64,000 nt of DNA from IMG/VR virus record IMGVR_UViG_3300028864_000014, positions 1-64,000 of that record; one strand, 5' to 3'. The notes under the pieces were generated by a model. The model made no database searches. It was not told where the DNA came from and saw only the letters and a program-made list of their open reading frames with translations. Positions within the stretch are counted from its first letter, which is position 1. Every line of letters starts with the position of its first letter. The translations under genes were made by a program, and so were the position numbers. Below, piece after piece: positions 1 to 64,000 of this stretch.

Positions 1-240
1 CAGGTAGCTCAGGAACATCAGGTAGTTCTGGTAGCTCAGGCACATCAGGCAGTTCTGGAACATCAGGTAGCTCAGGCACATCAGGTAGCTCAGGCACATC
101 AGGTAGCTCAGGAACATCAGGTAGTTCTGGTAGCTCAGGCACATCAGGCAGTTCTGGAACATCAGGTAGCTCAGGCACATCAGGTAGCTCAGGCACATCA
201 GGAATTCGTGGAACATCAGGTAGCTCAGGAACATCAGGTA
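1..240 (+). repeat. Coding tandem repeat, 9/18-nt units (GGT AGC TCA GGA ACA TCA) encoding (GSSGTS)n
   Basis: Seen directly; Gly every third residue. Confidence 0.95.
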
Positions 241-1010
241 TTAATGGAGCAGATGGATTTGCATCTATAGCAGGAACAACAAATAATGGATTAATAACTT
301 TAAATGAATTATCTCCAAACGTTAGTTCTCATAGTGGATTGACATTTGATGGACGCAATTTAAATATTTGTGGTAATATAGTATTACCTAGCTCATCAGG
401 AACTGGAATATTATTAGGAAATAAAATTCCAACATTTGGATATAGAGACTTAATTGGACAAATAATAACTAGAATTGAAGGATCTGGAACACCAAATAGA
501 GAATCAATAAGAGGTACAAAAATACTTAATTATGCATTTAAAGTTAATGATGATATCGATAATATAACATATCAAATTCCTCATGATTATGTGCCAAATA
601 CTCCTATATTTTTAGATATTCATTGGACTCATAACGGTACATCTATTTCTGGTAATTTTGGAATAAATTACTATATGAATTATTGTAAAGGATATAATCA
701 ATCTGGACAAATTTTTAATTCCGAATTGACAGTTTCTCAATCAATATCAATATCAGGAATTTCATCAAATCCAAGATGGGGACATTTCATTAATGAAATT
801 CAAATAAGCAACAATGGAGGTGATTCATCACATTTAAATACTTCTTTATTAGAAGCAGATGGATTAATAGAATTAGCATTAAGTGTATCAAGTATTCCAA
901 CTATATCTGGAGGTACAACTAATTTACCGTTCATACTATCTGTCGATATTCATTATCAAACAACAGGAGTATTAGGCACAAAAAATGATAACTATCCTTT
1001 TTATACTTAA
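3..1010 (+). CDS. Gly/Ser/Thr-repeat (collagen-like) virion or tail-fibre protein, 5' truncated by the window
   Basis: Open frame from position 3 reads GSSGTSGSSGSSGTS... and continues in frame into the ORF-track entry 339..1010. Confidence 0.75.
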   Translation, partial: GSSGTSGSSGSSGTSGSSGTSGSSGTSGSSGTSGSSGTSGSSGSSGTSGSSGTSGSSGTSGSSGTSGIRGTSGSSGTSGINGADGFASIAGTTNNGLITLNELSPNVSSHSGLTFDGRNLNICGNIVLPSSSGTGILLGNKIPTFGYRDLIGQIITRIEGSGTPNRESIRGTKILNYAFKVNDDIDNITYQIPHDYVPNTPIFLDIHWTHNGTSISGNFGINYYMNYCKGYNQSGQIFNSELTVSQSISISGISSNPRWGHFINEIQISNNGGDSSHLNTSLLEADGLIELALSVSSIPTISGGTTNLPFILSVDIHYQTTGVLGTKNDNYPFYT

Positions 1011-1024
1011 TGAATAAAAACTCT

Positions 1025-1060
1025 AAAAAATGTCAATCTTTTTTAAGATTGACATTTTTT
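1025..1060. terminator. Palindromic intrinsic terminator
   Basis: aaaaaatgtcaatctt-tt-aagattgacatttttt, immediately after the fibre gene. Confidence 0.75.
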
Positions 1061-1087
1061 ATTATATAATATTTAATATATAAAACT

Positions 1088-1585
1088 ATGAAATATATTA
1101 AAAGATTTGAAACACTATTAAAACACAATAATCCGAAAGTAATTAATAATATATTTAAAAAATTCTCAGAAAATTTAAAAAATATTCTGTTTAGACTAAA
1201 AGAATTAGATGATTTCAAAGGATCATCAGTTAAAATATATTTTGATGATTCTAATGAAATTACTATATCATATAGATATAAATATATAGATATATTTAAA
1301 ATAAGATTGTTGACTTATCATAGATCAGAAGGATTAGAATTAACAATTCTATTAGAAAGACGTAATTATGATGAATTTAAAAGTAAAAATAATGTTCTTT
1401 ATGATGTTATGACTTCAGTTATTAATAAATATGAAACATTTGATCCTGATATTTATTGGGATAGAAAACACATTCACGACATAAAAATAGAAGATAAAAA
1501 TAACTTAACTATTTTAGATAATATTATTACAGAAATAGAAAAAGAATTTAACTTATATATAGAAACAAATAAATTCAACATATGA
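1088..1585 (+). CDS. KFN[LI]-tag family protein
   Basis: N-term MKYIKRFE, C-term NKFNI. Confidence 0.8.
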   Translation: MKYIKRFETLLKHNNPKVINNIFKKFSENLKNILFRLKELDDFKGSSVKIYFDDSNEITISYRYKYIDIFKIRLLTYHRSEGLELTILLERRNYDEFKSKNNVLYDVMTSVINKYETFDPDIYWDRKHIHDIKIEDKNNLTILDNIITEIEKEFNLYIETNKFNI

Positions 1586-1914
1586 AACATATCAAATTAT
1601 TCGAAAATAATAGTCAAAAATATTTTGTATATACTATTCAAAATTCTGATGAAGATACAGTAAAAGTAAAATTGTTTGACAGTGCGGAAAGCTGCATAAA
1701 ATATACAATAACATTCATACATGAATATGATAAATCACATAATGAAAATTATGATTGTAAAGATATGATTGATTATGACGAAGTTCTGGATTATTGGAAT
1801 GGTAAATATTATAATGAACCTGTTGATTTTAATTACGAAGAATATGAAGTGGAAAAATTCGAATTATCAGAAGAATTAGAATTATTGAAGTCTGGAAGTA
1901 AATTCAATTTGTAA
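1582..1914 (+). CDS. KFN[LI]-tag family protein
   Basis: N-term MKHIKLFE, C-term SKFNL. Confidence 0.8.
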   Translation: MKHIKLFENNSQKYFVYTIQNSDEDTVKVKLFDSAESCIKYTITFIHEYDKSHNENYDCKDMIDYDEVLDYWNGKYYNEPVDFNYEEYEVEKFELSEELELLKSGSKFNL

Positions 1915-1917
1915 ATG

Positions 1918-2108
1918 TGCTCACGACCAGGCTCGAACTGGCATCTCATTTTTTAGTTAGGTCACTAAACGCGCTTCCTTTTCACCAACTCAATGATTAC
2001 TTTACTCAGTGCATCCTCAAATATACAGTCATTGAACCGAACAAGCTCAACCACATACCCTAACACTAGCTTCGTTTACTAGCGACTGTCCCTTAGTCTA
2101 ACATGAAC
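1918..2108 (-). ncRNA. 191-nt tRNA-like RNA with about 123-nt insert at the variable-arm position
   Basis: Acceptor GTTCATG/CGTGAGC, D stem GACT/AGTC, stem CTAGT/GCTAG with loop AAACGAA, T arm GCCAG-TTCGAGC-CTGGT. Confidence 0.65.
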
Positions 2109-2118
2109 TTTATAATTG

Positions 2119-2192
2119 TGATCCTGAAGGGATTCAAACCCTTGACCCTCGCCTTAGAAGGGCGATGCTCTATTCAACTGAGCTACAGAACC
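2119..2192 (-). tRNA. tRNA-Arg(TCT), canonical
   Basis: Full cloverleaf, anticodon arm TCGCC-CTTCTAA-GGCGA. Confidence 0.93.
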
Positions 2193-2211
2193 GTTGTTTT
2201 TTATTACTCTG

Positions 2212-2243
2212 TAAAAGTAGTGTTTTATTTTGATACTACCAAA
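2212..2243 (-). promoter_or_regulatory. Bacteroidota-type promoter inside the tRNA array, upstream of Arg(TCT) and the 191-nt RNA
   Basis: Minus strand TTTG-N20-TACTTTTA, one mismatch to TAnnTTTG. Confidence 0.5.
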
Positions 2244-2292
2244 CATTTTACACTAAATATAGATATAATTTTTATAAAAGTTTATTTAATTG

Positions 2293-2376
2293 AGCACAAT
2301 ATCAGACTCGAACTGATGAAATCTTTTCAGATGCTGGGTTACAAAGCCAGAGCAATAGCCACTATGCGAATTGTGC
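2293..2376 (-). tRNA. tRNA-Thr(TGT) with long variable arm
   Basis: GCACAAT/ATTGTGC acceptor, U73, loop TT-TGT-AA (C:C at 31:39), variable arm ATCT-GAAA-AGAT. Confidence 0.8.
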
Positions 2377-2384
2377 ATTTATTG

Positions 2385-2457
2385 AGCTTTAGAAAGGACT
2401 TGAACCCTCAACATTTACCTTACAAGGGTAACGTTCTACCAATTGAACTACTAAAGC
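2385..2457 (-). tRNA. tRNA-Thr(TGT), canonical
   Basis: Anticodon arm TTACC-CTTGTAA-GGTAA, U73. Confidence 0.93.
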
Positions 2458-2467
2458 ATTTTTATTG

Positions 2468-2542
2468 TCGGAATGACAAGATTCGAACTTGCAATAACCT
2501 GGTGTCCAATACCAGTAACCTCTCTCTATGGATCGCATTCCG
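2468..2542 (-). tRNA. tRNA-Pro(TGG)
   Basis: CGGAATG/CATTCCG acceptor, CTGGT-ATTGGAC-ACCAG; atypical D loop and A32. Confidence 0.85.
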
Positions 2543-2554
2543 TTGTTTTTATTG

Positions 2555-2626
2555 AGCCAAGGGTGAGAGTCAAACTCACGACATCCACGTTACTAAGGTG
2601 GCGCTCTATCACTGAGCTACATCGGC
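2555..2626 (-). tRNA. tRNA-Thr(AGT)
   Basis: CCACC-TTAGTAA-CGTGG anticodon arm, G1-C72, C2-G71, U73. Confidence 0.82.
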
Positions 2627-2633
2627 ATTATTG

Positions 2634-2708
2634 TAGGACTTATTGGAATCGAACCAATGACGTTTTGCTTGTTAAACAAATACTCTGAACCAACTGAGTT
2701 AAAATCCT
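2634..2708 (-). tRNA. tRNA-Val(AAC)
   Basis: TTTGT-TTAACAA-GCAAA anticodon arm, full cloverleaf. Confidence 0.88.
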
Positions 2709-2722
2709 ATATTCAAAAAAAG

Positions 2723-2793
2723 TAGCCCCAGATGGAATCGAACCATCTCCCAAACCTTGTAATAGTCATACGCTTCCGTTACGCCACAGGGCC
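2723..2793 (-). tRNA. tRNA-Val(TAC), degenerate
   Basis: Good T arm GATGG-TTCGATT-CCATC; weak acceptor and anticodon stems (TGACT-ATTACAA-GGTTT). Confidence 0.55.
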
Positions 2794-2801
2794 AAATTTA
2801 G

Positions 2802-2887
2802 AGCAAGTAAAGGGATTCGAACCCTCGGTGTGATATTATCTTTCTAGATTGGAAATCTAGTGCAATCGACCTCTATGCGACACTTGC
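2802..2887 (-). tRNA. tRNA-Gly(TCC) with long variable arm
   Basis: CTAGA-TTTCCAA-TCTAG, 17-nt variable region, U73. Confidence 0.85.
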
Positions 2888-2908
2888 GTTAATTTATTTT
2901 AATATTTG

Positions 2909-2993
2909 AGCGATAGATGAGATTCAAACTCACGGTGTGCTTTCGCTTACTGGATTGGCAACCCAGCGCCATCGGTCTCTAGGCGACTATCGC
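2909..2993 (-). tRNA. tRNA-Gly(GCC) with long variable arm
   Basis: CTGGG-TTGCCAA-TCCAG, 16-nt variable region with GC-GAAA-GC hairpin, U73. Confidence 0.85.
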
Positions 2994-3029
2994 ATTATTT
3001 ATAATCATTTATGTAACTATCTGATTATG

Positions 3030-3106
3030 TGGAGCTTATGGGCATCGAACCCACCTGTTATTCCTCTGTGCAAGAGAGGCGACCACTCCAAGCAGTCCCA
3101 AGTCCC
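3030..3106 (-). tRNA. tRNA-Ala(TGC)
   Basis: CCTCT-CTTGCAC-AGAGG, G3:U70 identity pair present. Confidence 0.88.
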
Positions 3107-3181
3107 ATTATTAATTGTTTTTATAAAAATCTAAAAATTTTTCAATTTCGTTTTACTTTTCCGAACTATGTTTTTGTTATG

Positions 3182-3268
3182 TCGGGTAGGTGAGATTCGA
3201 ACTCACGATGACTATACGTTCCCTCATGTTCCCAAAACACGTATGCTAACCAACTACACCACTACCCG
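3182..3268 (-). tRNA. tRNA-Pro(TGG) with long variable region
   Basis: CGGGTAG/CTACCCG acceptor, CGTGT-TTTGGGA-ACATG, 18-nt variable region. Confidence 0.85.
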
Positions 3269-3340
3269 ATAATTAAACTATTTTATTTTTTCAAATATCA
3301 AAGAACTCTTTTATATTATTAAATATTACAATAATAATTG

Positions 3341-3399
3341 TCAGGTGAAGAAGAGTCGAACTTCCTTGTGCCTGATCCTGACACTACCACATACACCTG
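3341..3399 (-). ncRNA. D-armless 59-nt tRNA-like element, GAT (Ile) in the central loop
   Basis: CAGGTGT/TCACCTG, 8-nt connector ATGTGGTA, GTGTC-AGGATCA-GGCAC, T arm GGAAG-TTCGACT-CTTCT. Confidence 0.55.
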
Positions 3400-3410
3400 A
3401 TATTTTACTG

Positions 3411-3489
3411 TGACCCAGGAGGGGGTTGAACCCTCATTTTTCATTCCATTATGCACATAGAGTTTAGAAAACTCCGCCATTACAAGGCC
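3411..3489 (-). tRNA. D-armless tRNA-Arg(TCT)-like gene with 23-nt variable insert
   Basis: GGCCTTG/CTGGGTC, connector TAATGGC, GGAGT-TTTCTAA-ACTCT, T arm GAGGG-TTCAACC-CCCTC. Confidence 0.7.
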
Positions 3490-3502
3490 ATTATTTATTT
3501 TG

Positions 3503-3581
3503 TGATCCAGAAGAGACTCGAACTCTCATTTTTCATTCCATTATGCACATAGAATTTAGGAAATTCTGCCACTACAGGACC
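3503..3581 (-). tRNA. D-armless tRNA-Arg(CCT)-like gene with the identical 23-nt variable insert
   Basis: GGTCCTG/CTGGATC, connector TAGTGGC, AGAAT-TTCCTAA-ATTCT, T arm GAGAG-TTCGAGT-CTCTT. Confidence 0.7.
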
Positions 3582-3593
3582 AATTAATTATTT

Positions 3594-3635
3594 AAAAAGA
3601 AAAAACCCAAAGTTGAATAATCATCTTTGGGTTTT
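3594..3635 (-). terminator. Attenuator terminator upstream of the tRNA array
   Basis: Minus strand AAAACCCAAAG-12nt-CTTTGGGTTTT followed by TTCTTTTT. Confidence 0.85.
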
Positions 3636-3688
3636 AACACTATTAAAATATTTTATAAAAATATCAACTTAGATTGTTATCACCCAAA
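3626..3688 (-). promoter_or_regulatory. Antiterminator helix mutually exclusive with the terminator
   Basis: Leader segment TTTGGGT-GA-TAACA (3688-3675) pairs with TGTTA-AA-ACCCAAA (3639-3626), the terminator 5' arm. Confidence 0.75.
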
Positions 3689-3774
3689 TACGCCACTGGT
3701 CTTCCTCCTGTTACGGGAGTAGTTGCAGTTGTTGTGGCTGTGCCTGTTGTGATATGTCTACTAATGTTGTTCAT
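3664..3774 (-). CDS. Putative attenuator leader peptide MNNISRHITTGTATTTATTPVTGGRPVAYLGDNNLS (36 aa, below the ORF-track cutoff)
   Basis: Translated by hand; ThrL-like composition; ATG lies just downstream of the TAATATATA motif. Confidence 0.8.
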   Translation of the reverse strand: MNNISRHITTGTATTTATTPVTGGRPVAYLGDNNLS

Positions 3775-3781
3775 GATATTG

Positions 3782-3792
3782 TATATATTAAA
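3782..3792 (-). promoter_or_regulatory. TAATATATA promoter-like motif for the leader/tRNA operon
   Basis: Minus strand ttttaatatatac-aatatc-ATG; same motif precedes ORFs at 1088, 16044, 50402 and 61242. Confidence 0.55.
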
Positions 3793-4011
3793 AATTATTT
3801 TTTGTTTAAGTTATTTTCTACTTTCTTATATATTATATAAAAAAAGTCATTTTTTTCTATTTTTAAAAATTGATTGATATGATGAACTTTTTTTGAGATT
3901 TATTTAGAGCAATAGAAAGACATTAACTCATATACTCAATCTTGATACACTTTCTTGTAATGTTCAACTACACATTTTTTATATCAATCAATTTATTTTT
4001 TATTTGTAGAA

Positions 4012-4043
4012 CAAAAGTAATACAAAGTTTTTAATCTACCAAA
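4012..4043 (-). promoter_or_regulatory. Bacteroidota housekeeping-type promoter
   Basis: TTTG-N20-TACTTTTG on the minus strand. Confidence 0.65.
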
Positions 4044-4065
4044 TATTTATTGAATTATTTTTCAA

Positions 4066-4509
4066 TTAATACATTAGTCCAACATATTCATGTTCAAATT
4101 CTACATTATATCCTTTTGCTTTTGCATTTTCTATCATATTAATAATATCAATAGTTCTTGAATAATCTCTACAAAATAAATCATAATTATCTTCTAATGG
4201 TGGAGCCAATAATGCTCGATCATTATCCCATGATCCATATGTTATAAACACACCATCAAATGAATCATAATTTTCTAAATATTTGGTTTTTATTCTTTCT
4301 CTTATTGAATCAGGACACAATTTGTCTTCCCATCGTGAAACAATTTTTCCTGTGAAAAAATTACTAAAAATTATTCTTTTAGTAGGTTCTGGTATTCCAG
4401 AATTTTCCATAATAATCCAATTCCAAGTATCTTGATCTACAAGTTTAAATTGTAAATCTCCATCGTTGTCTGTTAATTTTACTATATGTGCAATTTTCAT
4501 ATTATTCAT
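4066..4509 (-). CDS. hypothetical protein
   Basis: 147-aa ORF, tightly packed with neighbours. Confidence 0.7.
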   Translation of the reverse strand: MNNMKIAHIVKLTDNDGDLQFKLVDQDTWNWIIMENSGIPEPTKRIIFSNFFTGKIVSRWEDKLCPDSIRERIKTKYLENYDSFDGVFITYGSWDNDRALLAPPLEDNYDLFCRDYSRTIDIINMIENAKAKGYNVEFEHEYVGLMY

Positions 4510-4910
4510 TAATTAATTAATTTATATAACTCTTCTAAGAACTCAATAATTTTTTTATCTATTTTGCCATTGCGAACATCTTCATAAGAATAATCACAAA
4601 CTTCATAAGATGTTCCTCGATTCTTTGCTGTATAAACATTAAATGTCAAATCTTTAAATTTTAAAATCCACAATTTCAACATAAACTCACTTCTAATTGT
4701 TTTGTTTTGAGTGCCAAAAATTTTTGTTAAAGGCTCAATTAAATTACTAGTTAATGTTAATTTATTATCTTGAAATGCATGAGTTTGAATATTAACCATA
4801 TAATTCAGTATTTCACGACTGTTTGTTATTGAAACAGAATCATTTGAAAAATACTTTCCGTCAATATGTATAATTTTATTAGTTGTTTCCTCAAATTTAT
4901 TCACTTTCAT
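4509..4910 (-). CDS. hypothetical protein with CTS-like N-terminus
   Basis: MKVNKFEE start. Confidence 0.7.
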   Translation of the reverse strand: MKVNKFEETTNKIIHIDGKYFSNDSVSITNSREILNYMVNIQTHAFQDNKLTLTSNLIEPLTKIFGTQNKTIRSEFMLKLWILKFKDLTFNVYTAKNRGTSYEVCDYSYEDVRNGKIDKKIIEFLEELYKLIN

Positions 4911-4918
4911 ATATTATG

Positions 4919-5245
4919 TTATTTTTTATACATTAATATCGTTGATTTTATGAAATGATCAAATTCAAATTTATATTCATTATCATTTATTCCATAATCT
5001 TCATAATTTCTATCTATTCTATTTAAACACGTAGTAATTTCAATTATAAGTTCTTTCTTATTTAATTTTTTATATTTTAAATTAGAATCAGTTATTAAAT
5101 AATTAGAATCATTGATCATTCTATTTTTAATACTTTCAGTATAAGGTTGAATCCATTTTTCCTTATATGAACAATTGAAAATATCTTCACTAACTATGTT
5201 CATAGTTTTTTCAGATTTACTAAATAAAAAATTTATTATCTTCAT
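4919..5245 (-). CDS. hypothetical protein
   Basis: ORF downstream of the promoter at 5263-5293. Confidence 0.65.
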   Translation of the reverse strand: MKIINFLFSKSEKTMNIVSEDIFNCSYKEKWIQPYTESIKNRMINDSNYLITDSNLKYKKLNKKELIIEITTCLNRIDRNYEDYGINDNEYKFEFDHFIKSTILMYKK

Positions 5246-5262
5246 TGTTTAATTTTAAGCAA

Positions 5263-5293
5263 CAAAGATAATAAATACTTTTTAAATATCAAA
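5263..5293 (-). promoter_or_regulatory. Bacteroidota housekeeping-type promoter
   Basis: TTTG-N19-TATCTTTG. Confidence 0.65.
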
Positions 5294-5308
5294 ATATTTT
5301 AGAATTTT

Positions 5309-5686
5309 TTATATATTAAATTTGTTCATATCACCTTTTTGTGATTTATAAGCTTTAGTTATTGGTAAATCTAAATTTCTTTCTGGAACAAATACACCTA
5401 AGTCATCATGATTTTCTGCTTCTTCTTCATCATACCAATCTGTGTGTCCAATTTCTATGCCCATATCAGACAAATCCAATTTTATTGTTCTATCTTCTCC
5501 TGTTTCATCATTATGCAAATAAATATTTAATGTTTCTAAATCAGGATAATAAGATGTACCATTATTATTATAACCAAACATTTCAGATGCAAAAATATCA
5601 CTAATTTCATTAATGAATTCCTTTCTATTTATCACATCTAATTTTTTCCCTCTATATTTATAGGCTTCAAATTTTTGTATTTCCAT
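5309..5686 (-). CDS. KFN[LI]-tag family protein
   Basis: MEIQKFE ... NKFNI. Confidence 0.8.
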   Translation of the reverse strand: MEIQKFEAYKYRGKKLDVINRKEFINEISDIFASEMFGYNNNGTSYYPDLETLNIYLHNDETGEDRTIKLDLSDMGIEIGHTDWYDEEEAENHDDLGVFVPERNLDLPITKAYKSQKGDMNKFNI

Positions 5687-5700
5687 TTTATTTTTATTTT

Positions 5701-6546
5701 TTATAAATCTCCTAATTCATCTTTTGTTAAACCTAATGAATCAACCAATTTTTGTAATTCTTCTTTATTCATATTAATAATTTTATTAAGAATAATTTTT
5801 TTAGCATTTTCATTTGTAGTACCTTTCATTTGATTAGCTAATTGATCTACACTATTACTAGTATTCACTCCTAATTGTCTTAATAATTGAAGTTTTGGTT
5901 TAATAGAATCAAATAATGTTATATTAATCCAATTTATTGCAGCTTTTTTATAATTTAATAAATTAGTCACAATAGAAATATCATCAGCTTCTAAAATTCT
6001 ACTAATCTTATAATTGATTCTATCATTTATTGATTCTGAAACAGTAGTTGGTGCGGTATTAGTAGTAGTAGTTCCAGTTATAATATTTGCAGATGATTTA
6101 ATTTCAGATATTATAGTGGTAGAATACGTTGATATAGCATTTGAAAATTGGTCTTCTGGATAACTCATCAATGTAAGCAATCTTTTATCTCTTGATCTAC
6201 TAAATATTTCATTAATAGTAAAGTCATCATTTTGTAATTTATTAACAATAGGTTTCAATGAAAAATAAAAATATTTGATACTTTCTGTTAATACTTTATC
6301 AACATCAATTATAGTTTTTGAATTATTTATTTCATTTTGAGTAAGTGATTGACTATTTTTTAAATATGTCTGATATAGAATAGATACATTTTTTTCCACA
6401 TCTAAACTTTTTATAAAAGATGAGAATAAATTATTTAATGATTGTGTTGGATCAGGAAATATTTTATCATACTGAGATTTTAAAAACTCAGAAATAGATG
6501 ATTGTGAACTCTCTGTCAAATAATTATTATAAGATATTATATTCAT
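5701..6546 (-). CDS. Putative head-internal protein
   Basis: CTS-like MNIISYNNYLTES; further [IL]xE sites (ILEAD); helical composition. Confidence 0.6.
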   Translation of the reverse strand: MNIISYNNYLTESSQSSISEFLKSQYDKIFPDPTQSLNNLFSSFIKSLDVEKNVSILYQTYLKNSQSLTQNEINNSKTIIDVDKVLTESIKYFYFSLKPIVNKLQNDDFTINEIFSRSRDKRLLTLMSYPEDQFSNAISTYSTTIISEIKSSANIITGTTTTNTAPTTVSESINDRINYKISRILEADDISIVTNLLNYKKAAINWINITLFDSIKPKLQLLRQLGVNTSNSVDQLANQMKGTTNENAKKIILNKIINMNKEELQKLVDSLGLTKDELGDL

Positions 6547-6547
6547 T

Positions 6548-7801
6548 TTATTTTGTTTCTTTTACTTGTGCTGCTGCTGGTTTTGCTTCTATTTTTTTGA
6601 CATTTTCTGCTTTTTTTGTCATATCTTTACCATCTGGCTTATCACCCTCTTTGAATGTTAATGTATCACCATCTACTTTAGTTATAGTTCTAATTATTTC
6701 TTGATTTCCTCCATCTGGAGTCCAACTAATTTTATCTCCCTCTGTATATTCTGTTTTAACAGGTTTCTCAGCAGGTTTCTCAGCAGGCTGAATTTTAGTT
6801 ACATCAGTTTTCTTTTTAGTAAATTCACCATTAGTACCATTGAAAGTTAATGTATCTCCTTCTACTTTAATTATTTTTTCTTCTACATCTTTATTTAATG
6901 CATCGGAATGAAATTTTACAGTATCTCCAATTTTCAAATCTGTTGATTGTCCAGACTGTTGTTCTTTTGATAAATTTTTCCATTTTTCATCTAATTGTTT
7001 AGATAATATATCTCTATTCTTAGCAACTTCTATTGATGCTGTTTTATCTCCGCCTGCATCGTATATTTTTATTTTTGCATTTAAAAATGCCAATTTAAAT
7101 TCATCTACTTTGTTTGCTATTATAGTAGCTAATTTTGGATTTTTTTCTTGACCACCATATTTAGCTAAAACTCTATTCATTTCATTTTTTGCGACTTCTG
7201 CATCAGCATCAATTATTTGCTGAATAAGTTTAGCTTTATCTTTCAATGCTGATATTGTCATTTTAATATTTGTTCCTGCTTCTTTTGTCTCTGTACTTGG
7301 TGCTATTGTTTCTTTAGCTTGATTAATAGTATTCTTTACATCATTAACTTTGTTTGCAACATTATTAACTGCAGTTGCAACATCAGCTTCATTTAATTTA
7401 TTTTTTAAATGAACTCTTACTTTATTGCTTTCTTTTTTCACGTCATTTTCAGATGAATTATTAGTTGTAGTCTGTTTATCAGAAGAAACAGTTGAAGGAG
7501 CAGCAGGAGCAGAAATTTTAGAAGGAGAAGTAGCAACAGAAGAAGTGGTTGTAGTTGTTGAATTTATTTGTCCCTCAGCAGTTAAATTTAAATCAACTTG
7601 AACTTTTTTCTTAATATCATCATTAATCTTTTTTAAGTATTTTACATATATATCTTGAATTTCTTGACCTCCTTTTACTTTTTTTATATAAGTTGAAATG
7701 GTATTAAATAATTTACCTATAAAGCTAAATATTCCTTCATTTATTGATTTGCTATCATTATGAATATTTAAAAATTCATTCTTTGAATATAGATTTCTCA
7801 T
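6548..7801 (-). CDS. Putative virion protein with two C-terminal SH3/KOW-like repeats
   Basis: INEG and LNEA sites; LKIGDTVKF...KVEGDTLTF and YTEGDKISW...KVDGDTLTF duplication. Confidence 0.6.
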   Translation of the reverse strand: MRNLYSKNEFLNIHNDSKSINEGIFSFIGKLFNTISTYIKKVKGGQEIQDIYVKYLKKINDDIKKKVQVDLNLTAEGQINSTTTTTSSVATSPSKISAPAAPSTVSSDKQTTTNNSSENDVKKESNKVRVHLKNKLNEADVATAVNNVANKVNDVKNTINQAKETIAPSTETKEAGTNIKMTISALKDKAKLIQQIIDADAEVAKNEMNRVLAKYGGQEKNPKLATIIANKVDEFKLAFLNAKIKIYDAGGDKTASIEVAKNRDILSKQLDEKWKNLSKEQQSGQSTDLKIGDTVKFHSDALNKDVEEKIIKVEGDTLTFNGTNGEFTKKKTDVTKIQPAEKPAEKPVKTEYTEGDKISWTPDGGNQEIIRTITKVDGDTLTFKEGDKPDGKDMTKKAENVKKIEAKPAAAQVKETK

Positions 7802-7889
7802 GTGAAAATTTTATTTTTTATTATATATTAATATTTTAAAATCAATTATAACTTTTATATTTTTATATATAATAAAAATCAATTATAAT

Positions 7890-9302
7890 ATGTTTGAATT
7901 TAGAAGTTATACAGCGAATGGTACTATTTATGTAGAAATACGATACAATGGAATAGTAATTGATACTCAACAATTTGTCACATATTTCAAATACACTAAA
8001 AATGGGGTTGAATATCCAGGAATGACTGGTGCAGTAGAATCTATCAAGTCTGAAATAACAATGGCTAATATGTATTATTCTAATAGTACTCAAATTATTT
8101 ATCCATTCACTAGTTTTTCTGATACTCCATCCAATACTCCAAACACCAATAATATAAATTCAAATTCAAGTGATATTACAACATCAATCGCATCTGGTGT
8201 AACATCAGGTATAACATCAGGCAATACAGCAAGCTTAGGAACAGATGAAATAAATAAAAAAATTAAAGATGTTAAGGATGGTATGACTACACTTCAAGGA
8301 TTAGGATTATCTGGAATAAAAGACATAACAACAAATTTATGGAAATCTATTGAATCAATGTTATTAACAAAAAGGCAAATGGCAAAAAAATTATTATTAA
8401 CATCAAATCCATCAATGACAGAAGAAACTGCACAATTATTTATATATGGAAAAATATATTATAAAAATGGAATATTATATGATAATGATATTATAGATCC
8501 AAGCTGTGTATCAAAGCCAACAGATGATAAGTACTATCCCCCTTTAAGTGAAAAACATTCAATTTCAAAGCAAATTGATAAATGGATAGAAGAATTGAAG
8601 CATTCTTTGGAACAATTAGGAATAAAATTGGGTGAATTTACAAGTTTAATCGCTGATACTATTGAAACTATTGCATTAGCTCTGGTATCATTAGTATCAT
8701 CATTAGTAATTCTTCCTTTTGGAGCTGGAATTCCAACCGCTTTAACTGCAGTAAAGACTATGATGATAGCTATAAAAAATTTACAGGCAAAAATAGGAGA
8801 AATATTTCCTTTTTTATCATCATTTGATATATTAGGTTATTTACTACCTATGTCTATATTAGCTGGAATTTTAGCTACATTAGCTGGAATTTTAGTAATA
8901 TTGAAGACTATAATTGATTCAATTACAAGTATATTCGGAATATTAGCAATCATAACAGCATTATTTAATAAAATCAAAAAAAGATCTGCTAGTGTTCCTT
9001 TTAACGCTAATGCGATAGCAATACCAAATCAAGTTAAAATTAGTCAAATATCAATGCTAAGTGTTACTGCAAACGGAGGTGATTATAATTATACTTTTGA
9101 ATGGACAGATTCATATGGTAATATAATAGCAAATGATCCTAATCTTGATTATGATGATGGAACTAGAACATTGACTCCATATATTCCATATGTTGCAAAA
9201 ACTCTTGTGACTCCTTCATCAGAAATTTCAAATTACACAGTAAAAGTAACAGATGGAACTGGAAAATTCACAACATCAACAGTTCAAATAAAAAGAATTT
9301 AA
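7890..9302 (+). CDS. Hypothetical structural protein with long hydrophobic helices and a C-terminal Ig/PKD-like module
   Basis: Hydrophobic tract about aa 250-360; GGDYNYTFEW...YTVKVTDGTG. Confidence 0.6.
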   Translation: MFEFRSYTANGTIYVEIRYNGIVIDTQQFVTYFKYTKNGVEYPGMTGAVESIKSEITMANMYYSNSTQIIYPFTSFSDTPSNTPNTNNINSNSSDITTSIASGVTSGITSGNTASLGTDEINKKIKDVKDGMTTLQGLGLSGIKDITTNLWKSIESMLLTKRQMAKKLLLTSNPSMTEETAQLFIYGKIYYKNGILYDNDIIDPSCVSKPTDDKYYPPLSEKHSISKQIDKWIEELKHSLEQLGIKLGEFTSLIADTIETIALALVSLVSSLVILPFGAGIPTALTAVKTMMIAIKNLQAKIGEIFPFLSSFDILGYLLPMSILAGILATLAGILVILKTIIDSITSIFGILAIITALFNKIKKRSASVPFNANAIAIPNQVKISQISMLSVTANGGDYNYTFEWTDSYGNIIANDPNLDYDDGTRTLTPYIPYVAKTLVTPSSEISNYTVKVTDGTGKFTTSTVQIKRI

Positions 9303-10180
9303 TAGTTTTTAAATTTTTCAAACTTAACTGTGAGTTTATTATCAGAAACTTTAATAGGAAATTTAATAGGTGCCTTCAATTCTATTAATTTTGATTCAAA
9401 TGGATTAACAGTATTATTACTTACTAAGTTATTTATTAATGATATATCATTATTTTTAAGTCTATTGGTTATGTATTCAATACACTCTTCATCACTATTT
9501 CTTATTAAGAAATCAAAGTAATCCTGCAAATTATTAGTATTCATAAAATTAGACTTAACATCGTCATAAAAATAAACTTTATCATATGCTTCTTTTTTAA
9601 TAGGCACAAAACGTTTATCCTCAATTGTCAAACCTATCATATGTTCCAATAAAACTTTATTTTTATCATAAATAATTTTATCCATGAATCCAGTGGATCT
9701 AATTGATTCTGATACAAAATATATTTTACTTATTTCTAAACCATACTCTTTTAATTTTTCTCTTAATTTATTTAATAAATTTGCATGTTTTTTCCTATCA
9801 CTTCTAGCTGTCAAAACTCCTATTTCTATGTTTTTACCAATTAGATGCTTAACATTATCTAATAATAATTTGACATCTTTATCATTTAAAATATCTTCAT
9901 TGAAAAATTCACTGTAAGATATTCCTAAATTTGACAATCTAATGTTTCTATTTTTTCTTTGAACCCTCTCTAGCATATCTTTGGATATGCAAAATGTTTC
10001 ACCATTATAATCAACTGGTAATTCATCTTTTGAATAAATACCACTTTTAATTAAAGCGAATTCAATTGGAGAAATCTTTAACATAGGAACAGATGGTTTA
10101 TTTTTATCAATTAACCATATATCGCTTTTTATGTACCAAAGACTATTATCAAGATCAAAAAATGCAATTTCTTTACTCAT
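9299..10180 (-). CDS. HAD-superfamily hydrolase-like protein
   Basis: IAFFDLDNSLW (motif I), VLTAR (motif II), YFYDD (motif IV). Confidence 0.7.
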   Translation of the reverse strand: MSKEIAFFDLDNSLWYIKSDIWLIDKNKPSVPMLKISPIEFALIKSGIYSKDELPVDYNGETFCISKDMLERVQRKNRNIRLSNLGISYSEFFNEDILNDKDVKLLLDNVKHLIGKNIEIGVLTARSDRKKHANLLNKLREKLKEYGLEISKIYFVSESIRSTGFMDKIIYDKNKVLLEHMIGLTIEDKRFVPIKKEAYDKVYFYDDVKSNFMNTNNLQDYFDFLIRNSDEECIEYITNRLKNNDISLINNLVSNNTVNPFESKLIELKAPIKFPIKVSDNKLTVKFEKFKNY

Positions 10181-10181
10181 A

Positions 10182-10670
10182 TTATTTTAAAATTTTTAGT
10201 ATATCTAATTGATTATCTTCTATAAGTTCTACTGCATCTTTTTTTGAAAAGAATCCAGCTTCAACAATCTCATTTTTTAAAAAGTTCTTCAAAATCATGT
10301 CATTAACTAGTTTTATGTTGATATCACCATATTCAATATCTACAACATAACAAGTTAAATTTTTTTTTATTCCAGATTTTTCATATTCTATTACAAATTT
10401 ATCACTAGAATTGATTTGCTTCTTTGTGATTTTTATTCCAGCTTCTTCCCTTAATTCAGCTATTGCTGTCTTTATCTTACCCATATCATCCTCAATATGA
10501 CCCTTTGGAATTGACCATTTTTTCTCTTTTTTCTTGAATTTTTTTGGTCTTACTAATAATATTTTATTATTACATATTAGAACAACTCCAGAAAGTTTAT
10601 GAGATTTCTGTTCTTTTTCTTTTACCTGATATTTTTTAAATTCAACTATATACTCATCAAATTTTACCAT
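10182..10670 (-). CDS. NUDIX hydrolase
   Basis: WSIPKGHIE-x7-AELREEAGI Nudix box. Confidence 0.85.
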   Translation of the reverse strand: MVKFDEYIVEFKKYQVKEKEQKSHKLSGVVLICNNKILLVRPKKFKKKEKKWSIPKGHIEDDMGKIKTAIAELREEAGIKITKKQINSSDKFVIEYEKSGIKKNLTCYVVDIEYGDINIKLVNDMILKNFLKNEIVEAGFFSKKDAVELIEDNQLDILKILK

Positions 10671-10676
10671 ATAACA

Positions 10677-10889
10677 TTAAATCTTTTCTGATTTTTCTTT
10701 TCTACTTTTTTTATTATTAATACTAATACTAATTGGTATGTCTTTTATACCATTAAAATCTATAAACGCAAATTTATCTCCTTCTTTCCAATTAATATTA
10801 TCTGCCATATCATCAATCTCAGATAATTCATCAGATGTCATAGTGAGTGCTTCACTTAAAAATTTCTGAAAATTCATTATTTTTGACAT
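10677..10889 (-). CDS. small hypothetical protein with CTS-like N-terminus
   Basis: MSKIMNFQKFLSEA. Confidence 0.6.
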   Translation of the reverse strand: MSKIMNFQKFLSEALTMTSDELSEIDDMADNINWKEGDKFAFIDFNGIKDIPISISINNKKSRKEKSEKI

Positions 10890-10964
10890 ATTTATAATTT
10901 TTGATTTTGGTATATATATAAATAATAAAAATCAAATAAATTAACTAAATATTAACAATATTTA

Positions 10965-11408
10965 TTAAATGTTAAATTTTTTTGTATTTTTTATTGCTTC
11001 AATATCTTTCATAAAATCTGGATTTTTTTTAATAATATATTTTATAGCTTTTTCACTATCAGAAGTCTTCATTAGATCCTTAATATAATCATAAATATCA
11101 TCATCAGTAATAACATTAATTAAATTTACATTCAAATCAATTAATTTTTTTAACATCTTTAATCTATCGTATATAACACACAATACCAAAGGAGATACAT
11201 AATAATCATCATTGTCACTATCCTTTCCACCAAATGTAACATTATTAATATCTGCGCCTTTATTTATTGAATCGTCGAATAAAAAATAATCACAAGTACG
11301 AATTGATTTGTTCAAATTATCATTTAATTCTTCCTGAGATTCTTTATCTTCATCTGGAACATAAATCACATTTCTATTTGAGAAAAAGTCTTTAAATTTT
11401 TTAAGCAT
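10965..11408 (-). CDS. Ankyrin-repeat-like KFN[LI]-tag protein
   Basis: GADIN...SPLVLCVIYDRLKMLKKLIDLNVNLN; C-term KKFNI. Confidence 0.7.
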   Translation of the reverse strand: MLKKFKDFFSNRNVIYVPDEDKESQEELNDNLNKSIRTCDYFLFDDSINKGADINNVTFGGKDSDNDDYYVSPLVLCVIYDRLKMLKKLIDLNVNLINVITDDDIYDYIKDLMKTSDSEKAIKYIIKKNPDFMKDIEAIKNTKKFNI

Positions 11409-11480
11409 GAATATAGAATTTTTTTATCATTGAATATTATATATAAAAAAATCACTATTAAAAAATAGTGATTCTTTGTA

Positions 11481-11729
11481 TTATGGTTTATATTTACCCA
11501 AATTGTTCATTACTGAATTCATATTAGGAATTTTATTTGAATAATTTGACATACCTGAATTATCACTTGATGACTCTTTCTGTTGCTTATTATCACGTTC
11601 AATTCTAGCATTCAATCTTTTTACATATTCTTCATATTCCCACCAAACTAATTCATTTATAAAATGAGGTGCAATATGATCAACATCCATGAATCCAAAT
11701 TTATTATCCAAAATATTCGTCAAAGGCAT
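11481..11729 (-). CDS. gp51: Baseplate hub assembly protein, T4 gp51-like
   Basis: Small ORF overlapping the gp26-like gene; WWEYEEYVKRL resembles the gp51 motif. Confidence 0.6.
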   Translation of the reverse strand: MPLTNILDNKFGFMDVDHIAPHFINELVWWEYEEYVKRLNARIERDNKQQKESSSDNSGMSNYSNKIPNMNSVMNNLGKYKP

Positions 11730-12666
11730 CTGGAATAACGAAAATATTTGAGGCTCCAGTGGGAAAGCTCATATCAGTGTGGACCTCCATTCCACATTCT
11801 GGACACTGATTCTTCATTTCTTTTATACCAAATATCATATTATTTACTGCCTGATTTAAAATTTGAAAAGTTTTCATATCCATTCTCTTAAATTCCTGCT
11901 CTTTCACTTTTATTCCTTCTGCAGTTATGTTATTTCTGTCATGCAGCAAAAATGATGCTAATTTCAAAAATGCAACATTAGGATTTTTTTCACCTTGAAT
12001 TTTATTTTTAATATCACCAAAAAATATTTCTTGAATGCCAATTGTAGGAGGAGCTAAATTATAATCTACACCATCAATATTAAAAATAAAAACTTTATTA
12101 ATAGGATCATAAAATTTCTTTAATTTTTCAGGCATTTCATGATTAACAAAAGATTTATCAACAGTATCAGAACTTGTAGCTCTTAATTCCATCTTAAATT
12201 CTTTACCACAATTACCACAAATAACTTCTTTTGATAAATTTTTACCACCTGGAAATGTTAACTCTCTAATCATAAAAATTAAAGATAATCTATCACCATC
12301 ACGAATATCTTTATAAGAACCCTGTTTTCCATTAGGATGAAAAAATCTTATGCAAGAACTTAATATCTGATTCATTTTTTCCGTTATATCTAAATAATTT
12401 TTATCATCAACCACAGAATAAGCTTGTACTTCTTGTACTCTTGCTGCTCTAATACTAAGTTTAGTTCCATTTTTATAAAATATTCCACAAGGTAAAATAT
12501 TAAATGGAATAATAGTATATTCATTTGAAGGTATATTATTATCCAAATATGACATATCTGGTTTTTTTATGTTATCTATATTATCATTGTCATTTTCATT
12601 GACATTAAGATTTTTTTCTAAATAAGATAATGCATCATCTTCTTCCTTATTTTTAAAATTACTCAT
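11704..12666 (-). CDS. gp26: Baseplate hub subunit, T4 gp26-like
   Basis: LPCGIFY, IRAARVQE, two CxxC knuckles (CGNC, CPEC); context. Confidence 0.7.
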   Translation of the reverse strand: MSNFKNKEEDDALSYLEKNLNVNENDNDNIDNIKKPDMSYLDNNIPSNEYTIIPFNILPCGIFYKNGTKLSIRAARVQEVQAYSVVDDKNYLDITEKMNQILSSCIRFFHPNGKQGSYKDIRDGDRLSLIFMIRELTFPGGKNLSKEVICGNCGKEFKMELRATSSDTVDKSFVNHEMPEKLKKFYDPINKVFIFNIDGVDYNLAPPTIGIQEIFFGDIKNKIQGEKNPNVAFLKLASFLLHDRNNITAEGIKVKEQEFKRMDMKTFQILNQAVNNMIFGIKEMKNQCPECGMEVHTDMSFPTGASNIFVIPDAFDEYFG

Positions 12667-12883
12667 ATAATTAATTATTTTTTATTATATATAAAATTTA
12701 TTCTGTCCCACACAAAATAAAAATAAAAATAAAAAATAAAATTAATTAGTTAAAAAACATATAAAACATTAAAATTTGAACATTATAGCATAATAATTTA
12801 AATATTATCAAATATACGATGTTTCAAATTTATATATACTGAAAGACAATTGTTAATAAGATTAACAATTAAAAAAAAAATCC

Positions 12884-14008
12884 TTGTTTATGAAAATTTT
12901 ATTTTTACTTAAAAAATCTAAAACTTATAGCTCAGATTATAGTTCAGATTATAGTTCAGATTATAGTGAAAATCAAGAACACAATGAACCTAAAGACTAT
13001 TCATGCGGAAAATTAAAATCTGGATTATACAATTCTGCAAGATTAGTATCTGATTTTATATCAACATTACCAAATATGAAATCTGAAGTAGATTTATGTA
13101 TAGACGGAAATAATATAGATTCTAAATTACATAAATTTAAGCCAGATATATGCATAATTGAAGCAGTTTGGATAACTCCTAAAAAGCTATCAGAACTTCA
13201 AAAATTATATCCTAAACTTAAATTTGTAATTAGAGTTCATAGTAAAATTCCATTTTTAGCAATGGAAGGAATTGCTATTACTTGGATTAAAGAATATTTA
13301 AAAATTAAAAATGTAGAAGTATCATTCAACAATGAAATAACTCATAAAGATCTTAATTCAATAGGTATAAAAAATATTTATTTGCCTAATATATACGAGA
13401 AAATTAAAATAAAAAAAGAAAGATGTGATTTTTTTAAATTTTTTAAATTTTTTAATTTAAGAACAAAAAGAAAAATAAAGGCATCATATAATATAGGTTG
13501 CTTTGGCGCTATTAGACCATTAAAAAATCAACTGAATCAAGCAGTAGCAGCAATAAAATTTGGAGAAGAAAATAATACAATTGTCAATTTTTTCATTAAT
13601 TATAGTAGACTAGAACAATCTGGAGAAAATGTTTATAAAAACATTAAAGCACTCTTCAATAATACTAATCACAACCTAATTGAAATTGATTGGCTAAATA
13701 GAGAAGATTTTCTTTCTCTACTAAGTAAAATGGATATATCAATGCAAGTATCATTAACAGAAACATTTAATATAGTAGCGGCTGATTCAGTATTTGTGAA
13801 TGTGCCTGTGCTAGTTTCAAAAGAAATCAATTGGATATCAACTGGAATATCAGATCCAAATAATGTCGATTCAATGTATATTCAAATGAATAAAGTTCTG
13901 AAAAATAAAGAGAAATATATTAGAAAAAATCTTATATCTCTTAAAAATTATAATAAAAAATCAACAAATACTTGGATCGATTTCTTATATGATAATTTTG
14001 AATGCTAA
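12884..14008 (+). CDS. GT-B glycosyltransferase (GT4-like)
   Basis: FGAIRPLKN, SLTETFNIVAAD (ExF motif), VPVLVS. Confidence 0.8.
   Translation: MFMKILFLLKKSKTYSSDYSSDYSSDYSENQEHNEPKDYSCGKLKSGLYNSARLVSDFISTLPNMKSEVDLCIDGNNIDSKLHKFKPDICIIEAVWITPKKLSELQKLYPKLKFVIRVHSKIPFLAMEGIAITWIKEYLKIKNVEVSFNNEITHKDLNSIGIKNIYLPNIYEKIKIKKERCDFFKFFKFFNLRTKRKIKASYNIGCFGAIRPLKNQLNQAVAAIKFGEENNTIVNFFINYSRLEQSGENVYKNIKALFNNTNHNLIEIDWLNREDFLSLLSKMDISMQVSLTETFNIVAADSVFVNVPVLVSKEINWISTGISDPNNVDSMYIQMNKVLKNKEKYIRKNLISLKNYNKKSTNTWIDFLYDNFEC
12923..12966 (+). repeat. 12-nt tandem repeat encoding (YSSD)3
   Basis: ttatag(c/t)tcaga repeated about 3.5 times. Confidence 0.85.
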
Positions 14009-14067
14009 ATTTTATAATTTTTATAAACTTTAAAAATATATTCCTATATACCAAAATAAAAATAAAT

Positions 14068-14313
14068 ATGGGCATAATAGAAATTATTCTAACAATAGTA
14101 GCATGGAGAAAAGGATGGAAATGGTATTCTCTAATTCCAATTAGTGTAGCATTCATCATTGGAGCAATATGCGGAATGTCAGGTGTAAGTCCAAATGATG
14201 TAATATGGCTAGATATTCTTGTAGCAATAGTATTAATTATAATGTGTGACAGAAAACCTAAATCTAATATTGATAATGACAATGACAACATTGAAATAAA
14301 AAAAGAATCCTAA
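14068..14313 (+). CDS. small membrane protein
   Basis: Start re-assigned to MGIIEIILTIVAWRKGW; three hydrophobic segments. Confidence 0.65.
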   Translation: MGIIEIILTIVAWRKGWKWYSLIPISVAFIIGAICGMSGVSPNDVIWLDILVAIVLIIMCDRKPKSNIDNDNDNIEIKKES

Positions 14314-14327
14314 TGGATTCTTTTTTT
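14300..14327. terminator. bidirectional intrinsic terminator
   Basis: aaaaagaatcc-taat-ggattcttttt between convergent genes. Confidence 0.75.
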
Positions 14328-14415
14328 ATTAAAAATAATCAGGTTTTGTTTAATTTTTCTTCTCAATAATTTAAACTATCTATATTTAAGTTATAAGTTA
14401 TTGATTTTTAAGGAC

Positions 14416-14979
14416 TTAATAATAAAAATCTTCCCAATAATCTGCTACGAAGTTTGCAGTCAAATCAAAGATATCGGTTGAGCTATCCCAGCTTAGTTCT
14501 TCAAATCCTGTAAAACTTTTCATCATAACGTTATGATATGTTACTCTACGAATAACTTTACCTTCTTTATCATGTGCGTGGATAATAATATCGCCTACTA
14601 GATTTTTCTTATAATGAAGGGTGCCAGTTTCATTATTCCAACCTAAATCGTACCAATCTTTTAGAATTTTGAAGCAAAAAATTTGATAGTCATCATTTTG
14701 GTTAAGATTAAATACAATAGACAGATCATCTATATGTGTTTTTTCTGGCATCATAATAAACGCTCTTGTAGAGTATTTAAATCTTTGAACACCAGTTGAT
14801 AAATCAGGATAAGTTGGGAATTTTGCTGATTTAGTATTTTCCAAAAGAAGGTGAGTTGCATTTGGATGTAAAGATTGAAGAACAGTTGGTAAAATAATTG
14901 TTACTTCGTATAAATTTTTGTGAATAGGTTCCCATTTTTCTCTTGCCGTATCCACTGTTGTAAAGTGTGCTAATCCCAT
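14416..14979 (-). CDS. gp19: Tail tube protein, T4 gp19-like
   Basis: WEPIHKNLYEVTI, FNLNQN, ILKDWYDL, FVADYW; upstream sheath gene. Confidence 0.85.
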   Translation of the reverse strand: MGLAHFTTVDTAREKWEPIHKNLYEVTIILPTVLQSLHPNATHLLLENTKSAKFPTYPDLSTGVQRFKYSTRAFIMMPEKTHIDDLSIVFNLNQNDDYQIFCFKILKDWYDLGWNNETGTLHYKKNLVGDIIIHAHDKEGKVIRRVTYHNVMMKSFTGFEELSWDSSTDIFDLTANFVADYWEDFYY

Positions 14980-15156
14980 TTTTTATTAGATTATTTTTTA
15001 TAAATATATTAATATTCTATCTATATATTAAATTTAACACACTGTAATGAAAAAAACCAACTAATATTTTATTTTACCTAAATAGGTGCTTATATACATA
15101 GTTTTTCATAAAAATACTAAAAAACCGAAAAAAAATATTTATATATAATAGGTTTT

Positions 15157-15684
15157 TTATATGTTATATTTTGATGTTAAAAATAATTCAGGATATTTTT
15201 CAATTAAAAAATCATATATTTTAATTACCTCATCAAAATTACTTTCTTTTATATCTTCAATCGATGTTATAGTCAAATTATCAATTTTTATTCTATTATA
15301 TTTATTTGTTAGTATTGGAATAACTTCATATAATTCTGATATTTTATTCAAATCTAAAGTTAATGAATTTATTATTTCATAATAGTAATTTATAAAATTA
15401 TCAACAGATTTTTTAGAATTCAGAACTTTCAATTTTATTTGTCTATCATAAATCTCATCTCCATCAAAATTTGAAACTGAAATCGGAAGGAATTGTTCAT
15501 CTTCCCAATATGGAGTAGCATATACATAAAAATCATGATTACCCCATGTAAAAGCACCTGAACCATAATCCACATAAAACTCAAATCCATTAATTATTTT
15601 ATTATCAGTTTTAATTTTATCATATAGTATATCTATATATGTACTATCTTCATCAACACTTTCATTAAATCTTTTCAATTTCAT
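15157..15684 (-). CDS. KFN[LI]-tag family protein
   Basis: MKLKRFNES ... SKYNI. Confidence 0.8.
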   Translation of the reverse strand: MKLKRFNESVDEDSTYIDILYDKIKTDNKIINGFEFYVDYGSGAFTWGNHDFYVYATPYWEDEQFLPISVSNFDGDEIYDRQIKLKVLNSKKSVDNFINYYYEIINSLTLDLNKISELYEVIPILTNKYNRIKIDNLTITSIEDIKESNFDEVIKIYDFLIEKYPELFLTSKYNI

Positions 15685-15687
15685 ATA

Positions 15688-16044
15688 TTATATATTAAAT
15701 TTATTCACATTTTGTCTTAATTTATATCTATCAATCAAATCCTGTTTTTCTTCTGATAAGTCAAGAATTTCTTTTGTACCAACAATAATCGAATTATCTT
15801 TATCGAAATAAAATTTAATATCAAATGGAATATTAGTATATTTAACTTCTATCTCTAACTCATAATAACCTTTATTTATATCAACAATTTCTCCTATTGT
15901 ATTATTAGTAAATTCTACTATTTTATTTTTTTTAGCATCAGAGCTTCCGTTCCAAATATCATTTTTTTTTATATTTAGTACAACATAATTTCCTATTTTA
16001 ATATCAGAATATTTGTATTCTTCATAAATTTTCAAATACTTCAT
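15688..16044 (-). CDS. KFN[LI]-tag family protein, SH3-like
   Basis: MKYLKIYEE, IKIGNYVVL ... NKFNI. Confidence 0.8.
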   Translation of the reverse strand: MKYLKIYEEYKYSDIKIGNYVVLNIKKNDIWNGSSDAKKNKIVEFTNNTIGEIVDINKGYYELEIEVKYTNIPFDIKFYFDKDNSIIVGTKEILDLSEEKQDLIDRYKLRQNVNKFNI

Positions 16045-16090
16045 ATTGTTATATATTAAAATTTAAAATTTATTTTTTATATATATTATT

Positions 16091-16492
16091 ATGAGATATA
16101 TAAAAACTTTTGAAGATTTAAAAAATACAGTAATATCAATTAAAAAATTAATGGATGATTGCTTAACATATGATATTGATTTTTTTGATTTACTTAAAGA
16201 AATGATATTAAATAATATAATAACATTTCAATGTTTTAAAAATTATGACAATGAAGGTAATTATACATATGATAATATTAGCAAAACTGGTAGAATTGAA
16301 GATGTTGATTTAGTTTCTGAATACAGAAATGTTTATGAATATGATATATTAGTTAAAATGAATAAACGATGGTACCAGTTGACAGATAAAAAAATAAATT
16401 TATCACAAACTTTCACTTTATATAATCACAAAAAAGGTAAATTGGAGGAGGAATTAGAATTAGCAAAAAGTGCAGAAAAATTTAGAATATAA
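16091..16492 (+). CDS. KFN[LI]-tag family protein (variant KFRI)
   Basis: MRYIKTFED ... EKFRI. Confidence 0.78.
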   Translation: MRYIKTFEDLKNTVISIKKLMDDCLTYDIDFFDLLKEMILNNIITFQCFKNYDNEGNYTYDNISKTGRIEDVDLVSEYRNVYEYDILVKMNKRWYQLTDKKINLSQTFTLYNHKKGKLEEELELAKSAEKFRI

Positions 16493-16526
16493 AAAAAGAG
16501 AGAAATTAAATTTCTCTCTTTTTTTT
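16492..16526. terminator. bidirectional intrinsic terminator
   Basis: aaaaaagagagaaatt-aa-atttctctcttttttt. Confidence 0.75.
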
Positions 16527-16542
16527 AGTTATTTATATTTGA

Positions 16543-19500
16543 TTAATGAAATCCCATTGATTTAATATCACCTTTTTTCATTATTGTAATATTATTTACA
16601 ATTATACCCATTCCTTTTATAAGTTCTACATAAGTATCAATAACTCCCATTTGCAGATCAATAACATAATCAGTATTATTACTTTCATCACAAACATTCC
16701 AGAAATCATATAATGCATTATTATCCAACATATCTTTACAAATTTTATCTGCTCTATATTTAATTTCTGCTCTGATTTCAGCGGTATTAAATTGCCATTG
16801 ATAACCTAATAACATATCATACATTCTATTTTCAAGTTCAATAAGAACTTCTCTTGAATGTAAGAAGCTAAGAGATGAGAATGGAAACACTTGTGCAGTT
16901 ACTTCATCATTAATACAATATCCATTATTTAATTTATATACAATAGGATTTGCATTCATGCCATGTAAATATTCAAGATCTGTATTATTAAAGTCCATTT
17001 CAGTTTTAGTAATAGTTTGAACTCTACCATTTGTAATACCAGCGCATATTGTCCAAGGAGTCATACCTGCTACATTAGATGTAAATTTCTGCATATAAGT
17101 TGTAGCTGCATAAGCTGCAGGTGGAACCCATTTTGGTATTCCATTATCATATATTCTTATATATGGAAAGAAATATCCAACACAACTTCTACCATCTACA
17201 CCTTGATGAGTTTGAGCAAATTGGTAATAATAATCTGGATTCTTACTATCATCAGCTCCTGCTTTAACAAAATCTAAATTAAGGGTATAATCAGCATTAA
17301 CAAATGATGGATTATTTGATTCTCTAAATATTTTAGCACTTGGCATACTTATAAATCCTAAGCAATTAAGTTTCAAACCACAAAGATCAACAAGTTGTTG
17401 TTTTGAGCCATATCCTGACATTGGAGTAAGTCCTAAACCAAATGAATCTATTAAATATCTCCATGAGATTTTATTTTTATCAGCTAATGCTTTTCCAAGA
17501 TTCGTGTCCATTCCAACGATATCAAGAATTGAATTTTGTCTAACATCAGTACCATTAGGTATAGAATCTGCATGTACTTTAAATGGAGATAAAACCAAAG
17601 CTTTATATTCATCAACATAAACATCAATTTCTGAATAACTGAATGTCTGTAATGATGGAGTCTGTCCACTCAAATTGAAATATCCAATTTTTATAGGAGA
17701 ATCAGTATACATTATTTTTCTATCAACATTTGTCGGATCATTTTTAACATTTATAATTCTAGTTAATTTTCTAGGAACTGATCCTTCTAAATAACCTTCT
17801 CCATTAGGTGCAGCCCAATATGATTCATCATAATATGCAGTTAAGAAATTACCTATTGTTATTTCTGAATATCTATTTTTATCAATTGCAATTTGTCTAC
17901 AATCTGTAAGGTCATCACCATACCATTGTAATATTTCAACAGATTGTTTCCAATTAGATCTATTTGAAAATACAATTAATTTACTATTATATTCATTCAC
18001 ATCTATCCAGTTAGCATTTGGAATAGAAGTTGGAGTTGAAGGATTAATTGATGATAAGAAATTAACAGTTAATATATCATTTTGATCTATAAACATTTCT
18101 AAATATATTTTATTTGTCAATCCACTATTATTATTAACATAAAAATAATCATAATTATTAATAACACCATTATAATAATCCAAATAAAATTGAGAATATT
18201 TTGCTACTATACCAGTAGTATTTGAATCACCAAGAACATCATATCTTGTTGTTAATGTTGTACTGTCATGTAGCAAAAATTCATTGTCTGTATAATACAT
18301 TAAGAAAGAATTATTATAATGACATAAGCTAGGATTATTACTATTAATATATATTTTAATATTTGCATTTTGTGTTGACGTAGCTTCTGTTGCAGTTACC
18401 GCAGATATTGGATCTTTAGATTCCGATACAAAAGAACCGTTATTTTGCTGAATCAAAACACTCTTAGTAGTAATATTATCATACATTTCATAAAATGCTT
18501 GAGATTCTCTAAGAGAATTATAATCATTATAAACACCAATTTTTCCTGATGTTCCTTTAAATTCAATATTCATATAATTTTGATTATCAAAACCATTACT
18601 TATTAATGTTTCATATCCTGAATTTGTACCAAATGAAACATATCCATTAGTATCTACAGATATTGGATTGTATGTTAATGTTAAACTTGATCCAGAATTA
18701 ACAATTTGTACATATCCTAGAATTATTGTATTATCTAAGCTAAATAAATAATCAGGTAGAACTGCACCAGTCACGTTAGGTGATGCAATACCTTCTAATA
18801 CATCTACTACATTATTAGTAAGATAAATAACATCTACTCTTGATCCGTATTCATATGGAACACTTGATGATGATACAGTTGAAAATGTAACACCAGTAAT
18901 AATTTCTCCACCTATGACATAATATGAATTAGGAGAAACAGTAAAACTAGTATCTAATGTAGTTCCTATTGTAGTATCGCATTTAATTCCAAATGTCATT
19001 CCATTTGTATATACTCCAGTTCTAACATTTGCTCCATTCGTCATGAAATCTATATTATAACTATCTAAATTGTTAGTTATAACGTTATTTGGAGAATCTA
19101 AATATTTTTGAGCATATATGATTTGCTCATTAAGAGTTGTACTATATGACATAAAATTTACGCTATTAACATCTTCTCCAACAATTGTACCACCTATAAT
19201 ATCAAGGCTACTTACTCTGAAATCAGTTCCAAGTAAAACATCTTCATTATATGTACAGAACAATCCAGTTTTATCTGTATTATTATTTATAATATTTTTA
19301 ATGTACATATCTCTATTATTCAAATCTTTAAAATATGGAATCAATGAGCAATCATAACTTGCAAGAATTGATACAGTACTTTCATTTAGGAATGCTGATA
19401 TTTGAGTTTTAATTAAACCATTTCTATCAAAATATTTACTAAATGTATTATCATTAGATAATGTTTTATAATCAGACCAATCACCTGCAACTACTACAAC

Positions 19501-20145
19501 GGATACCAAGTAATCTGAAATCCAATCCCTGTAATCAAGGTATGCAGGAACTTTTGTTCTATCACCATACCAAGCTTCTGCAGTAACATCAAATCCAGTA
19601 ACAGATGACTTAAACATAAATACACTAATTTCAGTATCTCCCATATTTGTTATATGAAAAAGTCTATCAGTATCTTGTACTCCAAAGTTATTTGCTTTTA
19701 CTACATTCAAAAATGAATCAGTATCTCTTTCCCAGAAATCTTGTCTATTATAAAATGATTCATAAGCAGATCTTATAACATCACTATTTTGAGAGTTGCT
19801 ACTGGCAGAAACTCCTATAGATTGCCAGTCTACTTTATCTCTATTTGGATCTGTGGCTAACAGATTCAATGCCCAAACTGGACCACTTTTTAACATTTGT
19901 TTAACAGTTTTATGAAAAAAAGAACCTTTATTTTCTAATCTTCTATCATCATCTCCAAATATTGTACTGAAATCAGTTGGATTTGTTACATAGATTGGAG
20001 TATTGAATGGACCTTTTTTTGAAAATCCAGGAACTAAATTAATTAAAACATTTTGCACTGGAAGTTGAACAATACTTTGATCTATTTCCTGAAAGAAAAT
20101 ACCTGGTCTTTTGTATTTTCCGAAATCTGCGTCTTTTATTGGCAT
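16543..20145 (-). CDS. gp18: Contractile tail sheath protein, T4 gp18-like, 1200 aa
   Basis: N-term RPGIFFQEIDQS...GFSKKGPFNTP; C-term WVPPAA, GITNGRV, LSFLHSREVLIEL. Confidence 0.92.
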   Translation of the reverse strand: MPIKDADFGKYKRPGIFFQEIDQSIVQLPVQNVLINLVPGFSKKGPFNTPIYVTNPTDFSTIFGDDDRRLENKGSFFHKTVKQMLKSGPVWALNLLATDPNRDKVDWQSIGVSASSNSQNSDVIRSAYESFYNRQDFWERDTDSFLNVVKANNFGVQDTDRLFHITNMGDTEISVFMFKSSVTGFDVTAEAWYGDRTKVPAYLDYRDWISDYLVSVVVVAGDWSDYKTLSNDNTFSKYFDRNGLIKTQISAFLNESTVSILASYDCSLIPYFKDLNNRDMYIKNIINNNTDKTGLFCTYNEDVLLGTDFRVSSLDIIGGTIVGEDVNSVNFMSYSTTLNEQIIYAQKYLDSPNNVITNNLDSYNIDFMTNGANVRTGVYTNGMTFGIKCDTTIGTTLDTSFTVSPNSYYVIGGEIITGVTFSTVSSSSVPYEYGSRVDVIYLTNNVVDVLEGIASPNVTGAVLPDYLFSLDNTIILGYVQIVNSGSSLTLTYNPISVDTNGYVSFGTNSGYETLISNGFDNQNYMNIEFKGTSGKIGVYNDYNSLRESQAFYEMYDNITTKSVLIQQNNGSFVSESKDPISAVTATEATSTQNANIKIYINSNNPSLCHYNNSFLMYYTDNEFLLHDSTTLTTRYDVLGDSNTTGIVAKYSQFYLDYYNGVINNYDYFYVNNNSGLTNKIYLEMFIDQNDILTVNFLSSINPSTPTSIPNANWIDVNEYNSKLIVFSNRSNWKQSVEILQWYGDDLTDCRQIAIDKNRYSEITIGNFLTAYYDESYWAAPNGEGYLEGSVPRKLTRIINVKNDPTNVDRKIMYTDSPIKIGYFNLSGQTPSLQTFSYSEIDVYVDEYKALVLSPFKVHADSIPNGTDVRQNSILDIVGMDTNLGKALADKNKISWRYLIDSFGLGLTPMSGYGSKQQLVDLCGLKLNCLGFISMPSAKIFRESNNPSFVNADYTLNLDFVKAGADDSKNPDYYYQFAQTHQGVDGRSCVGYFFPYIRIYDNGIPKWVPPAAYAATTYMQKFTSNVAGMTPWTICAGITNGRVQTITKTEMDFNNTDLEYLHGMNANPIVYKLNNGYCINDEVTAQVFPFSSLSFLHSREVLIELENRMYDMLLGYQWQFNTAEIRAEIKYRADKICKDMLDNNALYDFWNVCDESNNTDYVIDLQMGVIDTYVELIKGMGIIVNNITIMKKGDIKSMGFH

Positions 20146-20535
20146 AATTTAAAATTATTTTTATGTATATATTAAATATTTATTGTAAAAAAATACTAAT
20201 TGTTAATATTTCACTTATTCACTTACAATATATATTAAATAGATTTTTTGAAAAATGTCAGAAAAAGATGCAAAATAAAAGATGATATAATTTGTTTTAT
20301 TCAATTTTTTTATTACCTTTATATAAGTGAAAAACAAAAAGAAATTACATTGAAAATAATAAAATTCAATAAGTAATTTTTAGATATAAATAACAGAAAT
20401 AAAATAACAGAATCTTAGATATAAATGATATGATGTTAAGTGAGTTGAATATAGAAATGCTGACTTCAAAAAGTGATGATATTTAAAAAAATTATAGTAT
20501 AAGATATGAGATAATTAACCAAAATAATATTAACT

Positions 20536-20567
20536 AAAAAAGAAAAAGAAAAAGAAAAAGAAAAAAA
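20536..20567 (+). repeat. (AAAAAG)n intergenic microsatellite
   Basis: aaaaagaaaaagaaaaagaaaaagaaaaaaa. Confidence 0.8.
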
Positions 20568-20847
20568 TGAATTATAATATTTAAATTTAGATTATTATTA
20601 AAAATAATCAGTTAAAGATAGAATATATCATTCTAATGTTGAACAAATTAAAATTATCAGCACATAATTTATAATGTGTCATAAAATGAATTAATTTCTC
20701 AACTCAATCATAACTATGTAACATAGTATGACTTATATTAGTCTGTATGATAGAATCATATATTACAAAAAAAATAAATAGTTAAATAAATGTATTTTCT
20801 AAAACAAATGAATACATTTTGAATACAATAAATCAAACATAAACTTT

Positions 20848-21474
20848 ATGATATCAACTAAAAATAATGAACTTGAAAAACAGTTCGAAGTGCGTACAGG
20901 TATAAATTTTCAAGAATTTTATAAAAATCACAAACCTAAATTAATATGGTATATCGCAAAATACACTAAAGACTCTGGAATTGCAGAGGATCATGTAGAA
21001 GATGCGTTTATTCAAGCATTATTGAATATTGAAACTTATAAAAGACCTGATGAAGGTGGAGCACAACTAAACACTTGGATTTATAAAATCGCAGAAAATA
21101 TAGTTAAAAAAGTTCACAAAGACAGTGAAAGATTACCAACTGATTCAATTGATAAAGATTTAGCAATAAATTTTAGCTTATCTAACATTATAGCATATGA
21201 TGATAGTAAAAAACCAACTGAAGAATATAATGTTTTTGTAAAAAAAGCAACAATCATAAAAGATGCAATATATAATCTACCTGAAAAAGATTCAAAATAT
21301 AAGAAAGTTCTTATAATGAGAGAGATTGAAGGTATGCAATATAAAGAAATTTCAGATGAATTAAACATAAATCTATCTACTATAAAATCTCAAATCAAAA
21401 AAGGAAGAACAATAATCAGGAAAAAAGTAGAAAAAAAATTCAAAGATATAGATTATAATGAAGGTGAGAAATGA
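20848..21474 (+). CDS. ECF-type sigma-70 factor
   Basis: Region 2 AEDHVEDAFIQAL...LNTWIYKIAENI; region 4 LPEK...EGMQYKEISDELNINLSTIKSQIKKGR. Confidence 0.9.
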   Translation: MISTKNNELEKQFEVRTGINFQEFYKNHKPKLIWYIAKYTKDSGIAEDHVEDAFIQALLNIETYKRPDEGGAQLNTWIYKIAENIVKKVHKDSERLPTDSIDKDLAINFSLSNIIAYDDSKKPTEEYNVFVKKATIIKDAIYNLPEKDSKYKKVLIMREIEGMQYKEISDELNINLSTIKSQIKKGRTIIRKKVEKKFKDIDYNEGEK

Positions 21475-21718
21475 TATAATGTCTTATGAGTCATCAAAAT
21501 GGTATATAAAATTATGGAGAAATAGATGGTATTTATATGCCATCTTTCTTCATTTTAAAAATTTTATTGACGTACAACTATGGATTGATTATTTAATACA
21601 GGATCACAACATATCTGATGATACTAAAAATCTAACAACTAGATGGAGAGAAATAAAGCATCACATTGAAATCAGCAAGATGTACAAATTTTCAACAAAA
21701 ATAGAAAGGGAAGACTAA
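21458..21718 (+). CDS. hypothetical protein
   Basis: Overlaps the sigma gene end; Trp-rich. Confidence 0.6.
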   Translation: MKVRNDIMSYESSKWYIKLWRNRWYLYAIFLHFKNFIDVQLWIDYLIQDHNISDDTKNLTTRWREIKHHIEISKMYKFSTKIERED

Positions 21719-21803
21719 TCTAATAATCAGCAATTTAAGTTATTTTTAAAATATTAATTTAAAATCTTGTTATATTTATAATAAATTATTCAAAAAATAA
21801 TAT

Positions 21804-21811
21804 TATCTTTG
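21804..21811 (+). promoter_or_regulatory. Bacteroidota -7 element
   Basis: TATCTTTG about 40 nt upstream of the rhomboid ATG. Confidence 0.5.
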
Positions 21812-21850
21812 TAACTCAATTTAAAAATAAATTTTAATAAAAAAAAAATT

Positions 21851-22582
21851 ATGACTGATCCAAATGGTAACAATTTTTCACCAAAGATGAAATCTATTAG
21901 AGAACTTCTTGATACTCCTGAATTTAGAGATTATAAATTCAAGATTAAAAAAACTCAAAAGAGAAAAGAAACAGCCTACAAATTTACATCAATTGGTTAT
22001 TCTACAGATGCAGTAAAGTATCTAATAATTATAAATACTGTTATATTTATAGTTACTTCTTTTTTTATGCCTTCATTAATTGACATTGGTGCAATTTATA
22101 ATATTTCAGATCAAAATTTTCAACCATATCAAATCATAACATCCATGTTTCTTCATGGTAGTTTTATTCATTTAATTGGAAACATGCTTGCATTATGGTT
22201 TGCAGGTAATTTTATAGATAAATCAATTAGCAGCAAAAAATTCTTATTGTTATATTTCATAAGTGGTATTGCATCTAGTCTATTATGTATGCTAATTAGT
22301 CCATCACCTGCTGTTGGAGCATCTGGCGCAATTGCTGGTGTAATGGCTGCACTTTTATTTTTAGCACCAGAATCTGAAGTTCTTTTATTCTTTGTTATTC
22401 CAATGAAAATAAAGAATTTTATATATGGATTTGCAGCATTTTCTTTAATATTTGGCATATTATCAATAATTAATTCAAATTTAGGATTTGGAATAGCACA
22501 TTTTGGACATTTAGGAGGATTGATTGGTGGATATTTAACAATGCTATATTGGAAAAATAAACGACAAATTCGTACTTATTAA
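21851..22582 (+). CDS. Rhomboid-family intramembrane serine protease
   Basis: MFLHGSFIHLIGNM, GASGA (catalytic Ser), AHFGHLGG (catalytic His). Confidence 0.92.
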   Translation: MTDPNGNNFSPKMKSIRELLDTPEFRDYKFKIKKTQKRKETAYKFTSIGYSTDAVKYLIIINTVIFIVTSFFMPSLIDIGAIYNISDQNFQPYQIITSMFLHGSFIHLIGNMLALWFAGNFIDKSISSKKFLLLYFISGIASSLLCMLISPSPAVGASGAIAGVMAALLFLAPESEVLLFFVIPMKIKNFIYGFAAFSLIFGILSIINSNLGFGIAHFGHLGGLIGGYLTMLYWKNKRQIRTY

Positions 22583-22583
22583 T

Positions 22584-22856
22584 ATGAAAACAAAATCAGG
22601 ATACGAAACCAATGGAGATTATATAAAATTCAAAAGTGGATTTACATCATTTTGGAAGGTCGAAACAGAAAATGATATCAAGCATTTTAAAACAGAATTT
22701 GATGCAGATATCCACATAATCACAAAAATTGTAGGTTGTGAAAAAGGATATACTAATTGTAAGTATTATAAGGAGCAATTAAACGGTTGTCAAAATTGTA
22801 AAATAGGATATAATAAAAATTGTTCAAATTTACAAACACACACTGAAAAAATATAA
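22584..22856 (+). CDS. hypothetical protein, Cys-rich C-terminus
   Basis: CEKGYTNC...CQNC...C. Confidence 0.6.
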   Translation: MKTKSGYETNGDYIKFKSGFTSFWKVETENDIKHFKTEFDADIHIITKIVGCEKGYTNCKYYKEQLNGCQNCKIGYNKNCSNLQTHTEKI

Positions 22857-22858
22857 AT

Positions 22859-23152
22859 ATGAAAAAATTATTTATTATATTAATATTATTAATTCCTTTG
22901 TTTTCATATTCTAATGTATCATCAGAGGAAAAAGAACTTGATCCAAAGCAAGTTGTCAAAGACATAACAGAACAAAAAAAACTAATAGTTGAAACTCTTA
23001 ATGAAGGAGGAAAAGGAGTTTCAATCATAACAGATGAAGTTCGTGTGTATGGATTAAAAAAAACAATAAAAGCAAATTCTGCTATTTTTGTACCTCTATT
23101 CATTTTTATAGTTTTTTTCTTGCTTTTTTTAAAAAATAGAGGTAAAGAATAG
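22859..23152 (+). CDS. small envelope protein with signal peptide and C-terminal TM helix
   Basis: MKKLFIILILLIPLFSYS; IFVPLFIFIVFFLLFL-KNRGKE. Confidence 0.7.
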   Translation: MKKLFIILILLIPLFSYSNVSSEEKELDPKQVVKDITEQKKLIVETLNEGGKGVSIITDEVRVYGLKKTIKANSAIFVPLFIFIVFFLLFLKNRGKE

Positions 23153-23209
23153 GTTATTAGAAAAAAATGTATTACTTTTGTATATCAAATAAATAAATAA
23201 TTAAAAAAT

Positions 23210-24838
23210 ATGACAGATTTTTATAAATTCGTAATTCCTGATCAAATGCACGAAAAGCTTACTGAAGCAGTCGTAGCTATGATGGCAACTGGTAATTTAC
23301 CATACTATGGTGAGTTTGCTTTGTTCATCAATTTCTTTGAAAGTAAAAATAATCCTTATATTCCTACAGCAGGTGTGAATGTCACATCATCTGGTATGAA
23401 TTTTTATTGGGATAGAAAATTCATTGATTCATTACCTCAGCCAGAAATAAACTTTCTTTTGATACACGAAGAATTTCACATTCTTTTTGATCATATCAAA
23501 AGAAGTGTAGGTTACAATTTAAAAGATGCTAATGTTGTACAGGATATGATCATCAATCAGATAATCTATGATGAAATAATGAAAAAACAAGGACTTGGAA
23601 CAGGTTCTAAACCTTTCATTGGAATACCAAGAGATGAATTAGGAAATAATAGTGCTCTTATGGTACCAAAAGAGTACAAAGGAGAACAAATATTTGAAGA
23701 TTTGTATGAATGGTATGTTACAAAAAAAAGAGAGTGGCAAGAAAAGAATAAAGAAAATATTCAGAAAATGCAAAGCCAAGCCAACAAGTGTCCAAAATGT
23801 GGATCACCTATGACACCAAATGATAATGGAGAGCCAAAAGATGGAGATGGAAATCAAGATGGAAAGGGCAAAAAATCAGAAAAAAAAGAAAAAGGTCAAG
23901 GTGAAGGACAAGGTGATGGTGATCAAGGTGAAGGACAGGGTGAAGGACAAGGTGAAGGACAAGGCGAAGGTCAAGGTGAAGGTCAAGGTGATGGTACTCA
24001 AGGAGATGGCAAAAAATGTCCAAATTGTGGACATGAGCACAACAACAATCAATCTCGTCAAGGAAAAACGGATACATCTGGTAAAGATAGATATGGTAAA
24101 TATGGCAAGAATGATGCAGAATGCTACTCTCTTGAAACAATCTTTGAAGGAGAAGAACGTCAAGAACAAAATACTCTTGATGCGCACTTAGGAGATGATA
24201 TTCCTCAAGAATTAAAAAGAGAAATCGTTGAAGGTATCATGACAAGACTTAAAAATCGTGGTTTGGAATCAGGAGATGTTGACGCCATTCTTAATAAACT
24301 TAGAAAATCTAAAAAAGATTATTTAAAAGAGATTAAGAGAGCAATGAGTAGCCAAGTTTTTGGTGCAAGAAAAGAAAAGACAATTGTACGTCCTAATCGT
24401 AAAGGAATACCAGGAATGAAGGGGCACAAGAAATTCAAGAACGAAATTAATGTTCTTCTTGATACAAGTGGCTCAATGTCAGGAGAATTTGAAAAAGTTC
24501 TATCTTACATCTTTCAGAACGATATACAAATTAATTTAATTCAGTGTGATGCTCAAATTCAAAAGGTTCTTCACATTAAAGATAAAAAAGAAATTGAAAA
24601 AATGAAGATATCTGGGCTCGGTGGCACAACTTTAAATCCAGGAATTGACTATATTGCTGATCCTCACAACAAACTAAGTACATTTAACACTGTAATTTTG
24701 ACTGACGGTTATACTGATAGTTTGGATTTCAAAAAAGTAAAAACACGAACTTTAATATTATCAACTGCAGAAAAATGTCCTATATCATATGATAATGGTA
24801 AAGTAAAACAGATTGTAAATATTGGAAAACAAGATTAA
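23210..24838 (+). CDS. Metallopeptidase-like plus VWA domain protein (DUF2201-type), MoxR partner
   Basis: LIHEEFHI, LDTSGSM MIDAS, GGT, ILTDGY. Confidence 0.88.
   Translation: MTDFYKFVIPDQMHEKLTEAVVAMMATGNLPYYGEFALFINFFESKNNPYIPTAGVNVTSSGMNFYWDRKFIDSLPQPEINFLLIHEEFHILFDHIKRSVGYNLKDANVVQDMIINQIIYDEIMKKQGLGTGSKPFIGIPRDELGNNSALMVPKEYKGEQIFEDLYEWYVTKKREWQEKNKENIQKMQSQANKCPKCGSPMTPNDNGEPKDGDGNQDGKGKKSEKKEKGQGEGQGDGDQGEGQGEGQGEGQGEGQGEGQGDGTQGDGKKCPNCGHEHNNNQSRQGKTDTSGKDRYGKYGKNDAECYSLETIFEGEERQEQNTLDAHLGDDIPQELKREIVEGIMTRLKNRGLESGDVDAILNKLRKSKKDYLKEIKRAMSSQVFGARKEKTIVRPNRKGIPGMKGHKKFKNEINVLLDTSGSMSGEFEKVLSYIFQNDIQINLIQCDAQIQKVLHIKDKKEIEKMKISGLGGTTLNPGIDYIADPHNKLSTFNTVILTDGYTDSLDFKKVKTRTLILSTAEKCPISYDNGKVKQIVNIGKQD
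23895..23996 (+). repeat. 12-nt coding repeat (GQGE)n
   Basis: ggtgaaggacaa units. Confidence 0.9.
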
Positions 24839-25641
24839 ATATTAAATTGAGTTTCTATTTTAATATTTTTAGTAGAATTTATATAATTTTTAGTTATACA
24901 TAAATTAGAAATATCACCTATTATATCAGGTGATATTTCTTTTTTAAATCCGTACCAAATAGATATTTTATGATCAATAGAAGGATAATTAACGTTGTGT
25001 CCATCAAGTGAAAAATTATTTTTTATATATTCATTATCATAATAATCTAAACCATTCCATTTCAATAATAACAATTTCTTATTTTTTTTAGTTATTCTAT
25101 TAACTTTCCTTTTATATAGCACAAAATCAGATATCATATAATCAGGTAATTGAATACCTAATTTTATTCTTGTATTTTTCATCTTATCAATAACTTCATC
25201 ATTTTTACTTGCTCTATCAAAACCATATTTTATTAAATTTGTTTCTTTAATTTTATTTTTAAATTTTTCTACTTGAAAAGTACAGCCATATCCATATTTT
25301 TCAATATTATTTTTATATCTTTTTTCTCTCATTTCAATAGACTGAAATGTATGTTCCACTCCATATTTTTCTTTATTAGTTTTTATATTCTTATTCATTG
25401 AACATTTTTTACAACAATAATAATTGTGATGGGTTAAAGATTTTGTGTATGATCTCATTTTTATTTTATTTTCAAATCCGCAATCATCACATTTTGCTAT
25501 AATTTCATAATTACTATTATCAGATAATTGTGTAGTCAAAACTTCAATTTGATAACCTACTTTAACATCATAACCACAATTTTTAAAATGATTAAAATTC
25601 TTAGAATTTATAATAATTAATATTTTTTCTTCAATTATCAT
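24835..25641 (-). CDS. Putative HNH-type homing endonuclease
   Basis: CDDC/CCKKC zinc sites, TNxEKYG repeats, SIDHKIS...NLCITKNYINS. Confidence 0.75.
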   Translation of the reverse strand: MIIEEKILIIINSKNFNHFKNCGYDVKVGYQIEVLTTQLSDNSNYEIIAKCDDCGFENKIKMRSYTKSLTHHNYYCCKKCSMNKNIKTNKEKYGVEHTFQSIEMREKRYKNNIEKYGYGCTFQVEKFKNKIKETNLIKYGFDRASKNDEVIDKMKNTRIKLGIQLPDYMISDFVLYKRKVNRITKKNKKLLLLKWNGLDYYDNEYIKNNFSLDGHNVNYPSIDHKISIWYGFKKEISPDIIGDISNLCITKNYINSTKNIKIETQFNI

Positions 25642-25780
25642 TTTTAGATTTTATTTTTTCAAATTCTTTTTTAATTATTTTTTCAACCCAATCATTTAAT
25701 TTGAGTGAATTTTCTTTTGCATAAGTTTTTAACTCAGTGTGCAAATTTTCGTCTATTTTCATATTTTTCAATTTCTTCAT
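25631..25780 (-). CDS. Ribbon-helix-helix DNA-binding protein, 49 aa (not in the ORF track)
   Basis: Hand translation MKKLKNMKIDENLHTELKTYAKENSLKLNDWVEKIIKKEFEKIKSKNDN; overlaps the HNH start. Confidence 0.7.
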   Translation of the reverse strand: MKKLKNMKIDENLHTELKTYAKENSLKLNDWVEKIIKKEFEKIKSKNDN

Positions 25781-25851
25781 AATCTATATATAAATATAAC
25801 AGTATCAAAAAAGATAAAAGTTTATCTTTTTTGAAAATAATTTAAATTTCT

Positions 25852-25882
25852 TTTGGTATATCAATTATTTTTATTACTTTTG
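25852..25882 (+). promoter_or_regulatory. Bacteroidota housekeeping-type promoter
   Basis: TTTG-N19-TACTTTTG. Confidence 0.7.
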
Positions 25883-25899
25883 TAATACAAAAAACAAAC

Positions 25900-26079
25900 A
25901 TGATTTATATAATAGCATATTTGATATTAGCATTATTATGGGCTATTTATTGTTCATTTAGAACCAGTAAAATGGGAAGATTAGGTAGAAATTTTATAAA
26001 TTTATTTATTACTTTTATTACAAATTTTTTAATTTTTCCTTATTCAGTTTATTACTCAATAAAAAACAAAAAAATATAA
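25900..26079 (+). CDS. small membrane protein, 59 aa (not in the ORF track)
   Basis: MIYIIAYLILALLWAIYCSF...; directly after the promoter. Confidence 0.6.
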   Translation: MIYIIAYLILALLWAIYCSFRTSKMGRLGRNFINLFITFITNFLIFPYSVYYSIKNKKI

Positions 26080-26085
26080 AATAGT

Positions 26086-27240
26086 ATGACAAATAAAGAA
26101 AGATTATTATCATTATTTTCAGATGATGTAGAGTATAATTATCACATTGTACCTACAACTGAGCCAAATGGTAATCTGATTTATATGATTAGAAATGGAA
26201 AAGAATTAAATTTAGAAACATTAGAATTTTCTACATTAAAAATAGCAGAAGAATTAGTCAATCAATGCTCAGTTAAAATTGAAAAATTTGCACCATCAAT
26301 TTATTTTACTGATGAAAGTGATATAAATGAATTATCAGGCAAATTAGATATTAAAATGTCTAAAAATTCAGATTTTTCAATTTTCATTGATAGTATAAAA
26401 GATGAATATAGAATATTAGAAGTAACTGATTCACTTTTATATAAGAAAGATCCTGAAGCTTATCAAGAAGCTAAACAAAAAGAACATATTGTTCATCAGA
26501 AAGAGTTGTGGGATGAATACGCTAAGCAAATAGAGAGTAAAACTAAAAGCAGAGAAGATGCATTGAAAGTATATCAAAATGACTTAATTAATCTTTTAAA
26601 AGAGTATTTTGAAGGAGTAATAGAATACGAAAAACATGATTTTTTATTTGATATTGAATTTCAAAAAATAATTGGAAATTTAGTAAATCCTGAAACATGG
26701 ATAAAAATAAATGAAATACCATATGTTTGTAGGATTGATGTATTATCTATTGAAAAAGATAGAATTGAAGTATATTTAACAGATAATAATGATTATTCAT
26801 ATACTGCAACATTAAGATTTCAAGATACTATGATTGAAACTGAAAATGTAGTAAAAATTGAAAATGGTGATATCGTTCCAAACATATTACCAGATTATGA
26901 AATATTGTCAATATTATATGACATTAACTTAACATCAATAAAAGATTGGGAATTTAAGAATGAAACAGAAAAATTTGAATATGTAATTGACTATTTAGTT
27001 CCTATTTTTAAAGAAGCAAAAGAAGCAAAAACTAAAGAATTTTTAAAAACATTATCTGACTCTGAAAGTTCTGAAAATAAAGAAGAAGTAAATGAATTAT
27101 TAGAAAATCCACTTAATGCATTTAAATCAAATGATACGACAGAAGAACAATCTGATGATAGTAATAATGAGATAGAATCATTAACAACAAAAATAAATGA
27201 AGAAGATATTGACAATGATGAATATGAAAGTATTCTATAA
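26086..27240 (+). CDS. acidic hypothetical protein
   Basis: 384-aa ORF. Confidence 0.7.
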   Translation: MTNKERLLSLFSDDVEYNYHIVPTTEPNGNLIYMIRNGKELNLETLEFSTLKIAEELVNQCSVKIEKFAPSIYFTDESDINELSGKLDIKMSKNSDFSIFIDSIKDEYRILEVTDSLLYKKDPEAYQEAKQKEHIVHQKELWDEYAKQIESKTKSREDALKVYQNDLINLLKEYFEGVIEYEKHDFLFDIEFQKIIGNLVNPETWIKINEIPYVCRIDVLSIEKDRIEVYLTDNNDYSYTATLRFQDTMIETENVVKIENGDIVPNILPDYEILSILYDINLTSIKDWEFKNETEKFEYVIDYLVPIFKEAKEAKTKEFLKTLSDSESSENKEEVNELLENPLNAFKSNDTTEEQSDDSNNEIESLTTKINEEDIDNDEYESIL

Positions 27241-27353
27241 AAAAATACAATAATATTTTTTTATATCAATAATAAGTAGTATCTTTGCAGTGTATTAAAA
27301 ATATAAAATATCAATTAAACAAAACATTAATAAAACAGTAAATTGAATTAATT

Positions 27354-28625
27354 ATGTCAGAAAAAAACTTGAGTAAAGGTGTGACAATGACGTCAGCAAA
27401 AAGATTTCCAGAAGGCTACGAAGCTCTATCAGATAGAGAAAAAAAGTATTTTAAGATGATGAATTCCAAAAGTGGAGTTCTATTTATAACATCTGCTCCT
27501 GGATACGCGAAATCAGCAATCATGAGATCCATTGCTGGAAAAATTGGTTATCAATATTTTGATATTCGGTTATCAATGATTGATGAAACAGATGTTGGTT
27601 TATATCCATCATTAGATGAAGAAACAATTGATGGAGTATCTCAAAGGATGTTGGCTCACGTTGCACCTAAGTGGGCATATAAGGCTAATGACAAACCTAC
27701 AATTATTCACTTTGAAGAATTGAACCGTTCCACTCTTGCAGTACGAAATGCAGCTCTTCAAATTTTACTTGAAAGAGAAATTGGAGCATTTTTCGCATTC
27801 AATTCAAATGTTCTTATGTGTTCTTCTGGTAATCTTGGTGAAGAAGATGGTACAGATGTAGAAGAATTTGACCAAGCTCTGAACAATCGTTTAATTCACA
27901 TTGAACACACAATGCCATTTCCTGAATGGGTTGATCAATATGCTAATAAAAATGTAGCACCAGTAATCGTTCAATTTTTGAAAACTCACACTGAACATTA
28001 TTACAAGAAACCTGATCAAAGGAACACAACCAACAAAACGAGCAAAGCTTATGCAACTCCTCGTTCTTGGACATTTTTAAGTGATTACATTTTTGAAAAT
28101 CATGGTGAATGGATCGAAAAAACTGGTATTGATGGAACTACAATCAAAGACAGTGAAGGAAATGCAGTAATGATTAAGAAATTTCCAAATATCCGTACTT
28201 GGATCAGTGAAGTAAAAGAAATTGGACATGGTTATATTGGAGCATCAAACGCACCATTTATCAGATATTGTGAAGATACTCTTAAAATTACACTTGATGA
28301 TGTTCTTGATCGTTTTGACGACATTCTTGAAGATGTAAAAAACTTCAATCGTGATAAGAAATCTGAACTTCTTGCAAACATGAAGGAACGTAGTGTTTCA
28401 GTATTGAAACCTAAACAACTTGAAAATCTTGTTAAATTCCTTGGTACAATTTCAGATGATGAAGTTATTGGTTATTTACTTCATGTTCTTGATACTGAAT
28501 ATACATTATCTGAAGATTCTAAACCTAACAAAACTACTGAAAAGTTCTTAGCAGATAAGAGGTTTAATAAATTCAGAGACACTATCTTCAAACATGTTGA
28601 TGATGATGAAGATAACAAAAAATAA
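27354..28625 (+). CDS. MoxR-like AAA+ ATPase
   Basis: SAPGYAKS (Walker A variant), IHFEELNR (Walker B variant), ALNNRLIH, ATPRSW. Confidence 0.85.
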   Translation: MSEKNLSKGVTMTSAKRFPEGYEALSDREKKYFKMMNSKSGVLFITSAPGYAKSAIMRSIAGKIGYQYFDIRLSMIDETDVGLYPSLDEETIDGVSQRMLAHVAPKWAYKANDKPTIIHFEELNRSTLAVRNAALQILLEREIGAFFAFNSNVLMCSSGNLGEEDGTDVEEFDQALNNRLIHIEHTMPFPEWVDQYANKNVAPVIVQFLKTHTEHYYKKPDQRNTTNKTSKAYATPRSWTFLSDYIFENHGEWIEKTGIDGTTIKDSEGNAVMIKKFPNIRTWISEVKEIGHGYIGASNAPFIRYCEDTLKITLDDVLDRFDDILEDVKNFNRDKKSELLANMKERSVSVLKPKQLENLVKFLGTISDDEVIGYLLHVLDTEYTLSEDSKPNKTTEKFLADKRFNKFRDTIFKHVDDDEDNKK

Positions 28626-28648
28626 TAATAAACATTATTATTAAACAC

Positions 28649-28681
28649 AAAAAAGCTACTAATTTAATTAGTAGCTTTTTT
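28649..28681. terminator. bidirectional intrinsic terminator
   Basis: aaaaagctactaa-ttta-attagtagcttttt. Confidence 0.8.
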
Positions 28682-28687
28682 ATATCT

Positions 28688-29404
28688 TTATGATTTAGAA
28701 AACTCTAAAACACCCTCTTGATTTGTTTTTTCTGTATTACTTAAATCATCAAATGATTTGCATTTTATATGATCAACATAAATTGAATTATTAAAATAAT
28801 TATAAGTAATATCTTCTAACATATATTTATCTTTACACGATGTATAGTATTCATCCTGACTATTATACTTACAAAAAAAATATTTTAGTACATTCACTCT
28901 ACCAGAAAAAAATCCAGTACAATAAGCAGGAGTATCAAATCCTCTATCATAATACTCATAAAATATAGCATCAGTATGTAACTCAGAATCTAATATATTT
29001 TCGTTATCGATTAACTCTTCATTGCTTATTTGATAATCATAATTTATAATATGAACATTTTCATAACCTCTATCTTTAGCAAATCTCATTCCATTATTAA
29101 TTAGAGTATATGCTGCAAAACCATGTTCATAATCGAATAACTTATAGATTCTCTCTCCATTATCATCCAAACACCAGTAATAATAAGTAATATTATACTT
29201 ACCATAATCTTCTTTATACAATAATGGATTATTACTATCATATAAAGAATATTTACACATTAGTTGAATATCAGAATCAATTGGATAATTAGATGATATA
29301 AGAACATCATAATCAATAGATTCTACACATTTTTTAAGAAGTTCCTTTCTAAATATTGTATCAGCATGAGAAAGAACAATTGCTAATGTTTTATTATTTT
29401 TCAT
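28688..29404 (-). CDS. hypothetical protein (possibly glycosyltransferase-associated)
   Basis: 238-aa ORF, HIINYD motif; family not firmly recognised. Confidence 0.55.
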   Translation of the reverse strand: MKNNKTLAIVLSHADTIFRKELLKKCVESIDYDVLISSNYPIDSDIQLMCKYSLYDSNNPLLYKEDYGKYNITYYYWCLDDNGERIYKLFDYEHGFAAYTLINNGMRFAKDRGYENVHIINYDYQISNEELIDNENILDSELHTDAIFYEYYDRGFDTPAYCTGFFSGRVNVLKYFFCKYNSQDEYYTSCKDKYMLEDITYNYFNNSIYVDHIKCKSFDDLSNTEKTNQEGVLEFSKS

Positions 29405-29494
29405 TTTTATTATTTTATTTTATTATCAAATTTTAAAAATAACTTCACACAAATATTATTTATGTGAAGTTATTCTTAACTATTTGATTATCAA

Positions 29495-32053
29495 CTATTC
29501 ACATTTTGACCATCCACAAGCCTTACATGTTTTGCAACCATTTTCATATACTAAATCATCTCCTGTTGCTCCACAATTAGGACATTTTTCTCCAATAATT
29601 GCAGAATTGATATATTTCTTAATAATTCTTTTTACTCCACTCTTCCATGTTCCAAATGCAGCATTATCTGTCATTTCTAATGTATCAATAAGGTGAATGA
29701 CACTTGGTAAGTGAATTCTATGTCTCAAGAAAGCAGATAATAATTTACTTGTATTCCATAATTCTCTATTAAATGCTCTGTTCAAGCCTTCCATAGTTAC
29801 ATTATATCCATCTTTATCTTTATAAACAAAGTCATATCTACTTTTACCTTCTTCACCATTTTTTGACTCTAATTTAATTCTAACAATCTCTCCTTTTTCG
29901 ACACTAATAGGAATAAGAAATGCTTCAGCTACACCAGTAAATAATTCGTATGGATATTTTTCACTTTTATCATCTACGTCCAATCCTAAGAATCCAATCC
30001 ATTTTTCACCTTTATTTGTGAATCTAACAACATCGCATTCTAATTTTTTTGGACGTTTTCTTGCATTATTTTCTCCGGATTCTGATACTACATTTTTAGT
30101 AGTACCTTCATTTGACATAATAACACCTTCTCTTGATCCATCACGATAAACTGTGATACCTTTACAGCCACTTCTCCATCCTGTTTCATAAACTTTTGAT
30201 ACAATTTCTTCTGTTACATTATTTGGTAGATTAACTGTAACTGAAATAGAATGATCAACAAATTTCTGAATACTACCTTGCATCTTAACTTTTTCAACCC
30301 AATTTACATCATTAGCTGTTGCTTTATTGTATGGAGATTTTTCAATAATTGGTTTCAACTCTGAATCTTTCATCAATTTAACTTTTGCTACATCGTAACC
30401 ATTAATTTCCAGCCACACTTCAAATTTCTTATGAAATACATAATATTCTTCCCATTTTTGTCCTTCTGCATCAATAAAGTCTACACTAGCATTTTTATCA
30501 CTTGGGTTTATCTTCCTTCTTCTCTTATATGACACTTTATATGCTGGCTCTATACCTGATGTAGTTTGAGTCAAGATTGAAACTGAGCCTGTTGGTGCAA
30601 TCGTGAGCAGTGCGATATTTCTTCTACCATATTCTTTAAGCATTGAATCTAATTCAGGATCAACATCTTTCAATCTTTGAATGAATGGATTATTAATCTC
30701 ACTATCATAATCGTAGATTGGAAAAGCCCCTCTTTCTTTTGCCATTATAGAAGATGATTTATATGCTCCTATAGCTAATTTTTTATGAACTTCTGTTGAA
30801 AAATCTGTTGCATCTGATGTACCATAAATCAATCCAAGTGCAGCTAGCATATCTCCTTCTGCTGTCACTCCTAATCCTGTTCTACGACCTTTAATAGTCA
30901 TATTTTGAATTTTAATCCAAGTTTCTCTTTCTACTCTTTTAGTATGATCAGTTTCTGGATCAATTTCAATTTTTTCTAAAATTTTATCAATTTTTTCTAG
31001 TTCCAAATCAACAATATCATCCATAAATCTTTCTGCATAAATGGTATGTTCGTTAAATAAATCCCAATCAAAATATGCTTCTGGAGTAAAAGGATTTACC
31101 ACATAACTATATAGATTAATAGCAAGTAATCTACAACTATCATATGGACACAAAGTTATTTCTCCACAAGGATTTGTTGAAACTGTTTTAAATCCATGTT
31201 GTTGATAACAATCTGGAACAGATTCTCTCATAACAGTATCCCAGAATAAAATACCAGGTTCTGCTGATTTCCATGCATTGTGAATAATTTTCTTCCAAAG
31301 TTTATTTGCATCTATTTGTTTTGTAATTATTGGATTTTTTGAATCAATTGGAAACAATTGAGTAAACATACCAGAATTTATTGATGCTGTCATAAATTCA
31401 TCTGTCAATTTAATTGATATATTTGCTCCAGTAACTTTTCCTTGTTCCAATTTAGCATCTATAAATGCTTCTGAATCAGGATGAAGAACAGAACACGATA
31501 ACATCAATGCACCTCGTCTTCCTCCTTGTGCAACTTCATTTGTGGAATTTGAATATCTACTCATAAATGGAACCAGTCCAGTAGAAGTCAAAGCGGAATT
31601 TTTTACTGGCATTCCTGCTGGCCTAATATGAGAAAGATCATGTCCAACTCCTCCACGTCTTTTCATTAATTGTATTTGTTCTTCATCAACTTGCATAATT
31701 GATCCGTAAGAATCAGCAGGATTTCCAATAACAAAGCAATTTGATATCGACACAACTTGATTATCATTACCAATTCCTGACATTGGAGAACCTTGTGGTA
31801 TAATATATTTAAAATCTTTTATTAAATCAAATATAAAATCTTCAGATAATGGATTTTTATATTTTAGTTCTATTCTATGTAACTCTTTTGAGAGTCTTCT
31901 GTGCATATCATCAGGTGTCAATTCATAATAAACAGTATCATTATCAACTGTATCTTTTAACGCATACTTATTTACCCAAACATCAGAGGCTAATGTATCA
32001 CCTTTGAAATATTTTAATGATGCATCAAATGCGTCTTCCCTTTTAAAATTCAT
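29495..32053 (-). CDS. nrdJ: Adenosylcobalamin-dependent (class II) ribonucleotide reductase
   Basis: PQGSPM, SNCFV, RRGGVG, TNPCGEI, CRLLAINL, TIAPTGS; C-terminal zinc ribbon; no ATP cone. Confidence 0.9.
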   Translation of the reverse strand: MNFKREDAFDASLKYFKGDTLASDVWVNKYALKDTVDNDTVYYELTPDDMHRRLSKELHRIELKYKNPLSEDFIFDLIKDFKYIIPQGSPMSGIGNDNQVVSISNCFVIGNPADSYGSIMQVDEEQIQLMKRRGGVGHDLSHIRPAGMPVKNSALTSTGLVPFMSRYSNSTNEVAQGGRRGALMLSCSVLHPDSEAFIDAKLEQGKVTGANISIKLTDEFMTASINSGMFTQLFPIDSKNPIITKQIDANKLWKKIIHNAWKSAEPGILFWDTVMRESVPDCYQQHGFKTVSTNPCGEITLCPYDSCRLLAINLYSYVVNPFTPEAYFDWDLFNEHTIYAERFMDDIVDLELEKIDKILEKIEIDPETDHTKRVERETWIKIQNMTIKGRRTGLGVTAEGDMLAALGLIYGTSDATDFSTEVHKKLAIGAYKSSSIMAKERGAFPIYDYDSEINNPFIQRLKDVDPELDSMLKEYGRRNIALLTIAPTGSVSILTQTTSGIEPAYKVSYKRRRKINPSDKNASVDFIDAEGQKWEEYYVFHKKFEVWLEINGYDVAKVKLMKDSELKPIIEKSPYNKATANDVNWVEKVKMQGSIQKFVDHSISVTVNLPNNVTEEIVSKVYETGWRSGCKGITVYRDGSREGVIMSNEGTTKNVVSESGENNARKRPKKLECDVVRFTNKGEKWIGFLGLDVDDKSEKYPYELFTGVAEAFLIPISVEKGEIVRIKLESKNGEEGKSRYDFVYKDKDGYNVTMEGLNRAFNRELWNTSKLLSAFLRHRIHLPSVIHLIDTLEMTDNAAFGTWKSGVKRIIKKYINSAIIGEKCPNCGATGDDLVYENGCKTCKACGWSKCE

Positions 32054-32076
32054 GTTATTTCTATTTTTTGTTTTTA

Positions 32077-32784
32077 TTATATAAAATTTATATTATTTAG
32101 GCTTGTTAAATACCCACGTTGTTTTAGTTCTACTATTATGTGTGTTGCATATTCTTTGTCTAACAACTTAAACATGTTAAATATATTATCAGTGAAATAA
32201 TAAGATAATTCAACGAATATTTCAGACTTACTATATTCTTTTCCGATATTATTCAATAACATTCTATAATAGTCATTAAATGCCTGTTTGTTTGGTTTTC
32301 TTCTATTTGAGGAAAAATCTAAATCTGTTTTATCACTTAGCAAATCATAAATATCTCTTTGAAGATTTAATCTATCTATGTAATCTTCATAGTGTTTACT
32401 TTCAAATTCATAAGATGATCCTGCTTCTATTGGCAATCCATCATTCAGATTAAAATCTTCTTGCTGATTAATATTATAATCATATTCTTGCTGATCACCA
32501 CTATCTTCTACTTTACCTTTAAATATAGTATCTCTTGATAACGCATGTTTACCTTCAAGTTTATGATTATTAGTATTAAATTTAACCATAATATCTATTT
32601 CATCTTCTTCATCTTCTTCTTCTTCTTCAATAGATGTATCATCAGTAACTGAACTATCATCATCTGACGAAATATCTAAATTTTCATCTAATAGATTCAG
32701 ATCATCTTCTAGTTCTTCTATTTCTTCTGATTCATTATTTAAATCATCATTTAAATAATCATCAATTTCTTCATTATTTTTCAT
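32077..32784 (-). CDS. acidic hypothetical protein
   Basis: D/E-rich N-terminus; co-linear with the replication genes. Confidence 0.7.
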   Translation of the reverse strand: MKNNEEIDDYLNDDLNNESEEIEELEDDLNLLDENLDISSDDDSSVTDDTSIEEEEEDEEDEIDIMVKFNTNNHKLEGKHALSRDTIFKGKVEDSGDQQEYDYNINQQEDFNLNDGLPIEAGSSYEFESKHYEDYIDRLNLQRDIYDLLSDKTDLDFSSNRRKPNKQAFNDYYRMLLNNIGKEYSKSEIFVELSYYFTDNIFNMFKLLDKEYATHIIVELKQRGYLTSLNNINFI

Positions 32785-32805
32785 TTATTATTAATATTAT
32801 TAGTT

Positions 32806-34146
32806 TTATTTAACTCCGATTAAAGCATCATTTTCCATAGTTAAAAAATTTGTATTAAAATCAAATCTTACTTGTTCTTCATGATGTTCTCCATCTCTCA
32901 ATTTTAATATTTTAAGCCTATAAATATTATTTCTTTTCATTTCTGGATTCCTAATAATACCCCAAACAGAATCAGCGGTATCTGCAATTGCCTTACTTTC
33001 AGGAATAGCAGCAAGATTAATATCTGATGCACCCCAAACACTTTTATCTGTTTGAGTTGCTGTTATAACTGCACATTCATATTTATCAGCAATTCGTCTT
33101 AATCCTTCAGCTAAATGTTTACCTTTTAAATATAACATATTTGAGATATCAAATCCTTTTTCAATTGACATAATATTTATATAATCTACAATTACCATCC
33201 CAACTTTAATTCTTTTAACTTCTTCAAATTTTTTAATATAATTGTCAATATCAGTAACAGTACAATCACTAGTATTATATTTTTTTACATATATTTTACC
33301 AGGTTGTGAATCAAATAATCCACCAACTGTTGATTGTGATTTGATATTGTTCAATTTGTGCTTCATATAAGTTGAATCTTTTGATTTCTCATCATATTCA
33401 TCTACATTTATTTTAAGCCTCATTGAACCTAACCTTTTCATTACTTTCCTTGTTGCCATTTCTAATGTAATAAGTAGAACATTAGCTCCAGCATTTGCTG
33501 CGTTAGTTGCTATATTATGTAGCCACATTGATTTTCCAACATTGGTTTCTCCCATTATAACATTAAATGTAGATTTACTCCATCCTCCACCTAATATATT
33601 ATCTATACTTGGCCAACCTGATGGAATACAATTCTTTGAAATCATTTGTTTATGAGATTCAGGATCATCAAAATCTGAACCTAAATCATTATCATCATCA
33701 TCTACCATAAGTACATTTGAAAACATGCCTTTCATTTTTTGAGCTATTTCAAGAGCATTATCATAATTAACTTCTTCAATTCCTCTAACCATATCAATAC
33801 TTTTTAGTACGTCACCTTTTAATTGGTTTTGAATTTTCCATCCTTTAAACATAGGAAGTAACCATTCAGGACTGAAATCACTGTTATCAGATTGAAGAAG
33901 TAATTTTATAACTTTATCATTTATTTTGTTATCAGAATCAGCAAGTTTAACCATTGAATAAATTTGTTGAGAACTTGGTACAGTATGACTTTCACTTTTA
34001 ATATATTCTTCTCTTATTACAGTGTAAATAAATTGTATATCAGAATTTCTAAAGAAAAAAGGATCTACTTTGGAAAATTGGTCAGGATTGTCCAATATGT
34101 GAACAAAGTAATGTTTTTCCATGTTTGTGTTTGTTGTATCTGCCAT
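32806..34146 (-). CDS. gp41: Replicative DnaB-like helicase, T4 gp41-like
   Basis: GETNVGKS, VIVDYINIM, TATQT, ESKAIADTAD, LKLRDG. Confidence 0.93.
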   Translation of the reverse strand: MADTTNTNMEKHYFVHILDNPDQFSKVDPFFFRNSDIQFIYTVIREEYIKSESHTVPSSQQIYSMVKLADSDNKINDKVIKLLLQSDNSDFSPEWLLPMFKGWKIQNQLKGDVLKSIDMVRGIEEVNYDNALEIAQKMKGMFSNVLMVDDDDNDLGSDFDDPESHKQMISKNCIPSGWPSIDNILGGGWSKSTFNVIMGETNVGKSMWLHNIATNAANAGANVLLITLEMATRKVMKRLGSMRLKINVDEYDEKSKDSTYMKHKLNNIKSQSTVGGLFDSQPGKIYVKKYNTSDCTVTDIDNYIKKFEEVKRIKVGMVIVDYINIMSIEKGFDISNMLYLKGKHLAEGLRRIADKYECAVITATQTDKSVWGASDINLAAIPESKAIADTADSVWGIIRNPEMKRNNIYRLKILKLRDGEHHEEQVRFDFNTNFLTMENDALIGVK

Positions 34147-34213
34147 ATAAAAGTATTATATAAAAATTGTATTATTGTTTATTTATTATCTATTATTTAA
34201 TTATTATTTGTAT

Positions 34214-35458
34214 TTAAACAAATAATTTATCATCAGAATCAAGATCAAATTCTTCTGAAGTTAGCATATCTTTATCTTCAATTTCATTCAATCTTTCATC
34301 AATTTCTTCTAATTCTTTCATACATTCTTCATATGAAGGATATTTGAAATAATCAAAAATAATTGGATCCATTTTTTCTAATACTTCTTGAGTAAATACT
34401 TTTCTATTGAATAATTGTGTTGCGGCAACTGATTTATCCAAATGTTTAACATACCATCTATTTGTTGGCTGATAAGTTATTTCGCCTGTTTCTTTATTTA
34501 ATACTGGTTTAACTTTTGCTATACCAATCTTACTGAAATTTTCAGGAGTACAAAACAAATCCAATCCTTTAAATGGATTAATACCTTTTGTGTGATCAAT
34601 TTCAAATTTAACCTTTTTTGGTTTAGCCAATCTATTTTTTCCGGCTTTTGCTGTAATCACAGAGCCAGAACGACCAAGATCCATCTCATCTTCTTCACCA
34701 GTTTTCAACTTTGCATCACTTAAAAATACAATACTACTAGCAGCATAATATAAACCTTCTCCACCTGACATGATTGTTTGAGGAAACATATCTTGAGTTA
34801 AATAAACGTGATTAGTTGCTACCAATGGAATTCCTAAAAAACCTAAATCATTTGTGATAAGTCTAACAAGAGATTTGATTTGTTTTGCACGTGTCATATC
34901 TTGTTTAATATCTAATTTAAGAGTATCAGCTTTTTCTTTTTCTGAAGATAACATACCAATTGAATCTAAAAAGAAAATTGTTTTTGAAACATCCATTCCT
35001 TTTTCCTTAAGTTTTGTCATATCATCTAACATTGATGTCATAAACATTTTGATTTTTTCAACAATATTAGTTCTAATTAACATAAATTTATTTGAATCAG
35101 ATGTATCAATACCATACATATCGAAATCAGATTTTTCAATAGAAAACTCAGTATCAATCCATACAATATTATATCCTATTTTTTGCGCATTTCTAGCAAT
35201 GTTAAGAGAAAGAAAAGATTTACCTGTTTGCTTTGGTCCAGCCAAAAGAGTTATTCTATTATTAGATATTCCACCATGTAAAATACTTTTAGATAAAAGA
35301 GCATCTAAAATATAAACACCAGTTGAAATAAAACTTTTTTCCTTTTCAAAATCCTCAATTGATATAATCTCTTTTTTTGACATAGTATCTATCAATCCAG
35401 AAATGTTAGAAAAATTAAAACTATTTTTTTGTGAAGTTTGTGTGGTTTTTTTTGCCAT
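34214..35458 (-). CDS. uvsX: RecA-like recombinase UvsX
   Basis: ISTGVYILDALL, GPKQTGKS, DTEF, FLDSIGML, TNHVY, SGGEG. Confidence 0.93.
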   Translation of the reverse strand: MAKKTTQTSQKNSFNFSNISGLIDTMSKKEIISIEDFEKEKSFISTGVYILDALLSKSILHGGISNNRITLLAGPKQTGKSFLSLNIARNAQKIGYNIVWIDTEFSIEKSDFDMYGIDTSDSNKFMLIRTNIVEKIKMFMTSMLDDMTKLKEKGMDVSKTIFFLDSIGMLSSEKEKADTLKLDIKQDMTRAKQIKSLVRLITNDLGFLGIPLVATNHVYLTQDMFPQTIMSGGEGLYYAASSIVFLSDAKLKTGEEDEMDLGRSGSVITAKAGKNRLAKPKKVKFEIDHTKGINPFKGLDLFCTPENFSKIGIAKVKPVLNKETGEITYQPTNRWYVKHLDKSVAATQLFNRKVFTQEVLEKMDPIIFDYFKYPSYEECMKELEEIDERLNEIEDKDMLTSEEFDLDSDDKLFV

Positions 35459-35709
35459 CTTTAATTTAATTATTTTTTATTATAACAATCAGATATTATA
35501 TGAAACAGTACATAAAAAGTTTTCATAATATTATTAGTTTCACAAATAAGATTGATATAATTACATACGTTGTATAATTAGTTTAAATACTAATATATGT
35601 ATTAATTTTATACACAAAATCGACAAAAGTTTTAAATATATTAGTATATTATTTTTGAATCGAACCTATTCAAAAATATATATAATTCAAAATTAATATT
35701 ATAAGATTT

Positions 35710-36111
35710 ATGGAATTCTACATAGTGTTCGTGAAAAACCGAAAAAAACTTGATAAATATATAAAAATAAATAAAATTCGTAACAAAACTATAATAGATA
35801 TCAGACAACAATTGGATGATCATGGTTTAGAGGATGTAAACGAATGGAAAGAATATTTTAATCTTATAATTTATACTAAGATATCTCAAACAATAAGAAA
35901 AAATAAAGATGTATATTATATACCAAATTTACACAAAATTAATACATTAGAAATTGATGATATATTTCAAATAAAAGAAAATTTAATAGGAAAAATAAAT
36001 TTTAACTTATTATTTTTTTATGAAGATTTCAAAGACAATCAAAAACTATTTGATGATTTACTATCAAGCATTTCTTTATTTGACTCAATTCAAATAATTA
36101 GAGATTATTAA
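35710..36111 (+). CDS. hypothetical protein
   Basis: 133-aa ORF. Confidence 0.65.
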   Translation: MEFYIVFVKNRKKLDKYIKINKIRNKTIIDIRQQLDDHGLEDVNEWKEYFNLIIYTKISQTIRKNKDVYYIPNLHKINTLEIDDIFQIKENLIGKINFNLLFFYEDFKDNQKLFDDLLSSISLFDSIQIIRDY

Positions 36112-36160
36112 TATTCAGCAGAAGTTTTTTTTATATATAAGATAAATTATATAAATAAAA

Positions 36161-38191
36161 ATGGCGCATTATTCTGAAATGGATTTTTTATTTGACAGTG
36201 AAACAAATAGAAATTCAATCACACAGCAGTTAAATAATACAAGTGTTGGAAATACTCATAGCATTTTTAATTCTAAATATACGGTATATAAAAAGAATGA
36301 TAAAAGTGTTCTTGTTGCAGGAACCAATAAAATAAAAGCATATACACAGGAGAATATATATAATAATGAAAATAATAGTATAAATCCTTATGTTAAAATA
36401 TTAAAAGATCCTACATTTAATACACTTGCACCTAAACCAGGAGCAGGATTAAGATTGAAACCATCATATTTTGCTTATCTACGTGATTTAGGAGTATATC
36501 CTATTAATAGAATGGCTATTCTTAGAAGATATCCAGAAGGAGTTTTTGTACCTGAAAATTTGGGACTTATGAACGCTGAACCAGTATCTACTATAATTGG
36601 ATGGATTAAGCAAGATGATAATTTTGGAACCATAAATTTCAATGAAACTTGGGGAATTACAAACAAAAGATTTGATGAAAAAATAGCGGACATTGTTAAA
36701 AAAGTAACAAAAGTTGATATCGCTAACATTATACCTATACCAAGTTTTGCTCAAGGAATGTTATTTGAGATATACAAAAAAATGGGATTGACAGGAGCAG
36801 GAGTGAATGAGGAGGCTGATAATGGCTCACCAAATTATTGGGGACTTAATAATATACCAATAGGGGATCCTAATGTATTAAAAGAAGGACCTTTCAGAGA
36901 CCCAGAAACACAAAACATAAAATCATCTTTCAGTTTTGAGCTAATTACTGTATATGAGCAAAAATTGGTAGGTGAAGTTGATCCAGGTTCAGCAATGTTA
37001 GATATATTAGATAATATATATGCAATGGGCACATCAAATATGTCATTCTATTGGAGCGATTCATCAAAAATAATGCAAAAGGCAAAAGGTGCTGTAGATA
37101 AAAGAGGAAATAATTTAAGTGAATGGTGGGATTTAGTAGTGACAATAACAGAAAGTTTTTGGGAAACATTGAAAACATTATTCACAGAATTCACAACAGA
37201 AGCAACAGTGGCAGCAAAAACTTTATTAACAACAGAATCGACAAAAGATAAAAAAACTCAAGCAGAAAATGAAGCAGCCACAAAAAAAAGTCAAGAAAAT
37301 CGAGCAAAATATGTAGGATGGAAAGATAATGCATCTTCGAATAGAAACAAATATAAGAAAGGTACTCCAGACTATTTAAAATGGGACAAAAAATATAATG
37401 ATGATGTTGAAGCAATTAAAAAAATAGACAATGAAGGAAAAACAGATCCATTATCTGCAGCAAAACAAAGTGTCGAGACTAATAGTGCAACAGCTAAAGT
37501 TGCAGCATCTTCGTTATTGACTAAAATTGTTGGAGAAGGATTAAAAATAATTCAAACAATATTAACTAGTACTGTTGCAATTCACAGATTTGAACTTAGA
37601 GGGTCAATAGAATTGATGACTGGAGGTCAAGATAGTGCTGCGCCTTGGCATTTAACAATAGGAAATCCATATTCCCCTTGGTTAAATACAAGTCACATAA
37701 TAGTAAAAACATGTTCAGTTGAAACAAGCAATGAAATGGGATTCAATGATATGCCTCAAAGATTAACTGCAAAATTTCAATGCGAATTTTCTAGATCATT
37801 AGGTAAACAAGAATTAATGAGAATGTTTAATAATACATACAGAAGAGAATATTCATCAATTCCAACAACTCCAATTCAATATCAAGGAGAAGTCAAGCCA
37901 GAGGCTGATAAAATATATGATGGAGGTAGTCTACCAGAAATAGTTGTAACACCAGATACTAATATGCCTGGTAACACTTCGGTATTAGACCCATCAATAG
38001 AAAATTATATGCACAGTAAGGATGGAAATTGGTACACATACAAACAAAGAAAGGCAATGGCTGCAAAAGCAGGAATTCAAAACTATAGAGGAACTGCTGA
38101 GCAAAATACTCAATGGTTAGACTCTCTTAGGGCACAAGATAATGCTAATGGATTCGTTGATAAAGTTCAAAGTAATGATAACATAACTTAA
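36161..38191 (+). CDS. Baseplate/tail-associated protein with C-terminal cell-wall-binding-like motif
   Basis: First gene of the baseplate cluster; C-term RKAMAAKAGIQNYRGTAEQNTQWL. Confidence 0.6.
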   Translation: MAHYSEMDFLFDSETNRNSITQQLNNTSVGNTHSIFNSKYTVYKKNDKSVLVAGTNKIKAYTQENIYNNENNSINPYVKILKDPTFNTLAPKPGAGLRLKPSYFAYLRDLGVYPINRMAILRRYPEGVFVPENLGLMNAEPVSTIIGWIKQDDNFGTINFNETWGITNKRFDEKIADIVKKVTKVDIANIIPIPSFAQGMLFEIYKKMGLTGAGVNEEADNGSPNYWGLNNIPIGDPNVLKEGPFRDPETQNIKSSFSFELITVYEQKLVGEVDPGSAMLDILDNIYAMGTSNMSFYWSDSSKIMQKAKGAVDKRGNNLSEWWDLVVTITESFWETLKTLFTEFTTEATVAAKTLLTTESTKDKKTQAENEAATKKSQENRAKYVGWKDNASSNRNKYKKGTPDYLKWDKKYNDDVEAIKKIDNEGKTDPLSAAKQSVETNSATAKVAASSLLTKIVGEGLKIIQTILTSTVAIHRFELRGSIELMTGGQDSAAPWHLTIGNPYSPWLNTSHIIVKTCSVETSNEMGFNDMPQRLTAKFQCEFSRSLGKQELMRMFNNTYRREYSSIPTTPIQYQGEVKPEADKIYDGGSLPEIVVTPDTNMPGNTSVLDPSIENYMHSKDGNWYTYKQRKAMAAKAGIQNYRGTAEQNTQWLDSLRAQDNANGFVDKVQSNDNIT

Positions 38192-38204
38192 AATAATAAT
38201 TAAT

Positions 38205-38690
38205 ATGAAAATACTATCATTTGATAATAACGGAAATTATAGAATAAAAAGAGACTCTGATCAAAATAATCTTTTTGATATATTTCAAAAAAACATAGTC
38301 AATAATCTATCAATAGGCAAAAGAATATATATTGTACCTAGAGAATATGAAATGAGATTAGATAGAATATCTGAGCATCTATATGGATCTTCTGATTATG
38401 TAGAAGAGTTAATGATTCTAAATGATTTGATAAGTCCGTATTCTGTCAAAGAAGGACAATATATATATTTTTGTCAATATGAGGATTTGGTACAATTATA
38501 CACAACAGATGAGATACCAACTCAGCAAGACAAGGCAAGACAAGCATTAATAAACTCTATTCAAACAGATAGAAACAAAAAGAATTTATTTAATGATGCT
38601 AATTTACCAATATCAATAAAACCTACAATATTAAAGCAAGTTAGTGTAACAAATGACAACAAAATAAAAATAATAAATACCTTTGAATAA
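38205..38690 (+). CDS. gp53: Baseplate wedge protein, T4 gp53-like (LysM-like)
   Basis: MRLDRISEHLYGSSDYVEELMILNDLISP. Confidence 0.75.
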   Translation: MKILSFDNNGNYRIKRDSDQNNLFDIFQKNIVNNLSIGKRIYIVPREYEMRLDRISEHLYGSSDYVEELMILNDLISPYSVKEGQYIYFCQYEDLVQLYTTDEIPTQQDKARQALINSIQTDRNKKNLFNDANLPISIKPTILKQVSVTNDNKIKIINTFE

Positions 38691-38704
38691 AAAAATATTA
38701 AAAT

Positions 38705-40168
38705 ATGATACAAGTTATTGAAAAAGCTAAAATAAAAACAAAAGAATTGAATTTTCAATTATACGACAAAGCAGCAACAGATGTTTTTGTTCAATCTCTT
38801 GATTATGTGCCTCTTGTATTTATTAGTAAATTATTTGATACTAGTAATCCTCCACTAAATGGGACAACAATAGATCCAAGTGATATAATATCACTAAAAT
38901 TATTCAATGATAAATTCTTACCGTCAGTAGAATTATTTTGTGAGGATTCTCTTGGTGTCATATTCACAGATTTCTATCCTTTTGATCATGATACAATAAT
39001 AAGTGTATTTGTGAAATCTAGTTCGGAGCAGTTAATGCCATTAAGAATGGATTTTAGGTTAACAGAATTACAAACAATAAAATCTGATCCTGAATCTCAT
39101 GGATTACAATTTTTAATAAAAGGAATATTAGATGTAGATGATTTGCAATATTCAAATTATGAATCAATAAACGCTACTAGTTATCAAGCAATAAAACAAT
39201 TAGCTCTTAGAATGAATTTAGGATTTGCATCAAACATTGATGATAGTGCGGATTCAATGAAATGGATAAATCCAAGTGACGTCAATCAAGTATTCATAAA
39301 AGATATAACAAAATATTCTTATGTTTCAGACCAATCTTTTGTTTGGACATTTATTGATTTTTATTACAACTTGAATTACGTTGATGTTCAAGCAGAATTA
39401 AATAGTGTATTAAAAGATGAATCTCATAGTTTAGCAAATCCTCAATTAGAAAAAGTTCCACAAGAAAAAAATGTACTTTTATATTTGAGTAATAATGATG
39501 CTCTCAAAGGAACAAATCAATACTTTAGTAAATTTAATATTATGAATCAATCATATAGTATAAATTTAGAATTATGCTATCAAACATATTCGACTTGGTA
39601 CACAAAAAATTCCAACACTGTAACAAAGAAACTAATAACAGATTTAGAAACAGATGAAAATAAAGTAGGAAGTAAATTAAAAATATTAAAAGATAAGCAA
39701 TCACAAATATTCAATAATAATGTAAATGATGAATATTTCATTGGTAAAATGGATGATGAAAATGTTCATGAAAATTATAACTATGCTAAATTATCAAATG
39801 AATACAATCTAATTTCAATGGAAAGAATGAAATTAGTTCTAACATTAGATGTTATAAATTTTTCAATAAAAAGATTTCAAAATATTAAAGTAGAAGTTTT
39901 TAATATTAATGATTTATTTTCAAATAATGCGAACACAAAAAAACCATTAAATAACATAAACAATAAACTATCTGGATTTTGGTATGTAACAGGAATAAAT
40001 TACATATTTAAATACGAAGAAGGAGTAGAGCAAGAGATTACACTAATGAGAAGAGATCTTAATATAGATTATGGAAATGGAAACAATGAACAACACGATT
40101 TATCTGCAGCAGCTACATCAAATAATGCAGGAGGAACAACTGTCAGCACAGGACCAAAAACAAAATAA
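38705..40168 (+). CDS. Baseplate hub protein, T4 gp27-like
   Basis: Position between gp53 and gp5; LSGFWYVTGINY C-terminal motif. Confidence 0.6.
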   Translation: MIQVIEKAKIKTKELNFQLYDKAATDVFVQSLDYVPLVFISKLFDTSNPPLNGTTIDPSDIISLKLFNDKFLPSVELFCEDSLGVIFTDFYPFDHDTIISVFVKSSSEQLMPLRMDFRLTELQTIKSDPESHGLQFLIKGILDVDDLQYSNYESINATSYQAIKQLALRMNLGFASNIDDSADSMKWINPSDVNQVFIKDITKYSYVSDQSFVWTFIDFYYNLNYVDVQAELNSVLKDESHSLANPQLEKVPQEKNVLLYLSNNDALKGTNQYFSKFNIMNQSYSINLELCYQTYSTWYTKNSNTVTKKLITDLETDENKVGSKLKILKDKQSQIFNNNVNDEYFIGKMDDENVHENYNYAKLSNEYNLISMERMKLVLTLDVINFSIKRFQNIKVEVFNINDLFSNNANTKKPLNNINNKLSGFWYVTGINYIFKYEEGVEQEITLMRRDLNIDYGNGNNEQHDLSAAATSNNAGGTTVSTGPKTK

Positions 40169-40177
40169 TAATGAAAT

Positions 40178-41650
40178 ATGAGTATAGTTGGAATGATAAC
40201 AAGTGAAATTTTAGGTAATATTAATGATACCAGTAGTAACAGTGCAAAATACATTAAAGGGTATTCTGATCAATCTGCATTAGGACAATTATCTAATAGT
40301 ATGATAGGCAATTCCTTAGGATTAACTCAAGGACAAACTGATGCATATGATCCTAATCACATATCAGATGCAAAGCAAGAAGAATTTTGGTATACATCTG
40401 ATGATACAACTAAAAGTTTTGGTAGAGACGTACAAAAAAAATATGATTCTGATACTAACACATTCAAAAGATCATTAAATATAAAAGATGATGATTTCTA
40501 TTATGAAGATCCACTTATACCATCGTTTGAATTATTCTTTGAACAAAATTCTCCATTCTTTGTGGAAAATTATTCAATTGAGAATAGTTTTTCATCTTTT
40601 ATAAATAAATACACTAGCATAAGTTCAACAGATTACACAAATAGATTTAAACTTTGGCAAGAATTTAGAAACACATTTTTTAAAATATTCGAAAATACAT
40701 TAAACGGTAAATCGAACAGAAACATATCGGCCAAATCATATTATATAACAAAAATTGACGGAATTAATAATTTAAATAATAAAATGACTAAATATGGAGA
40801 AGATAAAATTACAATAACACTAAATGAAGATGTGTCTATGATAGGCTGGTATTTAGCTGAATTATATAATACTATGATTTATAGTTATAAGAATAAACGA
40901 CACATGTTTCCTGAGAATGTTTTGAGATTTAATATGATGATTCAAATAAATGATATGAGGAATTTTACTATTCCACAAAATAAATCTACATCATCTGATA
41001 ATACATCAATTAATACTAATAATATAAATAATGATGTTAAAAATATTGCATCAAGCAAGTCATCAATAATATATACATTAAATGATTGCAATTTTAATTT
41101 TTTTGAGAGTAGAAATTATGGTGATAGTATAGAAATAGGAGGATATGGCAATGGAGTATCAAATACGCCATCCACAATTTCTTTTGACATTTATTATAAA
41201 TCAGTAGAAAGATCAAGTAGTTTTCCATTAATTAAAAATAGTTATACCATTGAACCATATGAAGATATTATAGCATCAAATGGTAAATCTGATAATATTA
41301 GCAGTATAATGACTTATACCAAAGATTTGAAAGACATAGAAAGCAATAGTCCAATTCAATCTAAAGGATTTTTCAATAGTCTAATGACTAAAGCTGAAAC
41401 AACTATAAGTACAATAGGAAGCAACTATGTATCAAGTCTTGAAACAAAATTAAGAGAGTCAAGAGGATCAGCAGTAAATGGATTATTAAATCAATTCACT
41501 AAACTGACAGGCATAAATAAAATAGAGCCTGATAATGTTTATAACTCAGATTTTAACAACAGAACAAGTATAAAAAATCTTGGAAAAGAACTTGCTTCAG
41601 GATTATTAACAGATTTGATTGATGAAACAAAATCAGCTTTAAATTTTTAA
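40178..41650 (+). CDS. Tail-tube initiator-like (gp54/gp48-like) protein
   Basis: RFNMMIQINDMRNF, YTLNDCNF; context. Confidence 0.5.
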   Translation: MSIVGMITSEILGNINDTSSNSAKYIKGYSDQSALGQLSNSMIGNSLGLTQGQTDAYDPNHISDAKQEEFWYTSDDTTKSFGRDVQKKYDSDTNTFKRSLNIKDDDFYYEDPLIPSFELFFEQNSPFFVENYSIENSFSSFINKYTSISSTDYTNRFKLWQEFRNTFFKIFENTLNGKSNRNISAKSYYITKIDGINNLNNKMTKYGEDKITITLNEDVSMIGWYLAELYNTMIYSYKNKRHMFPENVLRFNMMIQINDMRNFTIPQNKSTSSDNTSINTNNINNDVKNIASSKSSIIYTLNDCNFNFFESRNYGDSIEIGGYGNGVSNTPSTISFDIYYKSVERSSSFPLIKNSYTIEPYEDIIASNGKSDNISSIMTYTKDLKDIESNSPIQSKGFFNSLMTKAETTISTIGSNYVSSLETKLRESRGSAVNGLLNQFTKLTGINKIEPDNVYNSDFNNRTSIKNLGKELASGLLTDLIDETKSALNF

Positions 41651-41667
41651 ATAAAATAATAAAATAA

Positions 41668-43512
41668 ATGGAATTATTAAGAGATTTTTACGTTGGAATA
41701 GTAGAAGAAAATATTGATTCAGCAAAAAAAGGTAGAATAAAAGTAAGAGTGCAAACATTATATCATGGAATTGATGTTAAAGATATTCCATGGGCTTATC
41801 CATTTGGAGATTTAAGTGGAAAAGAATTTTCTGTTCCAGCAATTGGTAAATTAGTTAATATTCTTTACTTATCAGATGATTTATATTCACCATATTATAT
41901 ATATTCAGAGAATAATAATATAAATTTACAAACTAGACTTAACGGGTTAAGTGATGATGAATATACAAGATTCACTGCATTATTATATGATGATAGAACA
42001 CAAATATATTCAGATGATACATCACTATCTCTTGATTATTATTATAATAAACTTTCATTAGAAAGAGATTCTATAAATTTAGAACTTAAAGACAATACTC
42101 AAACATTAAATTTAGGATCAAAAAACGCAGGTCAAGAAGCAGTATTAGGCACAAGATTTTTTGATTGGATGGATAAATTTATAAATGAATTTAGAAGCGT
42201 AACATCAATGATTGATAGTATTGGAGGACCACTAATAAAGACAAAACTTGATATGATATGTGATGAGTACACAGCGATAAGAGAAGATTTTGTATCAAGA
42301 AATGTTAAAATTGTTGATAATGGAGCTGTTAGTTCAGCGGAAAGACCATCAGAAACATTTAGTTCAGTAAATGACACTGATTTGATAATGCCAAATGATG
42401 CTGATTATGCAAACTTATTAAATCGTATAAATATGTTAAACTCCGCTGGATGTGAAGAATTAAAATCAAACACTGCAACAGATTATATACCAACAAGTTC
42501 AGAAATGGTTCTTCCATTATTAGGTGTTAGAGTATCATGTAGATTTGGACCAAGACAACTTAAAGGAGAAGGAGTGACATTTCATGCAGGATTAGATATA
42601 GCAGCACCAATAGGAACTGTTGTGGTAAGTTCATTTGACGGTATTGTAGTATCAGCATCATTTGATAGTCAATATGGAGGAGGAAACACAATTGTAATAA
42701 AACACACAAATGGTTTCAAAACTGGATATTGTCATTTGAGTAAAATGTTAGTCAATGCAAATTCAATTGTAAAAACAGGAAATCCAATAGGCTTAGTAGG
42801 AAACACTGGAGGACACACGACAGGACCACATTTACATTTCTCAGTAACTACTCCAGCAAATAAAAAAGTTGATCCCGAATTATATTTTGAATGGCCAGTA
42901 AGAAAAGGAGATGCTCAAAAAGGTTCAAATACAGGAAAAGGAGAATATAAAGGTAGTTCATATTCTGCATCATCATCAAGCATACCATGTGATGTAAACA
43001 ATAATATATCATTGGAAGATATATACGGCTCTCCTATAGTTATTGGTGATTCTGTTAGTGCAGAGTTAGCTAAAAAATCAGCAGATTCATATTTGGGTAG
43101 AAAAATGAGTGAAACAGAATGGAATATGTTAATAAGAGCGGTATACGCAGAAGCATCCCATAATACTGAAGAAAGAGCTTGGTGTATGGCTGTAATGTTA
43201 AATAGAGCTAGAACAAAAGGAGGATCAAATAGTGTATATTCTATATTGACAGCAAAAAATCAATTTCAATCTGTCACTGGAACAAATGCAAATGGACACA
43301 GACCAAGTAAAAATTTTACAGATGGTCCAAATGCTAAAAATCAAAAAAGTATATTTCAGTCTGCAATTTATATATTATCAAAAGTTCCTAAAAATATAGT
43401 AAAATTCACAGCAGCATCATCAAAAGCGTATGGAGCAGGAACTAATATTGGATATAGAAACAAATTACTTGCAAGTGGTGGAGTAACAATAGGCGGAACA
43501 GTATTTGCATAA
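41668..43512 (+). CDS. gp5: Baseplate spike gp5-like: OB fold + M23 peptidase + SleB-like cell wall hydrolase
   Basis: VGIVEEN.D...GRIKVRV; HAGLD, GYCHL, TGPHLHF; VYAEAS...AVMLNRA...NQFQ. Confidence 0.85.
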   Translation: MELLRDFYVGIVEENIDSAKKGRIKVRVQTLYHGIDVKDIPWAYPFGDLSGKEFSVPAIGKLVNILYLSDDLYSPYYIYSENNNINLQTRLNGLSDDEYTRFTALLYDDRTQIYSDDTSLSLDYYYNKLSLERDSINLELKDNTQTLNLGSKNAGQEAVLGTRFFDWMDKFINEFRSVTSMIDSIGGPLIKTKLDMICDEYTAIREDFVSRNVKIVDNGAVSSAERPSETFSSVNDTDLIMPNDADYANLLNRINMLNSAGCEELKSNTATDYIPTSSEMVLPLLGVRVSCRFGPRQLKGEGVTFHAGLDIAAPIGTVVVSSFDGIVVSASFDSQYGGGNTIVIKHTNGFKTGYCHLSKMLVNANSIVKTGNPIGLVGNTGGHTTGPHLHFSVTTPANKKVDPELYFEWPVRKGDAQKGSNTGKGEYKGSSYSASSSSIPCDVNNNISLEDIYGSPIVIGDSVSAELAKKSADSYLGRKMSETEWNMLIRAVYAEASHNTEERAWCMAVMLNRARTKGGSNSVYSILTAKNQFQSVTGTNANGHRPSKNFTDGPNAKNQKSIFQSAIYILSKVPKNIVKFTAASSKAYGAGTNIGYRNKLLASGGVTIGGTVFA

Positions 43513-43569
43513 AATCTATAAAACTTTTTTTATAAATATTTATATAACTCCATAAATAATTTTTTATAA

Positions 43570-44547
43570 ATGACAATATTTAAAAATAAAAAAATATTAA
43601 TCATAGGAGATGTTATGCTCGATTCTTATTTTTTTGGTAATGTTGATAGAATTTCACCAGAAGCACCTGTACCAATTGTAGATATAATAAAAAAAGAAAA
43701 TAAATTAGGCGGAGCTGCAAACGTAGCATACAACATAAAAAATCTTGGTGGTACTCCTATATTATGCTCAGTTATCGGTAAAGATAATAATGGAGATGCA
43801 ATATTATCTTTATTGAAAGAAAAAGAAATATCAACAAATTATATTATTCAATCTAGCATCAGAATAACTACAAACAAAACCAGAATAATTGGAAATAAAT
43901 GCCAAATTTTAAGAATAGATGAAGAAATAACTGAAGATTTAAATAATGAATCAGATAACCTAATTTCATTGGTTATCTCAACAATAGAAAATGAACATGT
44001 AGATTGCGTGTTATTTCAAGATTATGATAAAGGAGTATTAAATGAAAACATAATAAAAATTATAATCGAAAAAGCAAATTCATTAGGAATTTCTATATTA
44101 GTAGATCCTAAGAAAAAAAATTTCAACTATTACGAAAATATTAAACTATTCAAACCAAATTTTAAGGAATTCAAAGAAAGTATTAATTTAAATATATCAG
44201 ATAAAAATGAACTACTTAAAGAAGGATCCATTATACTTCATAATAAAGGAATAAATATTATATTTATTACACTATCAGAAAATGGTATATTTATTTCTTA
44301 TAAAAAAGAAGGTAAAATAATAAGTAAGATAATACCTACAACACAAAGAAACATAATTGATGTGTCTGGTGCTGGTGATTCTGTTATATCTGTTTTATCA
44401 ATGTTAATTAATGATATAGAAATAGAAGAGATAGCAAAAATTTCAAATTTAGCAGGAGGAATTGCATGTGAAAAAGTTGGAGTAGTTTCAATTGATAAAA
44501 ATAGATTACTAAATGAATATTATAATGATTCAAACAATACAAAATGA
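43570..44547 (+). CDS. hldE: Heptose-7-phosphate kinase (HldE/RfaE kinase domain, PfkB family)
   Basis: GDVMLD...RISPEAPVP, GGAANVA, DYDKG, KPN, DVSGAGD. Confidence 0.9.
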   Translation: MTIFKNKKILIIGDVMLDSYFFGNVDRISPEAPVPIVDIIKKENKLGGAANVAYNIKNLGGTPILCSVIGKDNNGDAILSLLKEKEISTNYIIQSSIRITTNKTRIIGNKCQILRIDEEITEDLNNESDNLISLVISTIENEHVDCVLFQDYDKGVLNENIIKIIIEKANSLGISILVDPKKKNFNYYENIKLFKPNFKEFKESINLNISDKNELLKEGSIILHNKGINIIFITLSENGIFISYKKEGKIISKIIPTTQRNIIDVSGAGDSVISVLSMLINDIEIEEIAKISNLAGGIACEKVGVVSIDKNRLLNEYYNDSNNTK

Positions 44548-44845
44548 AATATACAAATTATTAGATGATTTAATTATATCTGAAAATAATAGTAATTCAA
44601 GGTACATGATAAAATCTTATATATCTAATATTCTAAATAAAAATATATCTAATAACAATATAAATTTATATAAAGTTATATGCGATGAAACAAACAACAT
44701 AGAAATAGACTCCATATATATAGACGTTTATATTTTTATACATAATAGTAATTGCTCAACTGTAATTAGTTTTTTTAAAAATGTTAATAAAATAAGCAGA
44801 TTGAGAAAATTAAGAAAAGATAAGCTAAAAAAAATATACAAATGA
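44513..44845 (+). CDS. RKxK[IL] C-terminal family protein
   Basis: Ends LRKLRKDKLKKIYK. Confidence 0.65.
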   Translation: MNIIMIQTIQNEIYKLLDDLIISENNSNSRYMIKSYISNILNKNISNNNINLYKVICDETNNIEIDSIYIDVYIFIHNSNCSTVISFFKNVNKISRLRKLRKDKLKKIYK

Positions 44846-45042
44846 CAGCATCAGAACTTGATAATATAGCATATGGTTTATATTTAAAATATATAAATGA
44901 AATGTTGATAAATAAAAATATTGAGCACATAAAAATAGAAGAATTTATAAATTATAAAAAAATTTTCATATCTTTTTATAAAGATGCAAACATATTTTTA
45001 AGAAAAGAAAAAATAAATAACATAAATGAAAAATTATTATGA
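44842..45042 (+). CDS. RKxK[IL] C-terminal family protein
   Basis: Ends LRKEKINNINEKLL. Confidence 0.65.
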   Translation: MTASELDNIAYGLYLKYINEMLINKNIEHIKIEEFINYKKIFISFYKDANIFLRKEKINNINEKLL

Positions 45043-45316
45043 AGATGAAGAATCTGGATATGAAGATGAAGATGAATATGATGCAGAAAATAATCCAATA
45101 GAAGAAATTATAGATAAGTTGAATTTTTGTAGATTAGATTATTATAAACTTTACAAAAAAGATTTTAAAATTGCATCCATACGATTAAGACAGAATTTAG
45201 AATTTGTAATACAAACATCTAAACAACTAAAAAGGGATGCTCTTAAACACAGAAAAGAAATTGAAGAAAGACAAAGATTAGCAATAGAAGAAGCAAAAAA
45301 TGAAGGAATATTATAA
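45026..45316 (+). CDS. small helical protein, histone-H1-like (Hc1 N-domain) resemblance
   Basis: ASIRLRQNLEFVIQTSKQLKRDAL. Confidence 0.45.
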   Translation: MKNYYEDEESGYEDEDEYDAENNPIEEIIDKLNFCRLDYYKLYKKDFKIASIRLRQNLEFVIQTSKQLKRDALKHRKEIEERQRLAIEEAKNEGIL

Positions 45317-45822
45317 TGACAAATGAATGGCTTAAGATTAAAGTAATTAGAGATATAAAAAATATCAAAAGAAATCAAAAATTATCTGGTATGTCATTAT
45401 ACACAATAAGAGACAAATATAGCATAACTTCAAAATTTACTAAAGAATATAGAAATCTAATAGAATTGATAAACAACTCATTAATAAAATGTGATAATAC
45501 TAATATTTCAGAATCATATTTAAATAGTATTGATTTTGATTTATTCACAGAAGTATCAAAATTAAATAATGTAACAATAATAGACCAACCATCATTTATA
45601 TACGGTTCAATGAAAAATAATAATATAATTACACATCAAAGTAGTGTCATATCTTACGAAGGTGATCAATTAAATCACATAAAACATTCTAATAATAGTA
45701 TTTATCTATATCAGATAGAAAAAAATTATGCAAGATTCAAAGAAATGAGTGATAATAAATTCTTCAAAATTAATATAAAAAATAAATTAAATAATTTAAG
45801 AATCAATGATAGTTTAATCTAA
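45316..45822 (+). CDS. hypothetical protein
   Basis: 168-aa ORF. Confidence 0.6.
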   Translation: MTNEWLKIKVIRDIKNIKRNQKLSGMSLYTIRDKYSITSKFTKEYRNLIELINNSLIKCDNTNISESYLNSIDFDLFTEVSKLNNVTIIDQPSFIYGSMKNNNIITHQSSVISYEGDQLNHIKHSNNSIYLYQIEKNYARFKEMSDNKFFKINIKNKLNNLRINDSLI

Positions 45823-46263
45823 TGTATTGGTATTTGACAATTTTTCATAGTAATCAGGACTAAATATATCTTTACCTTCCAAAATATATTTTAGGTAATT
45901 CTTATCAGGTAATATATTTTTTCTAACCATAGATGAATTAGCAACATAAATTAATGCTCTAACTTTTTCGTCATCACAAAAAACATCAATTTCTTCTCTT
46001 GTATAATGCATGGGATGTCCTTCAAATTTATCTATTCTTTTAATATCAGACTCTTCAATCTCATATAACGCACCTTCGACAATATCATCATCAGATGGAA
46101 TAACATTAGCAAATCCTAAATAACAATTTTTCTTAGATACTTTATTAAAAACTAATTTATAATTTTCTAACGTTGCGAATTTTCTTGATGAAAAATTAAT
46201 ATTTCTTTCATTTTTCATTCTATACTCAGATATATTACTACCATATGCAAAATATTTTATCAT
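45814..46263 (-). CDS. Gamma-glutamylcyclotransferase (GGCT/AIG2-like)
   Basis: YFAYGSN, YKLVF, VEGALYEI, IDKFEG. Confidence 0.88.
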   Translation of the reverse strand: MIKYFAYGSNISEYRMKNERNINFSSRKFATLENYKLVFNKVSKKNCYLGFANVIPSDDDIVEGALYEIEESDIKRIDKFEGHPMHYTREEIDVFCDDEKVRALIYVANSSMVRKNILPDKNYLKYILEGKDIFSPDYYEKLSNTNTLD

Positions 46264-46367
46264 TATTACTTAATTATTTTTTTTATATATTAAAAAATAT
46301 CAGTTCAATGAATATGAATAAACAATTCATTTTTTTTATAATACAAAAAATAAAATAATATCATATA

Positions 46368-46802
46368 ATGAGCACAACAATTAACAATATAGATTTTGAT
46401 ATCACAAATCTAAAAATAACAAACAACTCATTACCAATACAATTTAGTGGTGGGAGACTACAACATTATACCAATATGCAAAGTTCTACAATAGAAATGA
46501 CAGCAACAACATCATTAAATAACTTCGAAAAATTAAAAGATTGGTGCTTCAGTGATCAATATAATTATAAATCAGTTCATAAAGTTAATACTGATTACAA
46601 CGGTAGAATATTAAATGGAGTATTTCCTGTAAAATTTGAAATTAATCAAGATTACAATTTAATAGAAACTGATTTCTCTGTTGACTATGTATATTATGAT
46701 GATGATTTAATTAAAGCAATAAGAAAGAAGGAAGAAAGAAAGAAAAGAAAAGATAAGATAAATAAATTAAATCATATTTGTGAATTAAGTAATAAAATTT
46801 AA
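46368..46802 (+). CDS. RKxK[IL] C-terminal family protein
   Basis: Ends RKKRKDKINKLNHICELSNKI. Confidence 0.65.
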   Translation: MSTTINNIDFDITNLKITNNSLPIQFSGGRLQHYTNMQSSTIEMTATTSLNNFEKLKDWCFSDQYNYKSVHKVNTDYNGRILNGVFPVKFEINQDYNLIETDFSVDYVYYDDDLIKAIRKKEERKKRKDKINKLNHICELSNKI

Positions 46803-46809
46803 TATTTAT

Positions 46810-47175
46810 ATGCTAGTTTCAAACAAAATAAATTTCAAAAAATATATCATAAATATAAAAATATATGATATGTTATTCAAATTATCAGATATTATATTTT
46901 ATGGTGATTACATAAAAATATCAGCAACAACATCTAATGAAAATTATAAATTTATAAGCAATTTATTAGATTATAGCATCAATTCTCACATAAAAAAACA
47001 AGATGTGACAATATATAAAGACACAAAAATACTTGGTATTTCTATAATAGATTTTGATTTCAACCAATGGAATATGAATGTTGAATTCAATGCTGAACGC
47101 ATAATAGGTGATATCGAAAACAGCTTAATTCAGTTAGAAAGAAAAGAAAAAATTAAAAAAATAAATAATATATGA
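46810..47175 (+). CDS. RKxK[IL] C-terminal family protein
   Basis: Ends ERKEKIKKINNI. Confidence 0.65.
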   Translation: MLVSNKINFKKYIINIKIYDMLFKLSDIIFYGDYIKISATTSNENYKFISNLLDYSINSHIKKQDVTIYKDTKILGISIIDFDFNQWNMNVEFNAERIIGDIENSLIQLERKEKIKKINNI

Positions 47176-47528
47176 AAGATGACATATGCAGTGACAATTT
47201 CAGTAGATATGGACAAAAATATTCTGAATTGATATTAAAATATCTAAATATTAAATATTATCATTCAAGAATCGATTGGTCAATATTGATAATAATTAAA
47301 AATGATGATTATTTATTGCGTAGTATATTAGACAATTTTTTTTATTTTGAAAAAATAACTAATTTAGATGATGATACATTTTTAAACTATTATTCTATAG
47401 AAATAGACAATGAAAACACACATGTCTTAAAAATTGTAGATTTTTCAACTAATGTTTTTAAATCATATAAGAAAATTCTAAGAAAAATTAAATTAAAATT
47501 TATAGAAGGATGTCAAAAATATTCATAA
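47172..47528 (+). CDS. RKxK[IL] C-terminal family protein
   Basis: Ends LRKIKLKFIEGCQKYS. Confidence 0.6.
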   Translation: MKDDICSDNFSRYGQKYSELILKYLNIKYYHSRIDWSILIIIKNDDYLLRSILDNFFYFEKITNLDDDTFLNYYSIEIDNENTHVLKIVDFSTNVFKSYKKILRKIKLKFIEGCQKYS

Positions 47529-48490
47529 TAAGTAACACAAATTTTAATATATCTAAAAATATATCAGCAAAAGATTGGCTTAAAAATATGGAGATTTATT
47601 ATAACAATGAATTTATTCCATATCTAACAGAAAATGTAAAACCAAATGATATTCTAATTCATTTAGGTAACTTTCTATACAAATCAAAGAATATTGATTT
47701 GACTGTTCTAAATTTCATACAAAAATTATTTGAAAGAATATCAGAAATTTTACCTGTTTATATAATAGAAGGAGAAAATGATAAACTATCACTTAACATA
47801 CTTAAAAATTTCAAAAACATAGAAGTAATTAATGAGCCTACTCAAATAAAATTATTAGTTGAACAAGTATTCACAATATTACCATATAATACAAAAATTG
47901 AAGATATTGATAAATTTGAATCAGATATATGTTTCTTCAATTTTGACTATTTAAATTCATCAAAAAAAGACATCATCATAAACAAATTAAGAAAATTTAA
48001 AAAGTGTTATAATGGATTTTATGATAAAAATGGTGTAGTAAAAAACATAAAAAATTTAGGATCACCATACAATACAGAAAGTGATGAAACCAAAGGATTC
48101 ATCATACTTGATGTTTATAATGATAAAGATAAATTTGTAAAAAATAAAATAAGTCCAAATTTCAAAAAGATTTCAATAAATTCCGAATCAGATTTAAATA
48201 TTAATAAAGAAATATTTAATAATAATTATGTTAGTCTTAATATAAATAAAAAAATATTAATTGACAACAAAATCAAAATAGATATGTTAATTTCAGAAAA
48301 TGACATAGTGAATATAAGTTATTCAGATGATGAAATAATAAAAGATAAGGAAGATATATTGGAATTAAATGAAAGTTCATTATCATTAAATGAAATGGTG
48401 ATTGACTATATAAACAAATCAGATTCTATCAATAAAAATAAAATATTAGAAGAATTTAAAACCATAATAGAATTAAATAAAAAAAAGTGA
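47510..48490 (+). CDS. gp47/SbcD/Mre11-like metallophosphoesterase-fold protein with degenerate active site
   Basis: Motif scaffold IISNTNF, IHLGNFL, IIEGEND, NGFYD, LGSPY, KGF. Confidence 0.75.
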   Translation: MSKIFIISNTNFNISKNISAKDWLKNMEIYYNNEFIPYLTENVKPNDILIHLGNFLYKSKNIDLTVLNFIQKLFERISEILPVYIIEGENDKLSLNILKNFKNIEVINEPTQIKLLVEQVFTILPYNTKIEDIDKFESDICFFNFDYLNSSKKDIIINKLRKFKKCYNGFYDKNGVVKNIKNLGSPYNTESDETKGFIILDVYNDKDKFVKNKISPNFKKISINSESDLNINKEIFNNNYVSLNINKKILIDNKIKIDMLISENDIVNISYSDDEIIKDKEDILELNESSLSLNEMVIDYINKSDSINKNKILEEFKTIIELNKKK

Positions 48491-48512
48491 TTTCAATTGA
48501 AATCACTTTTTT
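48481..48512. terminator. bidirectional intrinsic terminator
   Basis: aaaaaagtgatttcaattgaaatcactttttt, perfect palindrome. Confidence 0.8.
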
Positions 48513-48516
48513 ATGG

Positions 48517-48702
48517 TCATATTTGTATTCTTGATAAAATTGCTAATAATCCAAAAACTTTAAGAAGCCAAATAACCAAAATGATAATAACTACAATGTT
48601 CAAGATATTTTTTATTTTGGCATCCATAGGAATATACGAATTCACCAACCATAAAATAATACCAACCACGATCAAAACCAATAATACTGTTAATATAGAC
48701 AT
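48517..48702 (-). CDS. small two-TM membrane protein (Thivi_2564-like)
   Basis: LLVLIVVGIILWLVNSYIPMDAKIKNILNIVV. Confidence 0.75.
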   Translation of the reverse strand: MSILTVLLVLIVVGIILWLVNSYIPMDAKIKNILNIVVIIILVIWLLKVFGLLAILSRIQI

Positions 48703-48778
48703 AGTTTTTTATTATATATATAAAATGTGAAATATGTTAAATAGCCAAATAAAAAATGATTTCAATTGAAATATTTTG

Positions 48779-49162
48779 TTAATATGTGAATATTTTATCT
48801 CTTAATTTTTTACATTCTAAATACTCTTCAGTGTTCAATTTTTCTACATAATTTTTAAAATCTATATAAATATCTGGAAATTTCACACCTTCATCTGTAC
48901 TAGGTTGTTTACGATCATAATGATATTTTAAGGACCATTCTTCATTAATACTATCAAAATATTTAATAATATCATCTTTACATGTGAAATAATTTATCAT
49001 AAATTGATATGGATTTTTAAATTCTTTTTTTATACCCATTTTAGCCAATTCTATCATATCTTCAAGTTCTTGTTCTGCATTTATATCATCTTTATGAGAT
49101 AAAATTTCATCTATATTTTTAAACATATTGACTACTGTATCAAAAATTTCTATATTCATCAT
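48779..49162 (-). CDS. hypothetical protein with UVR-like C-terminal motif
   Basis: EEYLECKKLRDKI. Confidence 0.55.
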   Translation of the reverse strand: MMNIEIFDTVVNMFKNIDEILSHKDDINAEQELEDMIELAKMGIKKEFKNPYQFMINYFTCKDDIIKYFDSINEEWSLKYHYDRKQPSTDEGVKFPDIYIDFKNYVEKLNTEEYLECKKLRDKIFTY

Positions 49163-49176
49163 TTTTAGTTTTTTAT

Positions 49177-50328
49177 TTAAAATCCTATTTTATTAGTATC
49201 ATTATCTGAATCAATTAATTGCTTTCCACCATCAACTTCTTCATAAATATCAGCCAATGTAGCGGGTTCATTGTATTTTTTATTCAATCCTATATGTTCA
49301 GATAGTTTAGTTGCTTGCTTAGATGTCAATTTTTTAAACTTACAATCAACCATAAGTCTTCCTTTTCTTAACAATGCCTTATCTATTATCTTTTTATCTA
49401 CATTAAATGTTGCTATTATTTGCATATCCATATGATCATTTAATAATCCATCACTAATATTCAAAATATTACTAACAGCTTGATTTCTTTCTTCTTGAGG
49501 AGATGTCAATATTGATTCTGCATCTTCCAATAATAATATAGCATTTTTAAATTTTGAAATAAATGATATTAATCCAGGACTTGCTATATCCATCATCAAA
49601 AATGATGGAACATAAATTATAGTTTTTTCATTTGCTAATTCAGAAACAAGTTTACGAAGATACATAGTTTTTCCACAGCCTTCTAATCCATGAAATAAAA
49701 ATAATCCATGTTTATTTTTTTTTATTTTTTTTAATATTTCTACGTGTTTATCAACAAAAGAGTCACCATAATTTAAATCTATATCAATATCATAATCTTT
49801 TATTGAAGCAGGATGTAATTCATAGCCCATTGAATTGGATGCTATTATAAAAAAGGTTTTATTTATTGGTTGAACAAATACAATATCTCTAAGTTCATTA
49901 GATATAGTATCTACGTATTCTATTGCATCTGAATCAAAGTATATCAACAAATCTGATATTTTATTTTTTTGTGATTCTTCTGTGTCATATAATTGAATAT
50001 CATTTATTTTTTCTTCATCATAGAATTGAATAATAAGTTTAAATGGCTTATCAACTTTAATTATATATTTATAACTTTTTTCAACTCTATTCTTAGTATC
50101 AGAATGTACATCACAAAAAAACGTAATATTTTCAGGTTTCAATTTAAATTTATTATTTATATATTTCCAAAAGTCATCTGAATATATTTGATCGCTTAAA
50201 AAAAGTCTATTTACAATTTTTCCAAATTCAGTGAGAGAATAAACATCCTCTCTTCTATCTAATGCTTGATCTGTTAATAGATAAGGTGGTAATTTATTCG
50301 ATATTGATTTTTCATTCATATCACTCAT
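49177..50328 (-). CDS. AAA+ ATPase
   Basis: GLEGCGKT, LLLEDAE, LNISDG, LLRKGRL. Confidence 0.88.
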   Translation of the reverse strand: MSDMNEKSISNKLPPYLLTDQALDRREDVYSLTEFGKIVNRLFLSDQIYSDDFWKYINNKFKLKPENITFFCDVHSDTKNRVEKSYKYIIKVDKPFKLIIQFYDEEKINDIQLYDTEESQKNKISDLLIYFDSDAIEYVDTISNELRDIVFVQPINKTFFIIASNSMGYELHPASIKDYDIDIDLNYGDSFVDKHVEILKKIKKNKHGLFLFHGLEGCGKTMYLRKLVSELANEKTIIYVPSFLMMDIASPGLISFISKFKNAILLLEDAESILTSPQEERNQAVSNILNISDGLLNDHMDMQIIATFNVDKKIIDKALLRKGRLMVDCKFKKLTSKQATKLSEHIGLNKKYNEPATLADIYEEVDGGKQLIDSDNDTNKIGF

Positions 50329-50401
50329 TATTATAATACTTTATTTTAAATAATATATGATATAATTTTTTAATAGTTTATTTTTAATATATAGATTAAC
50401 T

Positions 50402-50680
50402 ATGAGATACATAAAAACATTTGAAGATAAATCAGATAAAATAGAAGTAGGAGACTATGTTATCATTAAAAATAATACAGCATGTCATCCGAAATTTAAT
50501 CATTTTTTTATAAATCCTTGTGAAGTCACATCATTAGATAATTCAGCAATTGATGGACACAACATAAAATTAAAATGTAAAACAGATAATATATGGTGGA
50601 AGAAAACAGACATCTATTATCATTCAAAAAGAAAAGAAGATGTAGAATCAATTTTAAATACAAGAAAATTCAATTTATGA
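50402..50680 (+). CDS. KFN[LI]-tag family protein, SH3-like
   Basis: MRYIKTFE, IEVGDYVII ... RKFNL. Confidence 0.8.
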   Translation: MRYIKTFEDKSDKIEVGDYVIIKNNTACHPKFNHFFINPCEVTSLDNSAIDGHNIKLKCKTDNIWWKKTDIYYHSKRKEDVESILNTRKFNL

Positions 50681-50690
50681 GAAAAATCAT

Positions 50691-50999
50691 ATGAAAAATA
50701 TTAGATTATATGAAGAATATATAATCACAAACTATGAAGTTGGTGATTACATTTTATTTAAAGATGATTATCTAAAGTTCTGGAAGAAAAATAAATCTGG
50801 AATATCTAATGATGTTTTCAAATTTGCAAAAATAACTGGATTAAACGCAAAAAATGATGATAGATATATTCTTGAAGTAATAGAAGATAATGATATAGTT
50901 ACATATTATTTAGAAGAAAAATATTTTGAAAGAAAATTAACATCAGAAGAAATAGAAGAATTTGAAATAACAAAAAAGTCATTAAAATTTAATATATGA
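50691..50999 (+). CDS. KFN[LI]-tag family protein, SH3-like
   Basis: MKNIRLYEE, YEVGDYILF ... LKFNI. Confidence 0.8.
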   Translation: MKNIRLYEEYIITNYEVGDYILFKDDYLKFWKKNKSGISNDVFKFAKITGLNAKNDDRYILEVIEDNDIVTYYLEEKYFERKLTSEEIEEFEITKKSLKFNI

Positions 51000-51598
51000 T
51001 AAAAAATTATACACAATACATAAAAGAATCATACAATGAAATACACAGCAACTACGTAATGATAGATGATGATGAAACTGATAAGATATATATCGGAAAG
51101 GTAAAATTATCAAACAGAAATAATTTTGTAGATTTATCATATTTTTATTGGTTTGATAAGTCTAAATTAAAATTAGAAAAAATTAGCGGTACAATTAGAT
51201 TTAATGATTACACATTAAATATTACATATCAATCTGATAGCTTAAAAAACTGTTTAATTAAAATATCTAACCTATATGACGGCATACAAAAATTCAAGAC
51301 TTATAAAAAATATATCATAGGAGAAAATGATAAATATATAGGATTATACGAAGTTGAATATTCTGAACCATGGATTAAATATATGAATAAATATCCAAAT
51401 GTAAAATTACATTTTTCATATTATCCTGAATCAGAAAGAAAGAAAATATTTGACCATACAAACTCTAAATATGAGAATTCACCAAAATCAATAATGAGTT
51501 TCAACGTAGATATGAATACAATAAAAGAATTTGATTCATTTGATGACGCATATTCAGTGTTAGAGATAAAGCAAGACGCAAACAAATTTAATTTGTAA
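50996..51598 (+). CDS. KFN[LI]-tag family protein, two similar internal modules
   Basis: MIKNYTQYIKES ... NKFNL. Confidence 0.8.
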   Translation: MIKNYTQYIKESYNEIHSNYVMIDDDETDKIYIGKVKLSNRNNFVDLSYFYWFDKSKLKLEKISGTIRFNDYTLNITYQSDSLKNCLIKISNLYDGIQKFKTYKKYIIGENDKYIGLYEVEYSEPWIKYMNKYPNVKLHFSYYPESERKKIFDHTNSKYENSPKSIMSFNVDMNTIKEFDSFDDAYSVLEIKQDANKFNL

Positions 51599-51634
51599 AT
51601 ATATAATTTCGAGTAAAAAAAAAAATTAAAATAT

Positions 51635-52054
51635 ATGATATATTTAAAAAAATTTGAATCAGAAAATATAATGGAAAACGAACAATGTTTTGTTTTCCTC
51701 CAAGGAAATGATGCAAATGAAGAACATTACTATGATTTGGTTCGTGAAAGTAAAAATGACAATTTAATACTTTATCCAGAAAGATCCATGACATTTGCTG
51801 ATACTGTTGATTATAAACGTTATGTTAAATCAGTAGTTACTGAAAATCCATTTATAATATCTTGTTATCCAAGAGAGAATGTATGGATATTACAAGATGA
51901 TGATTGGACTCATCCAGATCAACAAACATATGGAGCTAGTGTAAATCTTATAACATCTTCAATTTTACAATATAGAAACACTATACCAACTTCTGTGTTA
52001 GGCGGTGGTAAATTTAAAGATAAAGTTAAAAAGTTAAAAAATTATAATGATTAA
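51635..52054 (+). CDS. CTS-bearing protein resembling the C-terminal part of an ABC-type ATPase
   Basis: MIYLKKFES; ILYPERSM, VVTENPFII, NVWIL. Confidence 0.55.
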   Translation: MIYLKKFESENIMENEQCFVFLQGNDANEEHYYDLVRESKNDNLILYPERSMTFADTVDYKRYVKSVVTENPFIISCYPRENVWILQDDDWTHPDQQTYGASVNLITSSILQYRNTIPTSVLGGGKFKDKVKKLKNYND

Positions 52055-52072
52055 AAAATTATTACACACATA

Positions 52073-52339
52073 ATGAAATACGTTAAAAAATACGAAAATT
52101 TAAAAAAAGTCACTCCAAATTTCAAAGAAGGAGACTATGTCATTTGCATAGATAGCGAAGACTCAATCTTAACTAAAGACATGATATATTTAGTGAAAAA
52201 AATATTAAAAAATGTAAATGGTTATTATGTTTGTAAAGTAAATAGTAAATTAGGAAAAATTGGTGAAAATTTAGGAACATTTTTATGTGATAGATTTATA
52301 TCAGAAATTGAATATAATACAAACAAATTTAATTTATAA
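52073..52339 (+). CDS. KFN[LI]-tag family protein, SH3-like
   Basis: MKYVKKYE, FKEGDYVIC ... NKFNL. Confidence 0.8.
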   Translation: MKYVKKYENLKKVTPNFKEGDYVICIDSEDSILTKDMIYLVKKILKNVNGYYVCKVNSKLGKIGENLGTFLCDRFISEIEYNTNKFNL

Positions 52340-52342
52340 AAA

Positions 52343-52924
52343 ATGATAAAAAAATATTTACAATACATAACTGAATCAATAACAACCGATGTTGATGGAT
52401 TATTGAACAGTATAAATGACACTAAAATAGATTTCTTTAAAATTGGATTATCAAATGATGATTATATAGAAAAAACTATAGATTTTTTATATGATGATAG
52501 TGATTTTAATCAACAATTATTTAAACAGAATCTCAAAAAAGGAGAGATGGAAACTACAATGGAAATTGAGAATTTTTTAAGAAAAGACATTGACATGAAA
52601 TTTTTCTTTCTATATAGTAGAGATGAAACAGTTTTAGATAATCCAAATTATATAATTTTACAATATTACAAAGATGATAAATGGTACCCTATTGAAATAT
52701 ATTCAATAAAAGGAAAAGTGGAAGAATTCTACAAAAAACTAACAGCAAAAACTATAAAATTAACTCTTGATAATATTACATATATTTATCAAACATCTAA
52801 TTCTGGTAATAATTGGTTATTAAAAGAACCAGAAAAGAAAACTTCTAAATTCAAAGAAAATATAAATACAGATGATATAAAAACGTTAATAAAGGGCGGA
52901 GCTAAATTAAAAATTATAGACTAA
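52343..52924 (+). CDS. CTS-bearing hypothetical protein
   Basis: MIKKYLQYITES. Confidence 0.7.
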   Translation: MIKKYLQYITESITTDVDGLLNSINDTKIDFFKIGLSNDDYIEKTIDFLYDDSDFNQQLFKQNLKKGEMETTMEIENFLRKDIDMKFFFLYSRDETVLDNPNYIILQYYKDDKWYPIEIYSIKGKVEEFYKKLTAKTIKLTLDNITYIYQTSNSGNNWLLKEPEKKTSKFKENINTDDIKTLIKGGAKLKIID

Positions 52925-53287
52925 ATGAAATATTTGAAAACATATGAAAACTTAAATGTTCCTAAAGAATACATTCTTTGTTTACTTGATCACAAAGATA
53001 GATGGGATAGAAATTTCTATCATGAAGGTAAAGAACCTGTATATGTAATATTCAAAGTTTTAAAGCATGAAAAAAATAATAGTAATTATTATGATACAGA
53101 TTTGAAAATAATTTATGAATATCAAGATGAAGATAATTATTGTGATCGTAGATGGGACAAAATAAGAAACGAAGAAAGATTATTTTTTGAAAGTATAAAA
53201 GATAAAATAATCTATCAATCCAACAATTCAAAAGATGTATTAAACAAACTAAATATAATTAGGCAATCAAACAAATTTAATCTATAA
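52925..53287 (+). CDS. KFN[LI]-tag family protein
   Basis: MKYLKTYE ... NKFNL. Confidence 0.8.
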   Translation: MKYLKTYENLNVPKEYILCLLDHKDRWDRNFYHEGKEPVYVIFKVLKHEKNNSNYYDTDLKIIYEYQDEDNYCDRRWDKIRNEERLFFESIKDKIIYQSNNSKDVLNKLNIIRQSNKFNL

Positions 53288-53288
53288 C

Positions 53289-53609
53289 ATGAATCATTTA
53301 AAAAAATTTGAGAACATAAATAAAGAAGATATAGATTACAATAAAATTTATTTATATAAGAATAAAGGTGGATATGTAGCAATTGGAAAAATAAAATTAA
53401 TCAATAATTGCTACACATTTTATGAATATTATGATAATCATGATACCTTTGAATTTGGAAATCTAATAGTAAAAATAGATTATTCTAAATATTATGAGGA
53501 TGATTATATGAGGATGAATTCAGAAGATTTTGATTATTTAAATATTGCACCACAAGATGAAATCAAAAAATACAATTTTGCATTAGACTCTAAAAAATTC
53601 AATTTATAA
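53289..53609 (+). CDS. KFN[LI]-tag family protein
   Basis: MNHLKKFE ... KKFNL. Confidence 0.8.
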   Translation: MNHLKKFENINKEDIDYNKIYLYKNKGGYVAIGKIKLINNCYTFYEYYDNHDTFEFGNLIVKIDYSKYYEDDYMRMNSEDFDYLNIAPQDEIKKYNFALDSKKFNL

Positions 53610-53610
53610 T

Positions 53611-53883
53611 ATGAAACATTTAAAAATATTTGAGACATTTGATGAAGAATATAATATTGGCGATTGTGTAATAGTCATCAGTGAATTTAATAACATAGAT
53701 GATGAGCCAATGATAATAATATCTGATAATGATTTTGGTAGTTACACATGTAAGTTTTTAAATCAAGGTAGCCATGACTATCCTGATGTTAAAATTTATC
53801 CAGATGAGATTACAAGAAAAGCAACATCAGAAGATTTAGAAATATCTAAAATGTCTATAACAACAAGTAAATTCAATTTATGA
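53611..53883 (+). CDS. KFN[LI]-tag family protein, SH3-like
   Basis: MKHLKIFE, YNIGDCVIV ... SKFNL. Confidence 0.8.
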   Translation: MKHLKIFETFDEEYNIGDCVIVISEFNNIDDEPMIIISDNDFGSYTCKFLNQGSHDYPDVKIYPDEITRKATSEDLEISKMSITTSKFNL

Positions 53884-54405
53884 TTTTATTTCAAAACATT
53901 GTCCGAAGTCAGAAAACAACAAATCAAATTTTTCATAATTTGAACCAAAGTAAATGAAGCAGCAAGCCATTGGAGCACCTTTTTTATCTTCAACACCTTC
54001 ACTCCAAAATTTCAATCTTGTATCTTTTAAAAAACACAAACCTTTTGCTTTTTTGAATATTAAATCTTTAAAATGCTTAGTGTTAGTAGCAACTGGAATC
54101 AGATACAAAATTTCACTTTTATAATTTTCATTTGCATCGACTCCTTTTTTAATCCAATCATATATTCTTGTTTTATTTTCAACATCTGAACCATAAGGAG
54201 GATTAACAAATAAAGTTTTATAGTTCCAACTTTCTTTTAATCCATCTGTTGGTAAAATATATTTAATTTTAGCATCTATCATACTAGTTTCATTACTACA
54301 TGGATCTAATACTACTTCTCCTAACATTTTATTTATTAATTCTACAAATTTAGGTGGAGTGTTCCATGTTTTATTTTTAGATATACTATTTCTTCCTGCA
54401 GTCAT
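53878..54405 (-). CDS. Phage DNA N6-adenine methyltransferase
   Basis: WNTPP, LDPCS, FVNPPYG. Confidence 0.85.
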   Translation of the reverse strand: MTAGRNSISKNKTWNTPPKFVELINKMLGEVVLDPCSNETSMIDAKIKYILPTDGLKESWNYKTLFVNPPYGSDVENKTRIYDWIKKGVDANENYKSEILYLIPVATNTKHFKDLIFKKAKGLCFLKDTRLKFWSEGVEDKKGAPMACCFIYFGSNYEKFDLLFSDFGQCFEIKS

Positions 54406-54455
54406 TAAATTGATTATTATTTTTTAATATATATAGAAAAATAAGGTTTCAAAAC

Positions 54456-55145
54456 ATGATTGTCTATAAAAAAATTTTAGAATATTTAGATAATAAAGAA
54501 AAGAATGAAAACTACAAATTAATTGATTATACTAGATTATCAGATAGTTTAACTAATGATCAAATTAAAGATTTGTGTAAAGAAGCGGAAGATAATAATT
54601 TTTATGCAATTTCTGTATTACCAGAATTTGTAGCATCAGTAGAATCATTCGTTAAAAATGAAATTAAAGTATCTGCATTAATTGATTTTCCTAAAGGAAA
54701 TTCAATCACAAAATATAAACTTGATCAAATTGATAAATCAATTGTCAATGGAGCTGATGAAATTGATGTTGTACTTAATTATGAATTGATAAAAAAAGAT
54801 AAAACAGAAGAATTAGAAACAGAAATAAGAAAATTGACGGAATATTGTCACAAAGAAGGTTCAATCATAAAATTAACAATTGAAATTGGAGCACTTAACA
54901 ATGAAGAAATTGAAAAAATTTGTAGAATGTGCATTGAAAATAATGTAGATTATATATCTACATCTACTGGAAAATTACCTAATGATGAATCATTTGAACA
55001 AAAAATTGAGAAAGTTAAATTCATGAGAAAAATATTACCTGATTATGTTAAAATAAAATTCACTGGTGGTATTAGAACAACCGAACAAATAAAAGAGATT
55101 AAATCTCTGGTAGATAGAATCGGAACAAGTATAATTCCACAATAA
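54456..55145 (+). CDS. deoC: Deoxyribose-phosphate aldolase-like protein
   Basis: IDFPKG, GADEIDVV, KLTIE, STSTGK, KFTGGIR, RIGTS. Confidence 0.85.
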   Translation: MIVYKKILEYLDNKEKNENYKLIDYTRLSDSLTNDQIKDLCKEAEDNNFYAISVLPEFVASVESFVKNEIKVSALIDFPKGNSITKYKLDQIDKSIVNGADEIDVVLNYELIKKDKTEELETEIRKLTEYCHKEGSIIKLTIEIGALNNEEIEKICRMCIENNVDYISTSTGKLPNDESFEQKIEKVKFMRKILPDYVKIKFTGGIRTTEQIKEIKSLVDRIGTSIIPQ

Positions 55146-55157
55146 AAAATATAATTT

Positions 55158-55490
55158 ATGAAACATTTAAAATACTTTGAAAATAAAATAAAAAAATACG
55201 AAATTGGAGATTTTGTTATAGGTAAAGTTGATTGGACAGAAACAGACGGTTATACAATTGATGAGATAAATAATTACTTGAGTAATGAAGCAGGAGAAAT
55301 AGTAGACATGGAACTAAATGGAATAGATGATGATTTCATAACTCTACGTTATATGAATTTATCACTACCTATGTTTGAGTTTTGTGAAGATATAATATGT
55401 TTTGATACTAATCAAATACTAAGATATGCAACACAGAAGGAAATAGAAATATTTAAAATGAAAGAAAACACAGAAAAATTCAATTTATAA
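55158..55490 (+). CDS. KFN[LI]-tag family protein, SH3-like
   Basis: MKHLKYFE, YEIGDFVI ... EKFNL. Confidence 0.8.
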   Translation: MKHLKYFENKIKKYEIGDFVIGKVDWTETDGYTIDEINNYLSNEAGEIVDMELNGIDDDFITLRYMNLSLPMFEFCEDIICFDTNQILRYATQKEIEIFKMKENTEKFNL

Positions 55491-55522
55491 AAAAAGTGAT
55501 TATCAATTGATAATCACTTTTT
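55491..55522. terminator. bidirectional intrinsic terminator
   Basis: aaaaagtgattatcaattgataatcacttttt. Confidence 0.8.
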
Positions 55523-55524
55523 AT

Positions 55525-56319
55525 TTATTTTAAAATATTAAAATATTTATTAAAAATAGCTATTCTGTCATCCAACCCATTTGTACCTCCATTAATACGT
55601 TTAGTTAATTCAGTTATAACTTGGGTAGAACTTCCTTTATCACAAATAGTCCATAAATTATTAGTGTTGAAGAAAAAAGCTGCACTCATCAATGGATATT
55701 TAGTTGCTACCAAACCTGGATTAGTCAATAAATCTTCAGTAACAAGTTTATCAAATGCAGAATAATTCACTTTACCAGTAAGTTGAATATAACCCCTTCC
55801 GCAATATTTATAACCATCACCAGATGCTTCATCTCCATTACCCATTCGATTTGCATATGCTCTATCAGCTATTTGTTCTGGTTTTCTTGCATATGATTCA
55901 TTTAATTTTCCTGGAAAATATTTAGGAAAAGTAGATTTCAGTGCAGAAGCAGAATAATTTAAATTTTCTTTCACAGCAGTAAAATTCATACTCTCGTGAG
56001 CACACTGTGATAAAAAATGACATAATCTAAGAGATGTTGTAATATTAAACTTTGCTGCAGTATCAGGTATTTGAGCCAATACTACATCTGGAATATGTCC
56101 TTTTAATTTGTCAATAATTGTTTGTTCCATATTTTTATCATTATTTTTATTTGTAGTGGTACTTGTAGTAGTACTTGTAGTAGTACTTGTAGCAACTCTT
56201 TCAATAGTACTTGAAGTAGTAGTACTTGTAGTCGTACTTGTAGTAGTACTTGTATCAGAACTTGAACTATTTATTAAATCAAATATAAACTTGAAAAAAC
56301 TTTTTAATAATTCTATCAT
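55525..56319 (-). CDS. GH19-family lysozyme (endolysin) with N-terminal Thr/Ser linker
   Basis: HFLSQCAHES, YCGRGYIQLTGKVNY, INGGTNG. Confidence 0.9.
   Translation of the reverse strand: MIELLKSFFKFIFDLINSSSSDTSTTTSTTTSTTTSSTIERVATSTTTSTTTSTTTNKNNDKNMEQTIIDKLKGHIPDVVLAQIPDTAAKFNITTSLRLCHFLSQCAHESMNFTAVKENLNYSASALKSTFPKYFPGKLNESYARKPEQIADRAYANRMGNGDEASGDGYKYCGRGYIQLTGKVNYSAFDKLVTEDLLTNPGLVATKYPLMSAAFFFNTNNLWTICDKGSSTQVITELTKRINGGTNGLDDRIAIFNKYFNILK
56152..56252 (-). repeat. 12-nt coding repeat (STTT)n
   Basis: gtagtagtactt units on the plus strand. Confidence 0.9.
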
Positions 56320-56353
56320 TTTTATAAGTATATATAATTATTTTTATATATAC

Positions 56354-56385
56354 TTTGGTATTACCAATATAAAAATGTATATTTG
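56354..56385 (+). promoter_or_regulatory. Bacteroidota housekeeping-type promoter
   Basis: TTTG-N20-TATATTTG. Confidence 0.65.
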
Positions 56386-56413
56386 CATTCTAAAAAATTA
56401 CACAGACATTTTA

Positions 56414-57064
56414 ATGATAACAAATTTTAAAAATTTTAATATGAATGAATCTCTATCAAATTTTGACTTGAGCAAATTAGTAACGATTATATCAATAAAT
56501 AAAGACTCAGAAGGAAACTGGATTTATAAAACAGATGATAGAAAAGAATTTAAACTACCAAAAGAACAAGCAGGAAAATTAACATTGATTGATGATAATT
56601 TTGCAAATTTTGTAAACTCTGGACATCCAATAACAAAATATTTCGAAATAACAGATGATAATATTATATCATATGTAGCGAATTTTGCTGTTGATGCTGT
56701 GGCTTTAAGAGAGGGTAGGGTTTATCTAATAGAAAGGCAAGACGGTAGAGGCTGGGCTTTACCAGGAGGCTTTATTGATGCTGGAGAAACACCTCAGCAA
56801 GCAGTTCTAAGAGAACTAACTGAAGAAACAAAGGCAAAGAGTGATGACATTAAAAGTATAGAGTCATTAGATATGATTAGAACTAATGATCCAAGAGAAA
56901 TAAATTTCTTCACATTTCCTTTTGTTATTCATATAAAAAATACATCAGAGCTATCATTTGATGATGATGCAAAAAGTGGAAAATGGATGTTATTAAATAG
57001 GGCGTCAAAATCACAATTAGCATTCTCTCATCACAATGATATTCTCAAAAAAGTATCATTCTAA
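56414..57064 (+). CDS. NUDIX hydrolase with CTS-like N-terminus
   Basis: Start re-assigned to MITNFKNFNMNES; WALPGGFIDAGETPQQAVLRELTEET. Confidence 0.85.
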   Translation: MITNFKNFNMNESLSNFDLSKLVTIISINKDSEGNWIYKTDDRKEFKLPKEQAGKLTLIDDNFANFVNSGHPITKYFEITDDNIISYVANFAVDAVALREGRVYLIERQDGRGWALPGGFIDAGETPQQAVLRELTEETKAKSDDIKSIESLDMIRTNDPREINFFTFPFVIHIKNTSELSFDDDAKSGKWMLLNRASKSQLAFSHHNDILKKVSF

Positions 57065-57080
57065 TTGTCAAAAAGATCAT

Positions 57081-57114
57081 AAAAAAAGCTGAAATTTAAA
57101 TTTCAGCTTTTTTT
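57081..57114. terminator. bidirectional intrinsic terminator
   Basis: aaaaaaagctgaaatttaaatttcagcttttttt. Confidence 0.8.
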
Positions 57115-57589
57115 ATAAATTAAATTTAGAAGTGTCTTTATATAGATTAAAATAAGTCAGATTAATATTAGAAATAATGTTATTTACATCATTCTGTTTA
57201 ATAATACTTGAAAAACTATAATATTCACCATAATCTTCTTTTGGCGACATTATATGTCTTAAAAATGATAGAGTATATGACCATTTATCTTCATAAACTT
57301 TTTTTACAGATTTACCCCAATGAAAATCTATTTTAATATCAACATTATTAATTATAGTAAAAAGAACATAAAAAATAACATCAAATTCTGATGTAGGAAA
57401 ACTACATCTATTAATAGTTATCATATGTTCATAATCTGGAGGTGAATTTGTAGAATAAAATAAATCAGTATCAATAGTTTTTAAAAAATCAACAATTTTA
57501 TCACCTAACTTAATTACTTTATAATGAGAATCAAGATGAGCCACAAATTCTTCAGTATAAACTACATGTTCCTCAAATTTTATAATCAT
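57113..57589 (-). CDS. KFN[LI]-tag family protein
   Basis: MIIKFEE ... SKFNL. Confidence 0.8.
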   Translation of the reverse strand: MIIKFEEHVVYTEEFVAHLDSHYKVIKLGDKIVDFLKTIDTDLFYSTNSPPDYEHMITINRCSFPTSEFDVIFYVLFTIINNVDIKIDFHWGKSVKKVYEDKWSYTLSFLRHIMSPKEDYGEYYSFSSIIKQNDVNNIISNINLTYFNLYKDTSKFNL

Positions 57590-57592
57590 AAA

Positions 57593-58054
57593 TTATATGT
57601 TAAATTTTTTAATGTCATTTGAAAGATCATATTCTTTAATTGACAATTTTTTAATTAAATATGGAATATCAGTAATATTTATTGAACTATGAAAAGAATA
57701 ATATTGAAAAGTGTTATCAAAAGGCAATAGTAGTTTTTTAATAAACAGCAAAAAATCTTCACATTTTATCATATCTGTCATCCGACTGCAGTTTTCTATA
57801 TCTATTCTAATAGAAGGAGTATATTCTATCCAATCAAATTGTTCATCTTTAATATAAAATGATATACTGAAAATTTCACCAAATGAAATATTGTTTTTAT
57901 AAAAAGTTAATTTATAATATTCATTATCCGCACGCCAACTGGATTGACATTCAATATTCTCACCTTTAATAATATGGTTAAAAATCAACAAAAAAGATTT
58001 TGCCAATTTTTCAACGTATTTTTTTGAATTATAGCAATTATAATTATACATCAT
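57593..58054 (-). CDS. KFN[LI]-tag family protein lacking a clear CTS
   Basis: Ends KKFNI. Confidence 0.75.
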   Translation of the reverse strand: MMYNYNCYNSKKYVEKLAKSFLLIFNHIIKGENIECQSSWRADNEYYKLTFYKNNISFGEIFSISFYIKDEQFDWIEYTPSIRIDIENCSRMTDMIKCEDFLLFIKKLLLPFDNTFQYYSFHSSINITDIPYLIKKLSIKEYDLSNDIKKFNI

Positions 58055-58851
58055 TACAATTTATTTAATTTTTCTTGTGATTTTTTAATTGATATCTCAG
58101 CAGATTTTATTCTGTCTTGTTTCCAATAAATATGCTGTCTTTTCCAACTATCAACACAACTATCAACATATTCTTTTTGATGTATTTCCCAACTCTCTTT
58201 AGTATAATTTTGCTTTGCATAACAATCATCACTTAATGCATTCCATGTAGTTAACAATAACCGTCCATGTTCTCCTTTTATCAACAAATCAATAATTTCA
58301 TCATCTGTCAATACAATAGATTCTGATATTTCTTTTTCACAAGAAGATATTATATTTTTATCATATTCTATTTCTTTTTGTAATTTTTCTTTTTTATTTA
58401 ATTTTTTAATTTTTTCTGAATAAATATTTGTCAATTCAGTATTATTAGTTTGAGGTAAAGTGGTTTTTGTAATATACCTGTAATGAGCTTTTTGAATATT
58501 ATAGCCACCTGCAATAATAACTTCGGTTGAGAAATTGTGAATCACTTCATCTCTTTCAATTTTTGCAATAATCTCAAGATTTCCTTTATTAGAATAACGT
58601 GTGCTTAAATAAATAAGTTTATCTGTTGTCTTTGTGTATTTTTCAATTGATCTTATCATATCAAATACCAAATACAATATAGTATTCTCCTTTTGAAATT
58701 CAGTAAAATATCTACCAGTTTCTTCATAAAAATTTTCTTCATATTTAACCATCAATTTTTCTAAAGTTGGTTCAATTGTAGTAAGAATCTTATCAATCAA
58801 CTCATTCTTAAACTTAATATCCAAAAAGCCTTTATAATTTAGAACACTCAT
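58054..58851 (-). CDS. hypothetical protein
   Basis: 265 aa; EVIIAGGYNIQKAHYRY; behind the promoter at 58890-58921. Confidence 0.7.
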   Translation of the reverse strand: MSVLNYKGFLDIKFKNELIDKILTTIEPTLEKLMVKYEENFYEETGRYFTEFQKENTILYLVFDMIRSIEKYTKTTDKLIYLSTRYSNKGNLEIIAKIERDEVIHNFSTEVIIAGGYNIQKAHYRYITKTTLPQTNNTELTNIYSEKIKKLNKKEKLQKEIEYDKNIISSCEKEISESIVLTDDEIIDLLIKGEHGRLLLTTWNALSDDCYAKQNYTKESWEIHQKEYVDSCVDSWKRQHIYWKQDRIKSAEISIKKSQEKLNKL

Positions 58852-58889
58852 GATTATATATTTTTAATTATTAATTATTAATTTATACA

Positions 58890-58921
58890 CAAAGATAATA
58901 CATAATCAAATGATAATCAAA
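58890..58921 (-). promoter_or_regulatory. Bacteroidota housekeeping-type promoter
   Basis: TTTG-N20-TATCTTTG. Confidence 0.65.
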
Positions 58922-58945
58922 AATAATCATTCATATTAAGGATTA

Positions 58946-60178
58946 TTAATCAATGTTACTATTAATATACAAGGTCTCTACATTTTTTATTTTATTAGTT
59001 GAAATTAGTGTATCTTTATTATCATATATTTCTTCATTTTTCAATGAATTATCAACTTGTTTATTATCAGGATATAAATTTTCATTTTTTAATTTATTAT
59101 CATAATATACATTTTCAAATAATTTTTCATTTGTTAATTTATTATTAGAATCTACATTTTTAAATATATCTGAATCCCTCAATTTATTATGAGAATCCAC
59201 ATTTAAATACAATTCTTCATAATTTAGTGTATTATCTATTTCTATATTATTATACATTTTTTCATTAGTTAAAACATTATTATATTCAGAATTTTTAAAT
59301 ATCTCTTCATTACTCAAAGAATTATTTACTATTATACTATCATCAAACAAACTTTCATTAGACAATATATTATTCACTATTGTATTTTCATCATATAATT
59401 GCTCATTTGTTAATTTATTATCAGAACCTATATTTTTAAATAAATCTTCATTAATAAGTTTATTATCTGAACCTATATTTTTAAATAAATCTTCATTGAT
59501 TAGATTATTATTTGATTCTATATTTTTAAATAAATCCTCATTAATTAAAGAATTATTCGATATAGTATTTTCATCATATAATTGCTCATTTGTTAATTTA
59601 TTGTCTGAACCTATATTTTTAAATAAATCTTCATTGATTAGATTATTATTTGATTCTATATTTTTAAATAAATCCTCATTTGTTAATGTGTTGTCTGAAC
59701 CTATATTTTTAAATAAATCTTCATTTGTTAAAGAATTATTATCTATTATATTATTAAATAATATTTCTTTATTTGGAGTTTTAATTATATTTATATTTTT
59801 AAATAATATCTCTTTTCTTGGTGTTTTAATTACATCTACATTTTTAAATAATATTTCTTTTCTTGGTGTTTTAATTAGTGAATTATTAGTAAATAAATAT
59901 TCTTTATTTGGAGTTTTATTTCTTGATATGACATTTTCTGAATTACCAGTAACATCATCATTAACTCCAAATTCATATATAGATTTTGGAGGAGTTTTAG
60001 TTCTTGCTACAACAATTTCATAATTTCCAGTAACATCACCCAATAATTTTCTTCTGATATTTATTGATGATGGTTGAGTATAAACAGTTTCATTATTAGG
60101 TGTTAATCCTAATAATCCATGATTATTAACTACAATATTATCAATTACATAATTATTATTTAAATTACCCATTTCCAT
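58946..60178 (-). CDS. Asn-rich protein made of about 15-aa tandem repeats
   Basis: TPxKEILFKN and LxNEDLFKNIxSxNx repeats, 45-nt period. Confidence 0.8.
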   Translation of the reverse strand: MEMGNLNNNYVIDNIVVNNHGLLGLTPNNETVYTQPSSINIRRKLLGDVTGNYEIVVARTKTPPKSIYEFGVNDDVTGNSENVISRNKTPNKEYLFTNNSLIKTPRKEILFKNVDVIKTPRKEILFKNINIIKTPNKEILFNNIIDNNSLTNEDLFKNIGSDNTLTNEDLFKNIESNNNLINEDLFKNIGSDNKLTNEQLYDENTISNNSLINEDLFKNIESNNNLINEDLFKNIGSDNKLINEDLFKNIGSDNKLTNEQLYDENTIVNNILSNESLFDDSIIVNNSLSNEEIFKNSEYNNVLTNEKMYNNIEIDNTLNYEELYLNVDSHNKLRDSDIFKNVDSNNKLTNEKLFENVYYDNKLKNENLYPDNKQVDNSLKNEEIYDNKDTLISTNKIKNVETLYINSNID

Positions 60179-60617
60179 CTAATTTTCTTTTCTTAATCAT
60201 TTCCTCAATATATTGATCAGTAGGCAATTTAATACTTGGATCTGACTTCTTAATAGGTTTATCAGAATTATCTTTAATACCTTCTTTATCATTTATCTCT
60301 TTAACTATTGAAGCTAAATATTGTTCTGGACTCATTTTTAAATCATCATCAGTATAAATCATACCATAAACAGTATCATCATTAAATATATAAAATTCTT
60401 TTGATGATAAAGTAAAATCTTGATAAAAAATCAACTTACCTATTGAACCATATGTCAGAACTTGTTTTCCTGTCATTTCCAAATATTTATTCATAAATGG
60501 ATCTTTAATTCTAACTGTTTCTTGTTTTAAATCAATAAAATTTTCTCCCAAATTCATTTTAAAAATTGATATCTTTCTAAATATATTTAGCATTTGTGTA
60601 TTTGATACTATTATCAT
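60165..60617 (-). CDS. hypothetical protein
   Basis: 150-aa ORF. Confidence 0.65.
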   Translation of the reverse strand: MIIVSNTQMLNIFRKISIFKMNLGENFIDLKQETVRIKDPFMNKYLEMTGKQVLTYGSIGKLIFYQDFTLSSKEFYIFNDDTVYGMIYTDDDLKMSPEQYLASIVKEINDKEGIKDNSDKPIKKSDPSIKLPTDQYIEEMIKKRKLDGNG

Positions 60618-61165
60618 TGTGTATAAATATTATCTTTTAAGTCATTTTTATCTGTTCCTTCGTCATCTGATTTATCTTTTAATTGACCTAATTTATCAAT
60701 CATAAAATCTTCTTTTATATCTTCAACATCAACCTCTTCGACCAATTCTCCTTTTTCTTCCATTTCATCGTTAAATTGATGAATTTTCAATAATATTTTA
60801 TTTATTTCCAATGCTTTACCTTCAGTTGGAGTTTCAATTGGAGCAGCACCTTGTTCTTGAGATTGAGAATTATCAGTTCCTTTCATTTGATCTAGTCTAA
60901 CCATAAATATAACTCTATATCTAAAAAATGAATCTTCATCTTCATCTTTATCTTCAGTTTCTTCTATAGGTTCAGAAAAATTAAAAATTAAAAATTTTTC
61001 CATTGGATTAGAATTAGAAATATCTATTTGACCATCCAATGAGCAGCCTTGAGCAGCCAATGAACCTTCACTAAACCATTTTTCGATTTGAGATTTTAAT
61101 TCCTTAAAAAATACTGTTATTTTATAATCAGCAGATTCTACATATTCTTCAAAAAGTTTCTTCAT
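60614..61165 (-). CDS. acidic protein with CTS-like N-terminus
   Basis: MKKLFEEYVES. Confidence 0.7.
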   Translation of the reverse strand: MKKLFEEYVESADYKITVFFKELKSQIEKWFSEGSLAAQGCSLDGQIDISNSNPMEKFLIFNFSEPIEETEDKDEDEDSFFRYRVIFMVRLDQMKGTDNSQSQEQGAAPIETPTEGKALEINKILLKIHQFNDEMEEKGELVEEVDVEDIKEDFMIDKLGQLKDKSDDEGTDKNDLKDNIYTQ

Positions 61166-61241
61166 TTATAATAATTATTTTAAAGTATATATAAAAATAA
61201 CTTCATAGAAAATCACATAAAAAAATTAATATATAAGAAAC

Positions 61242-61598
61242 ATGAAGTATATTAAAAAATTCGAAGGTTCTAATGAAAAAGGTAAATTTTGGAAAATAAA
61301 TACAGATGAGCCATATTTTGAAATATCATTACATAAACTTGGATTTGATGACTCAATAAAGGAGACAATTTACAGTATGAATAACTACCACATAAAAAAT
61401 AGCGGGTTAGTTTATATTTATATAATTGACACAAACACATCATGGATGGGAATATCTGTAACATGGAGTCAAGTTTCAGATTTCAGAAAAGATACTGCAA
61501 TAGAAAACGGTAATGAGTATATGGGAGAAGTCGATATAACAGAAGAAGATATTAAAAAATGGAAACTAATTAAAACAGCCGAAAAATTTAATTTATGA
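61242..61598 (+). CDS. KFN[LI]-tag family protein
   Basis: MKYIKKFE ... EKFNL. Confidence 0.8.
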   Translation: MKYIKKFEGSNEKGKFWKINTDEPYFEISLHKLGFDDSIKETIYSMNNYHIKNSGLVYIYIIDTNTSWMGISVTWSQVSDFRKDTAIENGNEYMGEVDITEEDIKKWKLIKTAEKFNL

Positions 61599-62236
61599 AA
61601 TATCTAAAAGCATTTGAATCAGAAGTATCATCAGGTAATGCATCAGGAAAGGCTGGGGTTGGATCAATTCCATTTGGAAGAGGTTATATGCAATCAGGTG
61701 GAAACAATGGAGCCAGTGGCATAGTATTCACTGCGGTTGGAGAACCATCTTATACTACATACAAAAGTATGAAGCATTCGAAAAAAGAATTGAAAGAGAA
61801 AAGAAGAAGATTGAAAATGTATAAAAAATTCAAAAAAGATTCTATAATATCAGAGAGAATTGTTGAGATTGATCAAAGTTCATGGAATTGGGGATCAGAA
61901 ACAAATGATGAAAATATAGGCAAATATGTTATAATGAATGAATTTGAAAAAGATGCATTTGCATCTACTAGAGAAAATAAAAAAGAATTAAATGATTTTG
62001 TTAAAAATAATAGTGGTAAAATAGTAGCATCAAAAAAATCAGGAGTTGGTGTTACTTATATGATAAAGTATAATAATATACCTGAGTATTTAAAAAAATA
62101 TTTTGTTAGTTTTAACTTTACAAATGACGCAGAACATAAATATATGAGAGCAATAAAAAGACATAACACAATTGAATTCATAGGATCAAAAGAAGAATGT
62201 GAAATTAAAATATCAACAAAAAAATATAATTTATAA
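61595..62236 (+). CDS. KFN[LI]-tag family protein with Gly-rich N-terminal module
   Basis: MKYLKAFES ... KKYNL. Confidence 0.8.
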   Translation: MKYLKAFESEVSSGNASGKAGVGSIPFGRGYMQSGGNNGASGIVFTAVGEPSYTTYKSMKHSKKELKEKRRRLKMYKKFKKDSIISERIVEIDQSSWNWGSETNDENIGKYVIMNEFEKDAFASTRENKKELNDFVKNNSGKIVASKKSGVGVTYMIKYNNIPEYLKKYFVSFNFTNDAEHKYMRAIKRHNTIEFIGSKEECEIKISTKKYNL

Positions 62237-62679
62237 TGATAATACATTTCAAGGAATTTATAACAGAAGGATTTTTAAATATATTCAATAAAAAAAAAGA
62301 ATCTATTGAAAATGATAATGAGAAAATTCTCAGAATGATTTATGATAAAGAGCCAGAACTACAAAAGTATAAATTTGAAGTAGATTCTTGGAATAGAAGA
62401 GGAGATTTATTACCAAGAGAAAAAAGAAATGATGAAATAATAACCAACCTAAATGGAATTGATGTTATTTTTGATACAGTAACAAAAATTTACGAAATTT
62501 CTATTGCGCCTAGATACGATTTTGATTTTTCTCTTAGAATACTCAATTTAATTGATGAAAATTATGACACACTTTCTCATAATTTATACAAATCTAGTAT
62601 ATCAACAAAATCAATATTATTCACAGAAATGAGTGAAGAAAGAAAATTTGAATTAGACACAAAAAAATATAATCTATAA
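62236..62679 (+). CDS. KFN[LI]-tag family protein
   Basis: MIIHFKEFITEG ... KKYNL. Confidence 0.8.
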   Translation: MIIHFKEFITEGFLNIFNKKKESIENDNEKILRMIYDKEPELQKYKFEVDSWNRRGDLLPREKRNDEIITNLNGIDVIFDTVTKIYEISIAPRYDFDFSLRILNLIDENYDTLSHNLYKSSISTKSILFTEMSEERKFELDTKKYNL

Positions 62680-62680
62680 G

Positions 62681-63073
62681 ATGAAAAAATTTGATGAATT
62701 TATAAAAGAAGATGCATTTGCAACTATGGGAAACACAGGAGGAATGGGTGCTATTGTAGCTGCTCAACCAGGAAGTATTCCAGGATCTCAAGGAACTACT
62801 GGTTCTGGTGATATTAGTCAGCCTCTTGCTACATATTCTAAACCCGTAGTAAATTTAAAAAGACATAAAAAATCTAAGAAAAATAAAATGAGAAAAGTAG
62901 AATCATTTGATATTTTCATGAAAGAAGAAAATGAGATAATAGACAATTTCACTGCAAGATATTATGATAATTATGATGATGAAGAAGAACCAAGTTATGA
63001 AGTAAATATTCAAGATATTGAAGAAAATAATATTAAAAAAATTCAAATGTACGAAAAAGATGAAAATAAATAA
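62681..63073 (+). CDS. CTS-bearing Gly-rich small protein
   Basis: MKKFDEFIKEDAFATMGNTGGMG. Confidence 0.7.
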   Translation: MKKFDEFIKEDAFATMGNTGGMGAIVAAQPGSIPGSQGTTGSGDISQPLATYSKPVVNLKRHKKSKKNKMRKVESFDIFMKEENEIIDNFTARYYDNYDDEEEPSYEVNIQDIEENNIKKIQMYEKDENK

Positions 63074-63356
63074 ATTTAGCCAACTAAATGAATCTAATGA
63101 AATACCATATAATAAATCATTAGGATATGATATGTCAATGATAGATTATCTAGCCAAAAGTTTTCAATTATGGACAGATGCATAAGATTTATCACCAAAA
63201 TCCGCTGATGAATATAGCATAGATGAATTAACAGATGTTCAGTATGATTATATAAAAAAATTCATAATTTTATGGGATTCAACTGAAGAATTTGAGAGAG
63301 ATTATAATATAAATGGAATTAAATTAGAACAAAAAGCAAAAAAATTTAATATATAA
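63060..63356 (+). pseudogene. KFN[LI]-tag family gene interrupted by an in-frame TAA at 63183-63185
   Basis: MKINKFSQLNES...WTDA*DLSPK...QKAKKFNI in one frame. Confidence 0.75.
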
Positions 63357-63367
63357 AATAAGAAATA

Positions 63368-63913
63368 ATGGATAGTATAAGATCAAAATATCAGAAATAT
63401 GGAGTTAAAAATTTCTATGAATGGAATTTTGATCAATATAATAATCCGCATGAGCCAATAATACAAAAATCAATAAAATTTGTAAATGATAATTGGAATA
63501 TAAATTTCAACAAATCATTAGATTTGGCTGCAGGTAAAGGAGAAATTTCTAAAACATTAATAAATCTTGGATATAAAAACATTGATGCTTGTGATGCATA
63601 TTCATGTGATTACTACAAAACAAACGACAACACAAAATGTGAAAAAATATCATTTGATGATATCATAAACGGTTCATTAGATAATAAAAAATATAATATC
63701 ATAATTTGCAGTTTTGCACTACACTTATTAGAGCAATCAAAATTACCAACATTTCTATATAAATTAACTCAAATTAGTAACCAATTACTAATATTATCAC
63801 CTCACAAAAGACCAGAAATAAGAGAAGAATGGGGCTGGAAACTTCAAAATGAAATAGTTATAGAAAAAGTCAGAACTAGACTATTTGATAATATTTTTTC
63901 TAAACAATCTTAA
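63368..63913 (+). CDS. Class I SAM-dependent methyltransferase
   Basis: SLDLAAGKGE motif I, IDACD, IICSFALH. Confidence 0.8.
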   Translation: MDSIRSKYQKYGVKNFYEWNFDQYNNPHEPIIQKSIKFVNDNWNINFNKSLDLAAGKGEISKTLINLGYKNIDACDAYSCDYYKTNDNTKCEKISFDDIINGSLDNKKYNIIICSFALHLLEQSKLPTFLYKLTQISNQLLILSPHKRPEIREEWGWKLQNEIVIEKVRTRLFDNIFSKQS

Positions 63914-63953
63914 TAATTTTTTATATAACATTATAAAATAAAATTATAAAATA

Positions 63954-64000
63954 ATGGACTATAAAAAGGATTATTATAAAGAATTAGGATTAAATAAAGA
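63954..64000 (+). CDS. DnaJ-domain protein, 3' truncated by the window
   Basis: MDYKKDYYKELGLNK matches the J-domain start (DYYxxLG). Confidence 0.6.
   Translation, partial: MDYKKDYYKELGLNK

Follow-up and report, generated by a model that had tools for sequence, protein, structure and literature searches.

On the minus strand of a large-phage sequence, a short leader open reading frame (ORF), an intrinsic terminator and an array of tRNA genes form a unit that is likely to be a ribosome-mediated (leader-peptide) transcription attenuator with the tRNA array as its output. We place the probability of this reading at about 0.78; it rests on comparative sequence evidence, and no functional data are available. 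What sequence and comparison show is the conserved ORF, the terminator, an antiterminator that covaries and excludes the terminator, and the agreement of leader residues with the tRNAs of the array. Here we describe these features, the proposed mechanism, its alternatives and its relation to known systems.

The window, i.e. the whole stretch of 64,000 nucleotides that was analysed, is AT-rich with a G+C content of 25.6%, and its source is a large phage. Encoded in it are a baseplate hub with M23 peptidase, a ribonucleotide reductase and a DnaB-like helicase. Many peat metagenomes and an IMG/VR contig of 235 kb also contain the window sequence. The samples for this clade come from peat and bog-lake metagenomes, and a Bacteroidota host is hinted at by TAnnTTTG motifs in relatives. 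All features described below for the window lie on its minus strand. The genes upstream of the unit end at 4066 and are followed by a 290-nt AT-rich spacer before the leader ORF.

The tRNA array (2118-3581), delimited with ARAGORN and Rfam, contains in order two Arg-like genes, a 60-nt tRNA-like element, Pro, Ala, two Gly, two Val, three Thr and one Arg tRNA. The first gene past the terminator, reading from 3581, is an atypical tRNA-Arg-like gene without a match to the Rfam tRNA model. The 60-nt element at 3400-3341 lacks the D-arm, carries the anticodon GAT and is not called by ARAGORN; its best Rfam score, 21.6 bits against tRNA-Sec, is sub-threshold. Its assignment as an Ile tRNA is not supported, as neither ARAGORN nor Rfam accepts a tRNA at this position. 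The array has 10 distinct anticodons according to ARAGORN, or 11 with the GAT of the 60-nt element, and an exact codon is present in the leader for 9 of those 11. A cmscan of positions 1800-4200 on both strands at E <= 1 delivered only tRNA matches and three sub-threshold matches to unrelated families. No leader family (Thr_leader, His_leader, Leu_leader, Trp_leader and others), no T-box and no other regulatory family was detected in the Rfam scan of this region.

An initial annotation, made without database searches, had listed a TAATATATA motif, an ORF, a terminator and a first tRNA in this order, and all four were confirmed at the minus-strand positions it had assigned to them. The 36-aa peptide it quoted was confirmed exactly, as was the complementarity it had noted between TTTGGGT-GA-TAACA in the ORF (3688-3675) and TGTTA-AA-ACCCAAA at the terminator (3639-3626). 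Two of its counts held only in part. It had named seven amino acids covered by the array, including Ile; six are supported, and Ile rests on the unaccepted 60-nt element. It had further reported an exact leader codon for nine of 12 anticodons; the nine are right, and the total is 10 with ARAGORN or 11 with GAT.

The leader ORF (3664-3774) consists of 36 codons and a TGA stop. The TAATATATA motif is located at 3782-3790, 8 nt 5' of the leader ATG, and is shared with ordinary genes: this 9-mer occurs in 21 copies in the window, compared with 9.8 +/- 3.0 in shuffled sequences, and about half of the copies sit 5-25 nt upstream of the starts of long ORFs. The motif is partly conserved in relatives, and the start context of the leader is the same as that of ordinary genes of the phage. 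Codons 8-28 (3691-3753) form the putative sensor run, in which 20 of 21 codons specify Thr, Ala, Gly, Pro, Val or Arg, the remaining one being Ile. The composition of the leader is beyond chance, as these six amino acids form no run longer than six residues anywhere in the 15,078 aa encoded by 46 long ORFs of the window.

Related sequences were collected by pattern scans of IMG/VR and JGI metagenomes, which yielded 19 distinct variants of the leader region, ranging from near-identical down to about 60% identity. The leader ORF is intact in all 19 and encodes 31-43 amino acids, and the other two sense-strand frames are closed in every variant. The peptides share a common layout, with an M-(K/N)-N start, a variable Thr/Ala/Val run and a near-invariant P-V-T-G-G-R-P block; this run varies in length by multiples of three. 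Past a short G-rich segment, the ORF continues for another 12-34 nt. Here "this run" is the variable central one. The sensor run spans 15-21 codons. Counted from codon 8 through the residue that follows R-P, the six-amino-acid set accounts for 318 of its 331 residues (96%) over all 19 variants, the background share of this set in the long ORFs of the window being 24.9%. The enrichment is absent from the first seven residues of the leader and from its C-terminal part.

Downstream of the 19 variants ARAGORN identified more than 100 tRNAs, all on the same strand and all for Pro, Ala, Thr, Gly, Val or Arg; the arrays of the relatives have the same amino-acid set and a similar gene order. Two observations on Thr codons are suggestive only. 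The leader of the window uses only ACA and ACT, together with Thr tRNAs with the anticodons TGT and AGT, and in relatives with Thr tRNAs GGT and CGT the leaders also use ACC and ACG. Exact tracking of codons by anticodons within the Pro/Ala/Thr/Gly/Val/Arg class was not significant (0.60 versus 0.58 in permuted data, the observed value being reached by 664 of 5000 permutations), which counts against the attenuator reading. A search for the leader-plus-terminator pattern in 185,579 representative bacterial and archaeal genomes, one per species, gave no match; at this stringency of the pattern, nothing points to a homologue encoded by the host.

The intrinsic terminator (3594-3635) is supported by folding and by covariation. 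It has an 11-bp stem and a 12-nt loop, with the 5' arm at 3635-3625, the loop at 3624-3613, the 3' arm at 3612-3602 and a T tract that extends to 3594 and ends 13 nt 5' of the first tRNA-like gene. The fold in which RNAfold forms this terminator has a minimum free energy (MFE) of -43.7 kcal/mol and z = -3.36. A consensus scan missed the structure because its loop limit was 8. Across the 19 variants every cell (100%) of the terminator helix is paired and three of its pairs covary, and the free energy of the hairpin across the family is about -14 to -21 kcal/mol.

The antiterminator is formed by two strands, of which the 5' strand (region 2, 3675-3688) lies in codons 29-34 of the leader ORF and the 3' strand (region 3, 3626-3639) pairs with it. 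Because region 3 overlaps the 5' arm of the terminator, antiterminator and terminator are mutually exclusive. Covariation was analysed in an alignment of the 19 variants from the G-rich segment of the ORF to the end of the terminator. In the antiterminator helix 83.6% of cells are paired, compared with 16-56% in controls with the partner shifted by one to three columns. Both sides change in four of the pairs, with one position occurring as U-A in seven, C-G in six and A-U in four cases, and the covariation score was reached by none of 500 shuffles. The changes are three-way: where the 5' arm of the terminator reads CCCAAA, CCCGAG, CCCGAA or CCGATGG, the ORF segment reads TTTGGG, CTCGGG, TTCGGG or CCATCGG, respectively. 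The covarying base in the ORF segment frequently falls on the third position of a codon.

When the transcript is truncated upstream of the 3' arm of the terminator, nearly all variants have the antiterminator as their MFE fold. In full-length RNAs the terminator stays the MFE structure in most variants, also when the footprint of a stalled ribosome is masked, with the stall placed in the run, at AGA, at CCA or at the stop codon. A thermodynamic switch of the full-length RNA was consequently rejected, as only truncated (co-transcriptional) folds favour the antiterminator. Since in most variants the terminator remains the MFE structure on the full-length RNA despite the stall mask, the switch must be kinetic, as in trpL; that such a kinetic competition takes place is inferred.

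The leader stop codon (3666-3664 in the window) always lies between the two antiterminator strands, so that a ribosome at this codon sits inside the hairpin. From the end of the region 2 core to the stop there are 15 nt in most variants of the window's class, and -1 to 34 nt over all units. With the ribosome at the stop codon, the region 2 core is at the very edge of the expected footprint, and occlusion by a ribosome at the stop codon alone cannot account for every unit. A conserved 1:2 anti-antiterminator or pause hairpin was not found; RNAalifold gives only a small invariant CCCC/GGAGG hairpin, and region 2 has no upstream partner in the truncated folds. The trpL-like 1:2 hairpin in the window's own MFE structure was rejected as a part of the mechanism because it is not conserved. 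In the absence of a conserved 1:2 hairpin, untranslated transcripts would read through, which is a point against the attenuator reading.

A conserved promoter-like element (P1, 3827-3857) occurs only once in the window. It is composed of an A-run, (T/C)GAC, a T-run, a short spacer and AATATATA, and each of the 19 leader variants has it on the upstream side, as do leaders of other arrays; its promoter function is inferred. Used as a probe, the element led to more than 100 further loci. Where it precedes arrays of other composition, a different short ORF follows each time and mirrors its own array, which is the decisive result of the comparison. Arrays of Lys, Phe, Ser, Trp and His tRNAs have leaders such as ..SKHSKSFKSFWSH.., arrays of Met, Glu, Asp, Tyr, Cys and Asn tRNAs have the leader ..YIEMENCNININIDYD.., and a Met/Gln/Ile array has the leader ..EYMIQEQMQQI... 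In an array in which Gln is added to the Thr/Gly/Ala/Pro/Arg set, the leader adds Q. Between classes, the peptides have nothing in common but short framing motifs at the two ends; the sensor region is not shared.

For 29 distinct leader-array pairs, the share of leader residues covered by the own array has a mean of 0.498, compared with 0.288 +/- 0.031 after permutation, and none of 10,000 permutations reached the observed value. For 20 of 20 amino acids the residue is commoner in leaders whose array has the cognate tRNA, and a class-by-class matrix has a dominant diagonal (0.63, 0.81 and 0.74). One unit (L077) matches its own array poorly (0.29). The potential for alternative pairing is likewise found in all classes: when pairing between the last 45 nt of the ORF and the 5' arm of the terminator was scored by duplex energies, 32 of 33 units paired more strongly than 95% of shuffles (mean z = -3.3). 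The antiterminator arm sequences themselves are unrelated between array classes.

The complete 735-kb GenBank phage LR756501.1, a very distant one, has only the odd tRNA-Arg-like gene in common with the window and none of the window's arm sequences. It carries an array of 15 tRNA genes for Arg, Thr, Val, Ala, Gly and Pro, upstream of which are the same promoter-like element, a 42-codon ORF rich in the matching residues, and a terminator; the 3' part of this ORF is a perfect 10-bp complement to the 5' arm of the terminator. Five arrays with five matched leaders are present in this genome. Besides the Arg/Thr/Val/Ala/Gly/Pro array, whose leader is the 42-codon ORF, they comprise a Met/Gln/Ile/Glu array with the leader MNFRIINMIQEQMQQIQNLIGGTISY, an Ile/Cys/Asp/Asn/Tyr array with the leader MKNMVRKYNDYCINDKLKMLIG, an array of five Leu tRNAs with the leader MNNILHINLLNSLCLLGIKLIG, in which all six Leu codons are used, and a Trp/His/Phe/Lys/Ser array with the leader MLQTSKHSKHFSSSSKWFTTFGVETDLLCVS. 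By inference from these comparisons, regulation of arrays by matched leaders is apparently general across a clade of large phages.

With these data the computational checks proposed in the initial annotation can be answered, and each of its comparative ones favoured its reading. Conservation of the leader was confirmed by the intact ORF and the in-frame length changes of its central run, and covariation of the antiterminator was confirmed as well. Tracking of array content by leader content holds at the level of tRNA sets across classes, and is not significant at the exact-codon level within the window's class. The fold comparison gave the antiterminator for truncated transcripts and mostly the terminator for full-length ones. 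Homologous arrays without the ORF or without the complementarity, which it had named as a refuting case, were not found in the clade. Its reading of the locus as an attenuator has strong comparative support, and an effect of ribosome stalling on termination remains an inference.

In the proposed mechanism, transcription would start upstream of the leader, probably at P1, and a ribosome would translate the 36-codon leader, whose sensor run consists of codons for the six amino acids of the downstream tRNAs. When the matching aminoacyl-tRNAs are plentiful, the ribosome would pass region 2 (3688-3675) and reach the stop codon inside the antiterminator hairpin. Region 2 would then be covered and unable to pair with 3639-3626, the terminator (3635-3602) would form and RNA polymerase would halt at the T tract. 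When any of the matching tRNAs is limiting, the ribosome would stall in the sensor run and leave region 2 free; the free region 2 would capture the 5' arm of the terminator once this is transcribed, no terminator would form and the array would be transcribed. The new tRNAs would relieve the stall, which would close a negative feedback loop. Promoter use, translation of the leader, stalling and the direction of regulation are all inferred. The sensed signal may be the abundance or the charging of tRNAs, which cannot be separated by sequence. For starvation and anticodon nucleases, suggested as triggers in the initial annotation, there is no evidence either way.

A bolder reading assigns a modular "tRNA homeostat" with multiple channels to a clade of large and huge phages. 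The tRNA genes would be sorted into arrays by amino-acid set, each array would stand behind its own codon-sampling leader, and each would be transcribed on demand when the decoding of its own codons slows. We regard this, too, as likely, again without functional data.

Evidence from RNA is limited to two peat metatranscriptome runs, each with one low-depth assembler contig of about 150 nt. The first contig corresponds to positions 3691-3546, passing through the terminator and reaching the first tRNA-like gene, which is weak evidence; the second corresponds to 3868-3757. Both would fit read-through transcripts that start upstream of 3868; this is a possibility only, as carry-over of DNA is not excluded. 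A conserved GTTCTTTGA(CAT)nTTG motif occurs shortly before the tRNAs, downstream of the terminator, and could be an internal promoter or a processing site, a possibility that counts against the attenuator reading.

Three alternative explanations were considered, none of which appears to be at all probable. According to the first, the unit is an attenuator whose signal is not codon-specific; it would report translation of the leader as such (ribosome availability or transcription-translation coupling), and the composition of the peptide would have another cause. In its favour, the lack of a 1:2 hairpin makes read-through the default outcome of folding, with termination promoted by any ribosome that translates the leader, the invariant GGAGG-containing core suggests a constraint at the RNA level, and codon tracking within the class is not significant. 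Against it, it leaves unexplained the array-specific enrichment of the leaders, which is seen in at least five classes and even within one genome, and it does not explain why the Leu leader uses every Leu codon. We therefore consider a purely translation-reporting attenuator very unlikely.

The second alternative describes the ORF as a stand-alone micro-protein gene with its own terminator and the tRNA array as transcribed from a promoter of its own; the complementarity would serve only the mRNA stability or the translation-coupled termination of the small gene. This is supported by the conserved N-terminus and the conserved C-terminal SGVLYL-like motif of the peptide, by about equal numbers of synonymous and non-synonymous differences in close pairs, and by the conserved motif between terminator and tRNAs, which could be a promoter. 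It is opposed by peptides of different classes that share only end motifs yet mirror the tRNA set of their own array, by the position of the leader, which is always directly upstream of the array and on the same strand, by the covarying, mutually exclusive helices, which are the signature of a switch, and by the RNA contig that bridges the terminator and the first tRNA-like gene. On balance there is very little to recommend this explanation.

The third and weakest alternative is an RNA-level element, with direct binding of the core or the leader RNA by a protein, small RNA or tRNA in the style of a T-box or a protein-dependent attenuator, the ORF being incidental. It draws on the conservation of the 15-nt core even at synonymous sites and on the predicted small CCCC/GGAGG hairpin. 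Against it, the ORF is maintained with in-frame differences in central-run length in 19 variants and is present in unrelated classes, the core is absent from the leader of the 735-kb phage and from other classes, and there is no match to a T-box or other regulatory Rfam family. We regard it as highly improbable.

The core itself is not accounted for by the leader-peptide attenuator model that we prefer. With the sequence CAGGAGG(A/C)AGACCAG (3696-3710), it covers the (T)GGRP codons, contains GGAGG and is near-invariant in relatives; only the A/C position varies among the 19 variants of the window's class, and the remaining sites are invariant even where a change would be synonymous. It is missing from the leader of the 735-kb phage and from the other array classes. 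An internal GTG start after GGAGG, which would open a 10-codon mini-ORF, was rejected, as neither its spacing nor its frame is kept in relatives.

Leader-peptide attenuators are known to control amino-acid biosynthetic operons, with thrL, ilvL, hisL, leuL, pheL and trpL as examples in E. coli. The phage unit resembles these in having a short ORF with regulatory codons, followed by a terminator whose 5' arm has an alternative partner in the last part of the leader, and in the expected logic by which stalling leads to read-through. Those defining traits of the class that sequence data can address, namely ORF, regulatory codons, terminator and exclusive antiterminator, are all present. With thrL and ilvL it shares multivalency, one leader serving several amino acids. 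Unlike in the E. coli systems, the output consists of tRNAs and not of biosynthetic enzymes, and the leader matches six amino acids at once, with other sets for other arrays. Further differences are the stop codon inside the antiterminator hairpin, the absence of a match to an Rfam leader family and the location on a phage. The phage unit also differs from trpL in the lack of a conserved 1:2 hairpin, a feature typical of trpL and not universal for the class. The initial annotation had ascribed the geometry of thrL, ilvL and trpL attenuators to the locus; without a conserved 1:2 anti-antiterminator the geometry is simpler than that of trpL. Relative to known leader-peptide attenuators, the new features are the tRNA-gene output and the specificity for six amino acids.

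Attenuation acting on the translation machinery has a precedent in pheM, the leader that attenuates the pheST operon for phenylalanyl-tRNA synthetase by matching the supply of aminoacyl-tRNA. Like pheM, the phage unit would be a leader-peptide attenuator on a component of the translation machinery; pheM is bacterial, responds to one amino acid and controls a synthetase, whereas the output of the phage unit is the tRNAs themselves. T-box riboswitches are similar in that the status of tRNA chooses between terminator and antiterminator upstream of translation-related genes. They bind uncharged tRNA directly without an ORF or a ribosome, whereas the phage unit would read it via a conserved frame. 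The tRNA clusters of T4, T5 and huge phages are likewise arrays of phage tRNA genes with polycistronic precursors; in contrast to the known picture of these clusters, the arrays described here are grouped by amino-acid set, each with a matched leader.

In the full-text literature searched, no description of leader-peptide or attenuator control of phage or bacterial tRNA genes was found, and the initial annotation was not aware of a phage tRNA operon controlled in this way. An attenuator-like leader of E. coli pheU was considered and rejected, as the K-12 sequence upstream of pheU lacks a leader ORF and has its promoter right in front of the tRNA.

It is not settled how phage-borne tRNAs are regulated or what determines which of them a given phage has. 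If the attenuator reading is true, this would be the first case of ribosome-mediated attenuation of tRNA genes, with the most multivalent leaders known, and classical attenuation would reach beyond metabolic enzymes to the translation machinery itself. Phages would gauge decoding capacity by means of the ribosome and feed back on tRNA transcription separately for each tRNA group, which would account for the grouping of tRNA genes into arrays by amino acid. The leader sequences would then be a readable record of the codons that each phage treats as limiting. Synthetic biology would gain small, portable sensors of tRNA availability, and work on tRNA-targeting host defences would gain a tool.

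Two further observations concern the organization of the units. In some of them a protein ORF is located between the terminator and the tRNAs, which counts against the attenuator reading. In relatives, the P1 element also precedes large structural-looking ORFs.

The minus-strand tRNA array behind the proposed leader-peptide attenuator begins with two atypical copies of a tRNA-Arg-like gene (3581-3502 and 3488-3408, minus strand), whose anticodon loops have the sequences TTCCTAA and TTTCTAA. Both copies have a very short D region and contain the conserved insert GTGCATAAYGGAATGAAAA, and neither was matched by the Rfam tRNA model. The insert pattern matches 33 IMG/VR loci, and the element is conserved at about 27 of them, the remainder being apparent chance matches within coding sequence. 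Its anticodons across the IMG/VR loci are CCT, TCT or ACG, and it is also found in the 735-kb phage LR756501.1.

The initial annotation had listed isoleucine (anticodon GAT) among the amino acids of the array. This anticodon comes from a tRNA-like element of only 60 nt without a D arm (3400-3341, minus strand), for which the Rfam score is a mere 21.6 bits, against tRNA-Sec (E = 0.38). The loop of the element is not conserved in a close relative.

The Thr, Gly and Pro tRNAs of the window (2292-2376, 2801-2887, 2908-2993 and 3181-3268, minus strand) have a length of 84-88 nt, and their variable regions carry insertions of about 12-14 nt, which is unusual for these tRNA classes; those of the relatives have the same long form with variable-region insertions. 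A tRNA-Pro(TGG)-like gene at about 2540-2466 (minus strand), without an ARAGORN call, is similar to the first tRNA downstream of the terminator in relatives (e.g. locus L026). A stretch of higher G+C content (2100-1920, minus strand, 41% G+C) lies at the array's distal end and terminates in the T-arm-like sequence GCCAGTTCGAGCCTGGT, with neither a tRNA call nor an Rfam call.

The motif GTTCTTTGA(CAT)nTTG is found repeatedly 10-30 nt before tRNA genes, in the window at 3306-3290 (minus strand) and at many loci (e.g. L064, L073, L108, L132 and L177). It is located downstream of the attenuator terminator and also between tRNAs, and could be either a signal for processing or an internal promoter.

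The promoter-like element upstream of the leaders occurs only once in the window. In related phages it also precedes large ORFs of 400-1400 aa (L074-L179, e.g. L079, L082 and L093), which probably encode structural proteins; the element looks like a strong promoter in general use across the clade.

In LR756501.1 (L181-L195) two tRNAs with the anticodon CTA were observed, which, as inferred from the anticodon, would decode the stop codon TAG. An ORF resembling ribosomal protein bL12 is located between an attenuator terminator and the Ile/Cys/Asp/Asn/Tyr array of this phage (sites listed for the tRNAs and the ORF: 690585-690738, plus strand, and about 187800-188300, minus strand).

Positions 1-200 of the window have a G+C content of 52%, compared with a mean of 25.6%. 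The neighbouring proteins (5701-6546 and 6548-7801, minus strand) contain low-complexity, Thr/Ala/Pro/Ser-rich stretches such as TGTTTTNTAPTTV, which, judging from their composition, would use the same tRNAs as the array supplies.
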